The notes beneath the pieces were generated by a model. The model saw only the letters and a program-made list of their open reading frames with translations, did not search any database and was not told where the DNA came from. From positions 6,503 through 70,502 of the forward strand of contig JALHOM010000005.1 in assembly GCA_022842995.1 (NCBI GenBank): a stretch of DNA of 64,000 bases, written 5' to 3'. Below, piece by piece: positions 1-64,000 of this stretch (within the stretch, counting starts at the first letter, position 1; every line of letters begins with the position of its first letter). The position numbers and the translations under genes were made by a program. Origin of the DNA: Candidatus Saccharimonadota bacterium (GTDB lineage: Bacteria > Patescibacteriota > Saccharimonadia > Saccharimonadales > 2-12-FULL-41-12).

Positions 1-10
1 GCCATTGATT

Positions 11-478
11 ATGAAAAAGATATTTAGAAAATTTGCAGCCAAGATCTCTGTGTTGGTCGGTTCGGCGAATGCATTTTTGCTGGCCCTTTTGATCGTGATA
101 ATCTGGGCGACAACCGGTCCAGCTTTTGATTTTTCGGATACGTGGCAGCTAGTTATTAATACGAGCACGACGATTGTAACGTTTTTGATGGTTTTTTTAA
201 TTCAAAATACCCAGAATCGAGACGCAAAGGCCATGCAACTTAAGCTGGATGAGCTTATTCGATCTACTACCGCACGTAACGTTTTCGTAGATCTAGAAGA
301 AATGAGCGATGAAGAGTTGGCGCAACTAGATAAAGAATTTCAGGCAATCCACGAAAAACAGGCATCAACGAAAATCATGGTCAAGCTTCATCAGTCTATC
401 AAGCTGGAACACGAGCGGCGTCGTAAGGGCGTTTTATCACCAGCGTCCATAAATGAATTTTTGCATAAAAAGATTTAG
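11..478 (+). CDS. low-affinity iron permease family membrane protein (Fet4/PF04120-like)
   Basis: ORF 5..478. It has two hydrophobic helices and the FLIQNTQNRD...LKLDELI pattern typical of this family, followed by a charged tail. ATG at 11 is preferred over TTG at 5. Confidence 0.6.
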   Translation: MKKIFRKFAAKISVLVGSANAFLLALLIVIIWATTGPAFDFSDTWQLVINTSTTIVTFLMVFLIQNTQNRDAKAMQLKLDELIRSTTARNVFVDLEEMSDEELAQLDKEFQAIHEKQASTKIMVKLHQSIKLEHERRRKGVLSPASINEFLHKKI

Positions 479-780
479 AACCAGAGCCTCTTATAAGATA
501 AGTTAAAGAATATTCTTGACAAGCATAAGCGCTATGTGTAATTATGTGATGGTTTGAAAAGTTTAACCAAAAAATTACGTTAAACGACGAAAAGTTAACA
601 ATAAACATTATTTAAAAAAACTAAGTGAGGCGAAGCATTATTGCTTCCCACGCGCAAATTGAGACGTGCGCCTGGTAGATCCTTTTTGGAGTTTGGACAT
701 ATTATGCCGGTTAAAATCCGATACGTTTCGAGTTCGACGTCTATTGATGTTGAAGTGGTGCGACCTAAGTGGCTGGAGTA

Positions 781-1230
781 TCTTTCGTATTAGAAAATAG
801 GAATTAGATTAAAGTTGAAAGATTAAAGACTAAATATAAGAAGAGTTATGAGTCATGAGTTATGAGTTAAGATTCGCCTTCGGCGAAAGGGGCTCGTAGC
901 TAGCCGCTAGTAACTAGTATCTAGCAACTAATTTCTAGTTTCTCGTTGCTCTCCTTAATCTTTTGTCTTTAATCTTTAATCTAGTTCCTCATAACTCTAA
1001 ATTAGAAATTCGAAAATAGAAATTTGGAATTAGAGTAAAGGCTAAAGATACTTAAACAGCAGCTACTCTTGTCTCTTATCTCTTATCTCATGACTCTAGA
1101 TCAGAAATTTGAAATTTGAAATTAGAAATTCGCAGATATCAAATAAGCTATTGCTAACCACAACCGAATAAAACATACTCAGCGAGTTTCTAGTTTCTTT
1201 CGCTGTACAGCGAATTCTAGTTCCTAGTTT
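781..1230. repeat. dense array of short 'word' repeats in both orientations within a ~750-bp non-coding gap
   Basis: AGATTAAAG (x5 in both orientations), GAGTYATGAG/CTCATRACTC (x6), GAAATTWGAAAT/CTAGTTTC (x8), the hairpin TTCGCC-TTC-GGCGAA (873-887) and the palindrome TTCGCTGTACAGCGAA (1199-1214). Confidence 0.85.
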
Positions 1231-1884
1231 CTATTGCTGGGAGGATTTGGCGATTTCATCGTCGATGATTTTCTTGAATTCGTCGAGAGACTGAGGGTTT
1301 TTGTCGATTTTGCGGCCATTTATTATGAAGGTTGGGGTGGAATTAACGTTTGCGTCTTTGCCTGCCTTTAGGTCGGCGTTTATTGCTCCGGATACAGCTT
1401 CGCTTTGCATGTCGCTTTTTAGCTGGTCGACGTTTAGACCAAGCTGTGAGCCGTACGATACGAACTGCTCGGTTGGGTCGGAAGAGCTTTTCCAGGAGTC
1501 TTGCTGCTCAAATAATAAATCATGCATCTCAAAGAACTTGCCTTGCTTGCTGGCTGCTTCAGCGGCACGTGAGGCGATGTAGGCATTAGGATGTATCTGA
1601 ACTAACGGGAAGTGTCGGAATTGGAACTTGATCTGATCGCCGTAGTCAGCTTTGATCTGCTTAACGAGAGGGTGAAATAAAGCACAGGCCGGACATTGAA
1701 AATCTTCATACGCGACAATCGTGACATTTTTTTCACCTTTACCGACGACATGTTCTGTGGCGCTCGTAGCGCTCGAGTTTGACGATGAGTCTCCGTTGGA
1801 ATTCTTGTCTTTGCTGGTGAGCATTAAGATACCAAAAAGACCGAGGATAATAACGGCCAAGATAGCCAAAAATTGTTTATTCAT
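1231..1884 (-). CDS. DsbA-family thiol:disulfide oxidoreductase, membrane-anchored
   Basis: N-terminal TM/signal segment, thioredoxin-fold CPAC active site (FQCPACALFHP) and a DsbA-like helical insertion. Confidence 0.8.
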   Translation of the reverse strand: MNKQFLAILAVIILGLFGILMLTSKDKNSNGDSSSNSSATSATEHVVGKGEKNVTIVAYEDFQCPACALFHPLVKQIKADYGDQIKFQFRHFPLVQIHPNAYIASRAAEAASKQGKFFEMHDLLFEQQDSWKSSSDPTEQFVSYGSQLGLNVDQLKSDMQSEAVSGAINADLKAGKDANVNSTPTFIINGRKIDKNPQSLDEFKKIIDDEIAKSSQQ

Positions 1885-1953
1885 TGATTCTCCATAAACT
1901 CATTAATCTAAATGTATATCTATAATACCAAGAATTGCTGTACTATAAACAGT

Positions 1954-2943
1954 ATGATGACGCTTGCGCTTGCGTTAACTCTTATAATGATGGTTTTTAG
2001 GGCTGCTGCAGTCCAAATATCCAGACTGTCGCTACATGACCTAAAACGTCGTTCTTCATCTGGAGATACAGTTGCTCGGCGATTATTTTTAGTAGCGCGT
2101 TATCATGTTTTGGCGCCGGGTTATCTTAATGCCGTGGCAGTTGTGATTTTTGTGTTTTTGGCTGCTTACATTTCAGCTAATTCGCCATTGACCGCCTCCA
2201 TGCTTTGGATCGGGCTTATGATCGGCGCCTTTTATGGTGCTGCGCAGCTGGCGCGCTTCATGGTGCGACCGTTGGTTCTCGTGGCTCCACAGTATGCCTC
2301 GGTGATTATTTTTACCCGTAAATATCTCTCTCCTCTGAGGGCAGTCTGGCAACGTTACGCTGGATCGTCAGGTTCGGTAAAGGTTTATGGTCGAGAAGAT
2401 CTCGTAGATTTACTCCAGGCAGCGGGCAAGGCAAAAAACGGTGGACTTACCAAAAAAGAGGTCAAAATGTCTGTAGCCGCCTTGACGTTTAAAGATAAGC
2501 TGGTGCGAGATGTCATGACGCCACGGAAAGTGGTTAAATTCGTTGAAGTCGATCAGCAGGTCAGCACAGTATTGCTCAATGAGCTTCATGAAAGTGGCTT
2601 TTCGCGCTTTCCGGTCACGAGTGGAAACGTTGATGTTATTGTCGGCACACTTTATTTGAAAGATCTTGTAGAACAAAAACGCGAGGGCAAAGTCTCTACG
2701 CTTATGAGTCCGGATTATTTTGAAATAGCTCCCGATAAAAATTTGTTCGAGGCTCTCGGGTTGTTTCTTAAGCGACGTCATCATCTATTTGTCGTTCGGA
2801 ATGAATTTTCAGAAGTCGTTGGCGTAATAACCATCGAAGATGTGCTCGAGCAGCTGGTTGATGCTGAAATTATCGATGAATCAGACGTTCATGAAGATAT
2901 GCGTGAACTAGCTCTCGAAGCGGAACCAAGTATACGGAAATAG
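1954..2943 (+). CDS. CNNM/DUF21 transmembrane domain + CBS-pair protein (HlyC/CorC family transporter, lacks the CorC_HlyC C-terminal domain)
   Basis: Four N-terminal TM helices followed by a tandem CBS pair (VRDVMTPR...; VVGVITIEDVLEQL). A TATAAT at 1921-1926 favours the ATG at 1954 over the ORF start at 1912. Confidence 0.75.
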   Translation: MMTLALALTLIMMVFRAAAVQISRLSLHDLKRRSSSGDTVARRLFLVARYHVLAPGYLNAVAVVIFVFLAAYISANSPLTASMLWIGLMIGAFYGAAQLARFMVRPLVLVAPQYASVIIFTRKYLSPLRAVWQRYAGSSGSVKVYGREDLVDLLQAAGKAKNGGLTKKEVKMSVAALTFKDKLVRDVMTPRKVVKFVEVDQQVSTVLLNELHESGFSRFPVTSGNVDVIVGTLYLKDLVEQKREGKVSTLMSPDYFEIAPDKNLFEALGLFLKRRHHLFVVRNEFSEVVGVITIEDVLEQLVDAEIIDESDVHEDMRELALEAEPSIRK

Positions 2944-2955
2944 CCGGGCTCGTCG

Positions 2956-4785
2956 TTATTGTTTGATCTGTAGATTGAGTAGTTCTCTCGGGATGTCTAT
3001 TGTCCGGGTTGTGTTTACGCTGTCTCCCGGTAGGCCGATGCAGGTTGTTGCAATTTGCTGAGCAGTCCAGCCAGAAGCGATTGCTTTACTGAGTTCACGG
3101 AGGTTGGCGGTGTATCGATATTGTCCTGACCTGGTGAGTTGATAATAACGAGTCGAAGGCACAGTAGAGCTGTCGCATTGATAGGCCCGGGTTGATCCGA
3201 GAATTGTGCCACCTCCAAATTGATATCTCAGGAGGGTTGAGTGTGGGCTTCGTATTCGATTCAACATGGTGCTGCTACGAGTAATTCCAAAGCCCAGGGT
3301 GTCGCTGCGAGGAGAGATGGCGCTGAGTCCTGTTTTATTACTATTTTCAAATAACGCACCGATCAGTTCTTCCCAGGAAGCAGTTGGTTGCGAGGCTTTG
3401 GCAAGCCCGAGCAGGCCGCTAAAGTATGGAGTAGCAAATGATGTGCCGCTGACGGTAGCGTAGGCGCTCGAGAGGTTGGATGAGCTATAGGTTGGCGAAA
3501 CCATGGATTGTCCAGGAGCGAGAATGTCGAGATTGGCCCCGTAGCTACTAAACGTTGCAGGGGTTCCGCTTGGTGAAATGGCGCCGACCGCCAGTACCTC
3601 TGGGTAGTTGGCGGGGAAAGCTATGCAGTTACAGCCATCATTTCCGGCTGCGGCGACAACTATCGACCCGCGATCTAGAGCGTAAAGGATAGCCAGTCGC
3701 ATATAGGGGTCGTCCGCCGATGTGCCAAGACTGATACTGATAATATCTGCTCCCTGATCGGCGGCGTAACGCACAGCGTTAGATACAGTATAGGTGTCAC
3801 CGTAGCTGTCGTCGTTTAAGGCTTGCAATGGGAGAATTTTGGCGTACCAGTTGACGCCAGCTATGCCGACGCCATTATTGCCAGTAGCACCCAGTATTCC
3901 AGTAACGGTAGTACCGTGAGCTGTCCCGCTTCCCGTAGGATTGGTTTCTCCGGCTTGTGCACTGGCATCGAAGTTCGCGAAGTCCCAACCTCGCCAGTCG
4001 TCGATATAGCCGTTACCGTCATCGTCAATATTATTGCAGTTTTTGTTGAGCGGCAATCCGAGGCTGGTGCAGTTACGCTTGGAGGGGTTTTGGCGAGAAG
4101 TCGCTCCAGATTCGTTATCTACAATGCCGTCGTAGTTATCGTCAATATTATTGCAGCTTTGGTTTAGCGCAAGTCCCCGGTCGGTGCAGTTAAGGTCGTT
4201 TGCGCCTTCGCTTAACGCTATTCCGAGCTCTCCGTTATTCGTTGCCCAGCGGTTCGTGAATTCTTGGTGGTTTAGTGCAAAGCCGGTATCAATAACAGCG
4301 ATTTTTACTTGAGACGCAAAACTGGTTGCATCCCAGACGCTCGTCATGCCCATAGGGGTGACCCACCACTGATTGTAGAGCGGGTCGTTCGGTACCAAAA
4401 AAGTTTCATAAACTCGGTTTGGATAACTTTGCCCACTAGGGGTGATAATTTCTCGTGCACTGACGCTCATGCCGGCATAGGAAGTTGGTGGATTTTGAAG
4501 TATTTCTGGGTCGGAAGCTGCATTTTTATTGGCGAGTGTTGGTAACTTTGAATCAGCAGTGACCTCGTTTTTTACGGTAGCAGTAGGTATATTTTTAGTG
4601 GTCGATAAGACGCCAAGCGGATCTGATGTAGAGGGCAGGGGCAGGGGCAGGACTGATATTGCAACCGGCACAATACTTGGAGGGGTGGTTTCTGGGGTAG
4701 GCGCTGTTACATTTTGGAGCTGTAACAAGGTGGCTGCTACAACAAAGAGCGCGACAATGTGAGGAATATGGTGGATTTTTTTCAT
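2956..4785 (-). CDS. secreted subtilisin-like serine protease (peptidase S8)
   Basis: Signal peptide. Catalytic triad motifs are VKIAVIDTGF (Asp), TAHGTTVTG (His) and SGTSFATPYFSG (Ser). A duplicated Cys-flanked NCNNIDD-x-DG-x-D calcium-binding-like insert lies between the Asp and His. Confidence 0.85.
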   Translation of the reverse strand: MKKIHHIPHIVALFVVAATLLQLQNVTAPTPETTPPSIVPVAISVLPLPLPSTSDPLGVLSTTKNIPTATVKNEVTADSKLPTLANKNAASDPEILQNPPTSYAGMSVSAREIITPSGQSYPNRVYETFLVPNDPLYNQWWVTPMGMTSVWDATSFASQVKIAVIDTGFALNHQEFTNRWATNNGELGIALSEGANDLNCTDRGLALNQSCNNIDDNYDGIVDNESGATSRQNPSKRNCTSLGLPLNKNCNNIDDDGNGYIDDWRGWDFANFDASAQAGETNPTGSGTAHGTTVTGILGATGNNGVGIAGVNWYAKILPLQALNDDSYGDTYTVSNAVRYAADQGADIISISLGTSADDPYMRLAILYALDRGSIVVAAAGNDGCNCIAFPANYPEVLAVGAISPSGTPATFSSYGANLDILAPGQSMVSPTYSSSNLSSAYATVSGTSFATPYFSGLLGLAKASQPTASWEELIGALFENSNKTGLSAISPRSDTLGFGITRSSTMLNRIRSPHSTLLRYQFGGGTILGSTRAYQCDSSTVPSTRYYQLTRSGQYRYTANLRELSKAIASGWTAQQIATTCIGLPGDSVNTTRTIDIPRELLNLQIKQ

Positions 4786-4926
4786 TTTTGTTTTTAGATT
4801 TACTAAAGTTACAATACCAAATATTTAGAGAAATGTCAATATTATTGAAAGCGAAAGAGGTCTAACTGTGGTACAATGAATAGCAATTGCAAAAAACATT
4901 TTACGAGAGAGGAAGAGATTGTCGGC

Positions 4927-6231
4927 ATGCGAGTATTGAGCGACGAAGTGAGCAGTCACGTTGGTAAAAAAATTAGTATTTCTGGATGGGTGCATAAAAA
5001 GCGCTTACTTGGTGGCTTAACTTTCTTGAATATTCGTGATCGCCATGGCTTGATTCAGGTTGTTGTCCAGGATAAAAGCGAAGTCGAGAAACTTCGCGGT
5101 ATGCAGATCGGTACCGTGGTTGTTATCGAGGGAACTGTTAAGGAAGAACCCCGAGCACCAGGCGGTGCAGAGCTGCATGACCCGGTTGTGACCGTTGACG
5201 TGCCGGTTATTGACGAACCTTTGGTCGAGATTGACAAGCCCTTAAGTCATAAGTCAGAGCACCTCGATACCTTGTTTGAATATCGAGCTATTGGCCTTAG
5301 AAACCTTCAGGAAACCAAGATTTTTAAAATCCGTTCTCAGTTATTGAAATACATCCGCGAGTATCTGTATGCTCAAGATTTTGTAGAGATCAATACGCCA
5401 AAGATTGTCGCTGGTGCGGCCGAAGGTGGTGCAGAAGTCTTTAAGCTTGATTATTTTGGTCAAGAAGCAACTCTAGCCCAGAGTCCACAACTCTATAAAC
5501 AAATGATGGTGGGTGTTTTTGAACGAGTATTTGAGATCGCGCCGGCGTTTCGTGCCGAATTATCGGCTACAACCAGGCACGTATCTGAAGTTACGATGCT
5601 TGATGTAGAGATGGGATTTATTGATGGCCATGAAGACGTTCTTAAATTCCTTGAAAGCCTGCTTTACGAGGTGCTTACGCGTCTATACGCAGAAAATGAA
5701 CCCGAGCTTAAGTCTCTGAACGCTCCGGCATTGACACTGAAGTCAGAGTTTCCGCGCTACACGATGGCCGAAATCCATGAGCTATACCAGAAACACACTA
5801 AGATTGATGTGAGCAACGAGATCGATCTAACTCCAGACGAAGAGCGTTGGATTTGTGAGTATTCCAAGAAGCAGCATGGCTGTGAAGCAGTCTTCGCAAC
5901 GGGGCTACCAGCGAGCAAAATGAAGTTTTATCACATGAAAGGCGAAGGGGGCGTTGCTCTGTCGGCAGACCTGCTATTTAGAGGAATAGAGATTTCTACG
6001 GTGCCTCAGCGAGAGCATCGACTTGAGGTGTTGATCGAGCAGATGAAAGAAGCTGGCGTAGATCCTGAGAGTCAGGGTTTTGCTGCTTACGTGAGCGCTT
6101 TTCGGTATGGCCTGCCGAAACATGGTGGCTTTGGCTTCGGTATTGATCGTCTGACGGAAAAAGCAATTGGTCTCAACAACGTTAAAGAGGCTATACTCTT
6201 CCCACGTGATATCAACAGGCTTGCACCGTAG
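4927..6231 (+). CDS. aspS: aspartate--tRNA ligase, class IIb archaeal/eukaryal type
   Basis: OB-fold N-terminus; class II motifs FRAELSATTRHVSE and GGFGFGIDRL; C-terminal LFPRDINRLAP, as in archaeal-type AspRS. A GAGAGGAAGAG Shine-Dalgarno sequence precedes the ATG at 4927 (ORF opens at 4876). Confidence 0.8.
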   Translation: MRVLSDEVSSHVGKKISISGWVHKKRLLGGLTFLNIRDRHGLIQVVVQDKSEVEKLRGMQIGTVVVIEGTVKEEPRAPGGAELHDPVVTVDVPVIDEPLVEIDKPLSHKSEHLDTLFEYRAIGLRNLQETKIFKIRSQLLKYIREYLYAQDFVEINTPKIVAGAAEGGAEVFKLDYFGQEATLAQSPQLYKQMMVGVFERVFEIAPAFRAELSATTRHVSEVTMLDVEMGFIDGHEDVLKFLESLLYEVLTRLYAENEPELKSLNAPALTLKSEFPRYTMAEIHELYQKHTKIDVSNEIDLTPDEERWICEYSKKQHGCEAVFATGLPASKMKFYHMKGEGGVALSADLLFRGIEISTVPQREHRLEVLIEQMKEAGVDPESQGFAAYVSAFRYGLPKHGGFGFGIDRLTEKAIGLNNVKEAILFPRDINRLAP

Positions 6232-6332
6232 GGTATTCTTGGTAACCTAAACCCCTGTATTCGCGTAATTGTCTAGTTTTTTACACTTTTTGGCGCTACA
6301 CTAACGAGTAGTAGAGGTGCAAAAAGCGAGGG

Positions 6333-6941
6333 ATGGGTAAACAGCGAAAAGTCCGGCTTACGAAAACCACTAGTTTGTTGGCATTATTTGTTGTGGCCGC
6401 AGTGGTTAGCGTCATGGTTGGGGTTATCGTTAAATCAGATTCGAAAACATCGACGAACGAGAGTTCTGCCTCGCAGCAGGCCAAGAAGTTTGAGATAAAA
6501 AAGGCTTGTGACGTTGTGTCGCAAGCGAAGGCTGTCGAATTACTCGGCGGAACTGCGGTTCTTGGCGAGTTAGGCGATTCAGCTACCGCCTCTAGTGAGG
6601 ATATTGATCTTACCAAGTGTCGCTACTTGGATTCCGAGTCGTCAAGCACGTTTTCTGGCGATACTTCTGGCAAGGAATTGTCGATCGTCGTACGGAGCCC
6701 TAAGAACGGTAGTGGCTTATCGGCAAATCAAAAAGTGTTTGACGAAGCTTTTTTGCCGCTAAATAGTGAATTAGTCGATGGTGTCGGTGAAAAAAGTTTT
6801 TGGAATAAAGAATTCGGGCAACTGAACATTCTCGACGGTCAAGGGGTTTGGTATACCGTCGAGTTTGGGTCAAGAATCAGTGCGAATCGTGCGCTAGATG
6901 AGACTAAAAGGGCTGCAGTCGAATTGCTACCGAGGCAGTGA
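6333..6941 (+). CDS. hypothetical membrane-anchored/secreted protein
   Basis: Long ORF with an N-terminal basic region and a TM helix (LLALFVVAAVVSVMVGVIV). No recognisable domain. Confidence 0.5.
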   Translation: MGKQRKVRLTKTTSLLALFVVAAVVSVMVGVIVKSDSKTSTNESSASQQAKKFEIKKACDVVSQAKAVELLGGTAVLGELGDSATASSEDIDLTKCRYLDSESSSTFSGDTSGKELSIVVRSPKNGSGLSANQKVFDEAFLPLNSELVDGVGEKSFWNKEFGQLNILDGQGVWYTVEFGSRISANRALDETKRAAVELLPRQ

Positions 6942-7053
6942 CGTATATTTTATAGCAGAAAACAATCTGGTGTAGCTGCGTTCATGTATGGTATGCTTAT
7001 GGTTGAAAGTCAAATAAAATAAAAACAATAAAAATAAGTAATAAGTTTTTCTG

Positions 7054-9663
7054 ATGGCTAAGAAACCAAAAGATAACGATGACAGTGGCATAACCTACTT
7101 CGGTGAGGCTATTGATCCTGATATTCAGAAAAAAGTCGATGACTACATGGAGCTCGAAGATGAAGTCGCGGGCGAAGCCGATAGTATTCCTGACGAGCCT
7201 CAAGTTGATTTAGGTGGTGTTGGAGTACGTGATCCCGAGGTTGAGAGCGCCCCTCTTCTGCCAACGGACAAATTACCGGATGATCTAAAGGCCGACAAGT
7301 CAGGAGTCAAAAAGTCCACTAAAGTGGCGGTCCTGCATGCGGATGAATTAGTTAAAGAAGTCGAGGACGCTGGAGCGATAGAGACTGACGCCGGTGGAAT
7401 TCCCGGCGACACTCCAGGGCTGAACGATGAGGCGGAAATACAGCCCGCGGCCGAAGAGGCTGATTTGGCTGCGGCCGAAGAACTGGTTCAATCTCAGCCG
7501 GCTAAAAAGCCAAATTCAAAGAAGATTATGGTAGCTCATGATGAGGACCCTGAAGAGAATGTAGGCCCTGATGTTGAGCCAAGCGAAGAGCCTGCGATAG
7601 ATTCTGTGGACGCGCCGGTCAAAGCTGATGAAAATGTTGCTCAAGGCGAACTTGAGCCTCAGTCGAATAAGATAAATATTCGCGTCGACGAATCTGAAAA
7701 TTCGTCCGCTGATCGGGAGCCGACAGTCGACGATGACGCCGAGGCCTCCGATGTCGTACATCTGGCGGATGAAGAAATAGAGGCTCTGTCCGACGAGCAA
7801 GATGACGACGAAGAGTTTGATCAGAATGCAACTGTTGGTGAATACCTCGATGATTTAGAAGCGAATGACGAACCTAAGGCTCCCCTGCATCAGGCTCAAG
7901 ATCTGACCGACTTTGTTCCAAAGGAATCTTCCACTATTAATTCTTCTATTCCAATGGATGACGCAGTAACCTCGCAGGCGATTGCCGATATCATGGCTAC
8001 CGACTCCGATACGTTGCTTGGTATTGAAGACAAGAATAAGAAAGAAGCGCCACCGTTAGCGGTTGAACCAAAGAAGAAGAAAAGTAAGGCGAAACGACCG
8101 AATATCTTTAAGCTTCTTTTCACGAAGCCGCTCTATAGAAATAGTCTTATTGCGGCTATTTTATTGGGTATCGGAGCTGTCGCCGCAGTTCCGGTGTCGC
8201 GTTATTATATGCTTAATGCGGCCGGCGTACGCGTTTCTACAAGTCTTAAAGTTTTAGACGAAAAAACATCCCTGCCTCTGAAAAATGTTGAGGTTACTGT
8301 TGACGGAAAAAGTTCGAAAACCGATGGCGATGGCAATGTGTCATTGAGCGGCATTCGGCTTGGCAGGCAAGAGATCGTCGTTAAAAAGCCAGCTTTTGCC
8401 GAACTGAAGAAAACACATGTCTTAGGCTGGGGGAGTAACCCATTAGGTGATTACCGTATTGCTCCTACTGGCATTCAGTACAGCTTCAAGTTAATCGACT
8501 GGCTTTCTGAGAGACCAATAGCCGGCGGGGAAGTGTCTTATGGAGAAGCGGTGGCAAAGATCAGCGAAAAAGGTGAGGCGGTCTTGACGTTACCTGCAGC
8601 CGAAGAAACGACTATAACCGTTGATATTAAGGGTGATAATTATCGGATCGAGAAACAAGAGGTGAAAACCACAGCCAAAGACCAGATAGTGGTTAAGCTA
8701 GTTCCAAGTAAAAAACATGTCTTTGTATCAAAGCAGAGCGGTAAATACGATCTCTATAGCGTAGATGTTGACGGCAAAAACGAAGAAGTTTTGGTGAGTG
8801 GATCGGGTGTTGAAAAGCCAGATAGTCTGGGGATCGCACTTCATCCTAAGAAGAACATGGTTGCCTATACGGCGAGTCGTGAGAACACTAGAAATCAGGA
8901 CGGTTTTGTATTGACGACACTTTACATGGTTGACCTTGAGTCTAAGGAGATTAAGAAAGTTACGCAGTCGGAAAGAATTCAGATTATTGATTGGATAGGC
9001 GATAGGTTCGTTTATGTCAAAGTGGCCCAGGGTGCGTCCGAAGCGACGCCAGATAGGAACCGGTTGGTAAGTTATGACCTGGAATCTGGTCAGGAAAAAG
9101 AGCTGGCCAGCACTAATTACTTTAATGACGTTATTTCGGCCGGCGGAGCCCTGTATTACAGCCCGGCTCAATATCAAGTTACCGGCAGTGTTGGTTTGTA
9201 TAAAATCAATGCCGATGGCAGTAACAAAAAAACAATTTTCCAAAAAGAAGTATGGAATCTCTTTAGAACTAGCTTTGACAAATTAAGCCTGTCGGTTGGC
9301 CAAGATTGGTACGAACTTACTTTGGCTAACGATAGCCTGACAAAAGTCGGCGGAGCACCAAGCGTCCTTAAATCACGGGTCTATGTGCCAGACAGTGACG
9401 GCAAACGAAATCTTTGGATTGATGAAAGAGACGGCAAGACGGTTCTTATGAATTACCAAACTGCCACTAAATCTGAACAGCCACTGATCACACAATCGGG
9501 TATTCGAAATCCTGTTCGATGGCTTGATGATGGTCATATTATCTACCGCGTGTCTGATGGCCAGGAAACGGCGGACTACGTCTACTCTATAAATGGTAGC
9601 GATCCAAAGAAAATTAGAGACGTCACCAATACGGCTGGCATTGATCGCTGGTACTATTTTTAA
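7054..9663 (+). CDS. large hypothetical protein: acidic disordered N-terminus, one TM helix, carboxypeptidase-regulatory-like and TolB/PD40-like beta-propeller region
   Basis: 869-aa ORF. About 340 aa are D/E/P-rich low-complexity sequence, followed by a TM helix (SLIAAILLGIGAVAAVPV), then beta-rich repeats (GKYDLYSVDVDGKN, DGKRNLWIDERDGK) of TolB/PD40 style. Confidence 0.55.
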   Translation: MAKKPKDNDDSGITYFGEAIDPDIQKKVDDYMELEDEVAGEADSIPDEPQVDLGGVGVRDPEVESAPLLPTDKLPDDLKADKSGVKKSTKVAVLHADELVKEVEDAGAIETDAGGIPGDTPGLNDEAEIQPAAEEADLAAAEELVQSQPAKKPNSKKIMVAHDEDPEENVGPDVEPSEEPAIDSVDAPVKADENVAQGELEPQSNKINIRVDESENSSADREPTVDDDAEASDVVHLADEEIEALSDEQDDDEEFDQNATVGEYLDDLEANDEPKAPLHQAQDLTDFVPKESSTINSSIPMDDAVTSQAIADIMATDSDTLLGIEDKNKKEAPPLAVEPKKKKSKAKRPNIFKLLFTKPLYRNSLIAAILLGIGAVAAVPVSRYYMLNAAGVRVSTSLKVLDEKTSLPLKNVEVTVDGKSSKTDGDGNVSLSGIRLGRQEIVVKKPAFAELKKTHVLGWGSNPLGDYRIAPTGIQYSFKLIDWLSERPIAGGEVSYGEAVAKISEKGEAVLTLPAAEETTITVDIKGDNYRIEKQEVKTTAKDQIVVKLVPSKKHVFVSKQSGKYDLYSVDVDGKNEEVLVSGSGVEKPDSLGIALHPKKNMVAYTASRENTRNQDGFVLTTLYMVDLESKEIKKVTQSERIQIIDWIGDRFVYVKVAQGASEATPDRNRLVSYDLESGQEKELASTNYFNDVISAGGALYYSPAQYQVTGSVGLYKINADGSNKKTIFQKEVWNLFRTSFDKLSLSVGQDWYELTLANDSLTKVGGAPSVLKSRVYVPDSDGKRNLWIDERDGKTVLMNYQTATKSEQPLITQSGIRNPVRWLDDGHIIYRVSDGQETADYVYSINGSDPKKIRDVTNTAGIDRWYYF

Positions 9664-9693
9664 CCAGTATACGATCGGTATAATTCATTTATA

Positions 9694-10518
9694 GTGATAA
9701 AGCACGACACCGACACATTTATTCGTACGTTGTGGGATTTTTATTCTCGGCAAGCACGCAGTACGCTACCCTGGCGAGCGCCTGAGGCTACCGGGGAGTT
9801 CGATCCATACAAAATTGCCGTGTCCGAACTCATGCTCCAGCAAACCCAAGTAGAGCGGGTAATACCCTATTACGAGCGTTTCATCAAGGAGTATCTTCGG
9901 CTGGAATTGCTTGCCCAAGCTAATCTTGAGACAGTTCTCGCCATGTGGCATGGTCTTGGCTATAACCGCCGGGCAAAGTATCTGCGCGACATGTGCAAGA
10001 TAATTCAGAACGATTATGACGGTGTATTCCCTCTGGAAATGGACAGTTTAAGGTCCTTGCCAGGAATTGGTCATAACACAGCCGCTGCAATACGCGTGTA
10101 TTCCATTAATGCTCCAGAAATTTTTATCGAAACAAATATTCGTACGGTCTATATACACCATTTCTTTAAAGCGGCTAAAAAGGTTGACGATGACTCCATA
10201 AAGGACCTGCTTGTGAATACGCTCGATAGGTCAAATCCGCGCGAATTTTATTGGGCACTTATGGACTACGGGACGCATCTTAAGAAAATTCACCGGGGCG
10301 TTAATCAAAAAAGTACACAATATGTTAAACAGGCTCCTTTCGCGGGGTCTAAGCGTCAGTTACGAGCGCTTATTTTACGGCGGATTACCAAGGGGGAATT
10401 ATCTGTCCAGGAGTTGCAGAAGGAGCTTAAAGATACGCGTTTATTGGGAGTTCTCGATGATCTTGTTCGCGAAGGTTTACTCGTTAAAAGATTGGATAGT
10501 TATAGTATTGCAGACTAG
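9694..10518 (+). CDS. MutY/Nth-family HhH-GPD DNA glycosylase (MutY-like, no Cys cluster visible)
   Basis: LPWR...DPYKIAVSELMLQQTQVERVIPYYERF and the HhH motif LPGIGHNTAAAI. GTG start. Confidence 0.7.
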   Translation: MIKHDTDTFIRTLWDFYSRQARSTLPWRAPEATGEFDPYKIAVSELMLQQTQVERVIPYYERFIKEYLRLELLAQANLETVLAMWHGLGYNRRAKYLRDMCKIIQNDYDGVFPLEMDSLRSLPGIGHNTAAAIRVYSINAPEIFIETNIRTVYIHHFFKAAKKVDDDSIKDLLVNTLDRSNPREFYWALMDYGTHLKKIHRGVNQKSTQYVKQAPFAGSKRQLRALILRRITKGELSVQELQKELKDTRLLGVLDDLVREGLLVKRLDSYSIAD

Positions 10519-10597
10519 TGCCGGGATAGTTTGCGGGGGTTAGAAGTGGTGTTCATTTTGATATGATACAATTTAAGCTAAAGCGGATACGCAATTT

Positions 10598-11032
10598 ATG
10601 AAAGACGATGGAGTAAAACAGCCACCAAAAACCACTGAGCCGGTTATTGTTCAGGACGTTATCCCTGTCGCGCAAAATACTGTCGACTCTGGTGCGCCAG
10701 ACGCTACTTCTCCAAAGCCTGAGTCTACGCCTCCTGCCCTGATGGGCACAGATGAACCGGTCGCGGCCTCAAAAGATGAGGTAGTGAGTTCTCCTGTCCA
10801 AACGGACGAAGCGCATGAAGCATCTAAATCCCCGGCGCCTGAAGCCAATCACGATTCAGATGAAATAGTTCCGAATGCACCACAAAACTCGAATCCTTCT
10901 CCGGGGGTTAAGTCGACTCAGGACGCTCAGAAGCCTTCGAAAAGTGGCGGTGGAGCCATGTTTGCCATCGGAGTAGCAGTAGTTATATTCCTTGCTCTGG
11001 CCGGGCTGGCTGTTTATTCACAGATCAAATAA
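10598..11032 (+). CDS. hypothetical Pro/Ser/Ala-rich protein with C-terminal TM anchor
   Basis: 144-aa ORF of low complexity with a C-terminal helix (MFAIGVAVVIFLALAGLAVY). Confidence 0.45.
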   Translation: MKDDGVKQPPKTTEPVIVQDVIPVAQNTVDSGAPDATSPKPESTPPALMGTDEPVAASKDEVVSSPVQTDEAHEASKSPAPEANHDSDEIVPNAPQNSNPSPGVKSTQDAQKPSKSGGGAMFAIGVAVVIFLALAGLAVYSQIK

Positions 11033-11033
11033 G

Positions 11034-11963
11034 CTACTTTTTGCGTGAACTTGCGAGGCGCCTAGTCGATGTGACTTGAGGCGGAGTATCCTGGGTAAGA
11101 GTTACGTGCATATACGGGATTTTAATTTTTTCCTTGCGGAGCTCTTCGATCAAGAGCTTATAAAAGGCGCCCTTTACTTCCCAGGAATCATCAGATGTTG
11201 TTTTGCCGATTATTTTGACGCGTATGCCATTAGCGTCAAACCCGTCGACGCGGAGAAATTGTGGCGGTTCTTTGATTTTTTTCTTCATTTCAGGGTCGGC
11301 TGCTAACTTTAGTCCTGTTTTATTTATGACTGATTCGATCTGTTTAATATCGCTACCGGAATCAAATATAATATCCTCCTCTATACCTCCGTAGCTAGTG
11401 GTTTTATTGGCCGTCCAGCTGATGCTACCGTTGGGTACGTGAAATAATGTTCCGTCGAGACTCCTGATGACCGTCGTCCTGATGGTGATCGCCTCGACTT
11501 TTCCCGAGACCCCGTTGTCGAGGGCAATAACGTCGTCAACTCGGTACTGGTTCTCGATTATGATAAACAGGCCACTTGTGAGGTCTTTTATGAGACTTTG
11601 AGCGCCAAAACCAAGGGCTACGCCGATAATTCCCGCACTGGCAACCATGGGCGTTGTATTAAGCCCCAATTCGGCTACGATCATAATACCGGCTACGACA
11701 AAGATTGCGACACCAAGGACTGCTTTTATAAGACTCTCGAGTGTTTTTAAGCGTTTGATTCGGTCGGTTTTGGTTGGGTAAAGATCTGGCCGGACGGTTT
11801 TTTGTAAAACGCGCATTACTAGTTGGGTGCCAAATTTTTTACATAACCAAGCGATCGCAATAATGCCAAGTATCGGAAGGGCATGCTCGCTGGACCAATT
11901 ACCGATTGAGTCTACTGAGGCATTGTATATTTGCTCGATTTGTTTAAATAACTCTTCGTCCAC
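11034..11963 (-). CDS. mechanosensitive ion channel family protein (MscS-like)
   Basis: Three TM helices followed by the MscS beta-domain pattern (FIIIENQYRVDDVIALDNGVSGKVEAITIRTTVIRSLDGTLFHVPNG). Confidence 0.8.
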   Translation of the reverse strand: MDEELFKQIEQIYNASVDSIGNWSSEHALPILGIIAIAWLCKKFGTQLVMRVLQKTVRPDLYPTKTDRIKRLKTLESLIKAVLGVAIFVVAGIMIVAELGLNTTPMVASAGIIGVALGFGAQSLIKDLTSGLFIIIENQYRVDDVIALDNGVSGKVEAITIRTTVIRSLDGTLFHVPNGSISWTANKTTSYGGIEEDIIFDSGSDIKQIESVINKTGLKLAADPEMKKKIKEPPQFLRVDGFDANGIRVKIIGKTTSDDSWEVKGAFYKLLIEELRKEKIKIPYMHVTLTQDTPPQVTSTRRLASSRKK

Positions 11964-12046
11964 GCGTTCTGCTCGTTAGATTTGGTTTATACTATTTTAT
12001 AAGTATAGCAATAATCATAAGCGTAGCGCGCAAAATGGAGTGAAGA

Positions 12047-12397
12047 ATGAACTTGAATGACTATCAGGCCAGAGCAGTAAGTACCGATAGCTTTGGTGAC
12101 GTTGCCGGCCAAGTATCTGTTGCTGAAATGGCGTTTATGACTAAAGTACTCGGTCTGGTGGGCGAAAGCGGCGAGGTTGCCGAGAAATTTAAAAAAATTC
12201 TTCGCAATGATGGCGGCATTATGAATGAAGATCAGAGGCAGGAGCTTGCCAAAGAACTTGGTGATGTGTTGTGGTACATCGCCGTGCTCAGTAAATATCT
12301 TAATTTCGATCTCGAAGAAATCGGCGAACGGAATTTGAATAAGCTAATGGACCGTAAGGATAGGGGCGTCATCACCTCTAAAGGTGACAATCGATAA
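12047..12397 (+). CDS. MazG-like nucleotide pyrophosphohydrolase domain protein
   Basis: 116 aa with the EExGE-type motif (GLVGESGEVAEKFKK) and ELGDVLWY, typical of the MazG/all-alpha NTP-PPase fold. Confidence 0.75.
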   Translation: MNLNDYQARAVSTDSFGDVAGQVSVAEMAFMTKVLGLVGESGEVAEKFKKILRNDGGIMNEDQRQELAKELGDVLWYIAVLSKYLNFDLEEIGERNLNKLMDRKDRGVITSKGDNR

Positions 12398-12423
12398 GGA
12401 TTCTAGAGAATAGAGGAGTTGAC

Positions 12424-12972
12424 ATGGTACTTGGTATTCAAGAAGTTCAGCAGATCGTAAAAGGGCTTGCCAAGCGTGAGCTCGAAAATCCTGAAGGTGC
12501 TGGCGTAGATTTGCGTCTCGGCGAAGTTCATAAAATTGTCGGGGGCCAAGCTTATATAGAAGCCGACACCGACCAGAGTTTGGGTAAACGGGCAGGCTTC
12601 GACACGGCATGCATCATGAAGTATCGGGGTGACGGCGGTGAAGAGGATTACCTCACTATTGCCCCTGGTGAATTTTATTTAGTAAAAACTATCGAAACGG
12701 TAGATATACCACAAGATGTCATGGGCGACCTCAGGCCTCGTTCGACGATGTTTCGTGCTGGCTTGCATCTGCTGACGGGTATTGCCCCTCCAGGATACAA
12801 AGGCGAGATGATTTATGGCTTGCAAAACATCGGTGAATTTGATGTTAAGTTGCAGCTGGGTTCCCGAATTAGTGTGGCGGTATTTTACCGGTTGGAAGAG
12901 CCAGGAGTTTTATATCGTGGCCAAAATCAGCATGGTCGAATTACTGTATCAGGAGAAGAAACGCAGGTATAG
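12424..12972 (+). CDS. dCTP deaminase/dUTPase-superfamily protein (Dcd-like)
   Basis: 182 aa with GVDLRLG, a beta-rich trimeric dUTPase-like pattern and GYKGEMIYGLQN. Confidence 0.6.
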   Translation: MVLGIQEVQQIVKGLAKRELENPEGAGVDLRLGEVHKIVGGQAYIEADTDQSLGKRAGFDTACIMKYRGDGGEEDYLTIAPGEFYLVKTIETVDIPQDVMGDLRPRSTMFRAGLHLLTGIAPPGYKGEMIYGLQNIGEFDVKLQLGSRISVAVFYRLEEPGVLYRGQNQHGRITVSGEETQV

Positions 12973-12976
12973 CGCT

Positions 12977-14263
12977 TTAGTGCGACCCAAATTCCGCGCG
13001 CAGCCATTCATCCAATGATGCGCCACCACCACCTGACATACAGACGACCGTATCGCCATTTTTGATATGGCTTTCTATTTTTTTCTTGAGTTGGTCGTTG
13101 AGTTCGGCAGCTTGAGCAATGCCAGGGTTCGCCATATGGGTAATTAGCTCTTCGGGTGATAGCACTTTTTGCTGGGGGTCTTCTCTGGCGAGGTATGATG
13201 GCACCCAATAAAGTCTTTTTACACCATCAAACAGGTGTCGGTATTCATCCAGCACGTAATGTTGGCGCCGGTTCGTGAGTGGCTCGTAAACCACGACCAC
13301 ATTGTCAGAGACTTCCTTCGCCAGTTGCAAACAGCCAGCTATTTTGGGGATTGTATGGGCGTAATCGGTGTAGAGACCATCGGAAATCTTTTCAAAACGG
13401 CGGCTCAGGCCTGGAAAGGCCTCGATATGACTTTTCATAGATGAGATCTCGTTCCCCATGAGGGTCGAGGCAGCCAGCAGTACTTGATAGGCATTTCGGC
13501 GATTAACTTCACCAATATTACTTAACGCGTTAAGTAATTCGTTATTGTCTTGCAGAATCTTGTCATGCGGCTGAAGTTTGAAGTTATTGAAATCTAAATC
13601 ACTCTGCCAGACGAGGTTTTGTTGGCTTTGATCTAGGAATTGCTGGAATGCATCTTGGTAATCTTGGCGGGTTTTATAAATTTCGTGATGATCGTAGTCA
13701 ACACCCGTAATTAAGCTCAAATAAGGATGGAAATTCAGGAAATTGCGATCAAATTCGTCGCATTCGTAGATGAAGTATTCGGAAGACGGGTCGTATTGCC
13801 CCATGTCGCCGAAAGTGATTTTGGCACCGACGGAGTAACTAATGGGAATGTTGAGTTGCTTCATCAGCCAGATAAGCATGGCTGTGGTGGTGGTTTTGCC
13901 GTGGGTACCAGCAATGGCGATAAGTTTCAGATTTTTTTGATCAATGATCTCGGTAAGTAGCTCGTCGCGTTTACTGATCCGAATATTCATTTGCTTGGCC
14001 CAGGCTAGTTGCTCATGGTTGGGGTTTTCGAAGTCGACAGCAGAGGTATGGACGACCCAATCAATCTTTTCGGCCGCGTGTCTGGCCTCGATATCTGCTT
14101 TGTCGTTGCCAATGGTGATGTCGCTGACACCGTGTTTTTTCAAGTAGTCGATATACTGTGATCCGCGTTTATCGGAACCAGATACGCGGTAGCCAGCCTG
14201 ATGGGCGATGAGCGCCAGTGGCCCAATGGCTGTTCCGCCTATACCAACGAAGTAGATGTGCAT
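12977..14263 (-). CDS. Mur ligase family protein (MurC/Mpl-like UDP-N-acetylmuramate-amino acid/peptide ligase)
   Basis: N-terminal Rossmann motif IYFVGIGGTAIGPLALIAHQAGYRVSGSD and P-loop GTHGKTTTTAML. Confidence 0.8.
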   Translation of the reverse strand: MHIYFVGIGGTAIGPLALIAHQAGYRVSGSDKRGSQYIDYLKKHGVSDITIGNDKADIEARHAAEKIDWVVHTSAVDFENPNHEQLAWAKQMNIRISKRDELLTEIIDQKNLKLIAIAGTHGKTTTTAMLIWLMKQLNIPISYSVGAKITFGDMGQYDPSSEYFIYECDEFDRNFLNFHPYLSLITGVDYDHHEIYKTRQDYQDAFQQFLDQSQQNLVWQSDLDFNNFKLQPHDKILQDNNELLNALSNIGEVNRRNAYQVLLAASTLMGNEISSMKSHIEAFPGLSRRFEKISDGLYTDYAHTIPKIAGCLQLAKEVSDNVVVVYEPLTNRRQHYVLDEYRHLFDGVKRLYWVPSYLAREDPQQKVLSPEELITHMANPGIAQAAELNDQLKKKIESHIKNGDTVVCMSGGGGASLDEWLRAEFGSH

Positions 14264-14345
14264 GTAGTAAGTTTAAAGGTAAAAGATTAAAGATTAAAGG
14301 CTAAAGATAAAAGAGTCATGAGTCATGAGCTTTAAGCTATGAGGA
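14264..14345. repeat. second locus of the same word-repeat family, in a divergent promoter region
   Basis: AAAGATTAAAGATTAAAGGCTAAAGATAAAAGAGTCATGAGTCATGAGCTTTAAGCTATGAGGACTC lies between the Mur ligase and MFS genes. Confidence 0.8.
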
Positions 14346-14440
14346 CTCTGGCAGATGGCTTAGAAGCCTACTCCAAGGACGTTAAGAGAAAGGGGTGTGA
14401 TCGTGGTAAGATGTAAGGTAGAGACGTACCAAAAATAAAG

Positions 14441-15664
14441 ATGTTCAAAAAAGTATTATATGCCGCTCTTGGTGATCGGTATCGCTTTCGTCATATCACC
14501 TTTGACGAATTAGCCGAACTTTACACCTCAACCATGCTCAGAAGTATGGCTATGAGCATGTCTGGGATTTTTGTCCCTATTTTTTTGTTTGATCTTAATT
14601 ATCCTATTTGGCAGATAATGTTCTTTTACTGCATCGTCTTCCTCGCGAGCTTTTTATTTTCGTTTCCAGCGGCTAAATTAGTGGGCAATATTGGTCCGAA
14701 GCACAGTATGCTTATCAGTTATTTTGTCCAAATCGCGGTACTGTTTGGTCTGATACAGCTAGAGTCGTTACCAGAGCTCTTTTACCCGGTCGCTTTTGGC
14801 TTAGGCGTGGCGAATATTATTTTTTTCACCTCGTTTCATATCAATTTCTCCAAAGTAAAGCACCGCAGGAGTAGCGGCAATGAACTAGGGTGGGTCTATA
14901 TTATGGAGCGGGTGGGCGGTGTTTTAGGTCCTGTTTTGGGAGGGCTATTGGCCATGATCTTCGCACCTTCTTATACGTTTGCGGTCAGCATATCCCTGCT
15001 TTTATTTGCAGCCGTTCCTCTCCTATTGACCAAAGAAGTTATGAAGACGCATCAAAAACTAAATTTTGCTAAGCTACGCGCCAAAAACATCCGCAGCGAT
15101 ACGCAGGCATATTCGTTCTTTGCGATCGATGCTGCCGTTTCCATGACCATCTGGCCATTATTTGTTGGAGCGGTAATATTTAAGGATAATCCTTACTTTC
15201 TTTTCGGAACGATTATGTCGATATCCGTTGTCGTGTCGGTAGTTATTGCTCGAATGGTAGGTAAGGTGGTCGACAATCGTCAGGGCCGGCTCTTGATGCG
15301 GTTTAACTTGGTTGTGAATGCTCTTTTACATCTGTTTCGGCCGTTTAGCTTTGGTTACGCAAGTGCTCTGTCGATTAATATGGTCAATGATGGTGTCACG
15401 GCGGGTTATCGAATGCCCTTTTTGAAAGGGATGTATTCATCGGCCGATGATCACCCTGGTAGTCGAATAGTGTATATTGCCATTATGGAAGCTCATGCAA
15501 CGTTTGTCAGGATGGCCTTTTTCGGTCTGGCGGCACTGTTGGCGTATTCGATGACGACCTCTCGACTGTATTTTGGAATTTTATTTGCGGTTGGGGCTGT
15601 CGCTTCGCTGCTGGTGATGGTCGAGCGGTTTCCGGCTCTCAATAAACGAAGGAGGCAAGCATAA
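14441..15664 (+). CDS. MFS-type transporter
   Basis: 407 aa with about 12 predicted hydrophobic helices and a two-fold architecture. Confidence 0.65.
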   Translation: MFKKVLYAALGDRYRFRHITFDELAELYTSTMLRSMAMSMSGIFVPIFLFDLNYPIWQIMFFYCIVFLASFLFSFPAAKLVGNIGPKHSMLISYFVQIAVLFGLIQLESLPELFYPVAFGLGVANIIFFTSFHINFSKVKHRRSSGNELGWVYIMERVGGVLGPVLGGLLAMIFAPSYTFAVSISLLLFAAVPLLLTKEVMKTHQKLNFAKLRAKNIRSDTQAYSFFAIDAAVSMTIWPLFVGAVIFKDNPYFLFGTIMSISVVVSVVIARMVGKVVDNRQGRLLMRFNLVVNALLHLFRPFSFGYASALSINMVNDGVTAGYRMPFLKGMYSSADDHPGSRIVYIAIMEAHATFVRMAFFGLAALLAYSMTTSRLYFGILFAVGAVASLLVMVERFPALNKRRRQA

Positions 15665-16248
15665 TGGATGCACTATATAAGCTATCGAAACAGAAACTTA
15701 CTTACGTCTTTTTGGCTTCGATATTGTTGTTGACTATCGGGTTTTTAGCGGCGCGCAATAACTATGTTGTTATGACTGAACTGCGCCAGCAAGTAATTGT
15801 TGCTGACCAAGAAAATGGAGATGTTGAAGCCGCTCTCGCAAAACTACGAGGACACGTCTATTCACACATGAATACTGATTTAACCTCGGGCAGTAATCCG
15901 ATACACCCACCAATCCAGCTAAAGGGGCGGTATGACCGATTGATGGCCATGGAGCGTGAGCGCGTTAAGCAAGAAAATTCGGCTGTTCAGGCAAAGGGTG
16001 AGGCTATTTGCGGAAGTCGGTATCCGGCTAGCGGTTTTAACGCCTCGAGGGTTACCTGTATTCAAGATTATGTTTCACAGAATGCTGTTAAAGAAAGTGC
16101 CGTTGCCGAAGATCTTTATAAGTTTGATTTCATCAGTCCCTCTTGGACGCCTGATTTGGCAGGGATTTCACTACTAGCGGGCGCGCTTCTTTTTATTGGT
16201 GCTTTGCCGTTTGCCGCGATACGTTTATTGAGGCACTTTAGTATCTGA
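15664..16248 (+). CDS. hypothetical membrane protein (N- and C-terminal TM helices)
   Basis: The start overlaps the MFS stop (TAATG), and hydrophobic segments lie at both ends. Confidence 0.5.
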   Translation: MDALYKLSKQKLTYVFLASILLLTIGFLAARNNYVVMTELRQQVIVADQENGDVEAALAKLRGHVYSHMNTDLTSGSNPIHPPIQLKGRYDRLMAMERERVKQENSAVQAKGEAICGSRYPASGFNASRVTCIQDYVSQNAVKESAVAEDLYKFDFISPSWTPDLAGISLLAGALLFIGALPFAAIRLLRHFSI

Positions 16249-16285
16249 TTTCGAATAATGTTTATTAATATTCTTGATAGATATT

Positions 16286-16314
16286 AAAAACCCTGAGATG
16301 TTCTCAGGGTTTTT
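16286..16314. terminator. bidirectional Rho-independent terminator
   Basis: AAAAA-CCCTGAGA-TGT-TCTCAGGG-TTTTT. This is a perfect 8-bp GC-rich stem flanked by A and T runs, between convergent genes. Confidence 0.85.
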
Positions 16315-16333
16315 ATCAACTCGCTAAATCGAT

Positions 16334-17029
16334 CTAGCGGTTATTTGGGGTGTTATTGTTTTGGGTATTGGTATTACCAGTTGTAGTTGTATTAGTGTTG
16401 GTCGTTGGAGTCGTGGTTGTATTGCTTCCACTATTTGTTGCGTCAGAAGATTGATTGTTCTGAGCTTGATCTTCACACTTCTGGCCAGTTGGGAATTGCT
16501 GTCGGTATTGTTCGATAGCTTTTGCGACTTGACCGTCATTCTTTAGGTTTTCCCAGAAGACTACTTGTTCACGGTTAATAGTCATTTGATCCTCTGGGCC
16601 ATGAAGCTCACACCCGAGCTTAACAAGCGAAATGTCGTTAGAGTTGGATGTATTTGCATTTGGCTGAACTTGCTGATTAACGCGAAGATAATAAATATCT
16701 CTCATGTCAACAAACTTTGAGTTGAGTTCATTAACTTTACCAAAGTATACTTGTCCGCCATTAAGGAAGACTGCCTGAAACTTAGTCTTGTCAACGAGCT
16801 TGCCTTCGCCGGTATTGCCACCTTTGAACATGACCATCGAAAAGATAGCCAGAACAAATAAGGTAACAATGAGTAATAAGAAGCCCATATTGCCGGCTTT
16901 TCCTAGATTACTGCCTCCGCCAACTCCTTTAGAAAACCTGCCTTTTTTGCTGGCAGCTTGTGCGACTGCAGGGCTGGATGCCTGGTCGGTTGTTTGTGCG
17001 TTCCTGACGCCGCGATTCATAAATTCCAT
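16334..17029 (-). CDS. hypothetical membrane-anchored protein with Thr/Asn-rich C-terminal tail
   Basis: 231 aa with a TM helix (FLLLIVTLFVLAIFSMVMF) and the tail TTTTPTTNTNTTTTGNTNTQNNNTPNN. Confidence 0.5.
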   Translation of the reverse strand: MEFMNRGVRNAQTTDQASSPAVAQAASKKGRFSKGVGGGSNLGKAGNMGFLLLIVTLFVLAIFSMVMFKGGNTGEGKLVDKTKFQAVFLNGGQVYFGKVNELNSKFVDMRDIYYLRVNQQVQPNANTSNSNDISLVKLGCELHGPEDQMTINREQVVFWENLKNDGQVAKAIEQYRQQFPTGQKCEDQAQNNQSSDATNSGSNTTTTPTTNTNTTTTGNTNTQNNNTPNNR

Positions 17030-17237
17030 AATAGAGAATCCACCTTTGTTTAATGTCTACTTGGTCAAGTGTAATACATAACCGTGATTAAGTGCAACAC
17101 GCTTTGGGTTATCTTTTCGGGCAGCTTTCTCTGGGGAAAAACCTGTCGTGAAAAATCCCTTAGGGGTTGACAACTGAAAACGCTCGGGGTTATCGTAGGG
17201 GTACCATCAGTAATCTAACAGAGGGAGATATTTGAAC

Positions 17238-17435
17238 ATGGGATACAGCCATACTAATAGCAAAGGCGTCAAGTATTACTTAAACTCAAAGAACGTTGTT
17301 TTGCGCGGCGGCAAAGAACAGACGATCTACTACTTCTCGAAGGATGAGAGAAAAGATACTGCAACCGACCTTCCAAGTGGTATGTCAGTCAACGAGAACC
17401 CACGAAACGGCTTCTTGACTGTCAAGCGCGGCTAG
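17238..17435 (+). CDS. small hypothetical protein (65 aa)
   Basis: ATG preceded by an AGAGGGAGA Shine-Dalgarno sequence. Basic, with no recognisable domain. Confidence 0.45.
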   Translation: MGYSHTNSKGVKYYLNSKNVVLRGGKEQTIYYFSKDERKDTATDLPSGMSVNENPRNGFLTVKRG

Positions 17436-17609
17436 TACTTCTTGAATCAAAAAAGAAGATTCAGCTATAAAATTATCTAAGATATTTATATAAAGCACCC
17501 CCCGAGCAGGCGGAACAATGTCTTGAATTTGATAAGACGATGAATGCTCAGTGGTAAAAGGGGTGCTTTTTGCATTTTTTCGACCGGGGCTCTAAGCTAG
17601 AAACAAGAT

Positions 17610-18362
17610 ATGGATATCGTTGTTGCTCATAATTTGAAAAAGAAGTATGGCAAAAAATTTGCCGTTAATGATGTTAGTTTTACGGTAAAAAAAGGTGAGA
17701 TTTTTGGGATTATCGGACCCAATGGAGCCGGTAAAACAACGACTTTAGAAATGATTGAGGCCCTGCGTCCGATTGACGGTGGTTCGGCCATGATCTCTGG
17801 CATAGATGTTTCCGCTAAGCCGCGGGCTATCAAGCAGATTATCGGGGTTCAGCCCCAGACTCCAGCTTTTGAAGAAAAGTTGAAACTCAAGGAAGTGTTG
17901 GCTTTTTTTGCTTCGATTTACGGTGTTAAGGCTCAAACTACAGATCTACTTAAGAGTGTTGGGCTGGAGGATAGGGCCAACTCTTACCCCGAGCAACTGT
18001 CTGGCGGGCAAAGGCAACGATTTAGCATTGCGGCGGCGTTGGTGCACAAGCCAGAAGTGTTTTTCTTGGACGAGCCAACGACCGGCCTTGACCCGCAGGC
18101 GCGCCGCAACCTCTGGGATTTGATCGAATCCATCCGCGCGCGCGGCGTGACGGTGATTTTGACCACTCACTACCTTGATGAGGCGGAGCAGCTGTGTGAC
18201 CGCGTGGCAATCATGGACATGGGCAAAATTATCGCCCTTGATACGCCTGAAGCTCTGATTAAAGACTTACTTAAGCGCGGTTTCAAAAAGCGCCACCATG
18301 TCGAACAAGCTAATCTGGAAGACGTATTCATCGATTTAACGGGAAAGGCACTGCGGGACTAA
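17610..18362 (+). CDS. ABC transporter ATP-binding protein (ABC-2/DrrA-like exporter)
   Basis: Walker A GPNGAGKTT, signature LSGGQRQR, Walker B VFFLDEPTTGLD. Confidence 0.9.
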   Translation: MDIVVAHNLKKKYGKKFAVNDVSFTVKKGEIFGIIGPNGAGKTTTLEMIEALRPIDGGSAMISGIDVSAKPRAIKQIIGVQPQTPAFEEKLKLKEVLAFFASIYGVKAQTTDLLKSVGLEDRANSYPEQLSGGQRQRFSIAAALVHKPEVFFLDEPTTGLDPQARRNLWDLIESIRARGVTVILTTHYLDEAEQLCDRVAIMDMGKIIALDTPEALIKDLLKRGFKKRHHVEQANLEDVFIDLTGKALRD

Positions 18363-18365
18363 GTA

Positions 18366-19481
18366 ATGAAAGGTTTAATTCGGCAGCTCAGGCCAATTAT
18401 TACGTACGCAAGAATCGACGTTAAGAAGTTGTTTCGCGATAAAGTTGCGATCTTTTTCACCATTGTATTTCCTTTGATATTTTTGTTCGTTTTTGGCGGG
18501 CTTTTTGGTAATGACAGCAACGTATCTTTTAAGGTGGCGCTTCAAAATAATTCATCGAGCGATATTGCCAAGCAGGTAGAGCAGTCGGTGAGGAATAGTG
18601 CGTTATTTGAGGTAGATGCGTCGATTTCTTCGAAAGAACAGGCTACGGAGAAAATGAGTCAAGGTGTTTTGGACGCCTCTATAACCATTCCCGAAGGCTT
18701 TGGGGATGTTGATTCCAGCGGTTTGCCCGGCGGCACATTAGAAGTGTTTTTTGATCAGTCTAACGCTACCGGCGCACAGACCTTAGCGTCTGTACTGGAT
18801 GGTGTAATCCAAGAGCTGAACGCATCGGTTGTGCCGGTGAAACAGCCCTTTGGGGTTAGTGTCGAAGCATCTAGCGAAAAAGGACTGACGCAGTTTGACT
18901 ATACCTTTTCTGGCTTGCTTGGTTTTGCGATTTTGTCTCTGGGAATTTTTGGTCCTACGAGTGCTTATCCACGCTTAAAGCAGCGAGGTGTTCTCAGGCG
19001 TTACCGGACAACGCCGATTAAAGTTTGGCAGTATTTTTTGGCTAATGTTGTGTCGAATTCGGTATATGGACTTATTTCGGTTGGCGCGATGTTTGCGGCC
19101 GCAATGGTATTTTTTGACTTAAATGTTAAGGGCAATATCCTGGCGATCATTGCCTTTATTTTGCTCAGTACGATCGTACTATTCGGTATTGGACTGGCAG
19201 TGGGAGGTTGGGCCAAAAACGAAAATCAAGCAGCACCGCTTGCGAACTTGTTGGCATTTCCGATGATGTTTCTTTCTGGCTCTTTTTTCCCGCGATTTTT
19301 GATGCCCGACTGGCTGCAGAAAATATCTGATTTCTTGCCATTAACACCGGTCATCGATGGTGCGAGGCTTTTGGTAACAGAAGGCAAGACGCTGGTGGAT
19401 ATCGCACCGCAAATTGGTTTGCTGGCAGTCTGGGGAGTGATTGTCTATTTGATTGCGTTTAGAGTTTTCCGCTGGGAATAG
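18366..19481 (+). CDS. ABC-2 type transporter permease
   Basis: Lies immediately downstream of the ATPase. One N-terminal TM helix, a large extracytoplasmic loop and five C-terminal TM helices. Confidence 0.85.
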   Translation: MKGLIRQLRPIITYARIDVKKLFRDKVAIFFTIVFPLIFLFVFGGLFGNDSNVSFKVALQNNSSSDIAKQVEQSVRNSALFEVDASISSKEQATEKMSQGVLDASITIPEGFGDVDSSGLPGGTLEVFFDQSNATGAQTLASVLDGVIQELNASVVPVKQPFGVSVEASSEKGLTQFDYTFSGLLGFAILSLGIFGPTSAYPRLKQRGVLRRYRTTPIKVWQYFLANVVSNSVYGLISVGAMFAAAMVFFDLNVKGNILAIIAFILLSTIVLFGIGLAVGGWAKNENQAAPLANLLAFPMMFLSGSFFPRFLMPDWLQKISDFLPLTPVIDGARLLVTEGKTLVDIAPQIGLLAVWGVIVYLIAFRVFRWE

Positions 19482-19489
19482 AGCTAGCT

Positions 19490-21064
19490 TTATTTGGCGG
19501 CGGCAATTTTTGATAGTGGCCGGGATGACTTATCGCCGATCAGCCGTTTATAGGCTAATTCAGCGCTGATCAGGCACATAGGCATACCGATACCCGGCAC
19601 GGTCGTTGCTCCTACGTAGAGCAGGTTGGGAATTTTTGGATGCTGATTATTGGGCCTAAAAATGGCGGTTTGCTTGAGCGTATGGGCAAAGCCGAGCGCC
19701 GTGCCTTGGTATGAGTGATAGTCGCTTTCGAATTCTTTGGCCGTGTAGAGTTTTTTGTAAACAATCTTATTCTTAAACCCTGGCATGCGGAGTTGGCGTT
19801 CCATGGTATCGAGGATTTTCTCGGCATAGTCTTGGTAATCTTGTTCGCTAAATTTGAGCGTTGCTGGCAAGGGGACCAGTGCGAAGATATTCTCGTGGCC
19901 TTTCGGGGCGACCGAAGGGTCGGTTTTGTTGGGGTTACAGACGTAAAACGAAGGATCATCGGGTAGTGCCTTCGTGTCGAATATCGCTTTGAAATTTTTG
20001 TTCCAATCTTTTGAAAATACGAGGTTGTGATGCTCGAGTTCTGGATATTCACCTTCAATACCCAAGTACATCAACAAAGCACTGGGCGCCATTGTGCGCT
20101 TGCCCCATGATTTTGCACTAAACTCTCGGTGCCCACTGTCGAGTAGCTGTGTATCGGTAAAGTGTCGGTCGGCGTTACTGATGACAATGTCTGCTTTAAG
20201 TTCTTTGCCTCCCGCTATAACGCCGGTTGCCCGTCCCCCGCTTACCTCTATCGACGAGACAGGAGAACTAAGGTGAATCTTAACCCCACGGTCTTCACAT
20301 AATTTTGCCAGACTTTTTGTGAGCTCGTATATTCCGCCCATAGGGTAGAAAACGCCTTGCTTGAAGTCGACATGAGACATGATGTTGTAGAGTGCTGGGG
20401 TGTTTTTAGGGCTCGCCCCTAAGAAGACGACGTGGTAGAGCAGGATTTTTTGTAATTCTTTTGAAGTGAATTTCTTAGAAACGTATTTTTCTAAATTACT
20501 TAACACGTTAAGCTTTAGGCCTTCGGTCATCATTTGCGGTGTCATAAAGTCACGCACAGAGTCATAGTTTTTGTATAAAAAACGCTCCATGGCAATCTTG
20601 TATTGTTTTGATGAACTGTGGAGGTATTTTTCTAGTTTTTCGACCGCTTGAGGCTCGAGGGCTTCGAGAGTTGGCTTATCTTTAGTCAGGTTACCGTGGA
20701 TTTTAGTAAGGCCAATTAGGGTGTCCTTAAAAACGACCTGATAGCTCGGGTCAAGTCGGATAAGATCAAGATGATCGTTAATGTCTTCGCCAAGTAGCTT
20801 GAAATAATGTTCAAAGACGTCGGGCATGAGATACCAGCTCGGGCCAGTATCGAACCGGAAGGTATCTTTTTTTGGTTTAGCACTTATCGACTGTTCTCGC
20901 CAGATGCCGTTTTTATCTTTGCCGACCTCTATCATCCCTGCGCGGCCACCGATGTGGGCGTTTTTTTCGAAGATTTCAACGTCAAATCCGGCCTCTGCGA
21001 ATAGTGCAGCGCTCGATAGACCGCCGTAGCCTGATCCAATGATGATTACTTTACGCTTCGGCAT
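19490..21064 (-). CDS. crtI: phytoene desaturase family FAD-dependent oxidoreductase
   Basis: N-terminal dinucleotide fold VIIIGSGYGGLSSAALFAEAGFDVEIFEKNAHIGGRA. CrtI-like length (524 aa) and C-terminal GTxPGxG-like VGATTVPGIGMP. Confidence 0.8.
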   Translation of the reverse strand: MPKRKVIIIGSGYGGLSSAALFAEAGFDVEIFEKNAHIGGRAGMIEVGKDKNGIWREQSISAKPKKDTFRFDTGPSWYLMPDVFEHYFKLLGEDINDHLDLIRLDPSYQVVFKDTLIGLTKIHGNLTKDKPTLEALEPQAVEKLEKYLHSSSKQYKIAMERFLYKNYDSVRDFMTPQMMTEGLKLNVLSNLEKYVSKKFTSKELQKILLYHVVFLGASPKNTPALYNIMSHVDFKQGVFYPMGGIYELTKSLAKLCEDRGVKIHLSSPVSSIEVSGGRATGVIAGGKELKADIVISNADRHFTDTQLLDSGHREFSAKSWGKRTMAPSALLMYLGIEGEYPELEHHNLVFSKDWNKNFKAIFDTKALPDDPSFYVCNPNKTDPSVAPKGHENIFALVPLPATLKFSEQDYQDYAEKILDTMERQLRMPGFKNKIVYKKLYTAKEFESDYHSYQGTALGFAHTLKQTAIFRPNNQHPKIPNLLYVGATTVPGIGMPMCLISAELAYKRLIGDKSSRPLSKIAAAK

Positions 21065-21109
21065 TGCTCTCCTAGCGGGGTCTGTATTTATTAAATGTAA
21101 AACTTAACG

Positions 21110-21442
21110 TTGAGCTATATAATACCAGGGATGGACCAGCTGCTCTATGGGATAATCTTGGTATTTTCACTTCTCGGTCTTGGGTTTGCCGATTATAGGC
21201 ACAGGCTAGTCTTTTTTTATCAGCCAAAAACCGCGCTTCGGTTGTATTTATTATTCCTCGGATTTTTCTTGTTATGGGACGTTGCCGGGATCGTGAGCGG
21301 TGTCTTTGCCACTAATCCGGTGTATGTTAGTGGGGTGTACTTTTTTAGCCCAGATATGCCTCTTGAGGAGTTATTGTTTTTGAGTTTGTTTTTTTATAAT
21401 ACGGCTATCGCTTGGAGGCTTGTATGGCGACATATTTCTTAA
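21110..21442 (+). CDS. lycopene cyclase domain protein, small subunit 1 (CrtYc/CrtYe-type)
   Basis: About 100-aa three-TM protein, first of an overlapping pair beside crtI and a UbiA prenyltransferase. An alternative ATG lies at 21131. Confidence 0.7.
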   Translation: MSYIIPGMDQLLYGIILVFSLLGLGFADYRHRLVFFYQPKTALRLYLLFLGFFLLWDVAGIVSGVFATNPVYVSGVYFFSPDMPLEELLFLSLFFYNTAIAWRLVWRHIS

Positions 21443-21720
21443 TCGGCCTACCTTTTATTGCGGCAGTCCTTGTTGTTGATATTTGGATATTAAAAACTCG
21501 GGTCGTAAAAAAGCGCCAAACATGGATGGTGATGCTGGTTTTGATGATCATGACGGCAATCTTTGACCAATATCTAACCGGGCGGCCGATTGTTTTATAT
21601 GACGACTCACTGCGTAGTGGCATAACGATCGGCTATGCGCCAATTGAGGACTTCATGTACACCTTTGCCGCCGTCATTGGGCTTGGTTCGATCATGAAGA
21701 AGTTCGGCATGCTGGAATGA
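21424..21720 (+). CDS. lycopene cyclase domain protein, small subunit 2 (CrtYd/CrtYf-type)
   Basis: About 100-aa three-TM protein with PIEDFMYTF (the PxE(E/D) cyclase motif). It overlaps both neighbours. Confidence 0.7.
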   Translation: MATYFLIGLPFIAAVLVVDIWILKTRVVKKRQTWMVMLVLMIMTAIFDQYLTGRPIVLYDDSLRSGITIGYAPIEDFMYTFAAVIGLGSIMKKFGMLE

Positions 21721-22589
21721 AGCTCGATATTCGAAGACTGGCGATAGTTAGTCGACCGTTTTGGTGGGTCAATACTGGTGTACCGTTTCTGGCAGGAGCT
21801 TTGCTAGCCGATAATAATCTTAGCCCGGCTCATATTGTCGGGTTTATCTATTTCTTGGTCATCTATAACCTGCTTATGTATGGGGTGAATGACATTTACG
21901 ACTATGAGTCGGATATTAAAAATCCGCGGAAAAACGGCTCGATAGACGGCTCGGTTCTTGATAAAAAATTACATTCCAGGCTCTGGGTAATCATGCTGGC
22001 CCTCAATGTTACCTTTTTAGCCTATTTTGTCTGGATAGGCAGCGCGGTATCCTCGTTATTTTTGCTTGCCATGGTTTTCTTGGTGTTTGCTTATAGCGTT
22101 AAGGGGCTTCGCTTTAAAGAGCGACCAGTTCTTGATTCGCTGACCTCGGCTTTTCATTACGCGTCGCCGTTTTTGTTTGGACTTTTACTACTGGGTGAAA
22201 TTGGCGAGTGGTGGGGCGTATTTATCGGGTTTTATCTCTGGGTATGTGGGAATCATGCTTTTGGTGCCATCCAGGACATTGTGCCGGATAAAAAAGCCGG
22301 GATTTCGTCTATCGCCACCAAACTTGGCCCTCAGGCGACACTATTTTTTGTGATTAGCATGTATGTATTTGCTGCGGCAAGTTTTCCGGTAGTTTATGGA
22401 GCGGTTGGCTTGCTGGGCAGTATTGCCGTAGCGCCGTATCTTTTGTTTGCTCTGAAATGTCTGCCAGATAGAAATCGGAGTATTTCACCGCGTTTTCGCC
22501 GGTATTGGCGGTACTTTTTATATGCCAATTACGCCGTTGGGGCGCTTGGAACAATGACAGTTGCCCTGTATTTAGCTATAATTAGATAA
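21717..22589 (+). CDS. crtEb: UbiA-family prenyltransferase, lycopene elongase type
   Basis: SRPFWWVNTGVPF, YGVNDIYDYESDIKNPRK, LRFKERPVLDSLTS and GAIQDIVPDKKAGISSIAT closely follow the CrtEb/LyeJ pattern as I recall it from Corynebacterium CrtEb. ATGA overlap with the upstream gene. Confidence 0.8.
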   Translation: MKLDIRRLAIVSRPFWWVNTGVPFLAGALLADNNLSPAHIVGFIYFLVIYNLLMYGVNDIYDYESDIKNPRKNGSIDGSVLDKKLHSRLWVIMLALNVTFLAYFVWIGSAVSSLFLLAMVFLVFAYSVKGLRFKERPVLDSLTSAFHYASPFLFGLLLLGEIGEWWGVFIGFYLWVCGNHAFGAIQDIVPDKKAGISSIATKLGPQATLFFVISMYVFAAASFPVVYGAVGLLGSIAVAPYLLFALKCLPDRNRSISPRFRRYWRYFLYANYAVGALGTMTVALYLAIIR

Positions 22590-22594
22590 TATTC

Positions 22595-23563
22595 ATGAAA
22601 AATGTTCTTGTAAGTTTACCAAAGCCATTTATGGTTTTGGCGCCGATGGATGATGTCACCGAGACGGTTTTTCGCCGTGTCGTTCAGGCCTGCGCGCCAG
22701 CCGATTTGATGTTTACGGAGTTTGTTAATGTCGACGCGCTCTGTTCGGCTGGTCGGACGGCGGCTTTAAGACGCCTGAGATTTGAAACCGCCGAAAATCC
22801 CCTGATTGCTCAAATTTGGGGAAAAACTCCAGAAAATTTTTACACCGTAGCTAATGAGCTGGTAGATATGGGCTTTGACGGGGTTGATATAAATATGGGT
22901 TGCCCTGATAAATCGGTGGTAAAAAACGCCGCGGGAGGTGGCATGATTAAATATCCCGATCAAGCGCTAGAGGTAATACGTGCCACACGCGACGGTTTGG
23001 CTGGTCGGTTGCCGCTGAGCGTTAAGACGCGGATTGGCTTTAACGAATATGACGAAGCTTGGCTCGGGGCAATTTTGAATGAAAAACTTAACATGTTAAG
23101 TATTCATCTTCGAACAGTGAAAGAGATGTCTAAAGTTCCTGCACACTGGGAATGGGCTGGCCGCGTTCGCACTTTACGCGATGAGTTGTCCCCCGACACC
23201 TTACTGGTTGGTAACGGTGATGTGACGAGTTATGCAGAGGCGCAAAAACTAGCGCTGAAATACGGATATGATGGAGTGATGATCGGTCGTGGGGTGTTTT
23301 ATGACCCTTTTGTGTTTGCCAAAGAGTCACCATGGCCTACGCTGAGCGCCCGCGACAAAGTTCTGATTTTTAAAAAGCATGTTCGCCTGTTTCGGGAAAC
23401 GTGGCAAGACGGTGAGCGTCCAATCGCCCCGCTCAACAAATTCTGCAAGATCTATGTCAATGATTTTCCGAGCGCCAAAGATTATCGAGTTCGACTGATG
23501 TCATGCGGTTCAGCTATGGAACTCGAGACCACCATCGACCAGATACTAAAAGAGCTGGCTTAA
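22595..23563 (+). CDS. dus: tRNA-dihydrouridine synthase
   Basis: LAPMDDVTETVFRR, DINMGCP and a TIM-barrel FMN pattern. Confidence 0.85.
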   Translation: MKNVLVSLPKPFMVLAPMDDVTETVFRRVVQACAPADLMFTEFVNVDALCSAGRTAALRRLRFETAENPLIAQIWGKTPENFYTVANELVDMGFDGVDINMGCPDKSVVKNAAGGGMIKYPDQALEVIRATRDGLAGRLPLSVKTRIGFNEYDEAWLGAILNEKLNMLSIHLRTVKEMSKVPAHWEWAGRVRTLRDELSPDTLLVGNGDVTSYAEAQKLALKYGYDGVMIGRGVFYDPFVFAKESPWPTLSARDKVLIFKKHVRLFRETWQDGERPIAPLNKFCKIYVNDFPSAKDYRVRLMSCGSAMELETTIDQILKELA

Positions 23564-23607
23564 TTAAGTTTTTTGAAAGCTCGGTATCGATTTATTTCCG
23601 AGGTTTT

Positions 23608-23949
23608 TTAAGAGTACTTATTGCCCCAGGTGGCCATTTGTATGAGGATGGTCCGCAAGTCCGCACCTTTTTTGGTGAGGTTGTATTTGTAGCGCGGTGG
23701 ATGTTCGCAGTAGCATTTTTTCGAAATAATGCCTTGATCTTCGAGGCCACTGAGCCGAGCACTCAGTGTGCGAGGACTGATACCGGGCAGAGACGAGGCA
23801 AGTTCGCTGAAAGTTTTGGAGTCTTCGACCAGTTGCCCAAGAAGCAGTGGAGACCACTTGTCGCCAAGGATTGCCAGGGCCGCTTGAATACAGCCTGGTT
23901 TGGCTTCTACCTTAGGGCACATGGTTTTTGCGTCGGTTGATGTATTCAT
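23608..23949 (-). CDS. HxlR-family winged-helix transcriptional regulator
   Basis: CP-x-AALAILGDKWSPLLLGQL...SPRTLSARLSGLEDQGII. Divergent from an FMN reductase gene. ATG at 23949 is preferred over the ORF start at 23979. Confidence 0.8.
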   Translation of the reverse strand: MNTSTDAKTMCPKVEAKPGCIQAALAILGDKWSPLLLGQLVEDSKTFSELASSLPGISPRTLSARLSGLEDQGIISKKCYCEHPPRYKYNLTKKGADLRTILIQMATWGNKYS

Positions 23950-24055
23950 AGTTATTCCTATTTTATCACAAAAATGCAAGTCACTTTACATTTTATAGCA
24001 AGTAACTATATAATGTATATACACTAACCATGAAACAGATAAAGAAAGGGATATA

Positions 24056-24622
24056 ATGAGTTTAAGAATTGGAATTATTGTTGGTAGTACTCGTCCGGGA
24101 CGCGCTGGAAAAGACGTTGCCGAATGGTATCACGCTAAAGTTACAGAAACACCAGATGTGGAATATGAAATTGTCGATTTAGCAGAATTCGGATTGCCAC
24201 TTCTTGATGAGGCTATGCCGGCAGCCATGGGACAGTATCAGAACGAGCACACCAAGGCTTGGGCAGAGAAAATTGCTAGTTTTGACGGCTATGTATGGGT
24301 TACGCCGGAATACAATCACTCGGCACCTGCTAGTTTAACGAACGCCATATCATTTATTTTTAATGAATGGGGTCGAAAGCCGGTTGCTATGGTGAGCTAC
24401 GGCAGTATGGGTGGAGTCCGAGCTGCTGAACACCTGCGCGCTATCGCTGGCGAGTTAGAGATGGCCGACATCCGACTTCAGGTTGCAATCCGCAGCCCAT
24501 GGGCGATGAAAGACGAGAACGGCAATATCATTGAAGATCTTGTTTCTGGAAACCCCAACGATCAGATGCAGCAGTTAGTTTGGTGGGCACAGGCGCTCAA
24601 AACTGCCCGAGAAAACGCTTAA
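24056..24622 (+). CDS. NADPH-dependent FMN reductase family oxidoreductase
   Basis: IGIIVGSTRPGRAG and VTPEYNHSAPASL motifs of the flavodoxin-like FMN_red family. Confidence 0.8.
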   Translation: MSLRIGIIVGSTRPGRAGKDVAEWYHAKVTETPDVEYEIVDLAEFGLPLLDEAMPAAMGQYQNEHTKAWAEKIASFDGYVWVTPEYNHSAPASLTNAISFIFNEWGRKPVAMVSYGSMGGVRAAEHLRAIAGELEMADIRLQVAIRSPWAMKDENGNIIEDLVSGNPNDQMQQLVWWAQALKTARENA

Positions 24623-24624
24623 AT

Positions 24625-25629
24625 CTAGCTATAGTAAATCTTCATCAAGGCTCTGGCGACCGCATCGGCATCGTGACGAATAAGCGACCGTATGTGTGAT
24701 AGAGGGTCGTCAGGGCCAACGATCGTTTTTTTGTGAGATAAGAATTTTCCGCCAATCGGCTCGTAAGACGCTCCGATAAGATTTTGTAAATCAACTTCTA
24801 CGGGAAATTCTTCTTTTGCATAATATTGATCAAGGGTAGTTTGATCTGGTTGATCGGTGTTGTATAAAACTGCGTCTATGACGCCCGATCCAGCATATCT
24901 CTCGAGTTCCCTGACGTAATCACTCACCCCATAGCCTTTGGTTTCGTTAGGTTTGTTAACAAGGTTAGCGACGTAGACAACTTTTGCACTACTGTTTTGA
25001 AGGGCTTCGGGCACCCCGTCGACTAAAAGTAGCGGAATTAAAGACGTATAGAGACTGCCGGGAGCGATAACGATCATGTCGGCGCCCAGAATCTCGTCTT
25101 TTGCTTCTTTGTTGACGGTGGCTGGCTGTTCGTAGGACAGTTTTGGATTTTTGTCGGCTGAAATATCGGCCAGTTCTATCTGGTGCTCACCGTTAATGGT
25201 ATTGCCGTGTTGGTCGGTATAGACCAGGCGGCAATCGTCGAGCGTTATGGGCAGAACTCGGCCTTTGATACGCAGAACTTCGCCAGCCACCTTGATAGCT
25301 TCGGCAAAGTCATTGCTCTGCATTTCGATAGCGCTTAAAAATAGGTTGCCAAAGGTGTGTCCAGCCAGAGAACCATCTCCGGGAAAGCGGAAATTGAACA
25401 GTTCGCGTAGATGAGGTGAATCGCTCAGAGCCACCAGGCACTGTCGAATATCTCCGGGTGGCAGAACGCCGAGTTCATCGCGTAGTAGCCCCGTGGAGCC
25501 TCCGTCATCAGCCATACTGACGAGCGCGGTGATGTTTTGAACGTAATATTTTAAGGCTGATAAAACAGTAAAGCTACCGGTCCCGCCACCGATGACCACA
25601 AATTTAGGGGTTTTAAATGATGATTCCAT
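24625..25629 (-). CDS. YvcK/CofD-family protein (gluconeogenesis factor-like, UPF0052)
   Basis: VVIGGGTGSFTVLSALK, GGSTGLLRDELGVLPPGDIRQCL and IVIAPGSLYTSLIP. Confidence 0.8.
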   Translation of the reverse strand: MESSFKTPKFVVIGGGTGSFTVLSALKYYVQNITALVSMADDGGSTGLLRDELGVLPPGDIRQCLVALSDSPHLRELFNFRFPGDGSLAGHTFGNLFLSAIEMQSNDFAEAIKVAGEVLRIKGRVLPITLDDCRLVYTDQHGNTINGEHQIELADISADKNPKLSYEQPATVNKEAKDEILGADMIVIAPGSLYTSLIPLLLVDGVPEALQNSSAKVVYVANLVNKPNETKGYGVSDYVRELERYAGSGVIDAVLYNTDQPDQTTLDQYYAKEEFPVEVDLQNLIGASYEPIGGKFLSHKKTIVGPDDPLSHIRSLIRHDADAVARALMKIYYS

Positions 25630-25749
25630 AACATTTAATTGTACTCCTTCGTGTCAAGAGAAGGATGGATCTGAGTCACTTTGACGGTAGAAAACTTGAT
25701 TTTAGTGGTATAATATAGACTAATTATTAAAAAAGACACCGAAAAATCA

Positions 25750-27360
25750 ATGGATAAAGATCCTGCCGGGCAAAATGCCGATCCAAGACCTACAGATCCT
25801 CTACAGGCGGAGGATAAACCCTTTGGGTTTTTGAGACGCGCTGGAGTCATTTCTGGCATGGGATTGGCTGTGCTTGGGGCAGCGCCGAATTTGGTCGGAA
25901 CTGTTGGCGGTGAGGCTGGGAATGCGGTCGCTGAAGCCAGCGCTAACCCAGGTCAAGAGCATCGCGCAGGCGCCAAGCAGAACGTGGTCGTTACCGCTCC
26001 GAGTCTTAGGCAGGTTGCTGGTGAATACCCTGAGCTTTCAAAAGTTAGAAAAAACATCCGATCTTACAATGTTTTGCCCAAAAACAAGGAAAAGCGAATT
26101 GTTTTTGGCGGCGCGCTTGATCCTTCTCAAGTTAAAATCATCGGCGCACCCGCAAAAGAGGGCTACGTCGCAACAGATCAGGTGAATCGATATGCCGTTT
26201 TGTGGCAATACAAAATCGATCGAACCACAGGTAAAGAGGTAGCGATTTATAAGGCAGAAAAATTAGGTCAAAATAAGCTCAAGCTTAAAAAAGGCCAAAG
26301 ATTATTTGCCGTACGCGTATTAGAAGAGCCTGCCAAGACCGAAGCTCCAACAGGTTTGCCCGAAAACCCATCGGTAGTGTCGACTGAACCACTGCCACAA
26401 CCTCAGCCGAACCAAAATCCACCTACGCAGAATGAAATACACAATGAAACTCCAGCGCCTGAGCTTTCAAACGAGCAATTTGAAGCAAAAGAGACCCAAA
26501 AGTTCCTCGAAGAAAAAACGGTAAATCTGGAAGTAGTTAATGCCAGTGGAACGCGCCTTGGGGCCGATGCCGTCGCAACGTCCGCACATGTTTTTTATAT
26601 TCCGAAAACCGGACAGCAACAGGTTTTGGTAGAACGATATGTCGCAGACGGCAAGCACTACATGGTATTCATGCGTCCAGCGGTTGTAAGTGGCGGGACA
26701 AGTAGAGATAATTTTGAGACTTTAGGCGAAATTAAATCGGTTGCCCTGCCATTATCCGATGAAGATACGGCGTTTGTTTCCATGAATCCCGATAGGTCTG
26801 CTGTTGATATTGCCGAGGCTTATAATCGAGAAATTAAGGATAATTTGACTCAACTTCAACCGGGCGAAAAAGTCTATGCGGCTGGCTGGCCATTGAACAT
26901 TTCTGCCGGTCGAGGTACTGAGAATCTACAGCGGTGGCAAGGTGAAGTACTAGATAGGACGGCCGTAATAAGTATGGGTCCGTTGCCGAACACGCAGAGA
27001 CTATCGACGACGCTAGTTGCGTTTAAAAATAGTCAAGAGGGCTTTGCGCCAGAAGTTTGGTCTAGTGGTATGCAGCTATTTACGACTCGGGTTGAAGGCA
27101 CAGGCAGTAATCGGCGTCTAGTAACGAGAGAAATCGGAACCTATTCGGCTAAAATTGCCCTAAATCCAAGCTATAACCAAGAATTTGTAACCCGCTATGG
27201 CTTGAAACTAGACATTCTCAACAGTAACTCTACACTTGGTTTTGTTGCTCGCCCCGATGCAGCTGCTGGAAACGAAGGTCCGAGATACATGGAATATTTT
27301 GTCGTTGGGCTTGGTGATCTTCCGGCTGGTGCCACTCTTTTGACCACTCAACGACAGTAA
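25750..27360 (+). CDS. hypothetical secreted protein with possible trypsin-like (S1) C-terminal fold
   Basis: An RR-containing N-terminal region (FLRRAGVISGMGLAVLGAAP), a Pro/Gln linker, then TSAHVF...DTAFV...AAGWP...WSSGM spacing reminiscent of a His/Asp/Ser protease. The domain call is weak. Confidence 0.45.
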   Translation: MDKDPAGQNADPRPTDPLQAEDKPFGFLRRAGVISGMGLAVLGAAPNLVGTVGGEAGNAVAEASANPGQEHRAGAKQNVVVTAPSLRQVAGEYPELSKVRKNIRSYNVLPKNKEKRIVFGGALDPSQVKIIGAPAKEGYVATDQVNRYAVLWQYKIDRTTGKEVAIYKAEKLGQNKLKLKKGQRLFAVRVLEEPAKTEAPTGLPENPSVVSTEPLPQPQPNQNPPTQNEIHNETPAPELSNEQFEAKETQKFLEEKTVNLEVVNASGTRLGADAVATSAHVFYIPKTGQQQVLVERYVADGKHYMVFMRPAVVSGGTSRDNFETLGEIKSVALPLSDEDTAFVSMNPDRSAVDIAEAYNREIKDNLTQLQPGEKVYAAGWPLNISAGRGTENLQRWQGEVLDRTAVISMGPLPNTQRLSTTLVAFKNSQEGFAPEVWSSGMQLFTTRVEGTGSNRRLVTREIGTYSAKIALNPSYNQEFVTRYGLKLDILNSNSTLGFVARPDAAAGNEGPRYMEYFVVGLGDLPAGATLLTTQRQ

Positions 27361-27424
27361 AATTCGTTCGTTGACGTTATTTTAACTCAATAGTTTTTAC
27401 TGTGATTATTGAACTACGAATAAA

Positions 27425-27778
27425 TGGTGGGGGCGGCTGGACTTGAACCAGCGACCAATCGGTTATGCGTACCACTACAGCTTTCGCTGCCTTTTTCAAG
27501 TTTGCTGGTCTGGACTGTCTCTTCATCCGCTATGTATAACGGAGCCTGCCATTCAGTCTCTACACCTTCCCGTGTTTTTTACGCGACGGGCTTGGCTCGG
27601 GATTACCATATTAAAGGCTTCCCCGAATTTGACAGGATATACTTACTAGTTACCCGGTAAGCAGCCCTTTTTTATGCGACATGTCTAAGGCTGAAATCTG
27701 ATAATAAAATCAGTGCAGAATTTAGATTTAGTTACATGTAAATTGAGCCGACTGCTCTAACCACTGAGCTACGCCCCC
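27425..27778 (-). tRNA. tRNA(CAU), ileX/tRNA-Ile2-like (or elongator Met), interrupted by a group I intron in the anticodon loop
   Basis: Joined exons give the 76-nt sequence GGGGGCGTAGCTCAGTGGTTAGAGCAGTCGGCT|CATAACCGATTGGTCGCTGGTTCAAGTCCAGCCGCCCCCACCA. This is a full cloverleaf with a G1-C72 pair (not initiator-like), anticodon CAT and an encoded CCA. The D-loop and TTGGTCGCTGGTTCAAGTCCAGC match E. coli ileX as I remember it. Confidence 0.85.
27468..27745 (-). ncRNA. group I intron, subgroup IC3 (Azoarcus/Anabaena tRNA-intron type), 278 nt, no ORF
   Basis: The minus-sense sequence contains GTCAAATTCGGGGAAGCCT, TATGGTAATCCCGAGCCAAGC and GAAGGTGTAGAGACTGAATGGCAGG. These are near-identical to core strings of the Azoarcus tRNA-Ile intron as recalled. 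P3 CCTG/CAGG, P7 GACTG/CAGTC and a P9 CAGC-GAAA-GCTG hairpin are present. The 5' exon ends in U33 and the intron ends in G. Confidence 0.85.
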
Positions 27779-27842
27779 GTGTGGTTAACAGATAGAGTAT
27801 ACCAGAAAAAGAGCTCACAGTGGTATACTATATTTTGTAAAA

Positions 27843-28277
27843 ATGTTCAAAAATAAAGATCAGATCCTGGAAAAGTTTAAGCTACTGACCGATGTGCGAA
27901 ATCTCGGTTTAATTACATTTGGCGTGGTTGCGCTTTTGGTAACATGGAGTGGCGTTAAAGTAGTCCAGACCAATTATGAGCTCGATAAAAAAATTGCCAT
28001 TGCACGGCAAAAAAACGAAGTTTCGCGACTCGAAAACGAGAACCTGAAGTTAAAAAACAAATACTACGAGTCCAATCAGTACCTTGAATTAGCGGCTCGA
28101 CGACAGTTTGGTAAAGCTGCCGATGGTGAAAAACTGTACATCATCCCCGAGGAGGTTGCGCTACGTTACACGAAAGATCGTCCGGTTCAGCAAGGTCAGG
28201 CCGAACCTTTCGAGGAAAAGAAGAGTTCATTTCAGGCAAATCTTGATGCCTGGCATGAGTTTTTGTTTCGGAAATAA
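27843..28277 (+). CDS. septum formation initiator family protein (FtsB/DivIC-like)
   Basis: N-terminal TM helix followed by a coiled coil (QKNEVSRLENENLKLKNKYY...YLELAARRQFG), typical of DivIC/FtsB. Confidence 0.7.
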   Translation: MFKNKDQILEKFKLLTDVRNLGLITFGVVALLVTWSGVKVVQTNYELDKKIAIARQKNEVSRLENENLKLKNKYYESNQYLELAARRQFGKAADGEKLYIIPEEVALRYTKDRPVQQGQAEPFEEKKSSFQANLDAWHEFLFRK

Positions 28278-28385
28278 TCTCTTTAATCTAGGCTAGAAAC
28301 TACTGTAAATGTGCTTCACAGTGCATTTTAAGTTTGGGGCGGTATTGTTGTATCCAGACTGAACAATAAAACTCAGTCGGAAAGG

Positions 28386-28955
28386 ATGTGCATATTGAAA
28401 TATAGTAAACAAATGTTAACAGCGGCCGTTTTGTCGGCAGCGGTTGTTGGTGGAGGTGCTTTTGCTATCAACGCTTCAGCAGAGTCTAGCTCCAGTTCAG
28501 ACCGGGTCGACAGTTTGGCGAGTAAAATAGCCGAGAAGTTTAACGTCAATAAAGACGAGGTTAAACAAATTATCGATGCCGACCGTGAAGAGCATATGGC
28601 CGAGCGGCGCGCAGAAAGACAAACTCGTCTAGAAGAACGCTTGTCGACTGCCGTAACGAACGGCAAGATCACCGAAGAGCAGAAGACCAAGATTCTCGAG
28701 TACGTCAAAAGTCAGCAAACATTCTTTGATAGCTTGAAGGATATGACCGAAGACGAACGAAAGGCCGCAATGCAGAAGCACCGAGACGAAGTCAAGAAAT
28801 GGGCTTCAGATAACGGTATTGACGAGAAATATGTACTTATGGGCGGTGGTCCTGGCGGACATCGCGGTGGCCACGGTGGCCCACGTGGCGACATGAATAT
28901 GGACGACAATAATAATGATCAAACAACAGATTCAAAGGAGGATTCATCGACGTAA
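28386..28955 (+). CDS. hypothetical secreted helical protein with Gly/His-rich tail
   Basis: Signal peptide (LTAAVLSAAVVGGGAFAINASA), charged helical repeats and the tail GGGPGGHRGGHGGPRGD. The start is uncertain (ATG 28386, TTG 28398 or ATG 28413). Confidence 0.5.
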   Translation: MCILKYSKQMLTAAVLSAAVVGGGAFAINASAESSSSSDRVDSLASKIAEKFNVNKDEVKQIIDADREEHMAERRAERQTRLEERLSTAVTNGKITEEQKTKILEYVKSQQTFFDSLKDMTEDERKAAMQKHRDEVKKWASDNGIDEKYVLMGGGPGGHRGGHGGPRGDMNMDDNNNDQTTDSKEDSST

Positions 28956-29032
28956 AGATAGTAAAAAACTAACTGTCGCCCTGCCCCCTAAGGAGCGACA
29001 GTCATAAGTAGCCTCTAAACTATACCTTACTA

Positions 29033-29085
29033 CTATCCCGGTAAACTACCTATCGTTACTATAGCGATGGGGCAGACCGGGATAG
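29033..29085. terminator. long hairpin between convergent genes (putative bidirectional terminator)
   Basis: CTATCCCGGT...ACCGGGATAG forms a 10-bp stem enclosing an inner ATCG/CGAT stem, followed by TTTAATGTTT. Confidence 0.4.
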
Positions 29086-29186
29086 TTTAATGTTTGAAAA
29101 TAGCTCTATAGTCCAAAAAGCCGAGGGTTTATGGTAGTAATGTTAATCTGATTAGTGCTGTACGGGCAGGCACTTGTTAACAAGTT

Positions 29187-30197
29187 TTAGCGACGAGGCA
29201 GTTCGACGTAAAATGTCGTGCCATGGCCGAGTCGACTGCGTACTTCTATGTGGCCGCCGAGCGAATCGGTAATTTGTTTAGCGATCGCCAGCCCAAGACC
29301 ATAGCCGTCGCTTTCTTTGTCTTTACCGCGTGATTTATCTGATCTATAGAATCTATCAAAAATATGCGGCATGTCCTCAGCAGGGATCCCAGGTCCTTGA
29401 TCTATGACGCTGAACCTATAGGCGTGTCGTGAGGCCTTTGTCTCGAGGCGGATAGTTGATTTTGGCGGGCTATATTTGGCGGCATTATCTATTAAAATGA
29501 CCAAAACCTGCGTCAGGCTTTGAGGTTCGCTGCGGAATGAAAAATCGCTTACTTTTTTCTGGTCAATGGTAATCTTTTTGCGACTTATTTTGGGCTGGTT
29601 TTTGTCCAAGGCCTCGTCGATTATTTGGCGTGCCGAAATTTTTTCGAAGATACTTTCTACGTTTTCTTGGCGAGCCAGCTGTAAAAGCCCGGTAGTGAGT
29701 TGTTCTAATTTAACTATCTCTTCTAAGTTGGATTTCAGTGTTTGCCGGGCTTCTTTGAGGGTGAGATTGTTGTCGCGCAGGGCAACTTCAATCTCGCTTT
29801 TCATAACTGTTAGTGGGGTGCGAATTTCGTGCGAGGCATCGGACGCAAAGCGATCTTGGGCCTCAATAACCTCTTCGATAGGCCTTAAGGCTTGGTAGGC
29901 CAAAATATAGCTCAACAGGCCTCCAATGACCAATGTAATAAGGTTAAAGGCAATCAAGCGTTCCCGAAGGTTCTCGCGCGCTGCTTCGAGTTTTTCTGCT
30001 CGTAGTCTGTCGAAATCGTCCAAGAAGGAAAATCGAACTTCCCGGGGTATGGCGATATTACGCTGGCCACGCAGCTCGGTATCCGATATCCGATAAATTG
30101 CAAAGCTAAATCCAATACTCATTACCATGATGATAATGAGATACGTTCCTGCGAGCTTGAGGCGCGGGCCTTTAAGACGGGCGAGTACGGGACTCAT
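29187..30197 (-). CDS. sensor histidine kinase (HisKA + HATPase_c)
   Basis: Two TM helices, H-box SHEIRTPLT, N/G boxes IDNAAKYS, DQGPGIP and GYGLGLAIAK. ATGA overlap with the response regulator. Confidence 0.85.
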   Translation of the reverse strand: MSPVLARLKGPRLKLAGTYLIIIMVMSIGFSFAIYRISDTELRGQRNIAIPREVRFSFLDDFDRLRAEKLEAARENLRERLIAFNLITLVIGGLLSYILAYQALRPIEEVIEAQDRFASDASHEIRTPLTVMKSEIEVALRDNNLTLKEARQTLKSNLEEIVKLEQLTTGLLQLARQENVESIFEKISARQIIDEALDKNQPKISRKKITIDQKKVSDFSFRSEPQSLTQVLVILIDNAAKYSPPKSTIRLETKASRHAYRFSVIDQGPGIPAEDMPHIFDRFYRSDKSRGKDKESDGYGLGLAIAKQITDSLGGHIEVRSRLGHGTTFYVELPRR

Positions 30198-30862
30198 GGC
30201 TCTATCTTATACCCAAATCCTCTCACGGTGTGAAGAAGCGGCTTTTTAAATGGCTTGTCAACTTTTGTACGAAGATAGCCCATGTACACCTCGACATTGT
30301 TTGGTAAGATGTCTGATTCAAAATCCCAGACGTGCTCGATGATATTTTCTTTAGACAAAACTCGTCCTTCGTTCCGCATCAGGTATTCCAAAAGTGCAAA
30401 TTCTTTGTTAGAAAGCTGAATTGATTTATTCTGGCGTTCAACCGCAAAAGTGGTGGTGTTAAGGCTGAGGTCACCGACGGTCAGTATGTCTGATTGAGTT
30501 TCTTTTGGTCTACGCAGGAGGGCTCTAATGCGGGCCAATAATTCTTCGAAAGAGAACGGCTTAGGCAGGTAGTCATCGGCGCCGGCGTTGAGTCCCTCGA
30601 CGCGTTCTTTGATCTGAGATTTGGCAGTCAGCATGAGTACTGGAGTGTGGATTTTTTCGTCGCGCAGTTTACGGCAGATTTCGACACCGTCTAGTCCGGG
30701 CAGCATTCGATCAAGGATGATGAGGTCGTATGGCAGGGTTGATGCGGCGCCAAATCCGGATTCGCCGTCATACTCTACGTCTACCGCGAAACTTTCTTGG
30801 CTTAAGCCCCGTTTAATAGCGGCGGCAATTTTATAATCATCTTCGACGAGTAATAATCGCAT
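30194..30862 (-). CDS. OmpR-family response regulator
   Basis: MRLLLVEDD, ILDRMLPGLDG, LTAK and a winged-helix C-terminus (VRGFGYKI). ATG at 30862 is preferred to the extended ORF start at 30937. Confidence 0.9.
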   Translation of the reverse strand: MRLLLVEDDYKIAAAIKRGLSQESFAVDVEYDGESGFGAASTLPYDLIILDRMLPGLDGVEICRKLRDEKIHTPVLMLTAKSQIKERVEGLNAGADDYLPKPFSFEELLARIRALLRRPKETQSDILTVGDLSLNTTTFAVERQNKSIQLSNKEFALLEYLMRNEGRVLSKENIIEHVWDFESDILPNNVEVYMGYLRTKVDKPFKKPLLHTVRGFGYKIEP

Positions 30863-30937
30863 AGTAACTTCATTGTAGTATATCTTTACTGAGAGACGGC
30901 TGTGATAAGCCCGAGTATGGTATGGTAGATTCTGCAC

Positions 30938-31681
30938 ATGAAATACAAGCGCCGCCGATTATATGTATTATTATTTTTGATTCTTGCACTACTGGGTGGT
31001 TATGGGTTTGAAGCCGGCAAAAAATATCTCGATAACACCGATCAAAGCAGCGTATCTACCGTGCTTGGTGTTGCTGAAAATGGCGATGTATCGAATGTTG
31101 ATACTCGCAAGGCTGTCGATGTCCTGGAAGAGTTAGAAGTAAAGGGCCGTGCTCCAAAAACGGGCTATAAACGAGACCAATACGGCAGTGGCTGGGCCAA
31201 AGTTGGGCAGTGTGACGTCAGGAACTTCATCTTAAAAAGGGATTTGACAGAAGTGGTTGTAAAATCCGATCAAGATTGCACCGTGTTGAGCGGCAGGCTG
31301 GACGACCCCTATACCGCGAAATCGATTGAGTTTAAAAGAGGTCCAGATACTAGTGATGACGTACAGATTGACCACGTCGTAGCCCTTTCTGATTCGTGGC
31401 AAAAAGGCGCCCAAGGACTGTCGCCAGCCGAGCGGGAGGCTCTGGCAAATGACCCGTTAAATTTGTTGGCAGTGGAGGGCAAGGTAAATAGCGATAAAGG
31501 CGATGGTGACGCAGCCACCTGGCTACCGCCGAATAAATCTTACCGTTGCCGCTATGTGGCTCGACAGATTGCCGTTAAGCAAGAGTATCGGCTATGGGTG
31601 ACAGAGGCCGAAAAGACTGCCATGAAACGTGTGCTCAAGGATTGTCCAGATCAAGTCTTGCCTCTTGTTCGGGGTAATTAG
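30938..31681 (+). CDS. secreted/membrane-anchored HNH-type nuclease (DUF1524, GmrSD C-terminal-like domain)
   Basis: N-terminal TM helix. DVQIDHVVALSDSWQKGA...NLLAVEGKVNSDKGD matches the His-Me finger pattern of DUF1524. Confidence 0.7.
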   Translation: MKYKRRRLYVLLFLILALLGGYGFEAGKKYLDNTDQSSVSTVLGVAENGDVSNVDTRKAVDVLEELEVKGRAPKTGYKRDQYGSGWAKVGQCDVRNFILKRDLTEVVVKSDQDCTVLSGRLDDPYTAKSIEFKRGPDTSDDVQIDHVVALSDSWQKGAQGLSPAEREALANDPLNLLAVEGKVNSDKGDGDAATWLPPNKSYRCRYVARQIAVKQEYRLWVTEAEKTAMKRVLKDCPDQVLPLVRGN

Positions 31682-31776
31682 AAGCTCTAAAATAAATGAC
31701 GAAAATCTGAAATATTATGCCAAACAAAGCATGAGCAATTGCTCTTTGCGGACCTGTGGCGCTACAGTGTGGGCCC

Positions 31777-33261
31777 ATGAGGCGACGCGACGTTCATGTT
31801 CGGATTCATTATGCAGGATTAGTATTCTGTGTGTCTTTTCTTGTTGGGTTGGTCGTCGGGTTATTTTCTGGATTTGAAACACGCTTTAACGTGCTTTGGA
31901 TAATTGGTTCGGTGTTACTGCTTCCGTTGGTTGTGGCGCTACTACGGATGAAATTATTTTCGGTGGTGACTTTAGTAGTGGCCTCAGGGTTTATGATTGG
32001 GAATTTTCTTGGCGTTGGAGCTATCCAGGAGCGACAACAACTATCGACGCAGGCAGGGAAATCGATGGTTATTAGTGGACGAATTACCGACGACGTTCGT
32101 CAATCAGCCGAGGACGGAAAGTTGCAGTTTGCTCTCTCGGGGTTGTCGGTAGACGGGCGAGAATACGAGGGTAAAATTTGGGTGAATCTGGCATCTCAAG
32201 AACTAACTACCCTAAAAAGGGGTGATAGCGTAGAAGTAAAAGGCTTTGCTTTGCCAGGGTTTGGCGCCTACGGGCTTAGTCTCGGGAGGGCTGAAGTTAT
32301 GAGTCTCAGTCAAACGAGCAATCAAGATATAGGGCTGCAAGCGAGAGATACTTTTGCTGCGGCTACGGAAGGTAGCTTGCCCGAGCCAGAACGATCTTTG
32401 GGACTGGGCTATTTGTTAGGCATGAAGACAAATTTACCAGAGGACCTATCGAGCAATATTCAGATGCTCGGATTAACGCATATTGTGGTTGCGAGTGGTT
32501 ACAATCTGACGATTCTTGTTAACTTGGCACGCGGCTTGTTCCAAAAAATATCTAAATATCTAAGCTTCGCTACAGGACTTGGCATGGTCGGTTCCTTTAT
32601 CGCCATTACTGGCTTTAGCCCCTCTATGACTCGGGCTGGTTTGGTGGCGACACTTTCGCTTCTGGCGTGGTATTACGGGAGGAAATTTCACCCCATAAAA
32701 CTCTTGATTTATGCCGCTAGTATCACCCTGGCCTATAACCCTAGCTATTTGCTCGGTGATGTTGGTTGGTATTTATCTTTCACGGCTTTTGCGGGGATTT
32801 TGATCATCGCGCCGTTAATTACGAGGTATTTTTATCCTGATCCAGATAAAGTGTCGCTTATTCCCGAGACAGTTATTGCGACCTTTTCTGCCCAGCTGGC
32901 GACGTTGCCGATTATTTTGCATGTCTTCGGAAGTTTTTCGCTACTTTCGATAGTGGCCAATGTATTGATCGTGCCGATTATTCCATTTGCTATGTTGTCT
33001 GTTTTTGTGTCGGGATTAAGCGGTCTTTTATTGCCGTTTTTGGCGGGCATCATTTCGTTGCCGGCAGTTTGGATATTGAAATACTGTACGTTAGTTATAA
33101 ATTTTATTGCCAGCTTTGAGTTGAGTCCAGTTTCTTATAAGGCTGACTTATCGCACGTCATGACAATGTACGGAATCGGGTCCGTTTTAGTGCTCTGGCT
33201 GATGTTTAAAACCAAGCATCGTTTTGTAACGTATTCAAAGAAAGTAGAAGTAGGTTCATGA
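31777..33261 (+). CDS. comEC: ComEC/Rec2 family DNA internalisation channel protein (no metallo-beta-lactamase domain)
   Basis: Polytopic membrane protein with an OB-like insert and the competence-domain motif GLTHIVVASGYNLTIL. The ORF opens at GTG 31756; the first ATG is at 31777. Confidence 0.8.
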   Translation: MRRRDVHVRIHYAGLVFCVSFLVGLVVGLFSGFETRFNVLWIIGSVLLLPLVVALLRMKLFSVVTLVVASGFMIGNFLGVGAIQERQQLSTQAGKSMVISGRITDDVRQSAEDGKLQFALSGLSVDGREYEGKIWVNLASQELTTLKRGDSVEVKGFALPGFGAYGLSLGRAEVMSLSQTSNQDIGLQARDTFAAATEGSLPEPERSLGLGYLLGMKTNLPEDLSSNIQMLGLTHIVVASGYNLTILVNLARGLFQKISKYLSFATGLGMVGSFIAITGFSPSMTRAGLVATLSLLAWYYGRKFHPIKLLIYAASITLAYNPSYLLGDVGWYLSFTAFAGILIIAPLITRYFYPDPDKVSLIPETVIATFSAQLATLPIILHVFGSFSLLSIVANVLIVPIIPFAMLSVFVSGLSGLLLPFLAGIISLPAVWILKYCTLVINFIASFELSPVSYKADLSHVMTMYGIGSVLVLWLMFKTKHRFVTYSKKVEVGS

Positions 33262-35006
33262 ATAAGATTTTCGCCAACTATGAGTTAATGAAGACTGGTC
33301 TGTTCCGCGTCACGGCGCTAGTCTGCGCCGTAATTTATGCATTAATTTTTGGAGCTAGCACAGTTATGGCTATGCCGGTAATCTCTGGGTTGAAAACGGG
33401 TGATTCAGCGTCCGCTGCGCGGGAATATGTGTCGATTTATAATAATTCTTCGGAAGCGCAAGATGTTTCTGGCTGGTGCTTGGTTTATGCGTCGGCGAGT
33501 GACGCTACCAAGACAAATTTGGGCTGTTTAACCCCGCCCGCAAATAGCAAGTTAATGATTGAGCCGTGGAGTTCGGCGACATTTGCAACCAATGAATTTG
33601 TAACTTCGGTGTCTAGTTTTTCGCCTGATGTGGCGTTTAAGGCGGGCATAAGTGCGAGTGGTGGGCATTTGCGATTAGTCGATAGCACCAAAAATGAGGT
33701 CGACAAATTAGGTTGGGGTACGGCCGTTAGTCCAGAAGGGACTGCGATCACTGCTCCGGCGAGCGGTAAGATACTTCTCAGGAAATCGGCGAGCGACCCT
33801 CTTCGTTTGGTAGATACCAACAATAATACGAGCGATTTTATGGAAACGTTGCTTCAGGCTTTGCCGGCATCGGGACTGTATGAAGAGTTATTGCCTCAGG
33901 ACGTGTGCGGAAACATCGACGGCCTACAGATATCAATCCCTGATGATTATTTTGCACAGCCAGAGGGTGTTTGCCTGCAGGATATTTGCGATAACATCGA
34001 AGGACTCCAGGTAGGTGTACCGGCAGGATATGAATCACTTGACGGCGAAAACTGCCATGAAAAACCACCTGTTGTATACGAAAAAATTTTAATCACCGAG
34101 CTGAAGCCTAACGCTACTGGTGTCGACGACGGGCAAGAATTTATTGAACTACATAATCCCTCTAGTGTAGCGGTTAATCTGGAGGGTTATGTCTTGGCGC
34201 TTGGACCAACGTTTTTCAAGACATATACTTTGCCTTCACTGCAGATTGATCCGCTAGGTTATCTGGTTTTGAGCGATGCTCAGACGGGCATTATTTTACC
34301 TAACTCCAGTGCTTCAATGAGGCTTTCGGACCCAAATGGGGCGGTGGTTTCACAAACCGATGTTTACGATAGCCCTAAAGACGATGCCTCGTGGTCGCTG
34401 ATCGATAATTTGTGGACGTACTCAGAGGCCCTGTCGCCGGGTAGTGTTAATGTGGCTTCGACAGTCTCGGGTATAGGAGGTATTCCGGCAACTGGTAGTA
34501 CAGAAGACTGTGGTCCGGGCAAATTTAGGAATCCTGAAACAAATCGCTGCAAGACCATAGAAACAGAGGATGACCTCAAGGTTTGTGCTGCTAACCAAGA
34601 ACGGAACCCAGAGACCAATCGTTGTCGGAGCGTTTTGACTGAGTCTGGATTAGTTCCATGCAAAGAAGGGCAAGAGCGAAACCCCGAGACAAACCGCTGT
34701 CGTAGTGTATTATCTGCTACTTCTGTGCTTGCTCCATGCCCTGCTGGACAAGAAAGGAATCCTGAAACAAATCGCTGCCGAAAGTCAGGTCTTGATACGT
34801 CGTCTGGTCTAAGTGCCGTTCAGGATATCGAAAGTGGCGGTTCTGGGCAGGCAGGCGTGTCGATAGGTAAAGGTCTTGCTATGGTGGCGGCGATAGTTGC
34901 CTTGTGTCTCGGCTACCTTATGTATGAGTGGCGGATTGAAATCCGTCGACTGGTCCGGCATTCTTTCCGCCGAATAGTCATGAGAAAATCCGTTGGCACT
35001 TCCTAG
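33258..35006 (+). CDS. lamin-tail-domain (LTD) surface protein with four Cys-bracketed RNPETNRC repeats and a C-terminal TM anchor
   Basis: ATGA overlap with comEC. Two LTD-like segments (EYVSIYNNS...GWCL; EFIELHNPS...GYVL), 4x C-x3-(Q/K)(E/F)RNPETNRC(R/K), and a C-terminal helix (LAMVAAIVALCLGYLMY). Confidence 0.65.
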   Translation: MNKIFANYELMKTGLFRVTALVCAVIYALIFGASTVMAMPVISGLKTGDSASAAREYVSIYNNSSEAQDVSGWCLVYASASDATKTNLGCLTPPANSKLMIEPWSSATFATNEFVTSVSSFSPDVAFKAGISASGGHLRLVDSTKNEVDKLGWGTAVSPEGTAITAPASGKILLRKSASDPLRLVDTNNNTSDFMETLLQALPASGLYEELLPQDVCGNIDGLQISIPDDYFAQPEGVCLQDICDNIEGLQVGVPAGYESLDGENCHEKPPVVYEKILITELKPNATGVDDGQEFIELHNPSSVAVNLEGYVLALGPTFFKTYTLPSLQIDPLGYLVLSDAQTGIILPNSSASMRLSDPNGAVVSQTDVYDSPKDDASWSLIDNLWTYSEALSPGSVNVASTVSGIGGIPATGSTEDCGPGKFRNPETNRCKTIETEDDLKVCAANQERNPETNRCRSVLTESGLVPCKEGQERNPETNRCRSVLSATSVLAPCPAGQERNPETNRCRKSGLDTSSGLSAVQDIESGGSGQAGVSIGKGLAMVAAIVALCLGYLMYEWRIEIRRLVRHSFRRIVMRKSVGTS

Positions 35007-35054
35007 AGTACTTATTCGACAAGCTCATTAAATGAAGTCAGGAGCCTATTCGAA

Positions 35055-35231
35055 TTAGTGAAGAAGTCCTGATTTTTTGGCCTTAGAAAACACCTCACGC
35101 TTGAGCGAATCTTTGTTGGTTAGCGCTAGTTCGATCTCTGTCGATATATCTACGAGTGAATGTTTGAGGCGGTGTGTTTGTTTGTGTAGTTTATCGACGT
35201 GTAATACGTTTACGACGATGTCGCCTCTCAT
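35055..35231 (-). CDS. small hypothetical protein (58 aa, below the ORF-track cutoff)
   Basis: ATG at 35231 is preceded by an AAGGGAGGG Shine-Dalgarno sequence at 5-nt spacing. Translation: MRGDIVVNVLHVDKLHKQTHRLKHSLVDISTEIELALTNKDSLKREVFSKAKKSGLLH. Confidence 0.4.
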   Translation of the reverse strand: MRGDIVVNVLHVDKLHKQTHRLKHSLVDISTEIELALTNKDSLKREVFSKAKKSGLLH

Positions 35232-35276
35232 GGTTGCCCTCCCTTAAAAATAATGTAATTTGGTTAACTTCGAACG

Positions 35277-35429
35277 TCAGGTCTCGGATTTTTTTGGCAC
35301 ACTGTGTGATTTAAATAAGTTTTTTTCGTAGTTTCGATACAGCGAATCGTGGGTGGCTATGTGGCTGATTTCTTTGGAGCTGCTGCCGATACCTTGTTTA
35401 AGTAGTTGTTTTATATTGCTTTTACGCAT
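35277..35429 (-). CDS. small hypothetical protein (50 aa, below the ORF-track cutoff)
   Basis: ATG at 35429 is preceded by an AAGAGGAG Shine-Dalgarno sequence. Translation: MRKSNIKQLLKQGIGSSSKEISHIATHDSLYRNYEKNLFKSHSVPKKSET. Confidence 0.4.
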   Translation of the reverse strand: MRKSNIKQLLKQGIGSSSKEISHIATHDSLYRNYEKNLFKSHSVPKKSET

Positions 35430-35529
35430 TGATAACTCCTCTTAACTTACGTAGTATTGGTACTTACTACTATAGACATTAAGCTGAGAATTTAATGTGA
35501 GGTATCGTATGTTATTTGTGTGATAAAAA

Positions 35530-36018
35530 TCATTCAAATCTTAATACTTCGAACTGGTCATAGCCTCCATCATTGGGCCGCGAGAAATTAGCCATACGTA
35601 TTTCAGTAGGTTTTATAGAGTAAGCCACGTACCTGCCGGCATCGATCAGGGTTGAGATTGGTGGTATACCAGATTCAGAGTTATTCTCAACGATTTTGAT
35701 GAGCTCGCTAAAGATGGGGCTGGCTTCTTCGGTGTCGGTTATGTCAATTGCTTCACCTTCTACGGTGACGACTGTTTGGCTGTGGGCTTCAAAGACGACG
35801 AATGACACCTTGGGGTTGTGTTGAATATTTTGTGATTTAGTGGTGTCTTTTTTGGTCAGGAAACGGATTGTAAGATCCGTGCCAACCGTGTAATACATCA
35901 CTGATCCATACGGGGAATTGTCAGGCCCGACGGTCGATAACGTTCCGACAAAATTATTCATCAAAAAAGCCCGAACATTGTCAAAAGTTTCCGGTGAGTT
36001 GTGTAGTTTGGTGTCCAT
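35530..36018 (-). CDS. pyridoxamine 5'-phosphate oxidase family (FMN-binding split-barrel) protein
   Basis: The pattern VGTLSTVGPDNSPYGSVMYY...IRFLTKKDTTKSQNIQHNPKVSFVV is typical of PNPOx-like proteins. Confidence 0.75.
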   Translation of the reverse strand: MDTKLHNSPETFDNVRAFLMNNFVGTLSTVGPDNSPYGSVMYYTVGTDLTIRFLTKKDTTKSQNIQHNPKVSFVVFEAHSQTVVTVEGEAIDITDTEEASPIFSELIKIVENNSESGIPPISTLIDAGRYVAYSIKPTEIRMANFSRPNDGGYDQFEVLRFE

Positions 36019-36102
36019 AGCCCCTCCTTTTAGAGTTTATGCCTATGTGGAGAGTGTAGTCTAAGTATGCTGATTTTGGTGCGACATACGTCACACTGGA
36101 TA

Positions 36103-36966
36103 TTACCAGTCTATTTTGAATAAGCTTGGAATTGCTCGCTTGGCATAAGATTTTGCTAGCAATTTTAATTCTGATTTGATGCCGTTTATTGATTTTTTTA
36201 GATTAAGTTGGTTAGGGTCAAGAGATTTTTCAAATAGTGGATAACCAGGATCTCTTGGAAGGATAGGGTCATCGGAGGCAGTCAGATCATGGATTATATG
36301 AATTAATTGTAGTGCAACTGTTTTTCTGCGATCTTCGTTGGGATTTTGTTGGAACGTGTATGCTGCATCAGGGAACATTTCGTAATAAAGGTCTGCGACG
36401 AAAGCTTCGTTTTCCGGGTTGCTACCTTGAATGCTAACAGAAACCACTGAGTCCGGGTTGTCCGCTAGTTCGGTCAGCGTTTCGGAGTGAGACGAGGCAA
36501 TTTGTAGGTCGGGATTTATTAATCCGATACCATGAATCTTATCTGCATTTTGGCCGGCAATAGACAATGCCAAATTGCATGCTGTTGATCCAATAGCAAT
36601 GATACTTCGACTTCCAGAATCAGCCAGGAGATCTTTATTGATTTCTTGATCTGGCTTGACCAGTAAGTTCCCTATAAATTGAGCGAGTCTGCCCTTTGCT
36701 AACCGAGGTTTTCGCGAAATGTCCAGGGTGGTCACAGGGGCTTCATATAAGCCGGCGGCTATCGTTGATAATTCTTTTGTGATATTTGGGTCGTTGCTTT
36801 CAAGTATCAAGAGCAGGGGTGAGGTTATGCTGGTGGTGTTTGGGGGCAGCGTAGTTGTACTGTTTTTGAGGCCATCTACAATAAATGCTCCAAAATTTGG
36901 GCTGCCAGTTTCTAAGAGTCCTTCTTGGCCCGCTCCGGGGCTACGTAATAACATCGTTACATCCAC
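36103..36966 (-). CDS. hypothetical protein
   Basis: 287-aa ORF with no recognisable motif. Confidence 0.45.
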   Translation of the reverse strand: MDVTMLLRSPGAGQEGLLETGSPNFGAFIVDGLKNSTTTLPPNTTSITSPLLLILESNDPNITKELSTIAAGLYEAPVTTLDISRKPRLAKGRLAQFIGNLLVKPDQEINKDLLADSGSRSIIAIGSTACNLALSIAGQNADKIHGIGLINPDLQIASSHSETLTELADNPDSVVSVSIQGSNPENEAFVADLYYEMFPDAAYTFQQNPNEDRRKTVALQLIHIIHDLTASDDPILPRDPGYPLFEKSLDPNQLNLKKSINGIKSELKLLAKSYAKRAIPSLFKIDW

Positions 36967-37095
36967 ACTATTTAACCTATGTATAATATAACATTTTAGA
37001 TATTAATGCAATTTTTATGAATTCTCTTGTTGCAAAAATCCACAAAAATGCGACATATTTGCAAAAATCTTTTTATTTCACATAATATGTGTAGT

Positions 37096-37986
37096 ATGAC
37101 TAAACCTGATATCGCTCCTGGACAACTCGAAGATGCGGCAGGAATTTTTGGAGAAAAAATTGAAATCTCGCTCGGCGGTGCAGATAAGCATAGGCTTTAC
37201 AGGCCCGACAACTCTGATCTTCCAAGGCCATCATCAGGCGATTTTTTTGCAAAACTAGCAGTTCATCGTGGCTTATTGTCCGAAGCAGGTATGTCGCCCG
37301 AGATCAAAATAGGTGAGAGGTTTGCTCTTCAGGACCATGGTAATTTACGTGTTACTGTCGGGGTGCCAACTCGCGATAATAAGTTGATATATTTCCCTGG
37401 TGTGATTTTACCTGCTAGCCCAGGCGATGTGATGCGTCAGGGCGGCCTTTGCGTTGGTTTTTTGTCCTCAGCGGCAGACGTTCAGTTAAGCGCGACAGAT
37501 CTTAATGTGTTCTCGGCGTTGCAACAGGGTTTGCTTGACGATCTTTATCTCAAGCACACATCCAACGAACTTGATCACGGAAATGGCTCTGGTCACTCTG
37601 GAAATTCAGGGCTGAACGTAGCTGAGATATCTCACGCTTCAATGATTGCCGTTAGCGCAGGCGGGAGAAATATTCATCGGCAAGTTCACGACATGGCAGA
37701 TACCGGCTTTGCGCGAACATTTGCCAAAACAGGCAATCTTGATTTTAATTCCGGAGTGAATGGTGGTTCTCGTCAAGTCAGGAGTGAAGTTGTTCCTGTT
37801 GATAAAATTTATAGCCTGCATGTTTTTGAGAGCCAACAGCCCCCTGCGGGCCAGCGTAATTCATTTGACTTGCGGGGGCTAAGCTCTAGAGAGGTTTCGG
37901 TAGGCCTGGCCATGGTCAGCGCTTTGACTCGTGGCATAACTCCGGATATTGTTCAGAACACACAAGCTATGGCGGAAGGACATTGA
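37096..37986 (+). CDS. hypothetical protein
   Basis: ORF 37027..37986. The start is uncertain (TTG 37027; ATG 37048, 37087 or 37096). No recognisable domain. Confidence 0.45.
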   Translation: MTKPDIAPGQLEDAAGIFGEKIEISLGGADKHRLYRPDNSDLPRPSSGDFFAKLAVHRGLLSEAGMSPEIKIGERFALQDHGNLRVTVGVPTRDNKLIYFPGVILPASPGDVMRQGGLCVGFLSSAADVQLSATDLNVFSALQQGLLDDLYLKHTSNELDHGNGSGHSGNSGLNVAEISHASMIAVSAGGRNIHRQVHDMADTGFARTFAKTGNLDFNSGVNGGSRQVRSEVVPVDKIYSLHVFESQQPPAGQRNSFDLRGLSSREVSVGLAMVSALTRGITPDIVQNTQAMAEGH

Positions 37987-37988
37987 TC

Positions 37989-38396
37989 ATGAGCGGACAG
38001 TTCCAGGGCCATGTCGTCACGCCTGAAGTTTTCTTGCCCGCTGTCGAAGACGACTCATTCTTCTCTCTAGAAACAACGTTTGATGAGCTCGTTAAGGCTG
38101 CCGTGGATTCACCAGAAGACGAGGTTGTATTTGAACAGATCCAGTCCATTTTATCGGATGCTGCTTCACGTGAGAGAATTGATTTTGTCATGCGTAGTGC
38201 TATGCAGCTAGGGGCTATGGCTTGTCTTCATAACCATATGCAAGGACTTGCGTCGATGGCCGAAGGTTTGGTGTTCGACGGTCAAGGGCATGGCGGTGAG
38301 CGTGATGACGGGCATGGGCATGGACATTCTTCCAAAGATGAAGATGTCTGCCTAAGTGGTAAATGTGGCACTTGTAAATCCTGTAAGAAGAAATAA
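37989..38396 (+). CDS. hypothetical acidic protein with His-rich and Cys-rich basic C-terminus
   Basis: Starts directly after the upstream stop. The tail is GHGGERDDGHGHGHSSKDEDVCLSGKCGTCKSCKKK. Confidence 0.5.
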   Translation: MSGQFQGHVVTPEVFLPAVEDDSFFSLETTFDELVKAAVDSPEDEVVFEQIQSILSDAASRERIDFVMRSAMQLGAMACLHNHMQGLASMAEGLVFDGQGHGGERDDGHGHGHSSKDEDVCLSGKCGTCKSCKKK

Positions 38397-38406
38397 AGTA
38401 GCCAAA

Positions 38407-39660
38407 CTACGCGCGTTTTAGGAGGAGTTCGAAGTATTCGGTTCCGCCAAAAGGGATTTTTTGTTTGACTCGGCGCTTGCCTTCGAGGGTGTCGAGCGAA
38501 TGAATCATGAAGGTTCCATAGCGTTCGTTGACTTCATCGACGGCAGTGGTCAGCCATTCTTGGCGATTAACTTCGTCGAACAGGCTGTATTGGCTACGAG
38601 CTGAAGGCGTGAGCTGATAGCACGTGATTCCCATGCTAGTAACGTAGAGATGTTTTGGGCGTTGATTAAATAGGTAGAGGGCGCGTGAGTAGATATCTCG
38701 GTCGGTGTAAAAGCTCGACTTAAACATTTTGCGCTTGTACCAATAGTCGCCGGTTTGGAAAGTCGCCCAAACTAGTACGCCGCGGGCATCGAAGTTGTTG
38801 TAGCGAAGTTTCTTGCCGGTCGTTTCGCAGAGGTAGTGAAAGCGGGGTAGGATATCTGCATCGCTGTTGGTGCGTAGGTCAAGCACGAACTGTCTGCCCA
38901 CTTGACCTTTATTGGTTGGGTTGCCATCTACCTCGTGGCCACGCAGGCGGTTGTGCCAGTCTTCGCCGATTACGCTATGAAAAACAAACCGTTTCAGGTG
39001 GTCTGCCGAAGCTTCTAAAAACTGCATAGGTGTAAAAATGCCGGTTGCATTGAGGCGAGCTTCAAAGTGCTTTGCAATGCCGGTGAGATCGGTCAGCTCA
39101 ATACTCTTGTAGTAGTCGATAAGATTGCGGTGATCGATGGTGTCGAGACCGTCTGGCTTGTGCCAGCTGGCGGCCTGTTTGGCCAAAAAGCGGTTTGGGG
39201 CAATACCGACGTTAATACGCATCCAGCAACCGATTTCATCTCGTACGCGTTGTTTTATCTCGTATCCAATATCTTGCAAGGAGCGGTCTTTTAAGAGGTC
39301 GTCCATGCCGTGAAAATCAATCACGCCTTCATCGATAGACTTCATTTTCACGTTCGGCGAATAGTCCTGCATAATGGCGCAGATTTTTTGGTAGACATGG
39401 TGGTATTTGGGCGGGTCGGTTTCTAGAATGATAAAGTCTGGGCAAATGCTCTTAGCTTCATCGAGCCGCATGCCAACTTTGATCCCCAGGGCTTTGGCTT
39501 CGTACGAGGCTGCTATAACGCAACAATGTTTGGAGATGCGGTTGGTAACGCCCATTGGTCGACCGCGCAAGTGCGGATGAGCTTGTTGCTCGGTTGTGGC
39601 AAAGGCACTATTGAGGTCAATGAACATAATACGTGGTTTTTCGGTGTTAAGGCCGTACAT
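38407..39660 (-). CDS. Y-family DNA polymerase (DinB/UmuC-like translesion polymerase)
   Basis: IMFIDLNSAFATTEQ (catalytic Asp motif), SIDEGVIDF and a little-finger region. A GGAGG Shine-Dalgarno sequence lies 5 nt upstream of the ATG at 39660. Confidence 0.85.
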   Translation of the reverse strand: MYGLNTEKPRIMFIDLNSAFATTEQQAHPHLRGRPMGVTNRISKHCCVIAASYEAKALGIKVGMRLDEAKSICPDFIILETDPPKYHHVYQKICAIMQDYSPNVKMKSIDEGVIDFHGMDDLLKDRSLQDIGYEIKQRVRDEIGCWMRINVGIAPNRFLAKQAASWHKPDGLDTIDHRNLIDYYKSIELTDLTGIAKHFEARLNATGIFTPMQFLEASADHLKRFVFHSVIGEDWHNRLRGHEVDGNPTNKGQVGRQFVLDLRTNSDADILPRFHYLCETTGKKLRYNNFDARGVLVWATFQTGDYWYKRKMFKSSFYTDRDIYSRALYLFNQRPKHLYVTSMGITCYQLTPSARSQYSLFDEVNRQEWLTTAVDEVNERYGTFMIHSLDTLEGKRRVKQKIPFGGTEYFELLLKRA

Positions 39661-39744
39661 ACGTACCTCCAGCAATCAATCCCGCATATGTTTTGCGCAG
39701 GGTCTGACCCTGCGCAAAACAGGGGTAGGTGAGATGGTTTGGGT

Positions 39745-40020
39745 TCATAGGGATTTGCCGTCCAGTATGGCGGTTAGTGTCCAGGTGAGGCCTTCGGCGT
39801 CGAATTCGAGGCGATAATCATTGACGCCGTCGGACATATCGAAAACATGGATCATGCGCTTGCCCTTAGAGGTCGGGTGGCGCATGCCTAGCTCACTGAA
39901 GGTTATTTCTTGGTTTTTATAGCGCATTTTGTGTGGCAGGCAGATTTGGCTGACATCAAGGTTTTTTCGGAAGAGTGCCACCACTTCAACGCGCTCGTTT
40001 AGTGGGGTTATTGGGTCCAT
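39745..40020 (-). CDS. hypothetical 91-aa protein, first gene of the Y-family polymerase cassette
   Basis: Same strand, 85 nt upstream of the polymerase gene. No recognisable domain. Confidence 0.55.
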   Translation of the reverse strand: MDPITPLNERVEVVALFRKNLDVSQICLPHKMRYKNQEITFSELGMRHPTSKGKRMIHVFDMSDGVNDYRLEFDAEGLTWTLTAILDGKSL

Positions 40021-40046
40021 GGGATACTCCGTATGAGAAATTAGAA

Positions 40047-40072
40047 TTCGCTATACAGCGAAAGAAATTATA
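40047..40072 (-). promoter_or_regulatory. candidate -10 box (TATAAT, 40067-40072) followed by a 16-bp near-palindrome TTCGCTGTATAGCGAA (40047-40062): possible operator
   Basis: Read on the minus strand: TTTATAATTTCTTTCGCTGTATAGCGAATTC, then 26 nt to the ATG at 40020. A perfect version, TTCGCTGTACAGCGAA, recurs at 1199-1214. Confidence 0.3.
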
Positions 40073-40316
40073 AATTGGTCGTCGGTCTGTAATAGAGGCG
40101 AGAGATGTACAACAAAGGGGGGGTTAAGGGGTTTGCATATATAAAAAACAAACCAAAAAGAGATGAGGCTTATATAACTAAAATTATTACTAAAGATCAA
40201 ACAGGGGCCGGAGCATGTTTGTCTGGTGCTTGTATATAAAGCCTGAAGACGATGGAACTGGGCTGTATCCGCCCGGAACTCATGTCTCCATGACTATGTA
40301 TTAGTATACTCTGATT

Positions 40317-41438
40317 TTAGGCAGCGAGGCGAGAAGATTGGTTTTGGGTTACTTGAATGCGCCGGAGTATGCCGGGAGCGTTGCCGAGTCGGCTGCTGAT
40401 ATTGATAGGCAGAGGGGTGTCGGCATTGCGATAGGCGTCCGGCAGTACAGTAGCTAGCTCTAAAGTTCGCTGCGTTCCAATTGTTCTGGCACTTTGGATT
40501 AAGAAATTAGATGATCCATCTGGAGAAACGGTGGCCGCACTCGTCATGAGATCCATGCCGGTCATTTGCCGCAGGCTGTAGGCGAAGCTATCAATATCAG
40601 GGTAGGATCGATCATCGCCGGCTAGTCGTTTGACGCGGGCTTCTTCTACGAACAGCATAAAAAACCCAAGACCAACGGTGTTGAGTGGGTATTGGGTGTG
40701 GAGGAACTCGTGCGTTAGTTTTTCGGGGTGTTTACCATCTAGGATTGCTCGGGCAGTATCTATAGGAAAAACAGCAAGCGACATGTCGCCAAGCTTAATA
40801 GTCCAGGCTGACCCGCAAAAACCTTGGCCGCCAAAACGTGCCTGAAATTGCTCGGTATTTTTATTGAGTTGATCGGCATTTACTTCCGCCCCTGATTTAC
40901 TGCCCGGTTGGCTTAAAACGTTAAGTACTGTGATTCTGTAAGGCTGCTCAGCCACTGGCAAAGAGCTTTCAGGGAGTGTGTATTTTATGGCAGCAAGCTT
41001 GGCGTGTAGTTGCCGCGAAAGTTTGGGGTTTATGAAATCAAAGTGCGCTTCCTGAATTTCTTCTTCGGACAGCGTTAAGCTCGGTGAAATCTTATCCCGA
41101 TTAAACATGTAATACCTGTGGGCAACACCACCAAGCAGCAAGAGCATGTCGCTGGCTAGTAGTCTTTGTGCTATGGCCTCTTCTTGGTTGATGTGGCCTG
41201 ACGACCGGGCATTATTTGTTAAGATGATGCGCTCAGTAATTGCGAGCAGCAGAAATTGGGCTGCTGGATTTTCTAAAAATCCATAAGATCTAAAATGATT
41301 TTCTGTTTGTTGCTGGGCATCTTCAATAAGCTGGTTGCCGAGTCTGGCGAAAGCCGGCACGGACGTCGCTACGCCCGAAAGATCCGGAGTGGTGCTTAAG
41401 TTGGGCGTGGCAGTTCGCGCCTCTTTTACCTCGATCAT
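40317..41438 (-). CDS. hypothetical protein with HExxH motif (putative zincin-like metallopeptidase)
   Basis: 373 aa. The only recognisable feature is LTHEFLHTQY (HEFLH). Confidence 0.45.
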   Translation of the reverse strand: MIEVKEARTATPNLSTTPDLSGVATSVPAFARLGNQLIEDAQQQTENHFRSYGFLENPAAQFLLLAITERIILTNNARSSGHINQEEAIAQRLLASDMLLLLGGVAHRYYMFNRDKISPSLTLSEEEIQEAHFDFINPKLSRQLHAKLAAIKYTLPESSLPVAEQPYRITVLNVLSQPGSKSGAEVNADQLNKNTEQFQARFGGQGFCGSAWTIKLGDMSLAVFPIDTARAILDGKHPEKLTHEFLHTQYPLNTVGLGFFMLFVEEARVKRLAGDDRSYPDIDSFAYSLRQMTGMDLMTSAATVSPDGSSNFLIQSARTIGTQRTLELATVLPDAYRNADTPLPINISSRLGNAPGILRRIQVTQNQSSRLAA

Positions 41439-41574
41439 TTTTGTCTCTTTTTATCTTGATTTTAATTAGAGTATGATTATTTTAGTATATAGTTGCTTTA
41501 TTGTCAATACATTTTAAGAATAATTTAGAGAGGTGCTTAAATAACATGTGGATCGTACAGACTATAATAGATAT

Positions 41575-41838
41575 ATGAGTTATAAAGTCATAGACGTTAG
41601 AGAGCCAGGTGAGTATAAACTAGGGCATGTCGAGGGCGCTTTGAATATTCCTGTTGCTAAAATCAAGACGTCCAAAGAAATAAAGGCCCTCGCGAAGGAC
41701 CAAAAAATAATTGTCTATTGTGCTTCCGGCGGTCGATCGGCCATGGTCCATAAAACGTTAGTAGGCATGGGCTATGAAGAAGTAATCAACGGTACTAATA
41801 AATCTATGACCGAACGTTTTTTATACGAAAATCAATAG
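41575..41838 (+). CDS. single-domain rhodanese-like sulfurtransferase
   Basis: VIDVREPGEY...GHVEGALNIP...YCASGGRS active-site loop. ATG at 41575 is preferred to GTG at 41548. Confidence 0.75.
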   Translation: MSYKVIDVREPGEYKLGHVEGALNIPVAKIKTSKEIKALAKDQKIIVYCASGGRSAMVHKTLVGMGYEEVINGTNKSMTERFLYENQ

Positions 41839-41839
41839 T

Positions 41840-42472
41840 TTAAGCGACGGCTTTCAAGGCTAGCTGGCCGGTACGCGGTGCGTTTGTGGCTTTCATTGTC
41901 AATTTAGAAAGATCATCCAACGACTTAACTGCGTCAAAGTCGGCGCGCGTGCTGCCCGATACGTTCCTGTGAGTCATAAATGACAACAGAAGCGAGTGCG
42001 CTGAAGCGAGTGCGCTTGATAATGTATCAAGAATTTCTCCGGGGTTTGTTTGGATATGGGCATTATTGCGGAAAGATTTAGCAAGGTCGGTGGCCACAAC
42101 AAAGAACTGGCCGTCTAAACGTTCAGCTTCCTTAAATCCTTGGCGAATGTGACGGAGGCCTTTACATGCACTTTCTAAAAAATCGGACTCAAACTGCTCT
42201 GCGATTTGTTCGGGCGTAATCACAATGCGGGGATTTTGAGTATCGGTTTCTTGATTGCCTGCGAGTAATGCGATAACCGAAAAGCCCGCATAAAGTTCTT
42301 CACCAGTTTGAGTTCGCATATAGGGTTCGTTTGTTGGATCTAGTTTGTCCACCATCTCTGCTAATTGCAAATGTGGGCCAGAGGTTGTTTCGATAATTTC
42401 TGCCCGGACATGTTCAGGAATCTTAAATCCTTGGTGGGGTCTTAATTCCGCAAGTTGAGTTCGGGTAGACAT
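41840..42472 (-). CDS. hypothetical protein
   Basis: 210-aa ORF with no recognisable motif. Confidence 0.45.
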   Translation of the reverse strand: MSTRTQLAELRPHQGFKIPEHVRAEIIETTSGPHLQLAEMVDKLDPTNEPYMRTQTGEELYAGFSVIALLAGNQETDTQNPRIVITPEQIAEQFESDFLESACKGLRHIRQGFKEAERLDGQFFVVATDLAKSFRNNAHIQTNPGEILDTLSSALASAHSLLLSFMTHRNVSGSTRADFDAVKSLDDLSKLTMKATNAPRTGQLALKAVA

Positions 42473-42503
42473 ATCTTTATATTAGCATAAAAACGATGAA
42501 AAA

Positions 42504-43427
42504 TCAACTTCGGAGGAGTTTTTGGGCGGTGTCCCACATGCTGGCGTCGCCGTGTTTGACTTTGAGCCAGTACCACCATTCCAGGCCCCACAGGTCGACG
42601 GGGTACAGCTTGGATTTGAGGGCGTAAGCAACATTTTCTTCAAAGAGTTCGGCGTTCATGAACTGCATTTGTTCCTGAACTGGCGTGCTTAAAATGTCTT
42701 TTGGTAGCCATGGTTCGGCTTGAAGTTCGTGTATAAAAAACGGTGTCCGTTTAAAAAGTGCAATTAAATGAGCGCGGAATCTATAAAAAGCCGCCGGTCG
42801 CATAGAGTACGAATAATCACCAAATTTATTGAGTGTAATGCGGTAGAGCGAGGAGGCGAAAATATCTGGTGTTGGTTTGCGGAAAGGGAAGCCCCAAGAG
42901 TCAGACAGGGTCATGATGACTGGATGGTTTGGGTCGGTATTTTTGACGATCTCTAGTTCTTTTTTAAGCCGAGAATGAGAGAAATCTTGATCGACGCAGT
43001 AGCCAAATTTCTTGAGTAAAGCCTCGTTTTCAAGCTGCCACGATTCGAGTGCCGGGTGGTCTTTATATCTGGTAACGACGGTTTCGATGTATGCAAATAA
43101 TGCTTGATGCCACTCTTCTTTCGGTAGGTCAGCGGCCCAGTTAGGGATGTGGCATTCAGGCCAACGTGGTTGGCGTTTGCCAAGACACAGACTAACCTTG
43201 GCGCCATAAAAGTGGGCCATGTCCATCTGCCAGTCGAGTTCTTTGAAGTTGTAGGAATCGGGCTTGGGCTCATGAATATTCCAATAACTCATCAGTCGAA
43301 GCCTTTTAAAGCCCAGATCTCGAAGAGTAGCGCGGAGCAGGGTTTTCTTATTGAGGTCTAGCTCGCTACAACGATGAAGTGAAAAACTAACACCAAGTTT
43401 TTGACTATTGTTCACAAATGTAATCAT
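42504..43427 (-). CDS. glycoside hydrolase-like TIM-barrel protein (clan GH-A-like)
   Basis: RLRLMSYWNIHEPKPDSYNF and WQLENEA (an NE acid/base-like motif), as in GH5/GH42-type enzymes. No signal peptide. Confidence 0.5.
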   Translation of the reverse strand: MITFVNNSQKLGVSFSLHRCSELDLNKKTLLRATLRDLGFKRLRLMSYWNIHEPKPDSYNFKELDWQMDMAHFYGAKVSLCLGKRQPRWPECHIPNWAADLPKEEWHQALFAYIETVVTRYKDHPALESWQLENEALLKKFGYCVDQDFSHSRLKKELEIVKNTDPNHPVIMTLSDSWGFPFRKPTPDIFASSLYRITLNKFGDYSYSMRPAAFYRFRAHLIALFKRTPFFIHELQAEPWLPKDILSTPVQEQMQFMNAELFEENVAYALKSKLYPVDLWGLEWWYWLKVKHGDASMWDTAQKLLRS

Positions 43428-43531
43428 AACAGAAGTGCACTTACCCAGGTATTGTATTATTGTGTCCTCTGTCGCAATTTAAGCTATACTTTTTATAGTT
43501 ATGAATGAACTAAAAGGCTAGTCAGTAACTT

Positions 43532-44833
43532 GTGCGTTTAAGCGAACAATTACGCCATAAACTTACCTATTCGGTCATGATATTAATGACCTTGCCTTTT
43601 GTTGTCTTTGTTGCGCTTCCCAGCCAGTGGAATGCAAGTTCGACCACTTTGTATATTAGCTCGTTGGCCGGATTTGTAGGGGTGATACTTTTGATTTGGC
43701 AATTTGCATTAGGTACAAGAGCGGTTAATGCGTTGCTATACCGGGATTTATCGTGGCCACTTAAAGTGCATAAAATATTAGGAAAATGGGGAACGCTCGC
43801 TATATTTTTCCACCCTCTTCTAGTTGTGTACTCTTATGGTGAAGATTTGCTATATGTCTTTGTGCCTAGTTTTAAGACGGATTTTGAGGCGGCAGTTAGC
43901 TGGGGTCGCCTGGGATTCGCATTCTTAGTAGTCCTTTGGGTGAGTTCGGCATTGTTGCGGGGTAAAATTAAATTCCGACCATGGAAGTATCTGCATTATG
44001 TAGCTTATTTGGTTTTGCCATTGGTGCTTCTGCATGGATTTTACGCAAGTACTACCCTAGCCACGAACAATTTCTTGCTTGGATATTGGTACGCCCTAGC
44101 TCTTCTGTTTGTATGTATATTGGTCATGCGGTCTCTGCATATTGCCGGAATTGGCAAGCATCGTTTTAGTGTAGTAGAAAATTCGGCACTGAATGATGAA
44201 GTCCAGTTGCTGCGTCTAAGGACGAAGGCGAGTAAACTGAGGGTCCAAAAAGGGCAGTATGTTTATCTGCAGAACAGGCTGCTGAGCGAGGAGCATCCAT
44301 TTACTGTTCTTGCGATCGATAAATCAGGAACAGAGATATCGATAGCCTACAAAGTCGTAGGCTCATTCACCGCTAAATTACGTGCGACGGTAGTTCCAGG
44401 AGACGTCTTGATCGTAGATGGCCCATACGGGTTTTTTACAAGAGAGCTTGATGCGGGTTTGGCGTTAAAGCCGATTTTTATTGCTGGCGGGATTGGAATA
44501 ACTCCTTTCATGGCGCATCTTACGTCTGATTCGGCATCGGAAAATATTTTGTTTTATGCCAATCGGACGCCTCAGTCGACAGTATTTAACCAGCAATTAA
44601 GACAGGCGCTTGGTAAGGGACTTATCAATATCTACAGTCAAGATGTTGGGAAGCAGATAGGCGCTGAAAGCGGATATATTACGCCAGCGTTGATCAATAA
44701 GTATGTGCAAAAACCACAGGCGCACAGTTACTTCATATGTGGCCCGGAACAGATGATGGCAATGGTTACTGAAGACCTGTTGTCCATGGGTGTTCTTAGG
44801 CAGCAAATATTTACCGAGAAGTTTGGTTTCTAG
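43532..44833 (+). CDS. bacterial NOX-family NADPH oxidase / ferric reductase (ferric-reductase TM domain fused to an FNR-like FAD/NADPH domain)
   Basis: Six TM helices with bis-heme ligands H-x13-H (HKILGKWGTLAIFFH) and H-x12-H (HYVAYLVLPLVLLH). FAD motif HPFTV, NADPH motif GGIGITP and C-terminal CGP. Confidence 0.8.
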   Translation: MRLSEQLRHKLTYSVMILMTLPFVVFVALPSQWNASSTTLYISSLAGFVGVILLIWQFALGTRAVNALLYRDLSWPLKVHKILGKWGTLAIFFHPLLVVYSYGEDLLYVFVPSFKTDFEAAVSWGRLGFAFLVVLWVSSALLRGKIKFRPWKYLHYVAYLVLPLVLLHGFYASTTLATNNFLLGYWYALALLFVCILVMRSLHIAGIGKHRFSVVENSALNDEVQLLRLRTKASKLRVQKGQYVYLQNRLLSEEHPFTVLAIDKSGTEISIAYKVVGSFTAKLRATVVPGDVLIVDGPYGFFTRELDAGLALKPIFIAGGIGITPFMAHLTSDSASENILFYANRTPQSTVFNQQLRQALGKGLINIYSQDVGKQIGAESGYITPALINKYVQKPQAHSYFICGPEQMMAMVTEDLLSMGVLRQQIFTEKFGF

Positions 44834-44875
44834 GTGCGGCAATGAATAGACAGTGCAGCGAAGCTTGCATAGGCC

Positions 44876-45739
44876 TTAGCTACGGACAATGGCAAGGCAG
44901 ATAATGCCAAATACAGTGAAAATAATTCCGAACCACTGAATTTTCAAAAGCTTTTCTTTAAATAAAAAGTAGGCGATGACGACAAACAAGGCAGGCGAGC
45001 TGCCGGCGATAGGTGCAACGACGGCCGTTGGCCCGCTTGTGACGGCCAAGGTATACATGCTGCTACCGGTAACCGACAAAACGGCCGCGATTAAAATTAG
45101 CCATTTATTAGTAGGTGGTTTGAATATTTTTGTTTCGCCGCGAGCAATAGCAATAACAGAAAACAGTACGAGACCAACGACGTAGGCCAGATAGACGGGA
45201 AAGAACCAGCCCAAGGGCTCGACCACCGTTTCGATTAAGCCGTAGAATACTCCCCACAGTAGCAGGGCGGCAAAGGCGTATATGGCGCCACTTGTTCCCA
45301 GGTTTCGTATAAATAGACGCGGTTTGGTGTTGAGTGCTGAGAGAGTGGTAGCGGCGAGGATCAGTATGATGGCAAGTAATTCTGGCGTGTCGACGTCATT
45401 GCTAAATGCAAAAAGTCCTATCAACGTCGCAACCGCAGGATATGACCCGCCGATAACGCCGGTGACAGTGATACTGCCTTTTCGCATAGCAGTGATAAAG
45501 GCTAAAAACCCAAGATTTACACAAACAGCCAATAATGCCGAGAGGCCGATGTAACCGAGGTTGTCGGAAATATCAAAATCACTGACCAACAAAACTAATG
45601 GCATAAATAGGATTACACCAAAGATATTTGCCCATAGTGAAAAAGCGAGGGCAGATGTCTTGCGACTAATTATTCCGTTCAGGTTGTTGAGAATGGCAAA
45701 TGACAGGCTGGTAAGCAGGGCGGCAAGGAGATAGCTCAT
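44876..45739 (-). CDS. EamA/DMT-family transporter
   Basis: 287 aa with 10 predicted TM helices in a duplicated five-TM arrangement. Confidence 0.8.
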   Translation of the reverse strand: MSYLLAALLTSLSFAILNNLNGIISRKTSALAFSLWANIFGVILFMPLVLLVSDFDISDNLGYIGLSALLAVCVNLGFLAFITAMRKGSITVTGVIGGSYPAVATLIGLFAFSNDVDTPELLAIILILAATTLSALNTKPRLFIRNLGTSGAIYAFAALLLWGVFYGLIETVVEPLGWFFPVYLAYVVGLVLFSVIAIARGETKIFKPPTNKWLILIAAVLSVTGSSMYTLAVTSGPTAVVAPIAGSSPALFVVIAYFLFKEKLLKIQWFGIIFTVFGIICLAIVRS

Positions 45740-45903
45740 TCTTTGGGAGATTTACCTTCGATTTTTGATTTTGACCTTTTTACTATAAAGATAACTGTAG
45801 CGATTACCGTCAGTAAAAACCCTGCTACCGCGATGTAGAGTACCAGATGCGTGGAGTCATTAGTTGAGTGATCGTGACCTGGGTGGGCAAAATAAATACG
45901 CAT
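45736..45903 (-). CDS. small membrane protein (55 aa) with His-rich N-terminus, translationally coupled to the EamA gene
   Basis: MRIYFAHPGHDHSTNDSTHLVLYIAVAGFLLTVIATVIFIVKRSKSKIEGKSPKE. Its stop overlaps the EamA ATG (ATGA). Below the ORF-track cutoff. Confidence 0.45.
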   Translation of the reverse strand: MRIYFAHPGHDHSTNDSTHLVLYIAVAGFLLTVIATVIFIVKRSKSKIEGKSPKE

Positions 45904-45943
45904 AAGCCTTATTCTAACATTTCTTTAAAAGGCGTTTACTTAG

Positions 45944-46567
45944 TTAGGTGTCCAGAGATTGCCACAGGTGTAGGCTAGCAATAGTACGATATGGAGCCCA
46001 GTTTTCTGCTATGGCGACGAGATCTTTTGGCGGGGGAGTGGAGGATAGTTTGCGACTTAACATTATGGCGCGCTGCAAGCCAGCGTCAGCCGGGGCAAAG
46101 ATGTCTGGGCGTCCAAGGGTAAAGATCAGGAACATTTGGGCGGTCCAGACACCGATGCCTTTTACATTCGTTAGCTCGGTGACGACCTTGTCGTCGTCGA
46201 GGTTTTCGAGATGTTTATAAACCCCTGGGTCTTTCAAGAAATGTGCCGATAAATCATAGATGTAGCTGGCCTTTTGCCGTGATAAACCAACAGCTCTCAG
46301 TTCATCAATACTTAACACGTTAACTATTTTTGGATCGCATTTTGTTAGCGTCTCGAACCTCGAGAATATCGTTCGTGCTGCCGCAAGGGATACTTGCTGC
46401 GAGATAATACTGCTACACAGAGCGTAAAAATAATCAGATTCGGGCGTTGGAATTTTGAGTTTTTGAGAGGTAATTATAACCCGCAAATCTGGATCAACCT
46501 CTGATAAAAAACGCTCCCCTTCGGAAATAAGTTCTGCTGAATTAAAGATACTTGAGCGCTGAGTCAT
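45944..46567 (-). CDS. DNA-3-methyladenine glycosylase II-like HhH-GPD protein (AlkA-type)
   Basis: SIISQQVSLAAART, HhH motif VKGIGVWTAQMFLIF and catalytic Asp context FAPADAGLQRA. Confidence 0.75.
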   Translation of the reverse strand: MTQRSSIFNSAELISEGERFLSEVDPDLRVIITSQKLKIPTPESDYFYALCSSIISQQVSLAAARTIFSRFETLTKCDPKIVNVLSIDELRAVGLSRQKASYIYDLSAHFLKDPGVYKHLENLDDDKVVTELTNVKGIGVWTAQMFLIFTLGRPDIFAPADAGLQRAIMLSRKLSSTPPPKDLVAIAENWAPYRTIASLHLWQSLDT

Positions 46568-46713
46568 AGCGATACTATATCGTGAAATTCGGCAACCCCC
46601 ATAGCTTTAAATTGTAGTTTTGTAACAAACTATGGCTGGAGGTTGTCTGCATGCTACAATGCATGCTAACTCGCATGCAATGTAATGCCCCTCGGGGCAG
46701 GAGCTTCACAACT

Positions 46714-48201
46714 ATGAGCAAGATCAGTCCCCATAAACTGGCGTTTTTTAGTAGTAATCCATTTCTCGCGCTTACGTACGATGATGTTCGTCTACGGACA
46801 AAAGCCAACCCAGCCAGTCCGCTGCCTCATGTGATTGACACTTCTGGCAGATTTTCCCGTAATGTCCCTTTGAAGGTACCTTTCGTTTCCGCAGCTATGG
46901 ACACAGTGACGACATCGGCCATGGGAATCGCGATGGCGCGTTTTGGTGGCTTAGGTGTCATACACGCTGGGCTCGGTCCTGAAGATCAGCGCCGTGAAGT
47001 GCGTCGCGTCAAGCTGTATATGAACGGGGTTGTTGATAAGCCGATTGTTGTTCGGGATAGCGACCGTGTCGATCAGGTTTTGAAGATGTGTGACGAAAAT
47101 GCCTTCGAATTTAGGACATTTCCGGTGATTAACGCTTCGGGGAAGTTTGTTGGCTTAGTAACCCAGAATGATTTTGATTTTTGCCTCGACCTTGATAAAA
47201 CGATTGAAGAGATTATGACGCCGATAGAAAAGGCGATCACGCGCAACAAGCAATTGAGCCTTCAGGAAGCCCACGATATTATGGCCGAGCATAAGGTGAA
47301 AACGTTGCCGATTCTCGGTAAGGACGGGACTGTCAGCAAGCTGTTTTTGTTTTCGGACGCCAAGCGAATTATTGATAGCGCCACCAAAAGCAATGTAGAC
47401 GGGAATGGGCGGCTTTACACGGCGGCGGCTGTACCAACCGATGACGAGGCGGTCGAGCGGGTGCGTCTCATGAAGGACTATCTCGACGTCGCCGTGCTTG
47501 ATAGCGCCGACGGCGACTCTTTCTATGCTTTCGAGACGCTCAAGAAACTGAAGGCTGAATTCCCCAATCTTGATGTGGTTGTTGGCAATGTGTCTGAAGG
47601 CTCTTCGGCGTTGCTTTTGGCCGAAGCGGGGGCTGACGGAATTAAGATTGGTCAAGGGCCAGGCTCTATTTGTACAACGCGCATAGAAACGGGAATCGGT
47701 ATGCCGCAAGTAACCGCCGTTTGGGATAGCTTCTCGAAGTTGCAGGCAGGAAAATTTGATATACCGATCATTGCCGACGGCGGTATTCGAAATCATGGTG
47801 ATATTTCTATTGCTGTAGCCGTGGGTGCCGAGGCTATTATGATGGGCAGTATGTTGGCTGGCACTACCGAAGCGCCGGGCGAAGTTATGACCATGAATGA
47901 CGGCACAAGGGTTAAATCTTACCGAGGCATGGGCTCGGCCAGTGCGTTAGAAGAAAGTGCGGCTTCTAGGAAGCGTTATGGCGCTACCGGTGGCGGTAAG
48001 CCGCTGGCCGAAGGCGTGGAATCGCTAGTTCCATTTAAGGGTGACGTGGCCGACACGCTCGAAACCTGCATGAAGGCTTTGGTCAAAAGTATGCGCTACT
48101 GTAAGGCAGAAAACTTGCAGGCACACCGGCTCCATACAGAGTTAATTCAGATTTCTGGGCCGGGTTTGGCTGAGTCACACCCTCATATAACAACGAGGTA
48201 A
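46714..48201 (+). CDS. guaB: inosine-5'-monophosphate dehydrogenase
   Basis: Inserted CBS pair, catalytic loop GIKIGQGPGSICTTR, GIGMPQVTAV and GGIRNHGDI. A GGCAGGAG Shine-Dalgarno sequence precedes the ATG at 46714 (ORF opens at 46651). Confidence 0.9.
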   Translation: MSKISPHKLAFFSSNPFLALTYDDVRLRTKANPASPLPHVIDTSGRFSRNVPLKVPFVSAAMDTVTTSAMGIAMARFGGLGVIHAGLGPEDQRREVRRVKLYMNGVVDKPIVVRDSDRVDQVLKMCDENAFEFRTFPVINASGKFVGLVTQNDFDFCLDLDKTIEEIMTPIEKAITRNKQLSLQEAHDIMAEHKVKTLPILGKDGTVSKLFLFSDAKRIIDSATKSNVDGNGRLYTAAAVPTDDEAVERVRLMKDYLDVAVLDSADGDSFYAFETLKKLKAEFPNLDVVVGNVSEGSSALLLAEAGADGIKIGQGPGSICTTRIETGIGMPQVTAVWDSFSKLQAGKFDIPIIADGGIRNHGDISIAVAVGAEAIMMGSMLAGTTEAPGEVMTMNDGTRVKSYRGMGSASALEESAASRKRYGATGGGKPLAEGVESLVPFKGDVADTLETCMKALVKSMRYCKAENLQAHRLHTELIQISGPGLAESHPHITTR

Positions 48202-48274
48202 GCAACCGACGAACTAAATACCTGATTCATTAATAGCCAATATAAATCTGCTTGTCCGCAGATTCTAAGTCGAA

Positions 48275-49078
48275 TTAATTTTGGCCCTGGGCTTGTTCAG
48301 GAGACATGCTTGGCAGTAAGCAGCCGACAGGATTTTGAGCAGAGACGTCGTAGAGCTCAAGACCGGTTTTTTGTTCCCAGGCATTTTGCATAGATGTTAA
48401 TTCGGAAATGACTTTATCTTTTGCCGCAGACGATAGAAGAGGCGTTGGGCAGAGGTGTGTAGTTTTTCGATTTTCGTCCTTATTAACCTGGAACTCAAAT
48501 CGGAGTAGTCCGTTGTTTTGCTTGGCTGCTTCGCCAAGTTTGTCACCAGCTTTTACTTTGTCGCCTTGCTTGACCGTAATGTTCACTAGGTGGTCATAGC
48601 CAATGGTCCACTTGGAGCCTTCTTTTGGCTGCAAGAAAACTTCGTAATCGTTTGTATCGGCTTGTTGTCTCGTAAAGCCGATGAACCCATCAATAGCAGC
48701 AATTATAGGCGTACCCGGTTTTACCGAAGCAAATTCGAAGTTAGGGTTAAGCCTGTTGCCGGATAATTTATTGCCAAAGTTGTAGTACCCCTTTAGACCA
48801 CGTGAATTGAAATCTCGTGTAGCGTTGGTGTCGATAGCGATGGCGTCGGTGATCGAAGCAACGCCAAGATTTTGTAGTTCAATATCTTTTTCGTCGGCAC
48901 TTTCAGCTTGAGCTGGGTTTTGCGAAGAGTTTTGGTTGTTTTGACTGCCCGAGTTTTTGGTATCGGAATTTTGGGACATGACGTACCAGCCGGCTAGTCC
49001 AACTCCGGCGATTACTACAATAACGAGGATTATAGCCAAGTGACCAAAGCCACTCTGATCCAAAGATAAGCGTTTCAT
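48275..49078 (-). CDS. membrane-anchored M23/LytM-like (duplicated-hybrid-motif) domain protein
   Basis: TM anchor, Asn/Gln/Ser linker, then PGTPIIAAIDGFIG...YDHLVNITVKQGDKVKAGDKLG, resembling M23 peptidases. Metal ligands are not clearly complete. Confidence 0.5.
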   Translation of the reverse strand: MKRLSLDQSGFGHLAIILVIVVIAGVGLAGWYVMSQNSDTKNSGSQNNQNSSQNPAQAESADEKDIELQNLGVASITDAIAIDTNATRDFNSRGLKGYYNFGNKLSGNRLNPNFEFASVKPGTPIIAAIDGFIGFTRQQADTNDYEVFLQPKEGSKWTIGYDHLVNITVKQGDKVKAGDKLGEAAKQNNGLLRFEFQVNKDENRKTTHLCPTPLLSSAAKDKVISELTSMQNAWEQKTGLELYDVSAQNPVGCLLPSMSPEQAQGQN

Positions 49079-49122
49079 TACGCTTAACTGTATACCGATA
49101 ACTGAGTACTGGCAACAATTAA

Positions 49123-49917
49123 CTAGCGGGCGAATAGTTGGGTTGTGTAGACGTAGCCTTTGCAGCTGCCGCTTCCGGCCGTGACTACCCCGATGCCGGC
49201 GTAGGTGTAATCGCCGATCATATTGCCGTAGTGTCCTGGTGAGTTTTTGAGGGCCTCTAACACACCGTTGACGGTGCTGTGATATCCGACGTTCTCGGCA
49301 ATTCCACTAACGGTTACTGGTCCGATATTGACGCTTAAAAATTGCCCGAGACTTTGGTGATATATTCCGCAGCTTGCAGCCTGAGCTTGGGCATGGCTTA
49401 AGGCCCAGCCGTTCATGGTGGCGTTTGCAGACAGTGCTGGTTTACCGACGCCGGCTCGCACTGAATTTATAAATGCCAGAGAGGATGATGTTTCGCCGGG
49501 AGTGCTTATTGGTTTTGGCTCGGCAGGTGGCGGTGTGCTCGGGGCGGGAGCTGGTGTTGGCTGGGCGGCCGGTTTTGGTGCAGGTGTGGCTTGAGGGGTC
49601 GGCGGTGTGGCTTCGGCCGGCTTTGTTTCGGTTGCTGGGGCGGCCGGTGGTGAGGTTTGGGTTGAATCAGGGGTCGGCGTAGTCTTTTGGCTTGCAGCAA
49701 TACGAGCCGCTTGCTGTTCTTTGATCTGGGTTAATTTTTGACGTAACTCTATCTGGCTTTTGGTAAGACGCCTATCTATTTGGGTGCTTCGGACTTCAGA
49801 CGCCGTCATAATAAATCCAGCACAGAAAACGGCAATTAAACACAGGGCGGTCGTGTTTTTGTGTTTTACTAACAACCTTTTTGTTTTTTTGACTAGCTTT
49901 TTACGCTGTTTTTGCAT
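49123..49917 (-). CDS. membrane-anchored CAP/SCP/PR1-like domain protein with Pro-rich linker
   Basis: TM anchor, a PTPAP-type linker and a C-terminal CAP-like region (NSVRAGVGKPAL...GENVGY...SPGHYGNM). Confidence 0.6.
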   Translation of the reverse strand: MQKQRKKLVKKTKRLLVKHKNTTALCLIAVFCAGFIMTASEVRSTQIDRRLTKSQIELRQKLTQIKEQQAARIAASQKTTPTPDSTQTSPPAAPATETKPAEATPPTPQATPAPKPAAQPTPAPAPSTPPPAEPKPISTPGETSSSLAFINSVRAGVGKPALSANATMNGWALSHAQAQAASCGIYHQSLGQFLSVNIGPVTVSGIAENVGYHSTVNGVLEALKNSPGHYGNMIGDYTYAGIGVVTAGSGSCKGYVYTTQLFAR

Positions 49918-49980
49918 AATCGTAATATCTAGTATAGATAATGTGTTTGTAAAAGTCTAGGAAATGTTGCAAAGATTACT

Positions 49981-50655
49981 TTATAGCGTTGTGACTTCGA
50001 GTCGGGTCATAAAATTTGCTACTTGTTCGGCCATTTCTGGATCAATGGCCGTTTCTTTTTTTAAAAAGTCGGCTATTTCTTCTGTGCCGAGGTAGCAATA
50101 GAGATATGGAAAACCCCCTTGTGGCACAATAGGAAGTGATTTGTTCGGCCAGAATTGAACCGCTACGCTACCTAGTAATATAGCCGTTGAAGCGTGGGCA
50201 GTTACGGGCTGGTCTTCCGGTACGCTTAAGTCACCTTCTTCCACGGCGGTATAAATGCGACCATCGCGTAATTTGGTTTCAGGGTCATAGCCAGTAATCC
50301 AACGTGTTGTGTCGCCTTCATCAAAGGTTCCCAAAATCCCGTACAGTATAGAACTAGGGTTGGAGGTGAGGAGGATTGGCTTGCCGATATTAAAAAAATC
50401 TAGTCGTTCTGCGAGTCGCGCTCTTCTGGCGATAAAGCTATTTGGGTCTAGGTCTTCAGGGTACGAACCTCCCAGGTATATCTGCCAGGCTAGGGAATTG
50501 ACCGAAATTAATTTGCCTGCAGCATGTTGATCTATGAGAGTCCTAAACTCGCGGGCGTGCTCATGTCTGTGGCTGCCAGGAGTCAGTAGTTCATAGATAG
50601 CTTGGTTTACCTCTGGGATTGATACAGAAGGAATTATCTCTGGTTTAGCAGGCAT
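49981..50655 (-). CDS. hypothetical protein
   Basis: 224-aa ORF with no recognisable motif. Confidence 0.45.
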   Translation of the reverse strand: MPAKPEIIPSVSIPEVNQAIYELLTPGSHRHEHAREFRTLIDQHAAGKLISVNSLAWQIYLGGSYPEDLDPNSFIARRARLAERLDFFNIGKPILLTSNPSSILYGILGTFDEGDTTRWITGYDPETKLRDGRIYTAVEEGDLSVPEDQPVTAHASTAILLGSVAVQFWPNKSLPIVPQGGFPYLYCYLGTEEIADFLKKETAIDPEMAEQVANFMTRLEVTTL

Positions 50656-50731
50656 AAATTAATTAGAGCATTTTTTGCGATATTAGTCTACGCCTGAGGA
50701 GGATTTGGCTAGTCTGTAGCTTTGTAAGCAA

Positions 50732-51394
50732 TTAATTTAGCGCAAGGTTAACTGGGAATATTTTAACGCCACTGTTTTGGGCAGCTAGCTGTGCTACTCT
50801 ACGGGCGAGCGCAGGGTTTTGGCGTGATAGTTCGCCTGTTTCAAAGTAACTTCTTGTTTGACTGAAATTCAGTCGTTGATTATTTGTCCCCCTGTAAGCA
50901 CGCGATCTTAAAAGGGTCTTTACTCCATTACTGAATTTAAGATTTGAGTAGGCACTCACGTATACTGACCCGTAGTCGAATGCGACGACTCGCTCTTCCA
51001 TCCTGTCGTCGGGTGATTTGCTGTGTTCAAAACCGCAGTTGCCGAGAATGTTTATGATAGGCTTATAAACTGTGCTTTGAGGAGCCGTAGTTTCGTCGTT
51101 ATTAGTAAGCCGGACTGGGGCTAAGATATTACTCTGTACTGCTAGCCGAAATGAAGTATCTGGGTCGGACTGTGCGCGGGCGACCATTTTTGCGCATAGT
51201 TCTACTGCTTTTTGTTCGGCGATGTTGCTACTACCTTGACCGGGAGCAAGACCAATGTTCAGATCGCCATTAAGTATGGTAGCGATAGGAGGTACCGGAG
51301 TAGTTATGTCTTGCCCTACTGCTTCTCCTGTTACAGTTAGCAGTTTGGCGGTCGCACAGACGACAGCGGCGGTTTTTAGAATTCTTGATCTCAT
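50732..51394 (-). CDS. hypothetical secreted protein
   Basis: 220 aa with an N-terminal signal-like segment (MRSRILKTAAVVCATAKLLTVTG). Confidence 0.45.
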   Translation of the reverse strand: MRSRILKTAAVVCATAKLLTVTGEAVGQDITTPVPPIATILNGDLNIGLAPGQGSSNIAEQKAVELCAKMVARAQSDPDTSFRLAVQSNILAPVRLTNNDETTAPQSTVYKPIINILGNCGFEHSKSPDDRMEERVVAFDYGSVYVSAYSNLKFSNGVKTLLRSRAYRGTNNQRLNFSQTRSYFETGELSRQNPALARRVAQLAAQNSGVKIFPVNLALN

Positions 51395-51497
51395 AATAAT
51401 CTCTTAAAACCAATATTATACCACACTCGTCAATCGAATGGCATAGTAAATGTTATAATGATAAGCCGAATTTAGCACCGTTTAGGCATAAGAATCG

Positions 51498-52151
51498 ATG
51501 AGTGGCAGAGTTGCAAATATCGTAGATAAATCGGCAAGGTATATGGGTTTCGAAACGCCTCCCGGCAGGTTGCCTGATTCGCCTCGGGTATATGTGTCGG
51601 GGCAAGTTATTGCTCGGCGGGGGGAGCCTGCGATTGAGTACGATTCGTTGACTGAACTATTCAGGGCTTTTGGACATAACGATCCACGTAAAGTCACGAT
51701 GTTTCTCGTTGGTAGCACTCTGCTTAATAAAGTCGACTCGGTAGGCTTACCTTACTTTATGCCGAGTGGAATGGTTTTTCCTGTTATTCCTTCACTCAGA
51801 AATCTCATGATTATAAACGCTATCGCTCCTTTAAATCATGATAACCCTCAGCGCCATATCACTGATCGGATTGTGTATCAGGCTGCTAGAATGGGTCAGT
51901 CCCATAGTTCAATGCCTTTAATCGGACGTACTGCCCTGGAAAGTCTGGCTGGCCGAAGCTTTGTATCATGGTTTGGCGATACGGTTGGTGATAAGGCGCC
52001 GTATGTACCGAGTTTGTTGACTGTTTTGCTATTCCGAGCACTTTATGCGCACAGTGAGTACGGTCACCTCGATGCGCGAGAGGCTACAGAGAGTGGGGCG
52101 GTCGATCATCATTTAAATACGGTGCGTTTCCCTGTCTATGCAGGTAGCTAG
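51498..52151 (+). CDS. hypothetical protein
   Basis: 217-aa ORF with no recognisable motif. Confidence 0.45.
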   Translation: MSGRVANIVDKSARYMGFETPPGRLPDSPRVYVSGQVIARRGEPAIEYDSLTELFRAFGHNDPRKVTMFLVGSTLLNKVDSVGLPYFMPSGMVFPVIPSLRNLMIINAIAPLNHDNPQRHITDRIVYQAARMGQSHSSMPLIGRTALESLAGRSFVSWFGDTVGDKAPYVPSLLTVLLFRALYAHSEYGHLDAREATESGAVDHHLNTVRFPVYAGS

Positions 52152-52786
52152 TTCTGGATAATTTCAACTATCTCTTTAAGATTTGAAACGGCGTACGTCG
52201 CCGTTGATTCTAGGGGTGAATCTTTGAAGGTGATGCTTATGCCGCATATTTGAAACAGCTCGGCGTCATTGGCTCCATCGCCGACGCAGACAACTTGGTT
52301 CATGGGGATATTTAACTCATCGGCTATCTTTTGAGCCTGGGTGGCTTTGTAGGTTGAGTCGTTGTCGACAGTCTCTATTGACTTCAAGAAGTTATTTTCG
52401 TCGAATATAAAGCGGTTATTGCAGGCCCATGCTTTTATGCCGAGCTCCCCGGCTACTTTCTCGACCAGAATATCCATAGACCCAGATATCAGGGCAAGAT
52501 GATGGCCGGCTTGAAGTAGTGCGGCTACGGATTCTTGAGCACCAGGAAGGTAGGTGTAGCGTGAAAGTACTTTTTCTATCGAAGATCGACTACTGTCACC
52601 ACGTTTTTTATAGATGTTACATAAAATAGCCTGGCCCTCGGCGTCAGAAATCGTGCCTTCTTGGCCCCATTTCATGAGCATGTCGTCTTCTTCTGTAGAG
52701 ACACCCATTGCTTTGTTGAGTTCGAGCCAAGAGTTTTCTTGAATGAGGGTTTTGTTGAGGTCAAAAATGATAAGTTTTGGCTTCAT
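52148..52786 (-). CDS. HAD-superfamily hydrolase (subfamily IB, SerB-like)
   Basis: Motif I IIFDLNKTL (second Asp replaced by Asn), motif II ISGS, motif IV GDGANDAELF. ATG at 52786 is preferred to TTG at 52831. Confidence 0.7.
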   Translation of the reverse strand: MKPKLIIFDLNKTLIQENSWLELNKAMGVSTEEDDMLMKWGQEGTISDAEGQAILCNIYKKRGDSSRSSIEKVLSRYTYLPGAQESVAALLQAGHHLALISGSMDILVEKVAGELGIKAWACNNRFIFDENNFLKSIETVDNDSTYKATQAQKIADELNIPMNQVVCVGDGANDAELFQICGISITFKDSPLESTATYAVSNLKEIVEIIQN

Positions 52787-52808
52787 GGTTTTAAGTATAG
52801 CCTGGTGT

Positions 52809-53384
52809 TTAGGTGGTTGTCTCGTAGACAAGGTTTTCGTGAAGCTCGGCGTTTGTCAGTGTGTGTTTGCCTACTTTTTGCGGCACAAAAAGAGTGAGAT
52901 TTTGCAGGTAGCGTTCGTCAGTTTGGCTAGAAGGGATGTCTTTTAGGGATTTCTCGATTGCTTCTTTGATAGTTTTTTCAGAACAAATTACTTCTGTAAC
53001 CCCATTTTGTCTGGAGACGCTCGCACCAAAAGAGTGGACCGGATTGGTGTCTACGAGTTCGGTGTAGGTGAGGCTCAACACCCACTTTGTTGACGTGAAA
53101 TTGCCTGCTTTGTAATTGACTAGTATCCTGCGAAGTATCTCAAGGGATTCTTCGTCGTCTCTGTCTGTTCTATATTCTTCGTAAATGTCGAAGGCTAGAT
53201 CCTCGATACCGCCAAGCATTGGGTGTGTGCCGTCTTCGAACTGGTAGCTTTGGGCGCACACGTAAATAAGTTTGGCAGCTTCTTGTAAGCCGAGCCTATC
53301 TTCGTCGTATGCCCTTAATACTGTCTCTACATAATCAATAAAGTAGTGGTTTTTTACATATTGCTGGTTGACGGTTTGCATCAT
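52809..53384 (-). CDS. hypothetical protein
   Basis: 191 aa. ATGA-coupled to the upstream 108-aa ORF. Confidence 0.5.
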   Translation of the reverse strand: MMQTVNQQYVKNHYFIDYVETVLRAYDEDRLGLQEAAKLIYVCAQSYQFEDGTHPMLGGIEDLAFDIYEEYRTDRDDEESLEILRRILVNYKAGNFTSTKWVLSLTYTELVDTNPVHSFGASVSRQNGVTEVICSEKTIKEAIEKSLKDIPSSQTDERYLQNLTLFVPQKVGKHTLTNAELHENLVYETTT

Positions 53385-53707
53385 AATTTACCTTGCATAA
53401 ATTCAGTAATCTCTCGGCTGAGTAAATGGTCGGCTTCGTCGAGCTCTTTCCGGAAGTTCCCGTTTAACTCGCTATCCGTAAACGCTTGGGTACTGATAAA
53501 AATTCCTAGATGCGTGTTCGATATCTGGAAGCTGACATATTCTGATTTTTTATATTTATGAATGATATCCATCAGTCCGTTCGCGAGGCCCATAGATGCG
53601 TCTAGATCGGCAATGTTTTTATAGTAGAAAATCACTAGTGACTTAGAGCCGTCAGGGTGATCAACGGTTTTCCATATCGGAGTCTTTGATGTTAGTTTTT
53701 GGCTCAT
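53381..53707 (-). CDS. hypothetical protein
   Basis: 108 aa, first gene of a coupled pair. Confidence 0.5.
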   Translation of the reverse strand: MSQKLTSKTPIWKTVDHPDGSKSLVIFYYKNIADLDASMGLANGLMDIIHKYKKSEYVSFQISNTHLGIFISTQAFTDSELNGNFRKELDEADHLLSREITEFMQGKL

Positions 53708-53858
53708 ATTATTGATTATATACTTTGTTTCGATAGAAAAGTTCTATTAATTTGATGGTTTCCGTCTGCAAGTATCGTGCAAAATTATCTCGTTGAAATC
53801 TGAATTGATTGCCAAAGGAAGTCTGTTATGTCTAGTTTCATAGATCTGAAGCAGAATG

Positions 53859-54659
53859 CTAATTTGATTTCATTAAATGAATAAACTCACCTTCTGGATC
53901 GGAAGAATTCTCTTGGAAATAGTGCCAAAAAGCATTAAATTTCACCACAGTATCTATCCAGAAATCGATTTCTTTCTCGTCATTTGTCTCAAGGCCTTTT
54001 GAGATTATCTTTCTATCTTGACTTGTAGCTTTGTAGCTAGCATTAAGCAAAGCCGGGTTTTGTTTTTGGCTGGCTATAGATCCGGTTACTCTGGCGATTA
54101 GGTCAGTATAGGGTTTTCCGATGAGCAGATTTAGTAGACGAAATTCAAATTCAAAGACACGGGCTTCCTCGACCCAGAAAGAGTCTTTTGCATTGCGATC
54201 AATCTTTTTTTCAAGGTCAAACCAGGCATGTTTTCCTTCGTGAAGTAAAATTATCCCTTTTCCGGGATTTTGGAAACCGCTAAGGGGAAGGTAAATTGCT
54301 CGAGACCCTTCTTGGTATGTGGCTGTGGCTTTTAGATTCCCAATAGCAAAATCTTTGCGACGATCCTTATCAGGCAGTCTTGTGACATCTTTTTTAATAA
54401 TTGGAGTCAATACGGCGTAGTCTTCTGCTGGTCTGCTCGGTTTTTCTCGGAAAAAGCTTACCACGCCTCCTTCTGGTATTGGAGCGCCAACTATTGTTCT
54501 GGTGTTAAGAAAATCCCAGACCTCTAACGCTTCAGAATCCTGAGTAGTTTCAGCTATTTGTTTTGCTGCTAAAGCCCAAGATTTCGCTAATTCGTAGCGT
54601 TCCATCATGTCCAGTTCGGAAATGAGGTTTTCTGTATTGGATTTTTCAGGCTGCTGCAT
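53859..54659 (-). CDS. hypothetical protein with HExxH motif (putative metallopeptidase)
   Basis: 266 aa with IILLHEGKHAWFD (HEGKH). No signal peptide. Confidence 0.45.
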   Translation of the reverse strand: MQQPEKSNTENLISELDMMERYELAKSWALAAKQIAETTQDSEALEVWDFLNTRTIVGAPIPEGGVVSFFREKPSRPAEDYAVLTPIIKKDVTRLPDKDRRKDFAIGNLKATATYQEGSRAIYLPLSGFQNPGKGIILLHEGKHAWFDLEKKIDRNAKDSFWVEEARVFEFEFRLLNLLIGKPYTDLIARVTGSIASQKQNPALLNASYKATSQDRKIISKGLETNDEKEIDFWIDTVVKFNAFWHYFQENSSDPEGEFIHLMKSN

Positions 54660-54731
54660 AGCTAGATAGTACCACTCTTTAGACAGCGCTGTAGTGGATT
54701 TTCTGAATTGTTCTAAGAACCAGAAAGTTTA

Positions 54732-55229
54732 TCATTTAATCTTGAAGACTGTAAGGATGTCGCCCATCGAAGAGATGTAATTTTGGGGATTTTTCTTATA
54801 ATCTTCGATCAATGTTGGTATTTCTATCCATTTGATTTGCTCTACTTCGGATTCTTGATACGTAAAGTAATCGAGCGGTTCGTCAATCACGGCCGTAAAC
54901 CAGTGGGTAAAGTAGCGGTAAGGCCCGTTGATCATATGCTTCGGACCAACTTCAATACTGATGCCTGTTAACCCTAACTCTTCTTCGGCTTCGCGCTGAA
55001 TTGTTTGGAGGTAGGTGTCGTCGCCCTCTACCGTTCCACCCACGGCTTCACCCCACCTGCCGGGATCGAGCTTTTTATCAAACTTTCTTTGGGCGAGCAA
55101 GACCTCATTTTTGCTGTTGGTGATCCATAGGGATGCGCCTCGATATATGTCTTCGGCTGGGATAATTTCTGCGCGCTCTTTGTAATTAATGATCGCGTCA
55201 TTTAAATCGACGATGGGGACTTTTGTCAT
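54732..55229 (-). CDS. NUDIX hydrolase
   Basis: Nudix box GGTVEGDDTYLQTIQREAEEELGL. Confidence 0.8.
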   Translation of the reverse strand: MTKVPIVDLNDAIINYKERAEIIPAEDIYRGASLWITNSKNEVLLAQRKFDKKLDPGRWGEAVGGTVEGDDTYLQTIQREAEEELGLTGISIEVGPKHMINGPYRYFTHWFTAVIDEPLDYFTYQESEVEQIKWIEIPTLIEDYKKNPQNYISSMGDILTVFKIK

Positions 55230-55300
55230 GGTTTTATTCTAGCAAACACGAGAAACAATGGTTTCCAATGTTCGTGAATTGACAGATGTAGCTTCTAGTT

Positions 55301-55549
55301 TTATCTGACGCGGGTGACGAGCTTGACGTTTGCGAGGTAGGTGTCTGGGTCGAGGGCGGGGTTGCTGACAAGGTAGTTCATGTGTTTGTCGACAAACGGC
55401 ATGAGATTGTCGGCGTATAACAAGGAGTTCGCGCTGTATGTTGAGGCTGTATTGTAGGTCGGATCTTCTGTCATGAGCAAAAGCTCGTCTCGAACCTGGC
55501 GACCTTTATCGGAAGTGAGAAAATTGGTTCTGCTTTTTACGACGGGCAT
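55301..55549 (-). CDS. hypothetical protein (82 aa)
   Basis: ORF lying 3 nt downstream of a tiny Lys-rich ORF. No recognisable motif. Confidence 0.5.
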   Translation of the reverse strand: MPVVKSRTNFLTSDKGRQVRDELLLMTEDPTYNTASTYSANSLLYADNLMPFVDKHMNYLVSNPALDPDTYLANVKLVTRVR

Positions 55550-55552
55550 TTT

Positions 55553-55609
55553 TTAGGTCTTTGCTTTTTTAGGTTTTTTGACTTCTTTGCGTCCTCTGTC
55601 TTTTGACAT
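55553..55609 (-). CDS. possible 18-aa Lys-rich micro-ORF (MSKDRGRKEVKKPKKAKT)
   Basis: ATG at 55609 with a GAAAGGAA Shine-Dalgarno sequence 5 nt upstream. The stop lies 3 nt before the next ATG. Too short for statistical support. Confidence 0.25.
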   Translation of the reverse strand: MSKDRGRKEVKKPKKAKT

Positions 55610-55837
55610 GTGGTTCCTTTCGTCAACACTCCGATACGATCATAGTAGTTGTAATATCGTCTATATTACTAACTATACGCCTAAATTTGACAATTACCTA
55701 ATCGCATATTAGAAAATATTTTAATTTAAATCATAAGCCACTTTTTGGTCCAGCGTATTTTTGGTGTATTCGCTGACTTACGGTCGAGTGCTGATTGTAA
55801 GGCCAGCGTTCTGCCGAACGGCCGCCGTCTTTCTCTT

Positions 55838-56305
55838 TCAGGTGTATTTTATGACCGCGAATGCTAAAAAGATTAGACTGCCCAGAATCATAGCCCCCGC
55901 CAAACTGAAGGCAAAGATTTTTAAGAAGCGGCTCTTAGCTTGTCTGAGTTCGTATTGGTAACGAGAGTCAATGGCGGAAAAGGTGTCTGGATCTAGTTTT
56001 AGGAGTTGAGCTCTCGCTATGTCAGTCATGCGATTTTTGAGCGTCATTAGCTTTAATAGACCGTAAAGGGGAGCGCAGGTTACGCCGAGTGCGAGGGCGA
56101 GGCCGATAATCGACCCTTCGCGTCTGGTTTGTCCTGGTTCATAGCCAAAAGCAGAGAGTATGATCATCAGAATTAATGAAAGCACCCCTACGCCAATCCA
56201 GAAAAAGGATCGCTTGAGTGCGTTATTCCTTAATTTTCTACGCTCAGGAGGGCTGATATATTTCAGCGGATGCTTGTATCGCTCAAGAGGGAGAGGGGCA
56301 GTCAT
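55838..56305 (-). CDS. hypothetical membrane protein
   Basis: 155 aa with three or four hydrophobic helices. Confidence 0.5.
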   Translation of the reverse strand: MTAPLPLERYKHPLKYISPPERRKLRNNALKRSFFWIGVGVLSLILMIILSAFGYEPGQTRREGSIIGLALALGVTCAPLYGLLKLMTLKNRMTDIARAQLLKLDPDTFSAIDSRYQYELRQAKSRFLKIFAFSLAGAMILGSLIFLAFAVIKYT

Positions 56306-56415
56306 GATGTTACTATATCAAAAATCATTTTATCTGACTTGCTTGCTCGGAGATGATATACACTGACTTTACTTAAATCGATATCTCCAGTTTATTTAAC
56401 AAGGATTGTTCCAAA

Positions 56416-57258
56416 CTACATTTCTAAAAAGTTTCCAAAGCCTGATTTTTTGGTCAGGTGGATTTTTTTCAAGGTTTCTATATCTTCTGGCTCAAGAACT
56501 ATTTGCATCGAATCTTTGATCTGTTGCCAGTGTTCAAGGGAGCTGGCTTTTATGGTAAAGCATACCCCGTCATAGCTGTTGAGGTAGGCGAGGGCAATTT
56601 GATGAGGAGTAACCTTCAGTTTATTTGCAATTATTTTTAGGGCAGAAGAGATATCAGGATCTTCGTCGATATCGGCAAGAGTTCTATAGGCTTGGATGGG
56701 GATATTATTTTCTCTGCACATATCGTAAGTTCCGCTAGACAGAATCGAGCTGTCACTTAACGAGAAGCTGACTTGGTTGACGGTGATTGGGGTTTCCGAC
56801 GTTTCGAGTGCGACGTGAAGTGATTTAGGACCAAAATTACTGACGCCTACGTGTTTAATGACGCCTTCTTTGGCTAATTGATTGGTTGCTTTAAAAAAGT
56901 CTGTTAAATCAAAATCAGGATTTGGCGCGTGGCACAAGAAATAATCAACGTAGTCTAGTTTTAGTCTAGTGAGGCTGTCGTTGAAGCCGCTCATGACCTG
57001 ATCGTACTCTAGATGAATGCGGTTCTGTTTGGTTAAAATTCGATAGCTACTCCTCGGGTAGTTGGCGATAGCTTGGCCCACTAATTCTTCGCATCTTCCA
57101 TTGGCGTAATTTTGAGCAGTATCAATAAGGCCAACGCCGAAGTCGAGGGCAGTCTTTATGGCTCCGATATCTCGTTGGTCGTCATTGTTGGGGTCGGGGT
57201 CTTTGGTCCCACCCATCAGCCAAGTTCCAAGAGCGAGTTTTGGGAAGTCTGTTTGCAT
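56416..57258 (-). CDS. aldo/keto reductase
   Basis: LGTWLMGG, IDTAQNYANG, LDYVDYFLCHAP and VGVSNF motifs. Confidence 0.85.
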   Translation of the reverse strand: MQTDFPKLALGTWLMGGTKDPDPNNDDQRDIGAIKTALDFGVGLIDTAQNYANGRCEELVGQAIANYPRSSYRILTKQNRIHLEYDQVMSGFNDSLTRLKLDYVDYFLCHAPNPDFDLTDFFKATNQLAKEGVIKHVGVSNFGPKSLHVALETSETPITVNQVSFSLSDSSILSSGTYDMCRENNIPIQAYRTLADIDEDPDISSALKIIANKLKVTPHQIALAYLNSYDGVCFTIKASSLEHWQQIKDSMQIVLEPEDIETLKKIHLTKKSGFGNFLEM

Positions 57259-57399
57259 ATTCGACGTTTAGTATAGCAAATAGCAGATTTCTAGCGGTTG
57301 TTTCGTCCAAGAAAGCCAGTGTTGCACTGGTGTGGGATGGTTGTGCGGGGGAGCCGTTGAGGAGGAGTATGTTTATGGGATTCTGATAGCAGAAAGGTT

Positions 57400-58140
57400 T
57401 CAGGTCGTTGGTTTTTTGCCAATAAACAATCGTCGGTTGAGTCCTTCAGGGTCTATATATACTTCTAACCCGGCTTTAACGAATGCATCTGTTATTTCCT
57501 CATCTGTATACAGTGCTAATTCATGGACTTCTACAAAATGATCGACTGTATCGTTTCTGCCGACCATGTGATGCATGTTGAGTGTTGATATCTTGCCATC
57601 GTTTGTATGTGTGCCCATCCTTGACACCCAGATTCCGTCACCCGACCCAGACTCTAGTGAAATATATCCTGGGATCAAGTCTTCTACTCGTAGCCAAGGT
57701 TCAATTAAAACTAAGCCGCCTGGCTTGGTGTGGTTTGCCATTTTGGCCAGCGCAATATCCAAATTTTCTTTTGATTTTAAATAGCCAATTGAGCTGAAAA
57801 GACATAGAACCGTATCGTACTGTTTGCCAGTATTAAAATTGAGCATGTCTGCTTGAAAAATATTTATTTCTGGCAATCGCTGTTTTGCTGCGGCAACTTG
57901 TTCTGGCGAAAGGTCAAAACCTTCTACGGTAAACTCGTCTTCTAGGTACCCTAGGTAGGTTCCTGTGCCACATGCAACTTCAAGAATTTCATTTCCTCCC
58001 GACTCGCAATGATCTTCAATAATCTTTGTAATTTTTGCGGCCTCAGCAGCGTAGTTTTTATTTGCATATAAAAGATCGTAAATCTCCGCCGTCATATGGG
58101 AGTATGGGGGGTGTTCTTTGATGGGGACTGTTTCGCTCAT
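57400..58140 (-). CDS. class I SAM-dependent methyltransferase
   Basis: Motif I ILEVACGTGTY, post-I EGFDLS and motif II/III. Confidence 0.8.
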   Translation of the reverse strand: MSETVPIKEHPPYSHMTAEIYDLLYANKNYAAEAAKITKIIEDHCESGGNEILEVACGTGTYLGYLEDEFTVEGFDLSPEQVAAAKQRLPEINIFQADMLNFNTGKQYDTVLCLFSSIGYLKSKENLDIALAKMANHTKPGGLVLIEPWLRVEDLIPGYISLESGSGDGIWVSRMGTHTNDGKISTLNMHHMVGRNDTVDHFVEVHELALYTDEEITDAFVKAGLEVYIDPEGLNRRLFIGKKPTT

Positions 58141-58279
58141 AGGATTAGCATATCAAATATGAGTGAAACTATAGTTCTAAATAGTCTGCTTGTTTCCATC
58201 TACAGCTTGATTTAACTGGACAAAGCCGGCTCCAGAGATTTAAGTATCGGTTAAGTTTTGGTCTTGGTATAATGCGGCT

Positions 58280-58942
58280 ATGGCTGATAATAGTGACAAA
58301 TACCCGCTAGCGCTTGGACAATTGCCTGACTATATGGTGCCTTTTGACTCAGAACATGCATTGCCTAATTATGCAGAGCAGCTCCAGGCTACGTCAGTGC
58401 TTCGATCTGCAATTGAAGATAAAGTCTTAGAAACAATTCATCGATTAAGTCCTGCTTCTGAAAATGATGGCACATTTTCTAGAGTTGTTTTGGATAGCTT
58501 TGATTTTAATGGTGACCCAGTGGTTATTGAGATTGATTGTATCGACAATGTAACTCATCCTGAATTGCCACCATATTGTGTGCAGTTTTTTGAGGGTCCA
58601 AAACGCCTAGACGGTTCATATTTAAGATGTCATCATTACACCGTTCCATATATCTATAGCGACGAAGGGGTAACTAGGCGAGATGTTGATTTAGTAAAAT
58701 TTCCAGATCTAGAACAAACAAATATAAAGCCAAGAAAATACCCAATCCCCATTGCTGAAGCTGTAGGGATTATAATTGAGGGGTTTGAAGTCGCTCAGAG
58801 GGCTTTAGCAGAAGAAAAAAGGCTAGGGTTGAATGATCAGCCAATTGGTATTCTTGAGGCAAAAAATATCTCACTTATAATTTCTAGAAGTAAGCCTGAA
58901 TCCGCTAGTCGTATTCTTCGAAAGAAGAACTCTAAAAGCTGA
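58280..58942 (+). CDS. hypothetical protein
   Basis: 220-aa ORF with no recognisable motif. Confidence 0.45.
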   Translation: MADNSDKYPLALGQLPDYMVPFDSEHALPNYAEQLQATSVLRSAIEDKVLETIHRLSPASENDGTFSRVVLDSFDFNGDPVVIEIDCIDNVTHPELPPYCVQFFEGPKRLDGSYLRCHHYTVPYIYSDEGVTRRDVDLVKFPDLEQTNIKPRKYPIPIAEAVGIIIEGFEVAQRALAEEKRLGLNDQPIGILEAKNISLIISRSKPESASRILRKKNSKS

Positions 58943-58989
58943 TATGCGGCCCATTGTTCATGGGATTATGATAGCACTTTGATATGTAG

Positions 58990-59304
58990 CTAAGCCTTTT
59001 GCTTACTTTTATTCCGATACATAACAATGCCGACCAATACTGCCAATGGGGCGAGATTAAGCATCAATGCGATCACTTTTTGCAGAGGGGAATTGTAGTC
59101 GGAAGTTACAATAAACGGAAACCCTATATGTTTATTACCACCAGCTCCACAACTAGAGTTATCACTTACTCTTTCTAAAAAACTAATCGAGCCCGAGTAG
59201 CAAGTTTTGTCAAAATTCAAAGCCAGAGCAAGTCCTATAGCGGGCGCAATAAACTGTGCGAGTATATATACGACGGCAGTTGCCAGGAGTAACTTTTGCT
59301 TCAT
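58990..59304 (-). CDS. hypothetical small membrane protein
   Basis: 104 aa with N- and C-terminal hydrophobic helices. Confidence 0.45.
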   Translation of the reverse strand: MKQKLLLATAVVYILAQFIAPAIGLALALNFDKTCYSGSISFLERVSDNSSCGAGGNKHIGFPFIVTSDYNSPLQKVIALMLNLAPLAVLVGIVMYRNKSKQKA

Positions 59305-59481
59305 GGATTAATCATAGCAAATCTGGAAACCCGCTTAAGGAATTTAAGGTTCTGGGTTTCTATGGTTTGGTAATTCTGTCCTTATAAACTTCTTAGTTTC
59401 ATAAGATTTTGGTCGATTTCTTTTATGATGCGAGGGTACCGTTGCCTATCGTAGTGGTTTAGGATCCGTTAGTATAGTGAT

Positions 59482-60120
59482 ATGAACTTAAAGCTTGCCA
59501 AGAAAAAACAGGATGAGCTTCATGCTACGGCGTCGGAGTTGTTGTCTGAGAAGTCTGTCATCGAACTGCTCAGTAAGTACGGTGAACTTCGATTTGTGGG
59601 TAGCTATGCGGCGAAATTGATGGTCAAGCCTGACGTCGACATGGAAATCGTGAATCCGGATATATCGTCTGATGATGTTATTGAATTGACTCGTACTTTC
59701 TTTGCCATGAAAGATAATTATAGTGTTGAAATTGCCGACGGCACGGAATATATCCGTCGCCCCGGGCACCCGAGAGGCTATTTTCTTGGCGTAAATACTA
59801 TGTATCAGAATGTGAGGTGGCATATGGACATCTGGATCACGCGTGAGCCAATTGACACATCGGGTAGCGCCTATGTTTCTCTTCGTAAACAGGACTGGTA
59901 TTTGGACACAGACCCAGAATTACTCGATATAATTTTGCTCATTAAGCATCAATTGAATGAGGCTGGGGTCTACGTCAAATATGCATCGGCAAATGTCTAT
60001 GAGTCGGTGCTTGAGGGTGGGGTTAGGTCGATTGCAGATTTTTATAAATGGGCAGAAAACTATGATACCGAGGCTTTATTTCGGCGGGGTGGATCTGAGG
60101 GTACGCGGACGGCTGGGTAA
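59482..60120 (+). CDS. putative nucleotidyltransferase-fold protein
   Basis: FVGSYAAKLMVKPDVDMEI fits the hG[GS]-x9-13-Dh[DE]h minimal NTase motif. The rest is unassigned. Confidence 0.45.
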   Translation: MNLKLAKKKQDELHATASELLSEKSVIELLSKYGELRFVGSYAAKLMVKPDVDMEIVNPDISSDDVIELTRTFFAMKDNYSVEIADGTEYIRRPGHPRGYFLGVNTMYQNVRWHMDIWITREPIDTSGSAYVSLRKQDWYLDTDPELLDIILLIKHQLNEAGVYVKYASANVYESVLEGGVRSIADFYKWAENYDTEALFRRGGSEGTRTAG

Positions 60121-60133
60121 AATGGGGGCCTTT

Positions 60134-61360
60134 TTACTCAGCCTGAGCTTTTGCAGGTTGTGTTAACGAATATACGGCGGCGCTATGCGCACGTACAAGC
60201 ATCTGGCGAACCGCTTCGGCTGTCTCTTCGTCTGAAAGCATGGTGTTATTTAGTATTTGATCAGGTACTTTAAGACCTAGTACTTTAGTTATTAGTTCAG
60301 CTTTCCGTTGTAGTATTCGATCAATTGTTACCGTGTCGTTATCGGCGACGAGAGTGATGTTATCTGGATATTGGATAGGTTCTCGTTGGCTGTTATTTTT
60401 ATAGAACTCTAAGAATTGGTTCCATAGATCCTGTTCGGGCACTTCTGAAAGTTGGACAAGGGCGTCAAAATGAGATTTGAGTTTTTGGGCGCCCATGCCG
60501 CTGACGTGGTGTAACTCATATTTGTACTCGTGCTCGCCCATCCGGGACTCAGTTGCGTTAATCCATGACTCTAAGCTTGTTCCTGCAAGTCGCAGGGCAT
60601 TTTCTCTTATCCTGGCAATTCTATTGGATCTTTCTACTAAGACTTCTTCGCTTTCGGGTATGCGTAAGAACTCTACGTTTTCTTCACTTAACATTTGCGC
60701 GCCAAGGACTCTCGGGTCTTGATTTCTAATTTGGTAACGCTCGGACACAATTCTTTTAGCTAATTTCATTTTTGCGATATGATATTCTTTTTGAGCAAAA
60801 ATATCTTCAGAAAGCATTTGAGCAATAGCGAGTAGTTCTTCTACCGGTAATTCTTCGCCTGTTGGATCTTGATCGGTACGGTATGTATCTAGATCACTTA
60901 AAGCGGACCTGGCGTTTAATACGCGCTCAGTCGCGTCATTGGTCTGCTTGGTTATTTTTAGTCGTTCCTGGATCTCTTCCCCTTGAAGAAACTTTTGAGT
61001 CACTTCAGTCAGTAAGATAGATTCGGCAGAATTAGGGTTAGTATAAGGGCTTCCTTCAGCTTCGGCTGAGGCAACTATTCTGATTCCGTATACCATGTTA
61101 ATGGTTCGATTGACAGCTTCAGACTTTGAGAGTTCGTTAAGGCTAGACAATACTCCTGGTAAATCTTTGTTCCGTACTTTTTGAAGTGCCATTAAAATGA
61201 ATTGATCATCGACTTGATTTGGGTCCATCAAGCCTACGACCTCAAGGATATCTCGGGCAAAAGTATAATCGTCATCTGCGCCACTAGGTGCATCGAAGTC
61301 TGCACGGTAAGAGAGCGCAGTTGAGGCAGTATCGGGATTTAAACGCCATGTCTCGTTCAT
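60134..61360 (-). CDS. hypothetical helical protein
   Basis: 408-aa ORF with no recognisable motif. Confidence 0.5.
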   Translation of the reverse strand: MNETWRLNPDTASTALSYRADFDAPSGADDDYTFARDILEVVGLMDPNQVDDQFILMALQKVRNKDLPGVLSSLNELSKSEAVNRTINMVYGIRIVASAEAEGSPYTNPNSAESILLTEVTQKFLQGEEIQERLKITKQTNDATERVLNARSALSDLDTYRTDQDPTGEELPVEELLAIAQMLSEDIFAQKEYHIAKMKLAKRIVSERYQIRNQDPRVLGAQMLSEENVEFLRIPESEEVLVERSNRIARIRENALRLAGTSLESWINATESRMGEHEYKYELHHVSGMGAQKLKSHFDALVQLSEVPEQDLWNQFLEFYKNNSQREPIQYPDNITLVADNDTVTIDRILQRKAELITKVLGLKVPDQILNNTMLSDEETAEAVRQMLVRAHSAAVYSLTQPAKAQAE

Positions 61361-61477
61361 TAAATATTATTATACCATATTTCTCTACGTTAAAGAAATA
61401 TTTGTCAAATAGATTAATGAATGTGTCTTAGGGGAAATTGAGGGCAGGGAAATGCACGTTGTTCTTGGCCTGAAAGC

Positions 61478-61514
61478 GCCAGGGCAAACGCACGACTACA
61501 GCCATGCTTGGAAT
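61478..61514. repeat. partial copy (37 nt) of element X, copy X1
   Basis: GCCAGGGCAAACGCACGACTACAGCCATGCTTGGAAT matches 63320-63356 and 61691-61727 with a few substitutions. Confidence 0.85.
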
Positions 61515-61520
61515 GTATTG

Positions 61521-61659
61521 TAGTGGCCAGGACTCGCCCACGTTCCGCGGTCACTTTCAGCGACCCCGAGATTTCGTTCAATCAAGCACAGTTTGATGAA
61601 GAAAGTCTCCTTGCAATGAGCCCACTGGGCTTTTTCACCTGGGACCTTTTAGCGTCCTG
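61521..61659 (-). repeat. element Y copy A: degenerate tRNA-fMet 3' portion with a ~101-nt insert in the T-loop
   Basis: It shares GGCCAGGACTCG-CCCACGTTCCGCGG and AGCCCACTGGGCTTTTTCA-CCTGGGACCTTTTAGCGTCCTG with copies B and C. The middle of the insert is unrelated. Confidence 0.85.
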
Positions 61660-61690
61660 GAGCCGAGACATAAGCGCATGTTCAAAAAAA

Positions 61691-61727
61691 GCCAGGGCAA
61701 GCGCACGACTGCAACCATGCTCGGAAT
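61691..61727. repeat. partial copy (37 nt) of element X, copy X2
   Basis: GCCAGGGCAAGCGCACGACTGCAACCATGCTCGGAAT. It is followed at 61733-61762 by GGGGCCAGGAATATAGCTTCGCGCCGG, which combines a tRNA acceptor/T-stem fragment with the motif also present at 63803-63820. Confidence 0.85.
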
Positions 61728-62019
61728 GCATAGAAGGGGCCAGGAATATAGCTTCGCGCCGGCTCGTCTAGATTAATTTAAAAAGGTAGGACGAGTCGGG
61801 CTCTGCTTATAATTTGCACGATGCAAATTATCGAACCTTTTTGGCTCAAGCCCTAGACCCAAAATACCAAGAAAAAACAGCCACACGAGGTGACTGTCTT
61901 TTCTTGGTAGATTACGTGCAATCGAATTGAAACCTAATCTCAGCTTAGTTATTGAAGTGCCGGGCTATATGAATTTCATGAGTTTGAAAGAATTTGCTGT
62001 ATTGAGTGTTTTGCTATAA

Positions 62020-63096
62020 CTATTTGATTTTGAAACCGACTCTTATTTTACCTATGCCTTTTTCGGCGCTTACAGCATCATTAACAGTAATTGCGTCGGC
62101 TCGCGTAGGGGCATCAATCCCAAGGGTAGTTTCAATAGTGCTCCCAGCCGCAACGTCTGGTTGGAAGGGCTGGCCTGGCATGGGATAAATACCGCCTGCC
62201 TCTGAATATGTTCCTTGCTGCGAAGCGGAGCCTATATTCGACAGCCGAAACGGCTTATCCGTAGAATTTTCAATTCTTAATGTAGTTATTACAAATATTC
62301 CTACATACGCTTTTTCATTGCCGAGTGTCGGACTAAACTCTGTCTTTAATATGGTTACCTTAACCCCATCTACTTCTGCCGTAGAGCCGAGCGGAAGACG
62401 TTTGTCTTGTGTGGGCGTCGGTGAAATTGGCTCAGGTGAAATTATTTGTTGCGCATTATTGTGTGATAGTAAAGCAGAGATTCCACCAAATACTACGGTA
62501 GTCACAATGACAGTAATAATTAAGTATGTCTTCTTAAGCTTGACACTAAATTTCAATAGAAGCGTATAAATAACAAAGAAAAAGAGCAATGAGACAATTA
62601 GGAACACCGTATCCTTGACGAAGTGCATTAAAATTCCCGGTATCAAAAATAGCAAGTGAGCGATTATTATATTTCGTTTTTGCACCCAAGTCATGTTAAA
62701 TAGCCGCAATATTCCAAAGACCAGAAGCGGTGCTAGCGTTATGAAAAGTAGAGGTAAAATAAATAGTTCGAGCAGCAGCGAATCGAATATGCCAAATCGG
62801 TACACGAAGAACGAAGAGCCAAAAATTATTTTCAGTAAGGCAACAACCAAAGTACTGAAGATCGCCAACATATATAGATTTTGTGGTTTGAATGCCGTAA
62901 TCTCTTTTGATGCCCTATTGTCATTTTCAAATGGTTTAAATGATTCATGTATATGTTCTTCACTCCATCCATGATTGCGAAAATGATCTTGTAGTTGATT
63001 AATAGGATAGCCATGCCGCAGATGCTCTTTGATGTATTCATGGATACTATGTTTATTATCTAACATGTCACTGATTATAACAGCCAGGAACTTCAT
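62020..63096 (-). CDS. polytopic membrane protein with C-terminal extracellular beta-rich domain (DUF4352-like)
   Basis: ORF 62020..63267. Its first 57 codons are read from the tRNA-derived repeat, and the same 36 aa also head the spurious ORF 63311..63589. The real start is taken as ATG 63096 (MKFLAVIISD...). It has five or six TM helices, then GSTAEVDGVKVTILKTEF...FVITTLRIENSTDKPF. The gene looks AT-rich by eye. Confidence 0.55.
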   Translation of the reverse strand: MKFLAVIISDMLDNKHSIHEYIKEHLRHGYPINQLQDHFRNHGWSEEHIHESFKPFENDNRASKEITAFKPQNLYMLAIFSTLVVALLKIIFGSSFFVYRFGIFDSLLLELFILPLLFITLAPLLVFGILRLFNMTWVQKRNIIIAHLLFLIPGILMHFVKDTVFLIVSLLFFFVIYTLLLKFSVKLKKTYLIITVIVTTVVFGGISALLSHNNAQQIISPEPISPTPTQDKRLPLGSTAEVDGVKVTILKTEFSPTLGNEKAYVGIFVITTLRIENSTDKPFRLSNIGSASQQGTYSEAGGIYPMPGQPFQPDVAAGSTIETTLGIDAPTRADAITVNDAVSAEKGIGKIRVGFKIK

Positions 63097-63157
63097 CCTG
63101 TCGAATATGATTCGGACTAAAAAAGAATCACTTAGATAGCATCTATGTAATATCGAA

Positions 63158-63286
63158 ATGGTAGCGGGGCCAGGACTCGCCCACGTTCCGCGGGCCCGCC
63201 ACAACATCTTTGCAAAGCCAGTTTGCAAGAGTTGATGGCCTTGCAAAAGCCCACTGGGCTTTCTCACCTGGGACCTTTAGCGTCCT
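63158..63286 (-). repeat. element Y copy B: tRNA-fMet 3' portion (position ~44 to CCA) with an 87-nt insert in the T-loop
   Basis: Minus sense: CAGGACGCTAAAGGTCCCAGG-T-[GAGAAAGCCCAGTGGGCTTTTGCAAGG...GGCGGGCCCGCGGAACGTGGG]-CGAGTCCTGGCCCCGCTACCA. The flanks are identical to the genuine tRNA at 63670-63700. Confidence 0.9.
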
Positions 63287-63318
63287 GAAAATGGAATCTA
63301 GGGATATGATTTATAAAA

Positions 63319-63439
63319 AGGGCCAGGGCAAACGCACGGCTACAGCCATGCTCGGAATAAATTCCTGCGCGTGGCTTTGCCGACCGAACCGTGTGACCTT
63401 CGCCAGCAAGCTGGCGGGTCCCAGGTTCAAGCCCTGGCC
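63319..63439. repeat. element X (full copy): 121-nt hairpin-rich element closed by a perfect 10-bp stem GGGCCAGGGC/GCCCTGGCCC
   Basis: Positions 63416-63439 are an inverted, uninterrupted copy of the tRNA-fMet T-arm/acceptor junction (22 of 24 nt match 63677-63700). Internal hairpins are CGCCAG-CTTG-CTGGCG, GGAA-TTTA-TTCC and GCATGGC-TGTA-GCCGTGC (minus sense). Confidence 0.9.
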
Positions 63440-63441
63440 CA

Positions 63442-63472
63442 TAAAGAAAAAAATCCCAGCAAATGCTGAGAT
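63442..63472 (-). terminator. Rho-independent terminator downstream of Y copy C
   Basis: Minus sense: AATCTCAGC-ATTT-GCTGGGATT followed by TTTTTTTCTTT. Confidence 0.7.
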
Positions 63473-63479
63473 TCTTTTC

Positions 63480-63607
63480 TTGGTAGCGGGGCCAGGACTC
63501 GCCCACGTTCCGCGGGCCCGCCACAACATCTTTGCAAAGCCAGTTTGCAAGAGTTGATGGCCTTGCAAAAGCCCACTGGGCTTTCTCACCTGGGACCTTT
63601 AGCGTCC
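63480..63607 (-). repeat. element Y copy C (identical to copy B over ~127 nt; 322-bp period)
   Basis: By eye, 63480-63606 is identical to 63158-63284. The copies diverge beyond GCGTCC. Confidence 0.9.
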
Positions 63608-63633
63608 CAGCCTCGAGTCCGGCATCACCGACC

Positions 63634-63663
63634 AAGTAAAAGACCCCATCTTGCGATGAGGTC
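63634..63663 (-). terminator. Rho-independent terminator of tRNA-fMet
   Basis: Minus sense: GGACCTCATC-GCAA-GATGGGGTCT (GNRA loop, two G-U pairs) followed by TTTTACTT. It starts 6 nt after the CCA end. Confidence 0.65.
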
Positions 63664-63669
63664 CATTAC

Positions 63670-63744
63670 TTGGTAGCGGGGCCAGGACTCGAACCTGGGA
63701 CCTTGTGGTTATGAGCCACACGAGCTGCCACTGCTCTACCCCGC
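63670..63744 (-). tRNA. tRNA-fMet (initiator-like, anticodon CAU), CCA encoded
   Basis: CGCGGGGTAGAGCAGTGGCAGCTCGTGTGGCTCATAACCACAAGGTCCCAGGTTCGAGTCCTGGCCCCGCTACCA. The 5' CGCGGGG...GAGCAG resembles the E. coli initiator and positions 1:72 are unpaired (C:U). The anticodon stem has only two consecutive G-C pairs instead of three. Confidence 0.85.
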
Positions 63745-63762
63745 GATATATATTGTGTACTT

Positions 63763-63789
63763 GATTATAGCTGATTGGGCGATTACACA
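63763..63789 (-). promoter_or_regulatory. candidate sigma70-type promoter of tRNA-fMet
   Basis: Minus sense: TTGTGT (63784-63789), a 15-nt spacer, then TATAAT (63763-63768), 18 nt upstream of tRNA position 1. The spacer is short, so confidence is low. Confidence 0.3.
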
Positions 63790-63795
63790 ACCAGC

Positions 63796-63922
63796 ATTGT
63801 GGTTATATTGCTTCGCGCCGGGATCACTATTTCTATAAGGGAAGGTGACCTCGGGCTCGGCATATATTCTCCTTGATCAGTCGAATATGAGCCGCTCGCG
63901 AGCTGCCACTGCTCTACCCCGC
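63796..63922 (-). pseudogene. tRNA-fMet-derived fragment: positions 1-37 and 38-46 separated by a ~79-nt insert in the anticodon loop; T-arm and acceptor 3' strand missing
   Basis: Minus sense: CGCGGGGTAGAGCAGTGGCAGCTCG (identical to the tRNA for 26 nt, including the upstream ATATAT), then CGAGCGGCTCATA-[insert]-ATAACCACAA. The similarity then fades. Confidence 0.7.
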
Positions 63923-64000
63923 GATATATTAATTTTTTGTCAAAATGGAAAAGCTATTAATCAACTACGGTTAATTATAACAGATGAGGCGACGGTTTTA

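Follow-up and report, generated by a model that had tools for sequence, protein, structure and literature searches.

Archaeal tRNA genes carry bulge-helix-bulge introns at sites that include the T-loop, and transposition of these introns has been proposed; they need the bulge-helix-bulge motif and the archaeal endonuclease, and the tRNA that carries them stays a working one. Rickettsia palindromic elements and rRNA intervening sequences are likewise tolerated within functional genes. Among mobile sequences, the PATEs and REP elements derived from IS200/IS605 are mobilised by HUH/Y1 enzymes, and integron attC as well as the folded attP of CTX phage are recombination sites of ~60-140 nt which fold as single strands and carry bulged bases. 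For integrative elements in tRNA genes, sublocation classes were reportedly distinguished by Williams in 2002. Integration classically leaves partial tRNA duplicates next to tRNA genes (PMC9897764), and tycheposons provide arrays of them (10.1101/2020.12.28.424599). In Patescibacteria, tRNA introns are abundant, and the study describing them does not mention T-loop inserts or tRNA fragments (PMC13011429).

The DNA analysed here is a 64-kb stretch from a Candidatus Saccharimonadota bacterium, the whole of which we call the window. A first-pass annotation, made from the letters alone, had noticed copies of the 3' portion of tRNA-fMet whose T-loop is split by an insert, and had read this insert as an intervening sequence or recombination module with conserved ends around a replaceable core. 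Our results support that reading in part. The insert is indeed a discrete structured unit rather than a product of pseudogene decay, with an architecture that recurs in many genomes, and similar copies in many genomes and different tRNAs agree with the dispersed or recombining module that had been envisaged. It is a three-hairpin module that is previously undescribed; a literature search of limited coverage found no account of such tRNA-loop inserts.

The tRNA-fMet region of the window

The sole tRNA that ARAGORN reports in the window is an intact tRNA-Met(CAT), called initiator-type because C1 faces U72. Its T-arm (tRNA at 63745..63671, minus strand) reads CCAGG-TTCGAGT-CCTGG, just as had been stated. 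Along the minus strand follow the terminator, an inverted copy of the tRNA end, unit Y-C, a terminator copy, Z1, Y-B, an ORF, CTACCA with a terminator, Z2, Y-A and X3, and the features are, in this order and preceded by a duplicate upstream of the tRNA:

63899..63929, minus strand: exact duplicate, 31 nt long, of the first 25 nt of tRNA-fMet and the 6 nt that precede them; a partial copy of upstream type that lacks the Y module
63671..63745, minus strand: intact initiator-type tRNA-Met(CAT) (ARAGORN; Rfam tRNA 62.2 bits), its 3' third duplicated in the Y units
63641..63664, minus strand: intrinsic terminator hairpin of tRNA-fMet, in the middle of an imperfect palindrome with arms of 47 nt
63604..63634, minus strand: degenerate inverted copy of the tRNA-fMet 3' third (TGGTCGGTGATGCCGGACTCGAGGCTGGGAC)
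63481..63607, minus strand: unit Y-C, consisting of variable loop and T-stem 5' strand, T54, module, and C56 to CCA of tRNA-fMet
63502..63587, minus strand: module copy in Y-C with hairpins H1/H2/H3 (cmsearch 97.2 bits, E 5e-24; fold)
63445..63480, minus strand: hairpin and T-run 3' of Y-C, a diverged copy of the tRNA-fMet terminator region, 78% including the CCA end (family D2)
63321..63440, minus strand: Z1, a second kind of unit, with inverted tRNA 3'-end copy, CUUG-capped hairpin, GGTTCGG, another structured insert, and the end GCCCTGGCCC
63159..63285, minus strand: unit Y-B, 100% identical to Y-C, the identity stopping exactly at CCA
63180..63265, minus strand: module copy in Y-B (cmsearch 97.2 bits)
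62020..63069, minus strand: ORF of 349 aa, membrane protein, weak PHROG match only
61865..61909, minus strand: CTACCA (last 6 nt of the tRNA) and terminator hairpin, opening the second block
61691..61860, minus strand: Z2, a paralogue of Z1 with a different middle
61525..61657, minus strand: unit Y-A, with the degenerate 3' end CCTGGCC-ACTACAA
61537..61636, minus strand: module copy in Y-A, long subtype of 100-101 nt with two 3' hairpins (cmsearch 82.1 bits for 61550-61636; fold)
61473..61514, minus strand: X3, third copy of the X hairpin repeat, immediately 3' of Y-A

All three Y units run from the variable loop to the 3' end of tRNA-fMet (...AAGGTCCCAGG-T-insert-CGAGTCCTGGCC...), and in each of them, as originally observed, the T-loop is split after T54 by an insert, which replaces T55. 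The insert measures 87 nt in Y-B and Y-C, which are 100% identical across 127 nt (layout GGACGCTAAAGGTCCCAGG-T-87 nt-CGAGTCCTGGCCCCGCTACCA, T55 absent), and 100-101 nt in Y-A. The 21-mer CGAGTCCTGGCCCCGCTACCA occurs 3 times in the window versus 0 expected, and AAAGCCCAGTGGGCT and CCGCGGAACGTGGG occur once each per Y copy. The interval 63158-63607 to which the element had been assigned contains Y-B and Y-C, but Y-A lies outside it, at 61657..61525 (minus strand); nor does Y-A share the CCCCGCTACCA terminus once ascribed to it, as it finishes CCTGGCC-ACTACAA.

The terminator lies in the inverted repeat I1 (63604-63650 and 63655-63701, 74% complementary), and, as at 63604..63634, the 3' third of the tRNA is found in inverted form ahead of every downstream-type unit at other loci. 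A block with the order CCA-terminator-Z-spacer-Y is present in two copies in the window. The ORF at 62020..63069 lies between them, and because CTACCA repeats bound it there it is probably cargo that was inserted at a pseudo-tRNA 3' end. No homologue of its product (P0001) was found beyond the source genome's own copy, and an exact-protein look-up of three proteins (two window ORFs and P0001) gave no record. The window array clearly belongs to the integration-type tRNA duplicates. The structured insert of Z1 differs from the Y module and includes repeat X. The 11-nt repeat TCATATTCGAC, found at either end of the region, is taken as chance, with ~0.9 expected.

A folded module in the loops of spare tRNA copies

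A scan of 185,579 species genomes with the last 21 nt of tRNA-fMet gave 57 loci in Saccharibacteria and Chloroflexota. At several of the Saccharibacteria loci a second 21-nt match ~185-195 nt downstream corresponds to a Y-type unit; double matches in Dehalococcoidia were rejected as such, being plain tandem tRNA-fMet genes. With a covariance model built from the insert alignment, cmsearch found 13 copies in the window and the genome loci. The search of metagenomes for further variants, which the first-pass annotation had recommended, added 57 copies in 42 contigs, which brings the total for the window and 50 Saccharibacteria loci to 70 copies, with a median pairwise identity of 75%. The metagenome contigs were drawn by one scan with a pattern derived from the module, and their loop sequences and frequencies are therefore biased. 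In this analysis the module was found only in Saccharibacteria.

In Rfam 15, the module in the window region matches nothing but noise, e.g., miRNA families and leaders, at a threshold as loose as E<=10, and over the window and 13 loci nothing but the intact tRNAs and one group I intron exceeded the threshold. Identity with tmRNA, Y RNA, SRP or retron was rejected, since no defining motifs were seen by eye and Rfam, which covers tmRNA, Y RNA/YrlA and ribozymes, gave no match, as was a hammerhead reading of CUGAUGA...GAAA in one copy (L025), which the other copies lack. The exact gapped Y pattern had no match in collections of genome contigs and viral contigs, the Y junction patterns and the metagenome pattern had none in viral contigs, and BLAST of the module found none in phage and plasmid collections.

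The module of ~85 nt (85-101 nt) forms three successive hairpins on the tRNA-sense strand. H1 has 8 bp; H2 has ~17 bp with two bulges of one base each on the 3' side, and its loop is usually CUUG; H3 has 6-7 bp, an invariant G.U pair and usually a GAA loop. The palindromes that had been listed for the Y inserts are present, and they are the arms of these hairpins. Of the swapped core described for Y-A, the difference in sequence stands, but the fold is the same as in Y-B and Y-C: the central hairpin has the identical geometry (4 bp, 1 unpaired nt, 4 bp, a 1-nt 3' bulge, 4 bp, a 1-nt 3' bulge, 4-5 bp, loop), and ~9 pairs differ by double, compensatory changes. The extra 14 nt of Y-A are a second 3' hairpin, a subtype shared with one further locus (L063). 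What is kept is the whole module as a fold, with a core that varies by compensatory substitutions, and not a pair of conserved ends around something replaceable.

A common fold had been proposed as a matter for RNAalifold, and the program, run on 6 insert sequences, returned 25 pairs, 17 of them with compensatory changes. Among the 13 matches from the window and the genome loci (11 distinct sequences), 19 of the 29 pairs scored show double changes and 91.9% of the cells are paired, versus 30-49% with slid partners, figures that lean to the model in so far as the alignments were fitted to it, which the RNAalifold run and the slid-partner control offset in part. None of 500 shuffles (0/500) reached the observed values. 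Over all copies, the predicted pairs contain G.U and A.C at 78:11, and the fold is therefore selected on the tRNA-sense strand in single-stranded form, be it as RNA or as one DNA strand. Hence, the fold is a selected feature of the module. Orthologous units, i.e., units at the same tRNA and site in different contigs, differ by compensatory changes, so that the fold has been kept in place over time; a host function predicts likewise.

The insert had been taken for a feature of tRNA-fMet and its T-loop, but other tRNAs and other loops also carry the module. As many as 48/70 copies lie <=120 nt from an intact co-oriented tRNA, and the tRNAs concerned represent 13 amino-acid specificities (Met and, in the metagenome contigs, Ala, Arg, Gln, Glu, Gly, His, Leu, Lys, Pro, Ser, Trp and Val). 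For most units the distance to the tRNA is 13-120 nt; 32 of the 48 copies are downstream of it, typically by ~70-90 nt, and 16 upstream, typically by ~45 nt. With respect to orientation, 64/70 copies either point the same way as the nearest tRNA or come from loci with no tRNA, and 6/70 are on the opposite strand. The flanks of the tRNA-adjacent copies are truncated fragments of the neighbouring tRNA itself. At downstream units, the intact tRNA is followed by its terminator, TGG with a degenerate inverted copy of the 3' end, a short loop, the T-stem 5' strand, T and the module, and then by (T)CGAxTCC, the 3' strand of the acceptor and CCA. In upstream units, the tRNA from +1 to the insertion site is followed by the module; where this site is the T-loop, the module precedes 8 nt of T-arm, an inverted empty T-arm (..ATTCGAACCC..), a TTAACAAT/TATAAT-like box and the intact gene. 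In 12/12 independent upstream units the duplicated segment begins exactly at tRNA +1, the preceding 30 nt being unrelated.

The commonest site is the T-loop, between T54 and T55. Modules are also found in the D-loop (Trp, L073; Gln, L096; Glu, L079), after position ~25 (Gly-GCC, L082 and L092; Pro, L098) and in the anticodon loop (Pro, L077), and there is one pseudo-copy of tRNA-Gln and one of tRNA-Glu with a module in the D-loop and another in the T-loop. G-T stands directly 5' of the module almost everywhere (L038 is the exception), and since it is kept even where the intact tRNA has no T, this T is probably part of the module. The site has one base fewer than the intact copy, either the G before T54 or T55. 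The same architecture of tRNA fragments also houses structured inserts unrelated to the module, which means that the scaffold, and not the module, could be the functional unit.

The first-pass annotation had considered the element a spliceable intervening sequence of a tRNA-like gene, which our data contradict. The carriers are truncated fragments beside an intact gene, and after deletion of the module in five junction variants each (with or without 1-2 filler bases) ARAGORN found a tRNA in 0/70 cases, the neighbouring intact tRNA genes being recovered in every test. It was right in calling the insert (85-101 nt) too short for a group I intron, and cmscan at E<=10 over 61300-64000 found no match to RF00028. 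A genuine group I intron is present in another tRNA of the window, at 27745..27468. One base is missing at the junction of the module, and excision would therefore leave the T-loop unrestored. The module thus is not an intron of a working tRNA gene; as its copies occupy the loops of truncated spare tRNAs beside the intact gene, it is dispersed and probably mobile.

Several comparisons between loci bear on movement. Modules in different tRNAs and positions are 87-93% identical, e.g., in the D-stem of Pro-TGG and the T-loop of Arg-GCG. In two loci (L016 and L048) the module is inverted and lies exactly within GTCCTGGCC^CCGCTACCA of a Z-type unit, in the acceptor strand, with neither duplication nor loss of target and with its own G.U-bearing strand kept; L048 has an additional truncated copy, a 3' fragment. 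Saccharibacteria tRNA-fMet loci vary in that they carry the module, other inserts or none. In two 99%-identical contigs, which represent strains, the DNA is replaced from inside the acceptor strand of the module-bearing fragment onward. At L067, a CGACCA-terminator-unit block lies away from its tRNA with other DNA between, and blocks that start with the last 6 nt of the tRNA but are apart from it, here and in the window, imply that pseudo-3' ends also bound inserted DNA. No excised form was found, and no clean pair of empty and filled sites in sister strains. The neighbourhood of the modules, taken to 3 kb, holds no recurrent protein family. A Pfam scan of 46 window ORFs showed ordinary chromosomal genes, among them those for an AsnRS-type synthetase, ComEC, IMPDH, DinB and Dus, but neither an integrase nor a transposase nor a reverse transcriptase, and no Y1/HUH transposase was seen in the 64-kb window or in loci of up to 14 kb.

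Possible origins and roles of the module

The existence of one family, its fold, the strand on which it folds, its contexts, its spread among tRNAs and its non-intron status are observations. As the reading that best accommodates them we favour, tentatively, a small non-autonomous mobile module that uses its fold single-stranded, is recognised by a factor acting in trans and targets tRNA loops. Such a module would enter single-stranded hairpin loops of tRNA sequences, and an enzyme supplied in trans presumably recognises it in its folded form. Because it cannot be removed from the tRNA, it would survive only in redundant truncated duplicates, namely 5' fragments upstream and 3' fragments downstream of the intact gene, the latter sitting past the terminator and the inverted copy of the tRNA 3' end. 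We infer that the module moves by itself, through an intermediate that would be single-stranded RNA or DNA. Against this reading count the failure to find an enzyme, an excised form or a clean pair of empty and filled sites, the compensatory changes in orthologous units and the unrelated inserts in the same scaffold. The junctions, too, are not fully clean, and the loss of one base there fits flank co-conversion or recombination better than cut-and-paste. Candidate origins of the duplicates themselves are recombination of the Campbell or one-ended type via tRNA homology, hairpin-driven template switching at the palindromes of terminator and T-arm, and an RNA intermediate; the sharp ends at +1 and CCA are compatible with an RNA intermediate, and also with simple limits set by homology or by functional constraint.

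A serious rival, possible though on the unlikely side, is that the host has selected the module as a cis-acting or small RNA, in which a protein- or ligand-binding domain sits on a scaffold of tRNA fragments and is produced from tRNA transcription units. The anti-T-arm would pair with the T-arm of the module or with the real tRNA and so act as a switch on maturation, termination or stability. The compensatory changes in orthologous units and the strand-specific fold with its excess of G.U pairs speak for this possibility, as does the fact that the module is co-oriented with tRNAs even where these are on the lagging strand (judged by GC skew). Upstream units, moreover, stand inside the expected tRNA leader, between a good TATAAT box and the intact tRNA and with no terminator between, a complementary empty T-arm motif accompanies every unit, and duplicates of the 3' part are found downstream of 38/87 tRNAs and duplicates of the 5' part upstream of 20/87, in what is a biased sample. 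However, the presence of the module is patchy, many tRNA-fMet loci having none or other inserts, its site within the tRNA fragment is variable, and there are two inverted copies and a truncated one. Downstream units follow an intrinsic terminator, the window copies have no predicted promoter (no Y-unit site in the promoter scan exceeds the shuffle background), and the RNA ends are not consistent.

It is doubtful that the module is an agent acting at the RNA level, either as a small mobile RNA that inserts into exposed tRNA loops and returns to DNA in partial retro-copies, or as a riboregulator that controls tRNA maturation with a decoy T-arm and an anti-T-arm. Retro-copies of a mobile RNA would explain why 5' copies start exactly at +1 and why the identity of Y-B and Y-C stops at CCA.

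We consider it improbable that the units are scars of site-specific integration, i.e., attL and attR of integrase- or Xer-type elements, with the module as an arm or as a folded attP-like site in the manner of integron attC or CTX-phage attP. Such events are known to leave partial tRNA duplicates next to intact tRNAs (PMC9897764; 10.1101/2020.12.28.424599), and direct tRNA repeats are present, as 21-23 nt repeats of the tRNA-fMet 3' end and as 5' repeats from +1 in 12/12 upstream units. The arrangement of block array and ORF bounded by CTACCA repeats in the window, the detached block at L067 and the strain difference at a unit boundary are also in line with it, and a duplex resembling the target could form between the inverted and the direct copies of the tRNA 3' end. 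Against this, the module has its place within the T-loop, where the crossover would occur, rather than beside the core, and 5' fragments have it in the D-loop, D-stem and anticodon loop as well. The distance from tRNA to unit is mostly just 70-90 nt, an interval that holds nothing else, and neither a recombinase nor cargo was found between the repeats (units 13-120 nt from the tRNA, window ORFs by Pfam, 3 kb around modules), the cases of detached blocks aside; phage, plasmid and viral collections gave no match.

Hardly credible, finally, is a true T-loop intervening sequence, be it a self-splicing or enzyme-spliced intron or a spacer excised in the manner of RNase III, for although the insert is discrete, structured and set in a stem-closed loop, in a genome with a group I intron in another tRNA and a phylum rich in tRNA introns (PMC13011429), none of the 70 carriers is a complete tRNA, an intact copy of the same tRNA is always alongside, 85 nt is below the size of a group I core, RF00028 finds no match and the junction is one base short.

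Significance and comparison with known systems

The module adds a structured family supported by covariation to a phylum with tiny genomes and scarce non-coding DNA, and many Saccharibacteria tRNA genes turn out to be flanked by truncated copies of themselves with structured inserts of several unrelated families. This is relevant to the role of tRNA genes as landing pads where recognisable enzymes of mobile elements are few, and also to tRNA annotation, since fragments and split T-arms mislead gene finders. If the module acts as an RNA, a new ribonucleoprotein or ribozyme-like activity on tRNA loops could emerge, and an RNA-level agent, if true, would form a class without a described bacterial counterpart.

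Rickettsia palindromic elements and rRNA intervening sequences resemble the module as small structured repeats in genes, RNA genes included, but the module is present only in non-functional partial copies. Archaeal tRNA introns are similar in being short inserts at several tRNA positions that are related in sequence across tRNAs, yet neither the motif with its endonuclease nor the working tRNA is applicable to the module. The group I introns of Patescibacteria (PMC13011429) are likewise structured RNAs in a tRNA-gene loop of the same phylum, whereas they exceed 200 nt, match RF00028, splice and reside in complete functional genes, and the module has 85 nt and truncated copies only.

With integron attC and CTX attP the module shares a definition by fold rather than by sequence, bulges and an occurrence in arrays. 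It differs from them in having three hairpins instead of one, in its position inside a tRNA loop and in the lack of IntI and of R and L boxes (RYYYAAC/GTTRRRY), the R''/L'' and L'/R' boxes being missing from the module consensus. The features of MITEs are lacking, too: the ends GAGAA.. and ..GTGAC/GTAGG are unrelated and flanking duplications are absent. Miniature IS200/IS605 elements and the module are both small and non-coding, with strand-specific hairpins at both ends, no terminal inverted repeats or target duplication, and a short conserved 5'-side sequence (..GGT), the G-T being almost always there in the module. However, the end hairpins of the module are dissimilar, its long central hairpin is conserved, its 3' end has no fixed tetranucleotide, its site loses one base, no TnpA/RAYT was seen and tRNA loops are its sole targets.

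The tRNA fragments of integrative elements are matched by the truncated copies beside an intact gene, by the arrays and by cargo between 3'-end repeats. Here, in contrast, a structured module occupies the loop, cargo is mostly lacking, 5' and 3' fragments are found at many tRNAs and no integrase is linked. It is the conserved three-hairpin module in the loops of spare tRNAs, on the sense strand and at many tRNAs, without cargo or recombinase, that departs from the classic picture of integration.

Partial tRNA copies and their terminators

Among the 87 intact tRNAs of a subset of the Saccharibacteria loci L001-L099, a sample biased because metagenome loci were drawn with a pattern taken from the Y-type module (the structured insert of about 85 nt in loops of truncated tRNA copies), 38 are followed within 450 nt by a repeat of their last 13 nt, and 20 are preceded by a repeat of their first 13 nt. 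The Y-type module is present in only about 60% (35/58) of these end duplications, a proportion subject to the same sampling bias.

The window also carries a 5' partial copy, separated from the intact tRNA-fMet gene by 147 nt of other sequence:

63899-63929, minus strand: exact 31-nt duplicate of the tRNA-fMet start, including 6 nt upstream

The motif CCGGCGCGAAGCNATAT is found twice, at about 63825, between this duplicate and tRNA-fMet, and at about 61765, in the element Z2 described below.

In all downstream units, long palindromes that include CCA/TGG enclose the tRNA terminators (e.g., 63604-63701 of the window) and extend into acceptor and T-arm sequence copied in inverted orientation and now decaying. 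At the core of the T-arm, GGTTCGAACC is identical to its reverse complement, a self-complementarity that may drive fold-back rearrangements.

Inserts other than the Y-type module

A genuine intron interrupts another tRNA gene of the window, between U33 and C34:

27425-27778, minus strand: intron-split tRNA(CAU) gene, recognised by ARAGORN only once the exons were joined
27745..27468, minus strand: group I intron, 278 nt (RF00028, 68 bits)

The Z elements are a second structured insert family, unrelated to the Y-type module and found within the same architecture, in the order inverted tRNA 3' copy, tetraloop hairpin, and GGTTCGG with the insert and the T-stem 3' strand. The G.U pairs of the X hairpin are confined to the minus strand, and relatives in other loci adjoin tRNA-fMet, tRNA-Arg(CCT) and tRNA-Phe (L001, L016, L093, L099).

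63321-63440 (Z1) and 61691-61860 (Z2), minus strand: Z elements
63317-63358, 61691-61727 and 61473-61514, minus strand: X repeat

Beyond Y and Z, the T-loops of tRNA 3' copies host two more insert families, which share a bulged-C CCCC/GGGCG helix and are found at tRNA-fMet, tRNA-Gln and tRNA-Arg:

Family 1: ..ATCAGTCACAGGCCCCAGCGTAGCGGGCGCCTGGATT.. (loci L011, L017, L046, L048, L086)
Family 2: ..AATCCCCCG...CGGGCGGATT.. (loci L031, L046, L067)

Spare tRNA 3' ends as boundaries

Spare tRNA 3' ends may have a role as secondary insertion sites. At a pseudo-tRNA 3' end in the window, CTACCA direct repeats (63159-63164 and 61904-61909) flank an ORF:

62020-63069, minus strand: 349-aa membrane protein, weak PHROG match only

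In L067 the same block, made up of CGACCA, terminator and unit, is separated from its tRNA. Two other contigs, L080 (8326-8570) and L089 (reverse, 8045-8531), are 99% identical and differ by a replaced segment of 224 nt versus 486 nt, respectively. The replacement begins within CCCTCCTCCTC of a module-bearing tRNA-Ser fragment, and the L080 form of the segment is another unit with the same repeat at its end.

Follow-up and report, generated by a model that had tools for sequence, protein, structure and literature searches.

A probable tRNA-fMet pseudogene fragment with a candidate mobile repeat in its anticodon loop, and the tRNA-derived units around it, in Saccharibacteria

A second, partial copy of tRNA-fMet, with a discrete insert in its anticodon loop, lies upstream of the intact gene near one end of the 64-kb stretch of Saccharibacteria DNA analysed here (the window), as a first-pass annotation had described it. 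The feature is probably a dead 5' pseudo-copy of tRNA-fMet whose anticodon loop was later hit by X1, a copy of a short repeat termed element X. The other readings weighed below are, in falling order of probability, a former tRNA-fMet paralog, the scar of an integration and, last and level with each other, a split or spliced RNA and an assembly artefact. The locus is genuine and at its core ordinary, a gene fragment that is dead and holds what appears to be a mobile repeat. As a consequence, a candidate split or intron-bearing bacterial initiator tRNA is removed, and the X family would represent small mobile elements in Saccharibacteria with a defined target duplication. Furthermore, partial tRNA copies accumulate in this phylum at the loci of tRNA-fMet, tRNA-Phe, tRNA-Ser and tRNA-Lys. 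The loops of these copies hold covarying modules, termed Y and Z, and the conservation of Y and Z needs explanation in genomes of ~1 Mb with little spare DNA.

The 5' fragment and the intact gene

The intact gene (63671..63745, minus strand; CAT anticodon, CCA encoded) is called both by ARAGORN and by the Rfam tRNA model (62.2 bits). It is the only tRNA that either finds near the window end at 64000, and neither calls a tRNA in the fragment. The fragment begins with a 31-nt exact copy (63929..63899, minus strand; 100% identity with 63751..63721) that comprises ATATAT and tRNA-fMet bases 1-25, that is, the acceptor 5' strand and the D arm. An earlier claim of identity over the leader and the first 26 nt of the tRNA thus holds for the leader and for 25 bases; at base 26 the fragment has C where the gene has T. 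The statement that the D arm is intact is correct. Next, the alignment against the gene shows CGAGC (63894..63898, minus strand) instead of TGT at tRNA positions 27-29, giving an anticodon stem 5' strand of CGAGCGG vs TGTGG in the gene. This replacement breaks the anticodon stem of the fragment and also forms a 10-nt palindrome, GCTCGCGAGC (63903..63894, minus strand).

Then, in GGCTCATA (63893..63886, minus strand), the anticodon stem ends and the loop runs as far as A37, the ATA at 63888..63886 being the first copy of the target. After the insert comes ATAACCACAA (63797..63806, minus strand), which consists of a second ATA (63806..63804) and tRNA positions 38-44, the 3' strand of the anticodon stem. 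The loop sequence CTCATA (63891..63886) and ATAACCACAA (63806..63797) are therefore both present, as had been noted, and are separated by exactly 79 nt (63885..63807). Similarity to the tRNA stops at position 44, i.e., after 63797. Lacking the variable loop, the T arm, and the acceptor 3' strand, and with a broken anticodon stem, the fragment cannot yield a tRNA. Deletion of 63885..63804 (X1 plus one ATA) yields GGCTCATAACCACAA, identical to the intact gene, and the fragment without X1 matches the gene at 46 positions save for the one 5-for-3 base replacement; removing the insert does not give complete exons or a cloverleaf, the tRNA match ending at position 44. The intact tRNA-fMet is in effect the empty site for X1. 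The fragment ends 50 nt upstream of the intact gene, and the 31-nt exact direct repeats are 178 nt apart, with 147 bp between them. Positions 63797-63929 should preferably be annotated as a pseudogene fragment plus a repeat element.

Upstream of the fragment lies a promoter-like element, CCTCATCTGTTATAAT (63974..63989, minus strand), which was read from the sequence and resembles the C(C/T)CTGTT..TA..AT element present upstream of tRNA-fMet in relatives; its -35 element would fall outside the window. The spacer between fragment and gene (63752..63796, minus strand) contains a TATAAT at 63769..63764, a probable proximal promoter, followed by the ATATAT leader. A promoter consensus scan called no minus-strand promoter at the fragment or at the intact gene, and so what is said here about promoters is inferred. 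Given the promoter-like element upstream of the fragment and the plain TATAAT before the intact gene, the fragment would lie in a long 5' leader of the tRNA-fMet transcript, from which it would be cut away by RNase P, and it would have no role in translation. Three other loci (L013, L057, and L096) have a conserved long leader between the promoter and tRNA-fMet, 100-200 nt upstream (...GGGAAAAGAGCAG...GATGAGAAAAACCGTAGGTTTGTCT...), and this leader may be another structured element.

The 5' fragment has proved not to be conserved. One genome per species was scanned with a tRNA-fMet 25-mer, and the matches fell in Chloroflexota and Patescibacteria, with alignment extending beyond the tRNA at Saccharibacteria loci alone. 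A second 5' piece was found at 0 of the 120 other tRNA-fMet loci sharing the 25-mer; the two loci with repeated matches contain complete tandem tRNA-fMet genes. Because it is absent from these 120 loci, the tRNA part of the feature is taken to be a lineage-specific pseudogene fragment. When synteny was sought by way of the methyltransferase gene, the best usable homologue (66% identity) was not syntenic with tRNA-fMet. The genes of the window are ordinary chromosomal ones, including those for a class II D/K/N-type aminoacyl-tRNA synthetase, Mur ligase, Dus, CofD, ComEC, and IMPDH. A phage or plasmid origin was considered and rejected: phages gave no near match, and plasmids match the tRNA itself only.

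Element X: family, fold, and mobility

Element X was sought in metagenomes by two conserved boxes, GAGCCCGA and CCGGCGCGAAGCWATAT, separated by 20-45 nt, and seven loci were obtained. A covariance model, R1, was built from seven copies. When applied to the 64-kb window, R1 matches the insert X1 (63807..63885, minus strand) with 93 bits (E = 4e-19), from which it follows that the insert is not a chance feature, and it finds only one other copy, X2 (61740..61843, minus strand; 72.7 bits). X2 is diverged and sits in a T-loop-like context (GGTTCG-ATA-...-AT-TCCTGGCCCC). It had been pointed out that CCGGCGCGAAGC(A/T)ATAT of the insert recurs at 61762..61746 (minus strand), joined to TCCTGGCCCC. This recurrence of the insert end in a T-loop context is correct, and the X1 and X2 contexts in fact align along the entire insert, beyond the shared right end. 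Besides X1 there are nine copies of X: the one in the window and eight in other Saccharibacteria contigs (L142, L143, L144, L145, L146, L147, L148, and a diverged copy, L032, found by R1). Thus the 64-kb window has two diverged copies, and each of the eight other loci has one. X1 is 79 nt long, and the other copies are about 80-90 nt. Their contexts are varied: the T-loop of a tRNA-Phe 3' pseudo-copy in L142, a Z module downstream of tRNA-Ser, within which X is nested, in L143 and L147, and the interval between a -10 box and a start codon in L144/L145, L146, and L148. Because it lands between -10 boxes and start codons, X can rewire the expression of genes with very short leaders.

In its fold, X has first a 5' hairpin and then a long irregular one (UAUAUG.C-GA-GCCCG, a variable hairpin, CGGCGC-GAA-G.UAUAUA). 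Across the copies, 95% of cells are paired, and 6 of 18 pairs have compensatory changes; 0 of 500 shuffles reached the covariation score, and the signal is lost in slid controls. Both strands of the helix GCCCG/CGGCGC, invariant elsewhere, are altered in L032, to ACCCA/TGGAGT. The core, GAGCCCGA ... CCGGCGCGAAGC, is invariant around a hairpin that varies in sequence but stays paired. There are no terminal inverted repeats; the ends, (A)TTCGAC... and ...GCGAAGCTAT, have no more in common than TTCG/CGAA and AT-rich tips, and the paired segments of X are internal. The coding content is a tiny variable ORF of 11-40 codons. In subtype 1, AAGGAG-N7-ATG is conserved, and the short variable ORF starts M-(T/P)-(S/N)-P. 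The orientation is sense in 8/8 copies with a readable neighbouring gene or tRNA. Together with AAGGAG-N7-ATG and the strongly conserved core, this orientation hints that X may have a function beyond selfish spread.

Several other readings of X were tried and rejected. As a K-turn, its GA/GAA internal loop has a register off the consensus, as judged by reading; as a hammerhead, CUGAU...CGAA has a core mismatch and Rfam is silent; and a guide-like complementarity between X and its target flanks fails in that the left flanks have only ATA in common. Rfam 15, searched with gathering thresholds and with E up to 5, has no family for X, Y, or Z. In viral contigs, the X and Z patterns gave chance matches in coding regions of unrelated phages, and the Y pattern gave no match. 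A search of the literature found no description of X or of small repeats or structured RNAs like it in Saccharibacteria, and the X family is apparently undescribed.

Evidence that X moves comes from comparing filled and empty sites. The gene 3' of X in L144 encodes a trehalase-family glycosidase, widespread in Saccharibacteria, and the filled spacer between pheS and this gene in L144/L145 reads TGCTATA-X-ATA-CTTAAGCGATATGG, with TGCTATA-X-ATACTTAAG and TGCTATA-X-ATACTTAAGCGATATGG as further spellings. Seven orthologous spacers (L149-L155), of 56-60 nt, are empty, TG(C/G)TATACTTAAGCGATATGG or TGCTATACTTAAG. These include the closest relative (94% protein identity), and since it lacks X, insertion is the parsimonious reading at the pheS-glycosidase site. 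The filled/empty comparison covers one locus family, the other insertions having as their sole backing the TATAAT boxes that are restored when X is removed from L146 and L148. Within TATA, 2-4 bp of the target are duplicated, most clearly read as ATA, and X1 is likewise bordered by ATA on either side. At two of the empty sites (L154 and L155) the sequence is GCTATATACTTAAG, two bases (TA) longer than at the others; the extra TA could be an excision footprint or could have arisen by simple TA slippage.

X occurs in unrelated contexts, orthologous sites are found both filled and empty, and the loop is restored when X1 and one ATA are removed. Taken together, these observations indicate that X is a mobile element, and its sequence suggests a small, structured, MITE-like one without terminal inverted repeats. 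In the pathway that is proposed, a pseudo-copy of the neighbouring tRNA-fMet, beginning 6 nt before the gene and extending as far as tRNA position 44, would have arisen by local partial duplication, or by recombination, at a tRNA locus that repeatedly gathers partial tRNA copies. X, as a non-autonomous and highly structured element, would land at ATA or TA-rich sites and duplicate a target of 2-4 bp, and X1 would have entered the anticodon loop after the copy was formed. Repeated site-specific recombination at the tRNA loops, which had been offered as an explanation, is not the best one, given that X lands at many ATA sites, including promoters.

Small MITE-like repeats known in bacteria include Correia/NEMIS, RUP, and ERIC, with CIR and YPAL/RU-2 as atypical cases (review PMC2229807). 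X is like them in being < 200 bp with no real coding capacity, in its TA-rich target and short target duplication, in having filled and empty sites, in the long stem-loop that its transcript would form, and in its intergenic, near-promoter landing. Unlike them, X lacks terminal inverted repeats and pairs through internal segments that follow a separate 5' hairpin, and an invariant core surrounds a freely varying paired hairpin. X also differs in having no known partner transposase and in that all readable copies are sense, and it may differ in copy number, two copies being seen in 64 kb. In the window, Pfam was applied to most ORFs >= 200 aa plus smaller ones from 50-64 kb; among these tested ORFs there was no integrase, transposase, or reverse transcriptase, and no IS element was seen.

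The reading as a split or intron-bearing tRNA

The position of the insert, at the canonical 37/38 intron site, and the existence of both tRNA halves raise the question of a working split or intron-bearing tRNA, in which the halves would be joined or paired through a leader and trailer or the insert would be spliced out. This is highly improbable and has been largely refuted. The complementarity proposed between GCCGAGCCCGAGGTCACC of the insert and the start of the Y unit downstream of the gene does exist, but it is imperfect (-19.1 kcal/mol) and no better than chance. The best duplex between the whole insert and the Y start region has -27.9 kcal/mol, a value as good being obtained with 36% of shuffled inserts (mean -26.9, sd 3.8 kcal/mol), and X copies from unrelated genomes give -25 to -30.3 kcal/mol against the same Y start. 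Moreover, the segment in the proposed pairing is the conserved X core, which is also present in genomes without Y. The fragment's broken anticodon stem, its lack of conservation, the presence of an intact tRNA-fMet, and the occurrence of X in promoters and other non-tRNA sites likewise argue against this reading.

Group I introns in the anticodon loops of Patescibacteria tRNAs have been described (PMC13011429), and their presence here and in relatives lends the idea of splicing some plausibility. Like these introns, X1 sits in the anticodon loop of a CAT tRNA in the same phylum. However, X1 is only 79 nt, no 3' exon is present past position 44, and element X is also found outside tRNA genes. 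Rfam, with E up to 5, reports RF00028 only at 27487-27697 and nothing at 63796-63922, so that no group I core is found in X1. Elsewhere in the window (27425-27778, minus strand), another CAT tRNA (elongator Met or Ile2, G1-C72), which ARAGORN does not report, carries a group I intron of 278 nt (27745..27468; RF00028, 68 bits) between U33 and C34, and a tRNA-fMet in L009 has a related intron at the same position. The split tRNAs of archaea and tRNAs whose introns lie at non-canonical sites (PMC3293823) also offer a parallel, with their separate 5' and 3' pieces and insertions at 37/38 and in the T-loop. In contrast, in the case considered here an intact gene is present, leader-trailer pairing is not significant, the 5' piece is unconserved, and the host is bacterial.

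Partial tRNA copies and structured modules around tRNA genes

Partial copies of both tRNA halves, each with a loop insert, flank the intact gene, as the first-pass annotation had held. Downstream of the gene, a terminator hairpin (63641..63664, minus strand) is followed by Y1 (63481..63635, minus strand), which consists of a degenerate inverted copy of the tRNA 3' part (63635..63609), tRNA positions 43-54, an insert of ~90 nt, and then the remainder through CCA (T-loop 3' part, T-stem 3' strand, acceptor 3' strand, CCA). A model of Y, R2, matches it with 136 bits at 63608..63481. Y2 (63159..63287, minus strand; R2, 135.9 bits) has 127 nt identical to Y1, ends exactly at CCA, and is without the inverted copy, while Y3 (61518..61658, minus strand; R2, 76.7 bits) is a rearranged third copy fused to Z-type sequence (61473-61532, 61686-61745). 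Z1 (63317..63443, minus strand) has an inverted T-arm copy, a hairpin, GGTTCGG, the Z module (GCCACG-CGCAGGAATTTATTCCGAGCA-TGGC...), and then CCCTGGCCC. In all, the window holds three Y, three Z-type, and two X copies within 2.4 kb. Between the repeat units are two minus-strand ORFs, for a 358-aa predicted membrane protein (62020-63096) and a 408-aa acidic protein (60134-61360); neither has a Pfam match, and the 358-aa protein has no homologue but itself among 5.8 billion proteins.

The order of terminator, inverted copy, positions 43-54, insert of ~90 nt, and remainder to CCA recurs after the tRNA in five species (the window, L049, L032, L086, and L096), with about 75% identity. The Y insert lies in the T-loop of a partial tRNA-fMet 3' copy, and the T-stem closes its three hairpins. 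By RNAalifold and pair counts on six sequences, compensatory changes are seen in 24 of the 41 pairs, with 95.5% of cells paired; neither shuffled nor slid controls reproduce this. An invariant G.U pair shows that the sense strand is the same as for the tRNA, and the T-stem of the copy mostly follows the tRNA of its own genome. Y is thus a conserved structured module. It was also considered as a tmRNA or permuted tmRNA, which was rejected, neither ARAGORN nor Rfam giving a match. In other species, Z takes the place of Y. Its hairpin covaries across 8 copies, and its core, GCCRYG-CGCAGGAGTTTACTCCGAGCA-YGGC, follows GGTTCGG in partial tRNA 3' copies after tRNA-fMet and tRNA-Ser (window, 63317-63443, 61686-61745, and 61473-61532, minus strand; L008, L013, L027, L057, L062, L071, L090, L143, and L147). 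Units of this kind are found after tRNA-fMet, tRNA-Phe, and tRNA-Ser, with a 5'-side form before tRNA-Lys, and are absent after neighbouring tRNAs.

The last tRNA position in the 5' piece is 44 and the first in the tRNA-like part of Y is 43/44, the two together spanning the whole tRNA, and it can be postulated that they are the remains of a former tRNA-fMet paralog with X in its anticodon loop and Y in its T-loop. An insertion of a ~183-bp segment (63796..63614), comprising a promoter, the now functional tRNA-fMet, its terminator, and the inverted 3' copy, would have split this gene between positions 44 and 45. For a random duplication, the chance of such a boundary match is ~4%, and the match keeps alive the idea of one split gene, or of one preferred breakpoint, for the fragment and Y. 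The more canonical-looking promoter is indeed upstream of the fragment. Furthermore, in L146 (1790-1950, minus strand), directly upstream of an intact tRNA-Lys, there is a contiguous tRNA-Lys-like 5' part with a Y-like T-loop insert. This part retains the acceptor 5' strand and the D arm, and its anticodon stem, which differs in sequence from that of the gene but pairs perfectly, is followed by a loop of 9 nt with CTT; it has no acceptor 3' strand, and judging from its layout it would parallel the 5' tRNA-fMet fragment. Against a former paralog, the Y units of L049, L032, L086, and L096 have the same left boundary and no 5' piece upstream, from which it follows that the Y unit predates the fragment and does not need one. 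In addition, an initiator tRNA with a broken anticodon loop never could have been the sole copy. A former paralog is consequently unlikely, if still the nearest competitor of the preferred reading, a pseudo-copy later hit by X1.

Somewhat less likely again is a Campbell-type integration, in which the 31-nt repeats would be att sites and an element would have brought in a promoter and a tRNA-fMet 5' part, the element having since been deleted down to 147 bp or else running upstream past the window. The known integrases that target tRNA genes displace the 3' part of the tRNA, not the 5' part. Here the displaced piece is the 5' part (positions 1-44), and 3' fragments are present downstream, in the Y/Z units. 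Moreover, the "element" would be only 147 bp, there is no integrase among the tested ORFs of the window, and the copy runs past the 31 nt to position 44 once X is removed. On the other hand, exact direct repeats do flank the segment, and arrays of tRNA 3' copies are present in many loci. There is also a tyrosine-integrase-like ORF directly after tRNA-fMet in L069, and a small GIY-YIG-like ORF after tRNA-fMet, flanked by a tRNA 3' copy, in L036 and L081; because of these ORFs, tRNA-fMet can be regarded as a general hot spot for inserted DNA, and hence for integration, in these groups. Displaced fragments are known to mark islands at tRNA and tmRNA genes (Islander, PMC4383910; Dehalococcoides ssrA, PMC3146451). 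The present loci resemble such islands in their partial copies beside an intact gene, in their arrays, and in that tRNA-fMet, tRNA-Phe, and tRNA-Ser are affected and neighbouring tRNAs spared. They differ in the displaced 5' piece, the 147-bp interval, and the missing integrase, and also in the structured T-loop inserts and adjacent inverted copies that accompany the 3' copies.

The lengths of the repeats, exactly 31 and 127 nt, equal common de Bruijn k values, and an assembler could have chained variant copies of the locus at repeats of such a length; independent Logan contigs confirm only window positions ~57-60 kb. Nevertheless, both repeats stop where the biology would place a boundary (the 127-mer exactly at CCA), the fragment still matches the gene beyond the 31-mer once X is removed, and comparable units are present in independently assembled genomes. 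An artefact of assembly is thus very improbable.

The terminator lies at the centre of a 47-nt imperfect palindrome (window 63604-63701), whose arms, 63604-63650 and 63655-63701, are 74% complementary. The beginning of the Y unit mirrors the 3' part of the tRNA, which then recurs in direct orientation, and this direct-inverted-direct order is also seen after tRNA-Phe (L142) and tRNA-Ser (L143). In Salmonella, tandem inversion duplications formed by template switching at quasi-palindromes have been described. By analogy, such switching would give both the direct-inverted-direct order and a palindromic junction. The tRNA 3' part, terminator hairpin, inverted copy, short hairpin, and direct copy do stand in the expected order, and the fragment has a palindromic junction, GCTCG/CGAGC. 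Unlike a tandem inversion duplication, however, the arrangement is old (five species, about 75% identity) and carries conserved structured inserts.

Another hypothesis, possible but doubtful, is that X, Y, and Z are functional structured modules mounted in the loops of tRNA-derived stems beside tRNA genes. They could be small RNAs that borrow the T-stem, acceptor, and CCA as a handle for maturation and stabilisation by tRNA-processing enzymes, or, by analogy with integron attC sites, they could serve a tRNA-linked cassette system as folded single-strand sites for recombination. If so, the fragment plus X1 would be a 5'-side unit, the 43/44 boundary would be a point of recombination or processing, and Chloroflexota would carry a simpler hairpin form. 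In L074, L098, and L115 (Chloroflexota and others), tRNA-fMet is followed by one to three tandem units of ~88 nt, each consisting of a terminator, the T-stem 5' strand, an TCCCCCAGGGGGA hairpin in the T-loop, the T-stem 3' strand, and the acceptor strand. Judged by their layout, the ~88-nt Chloroflexota units would be a simpler form of the Y/Z architecture in another phylum.
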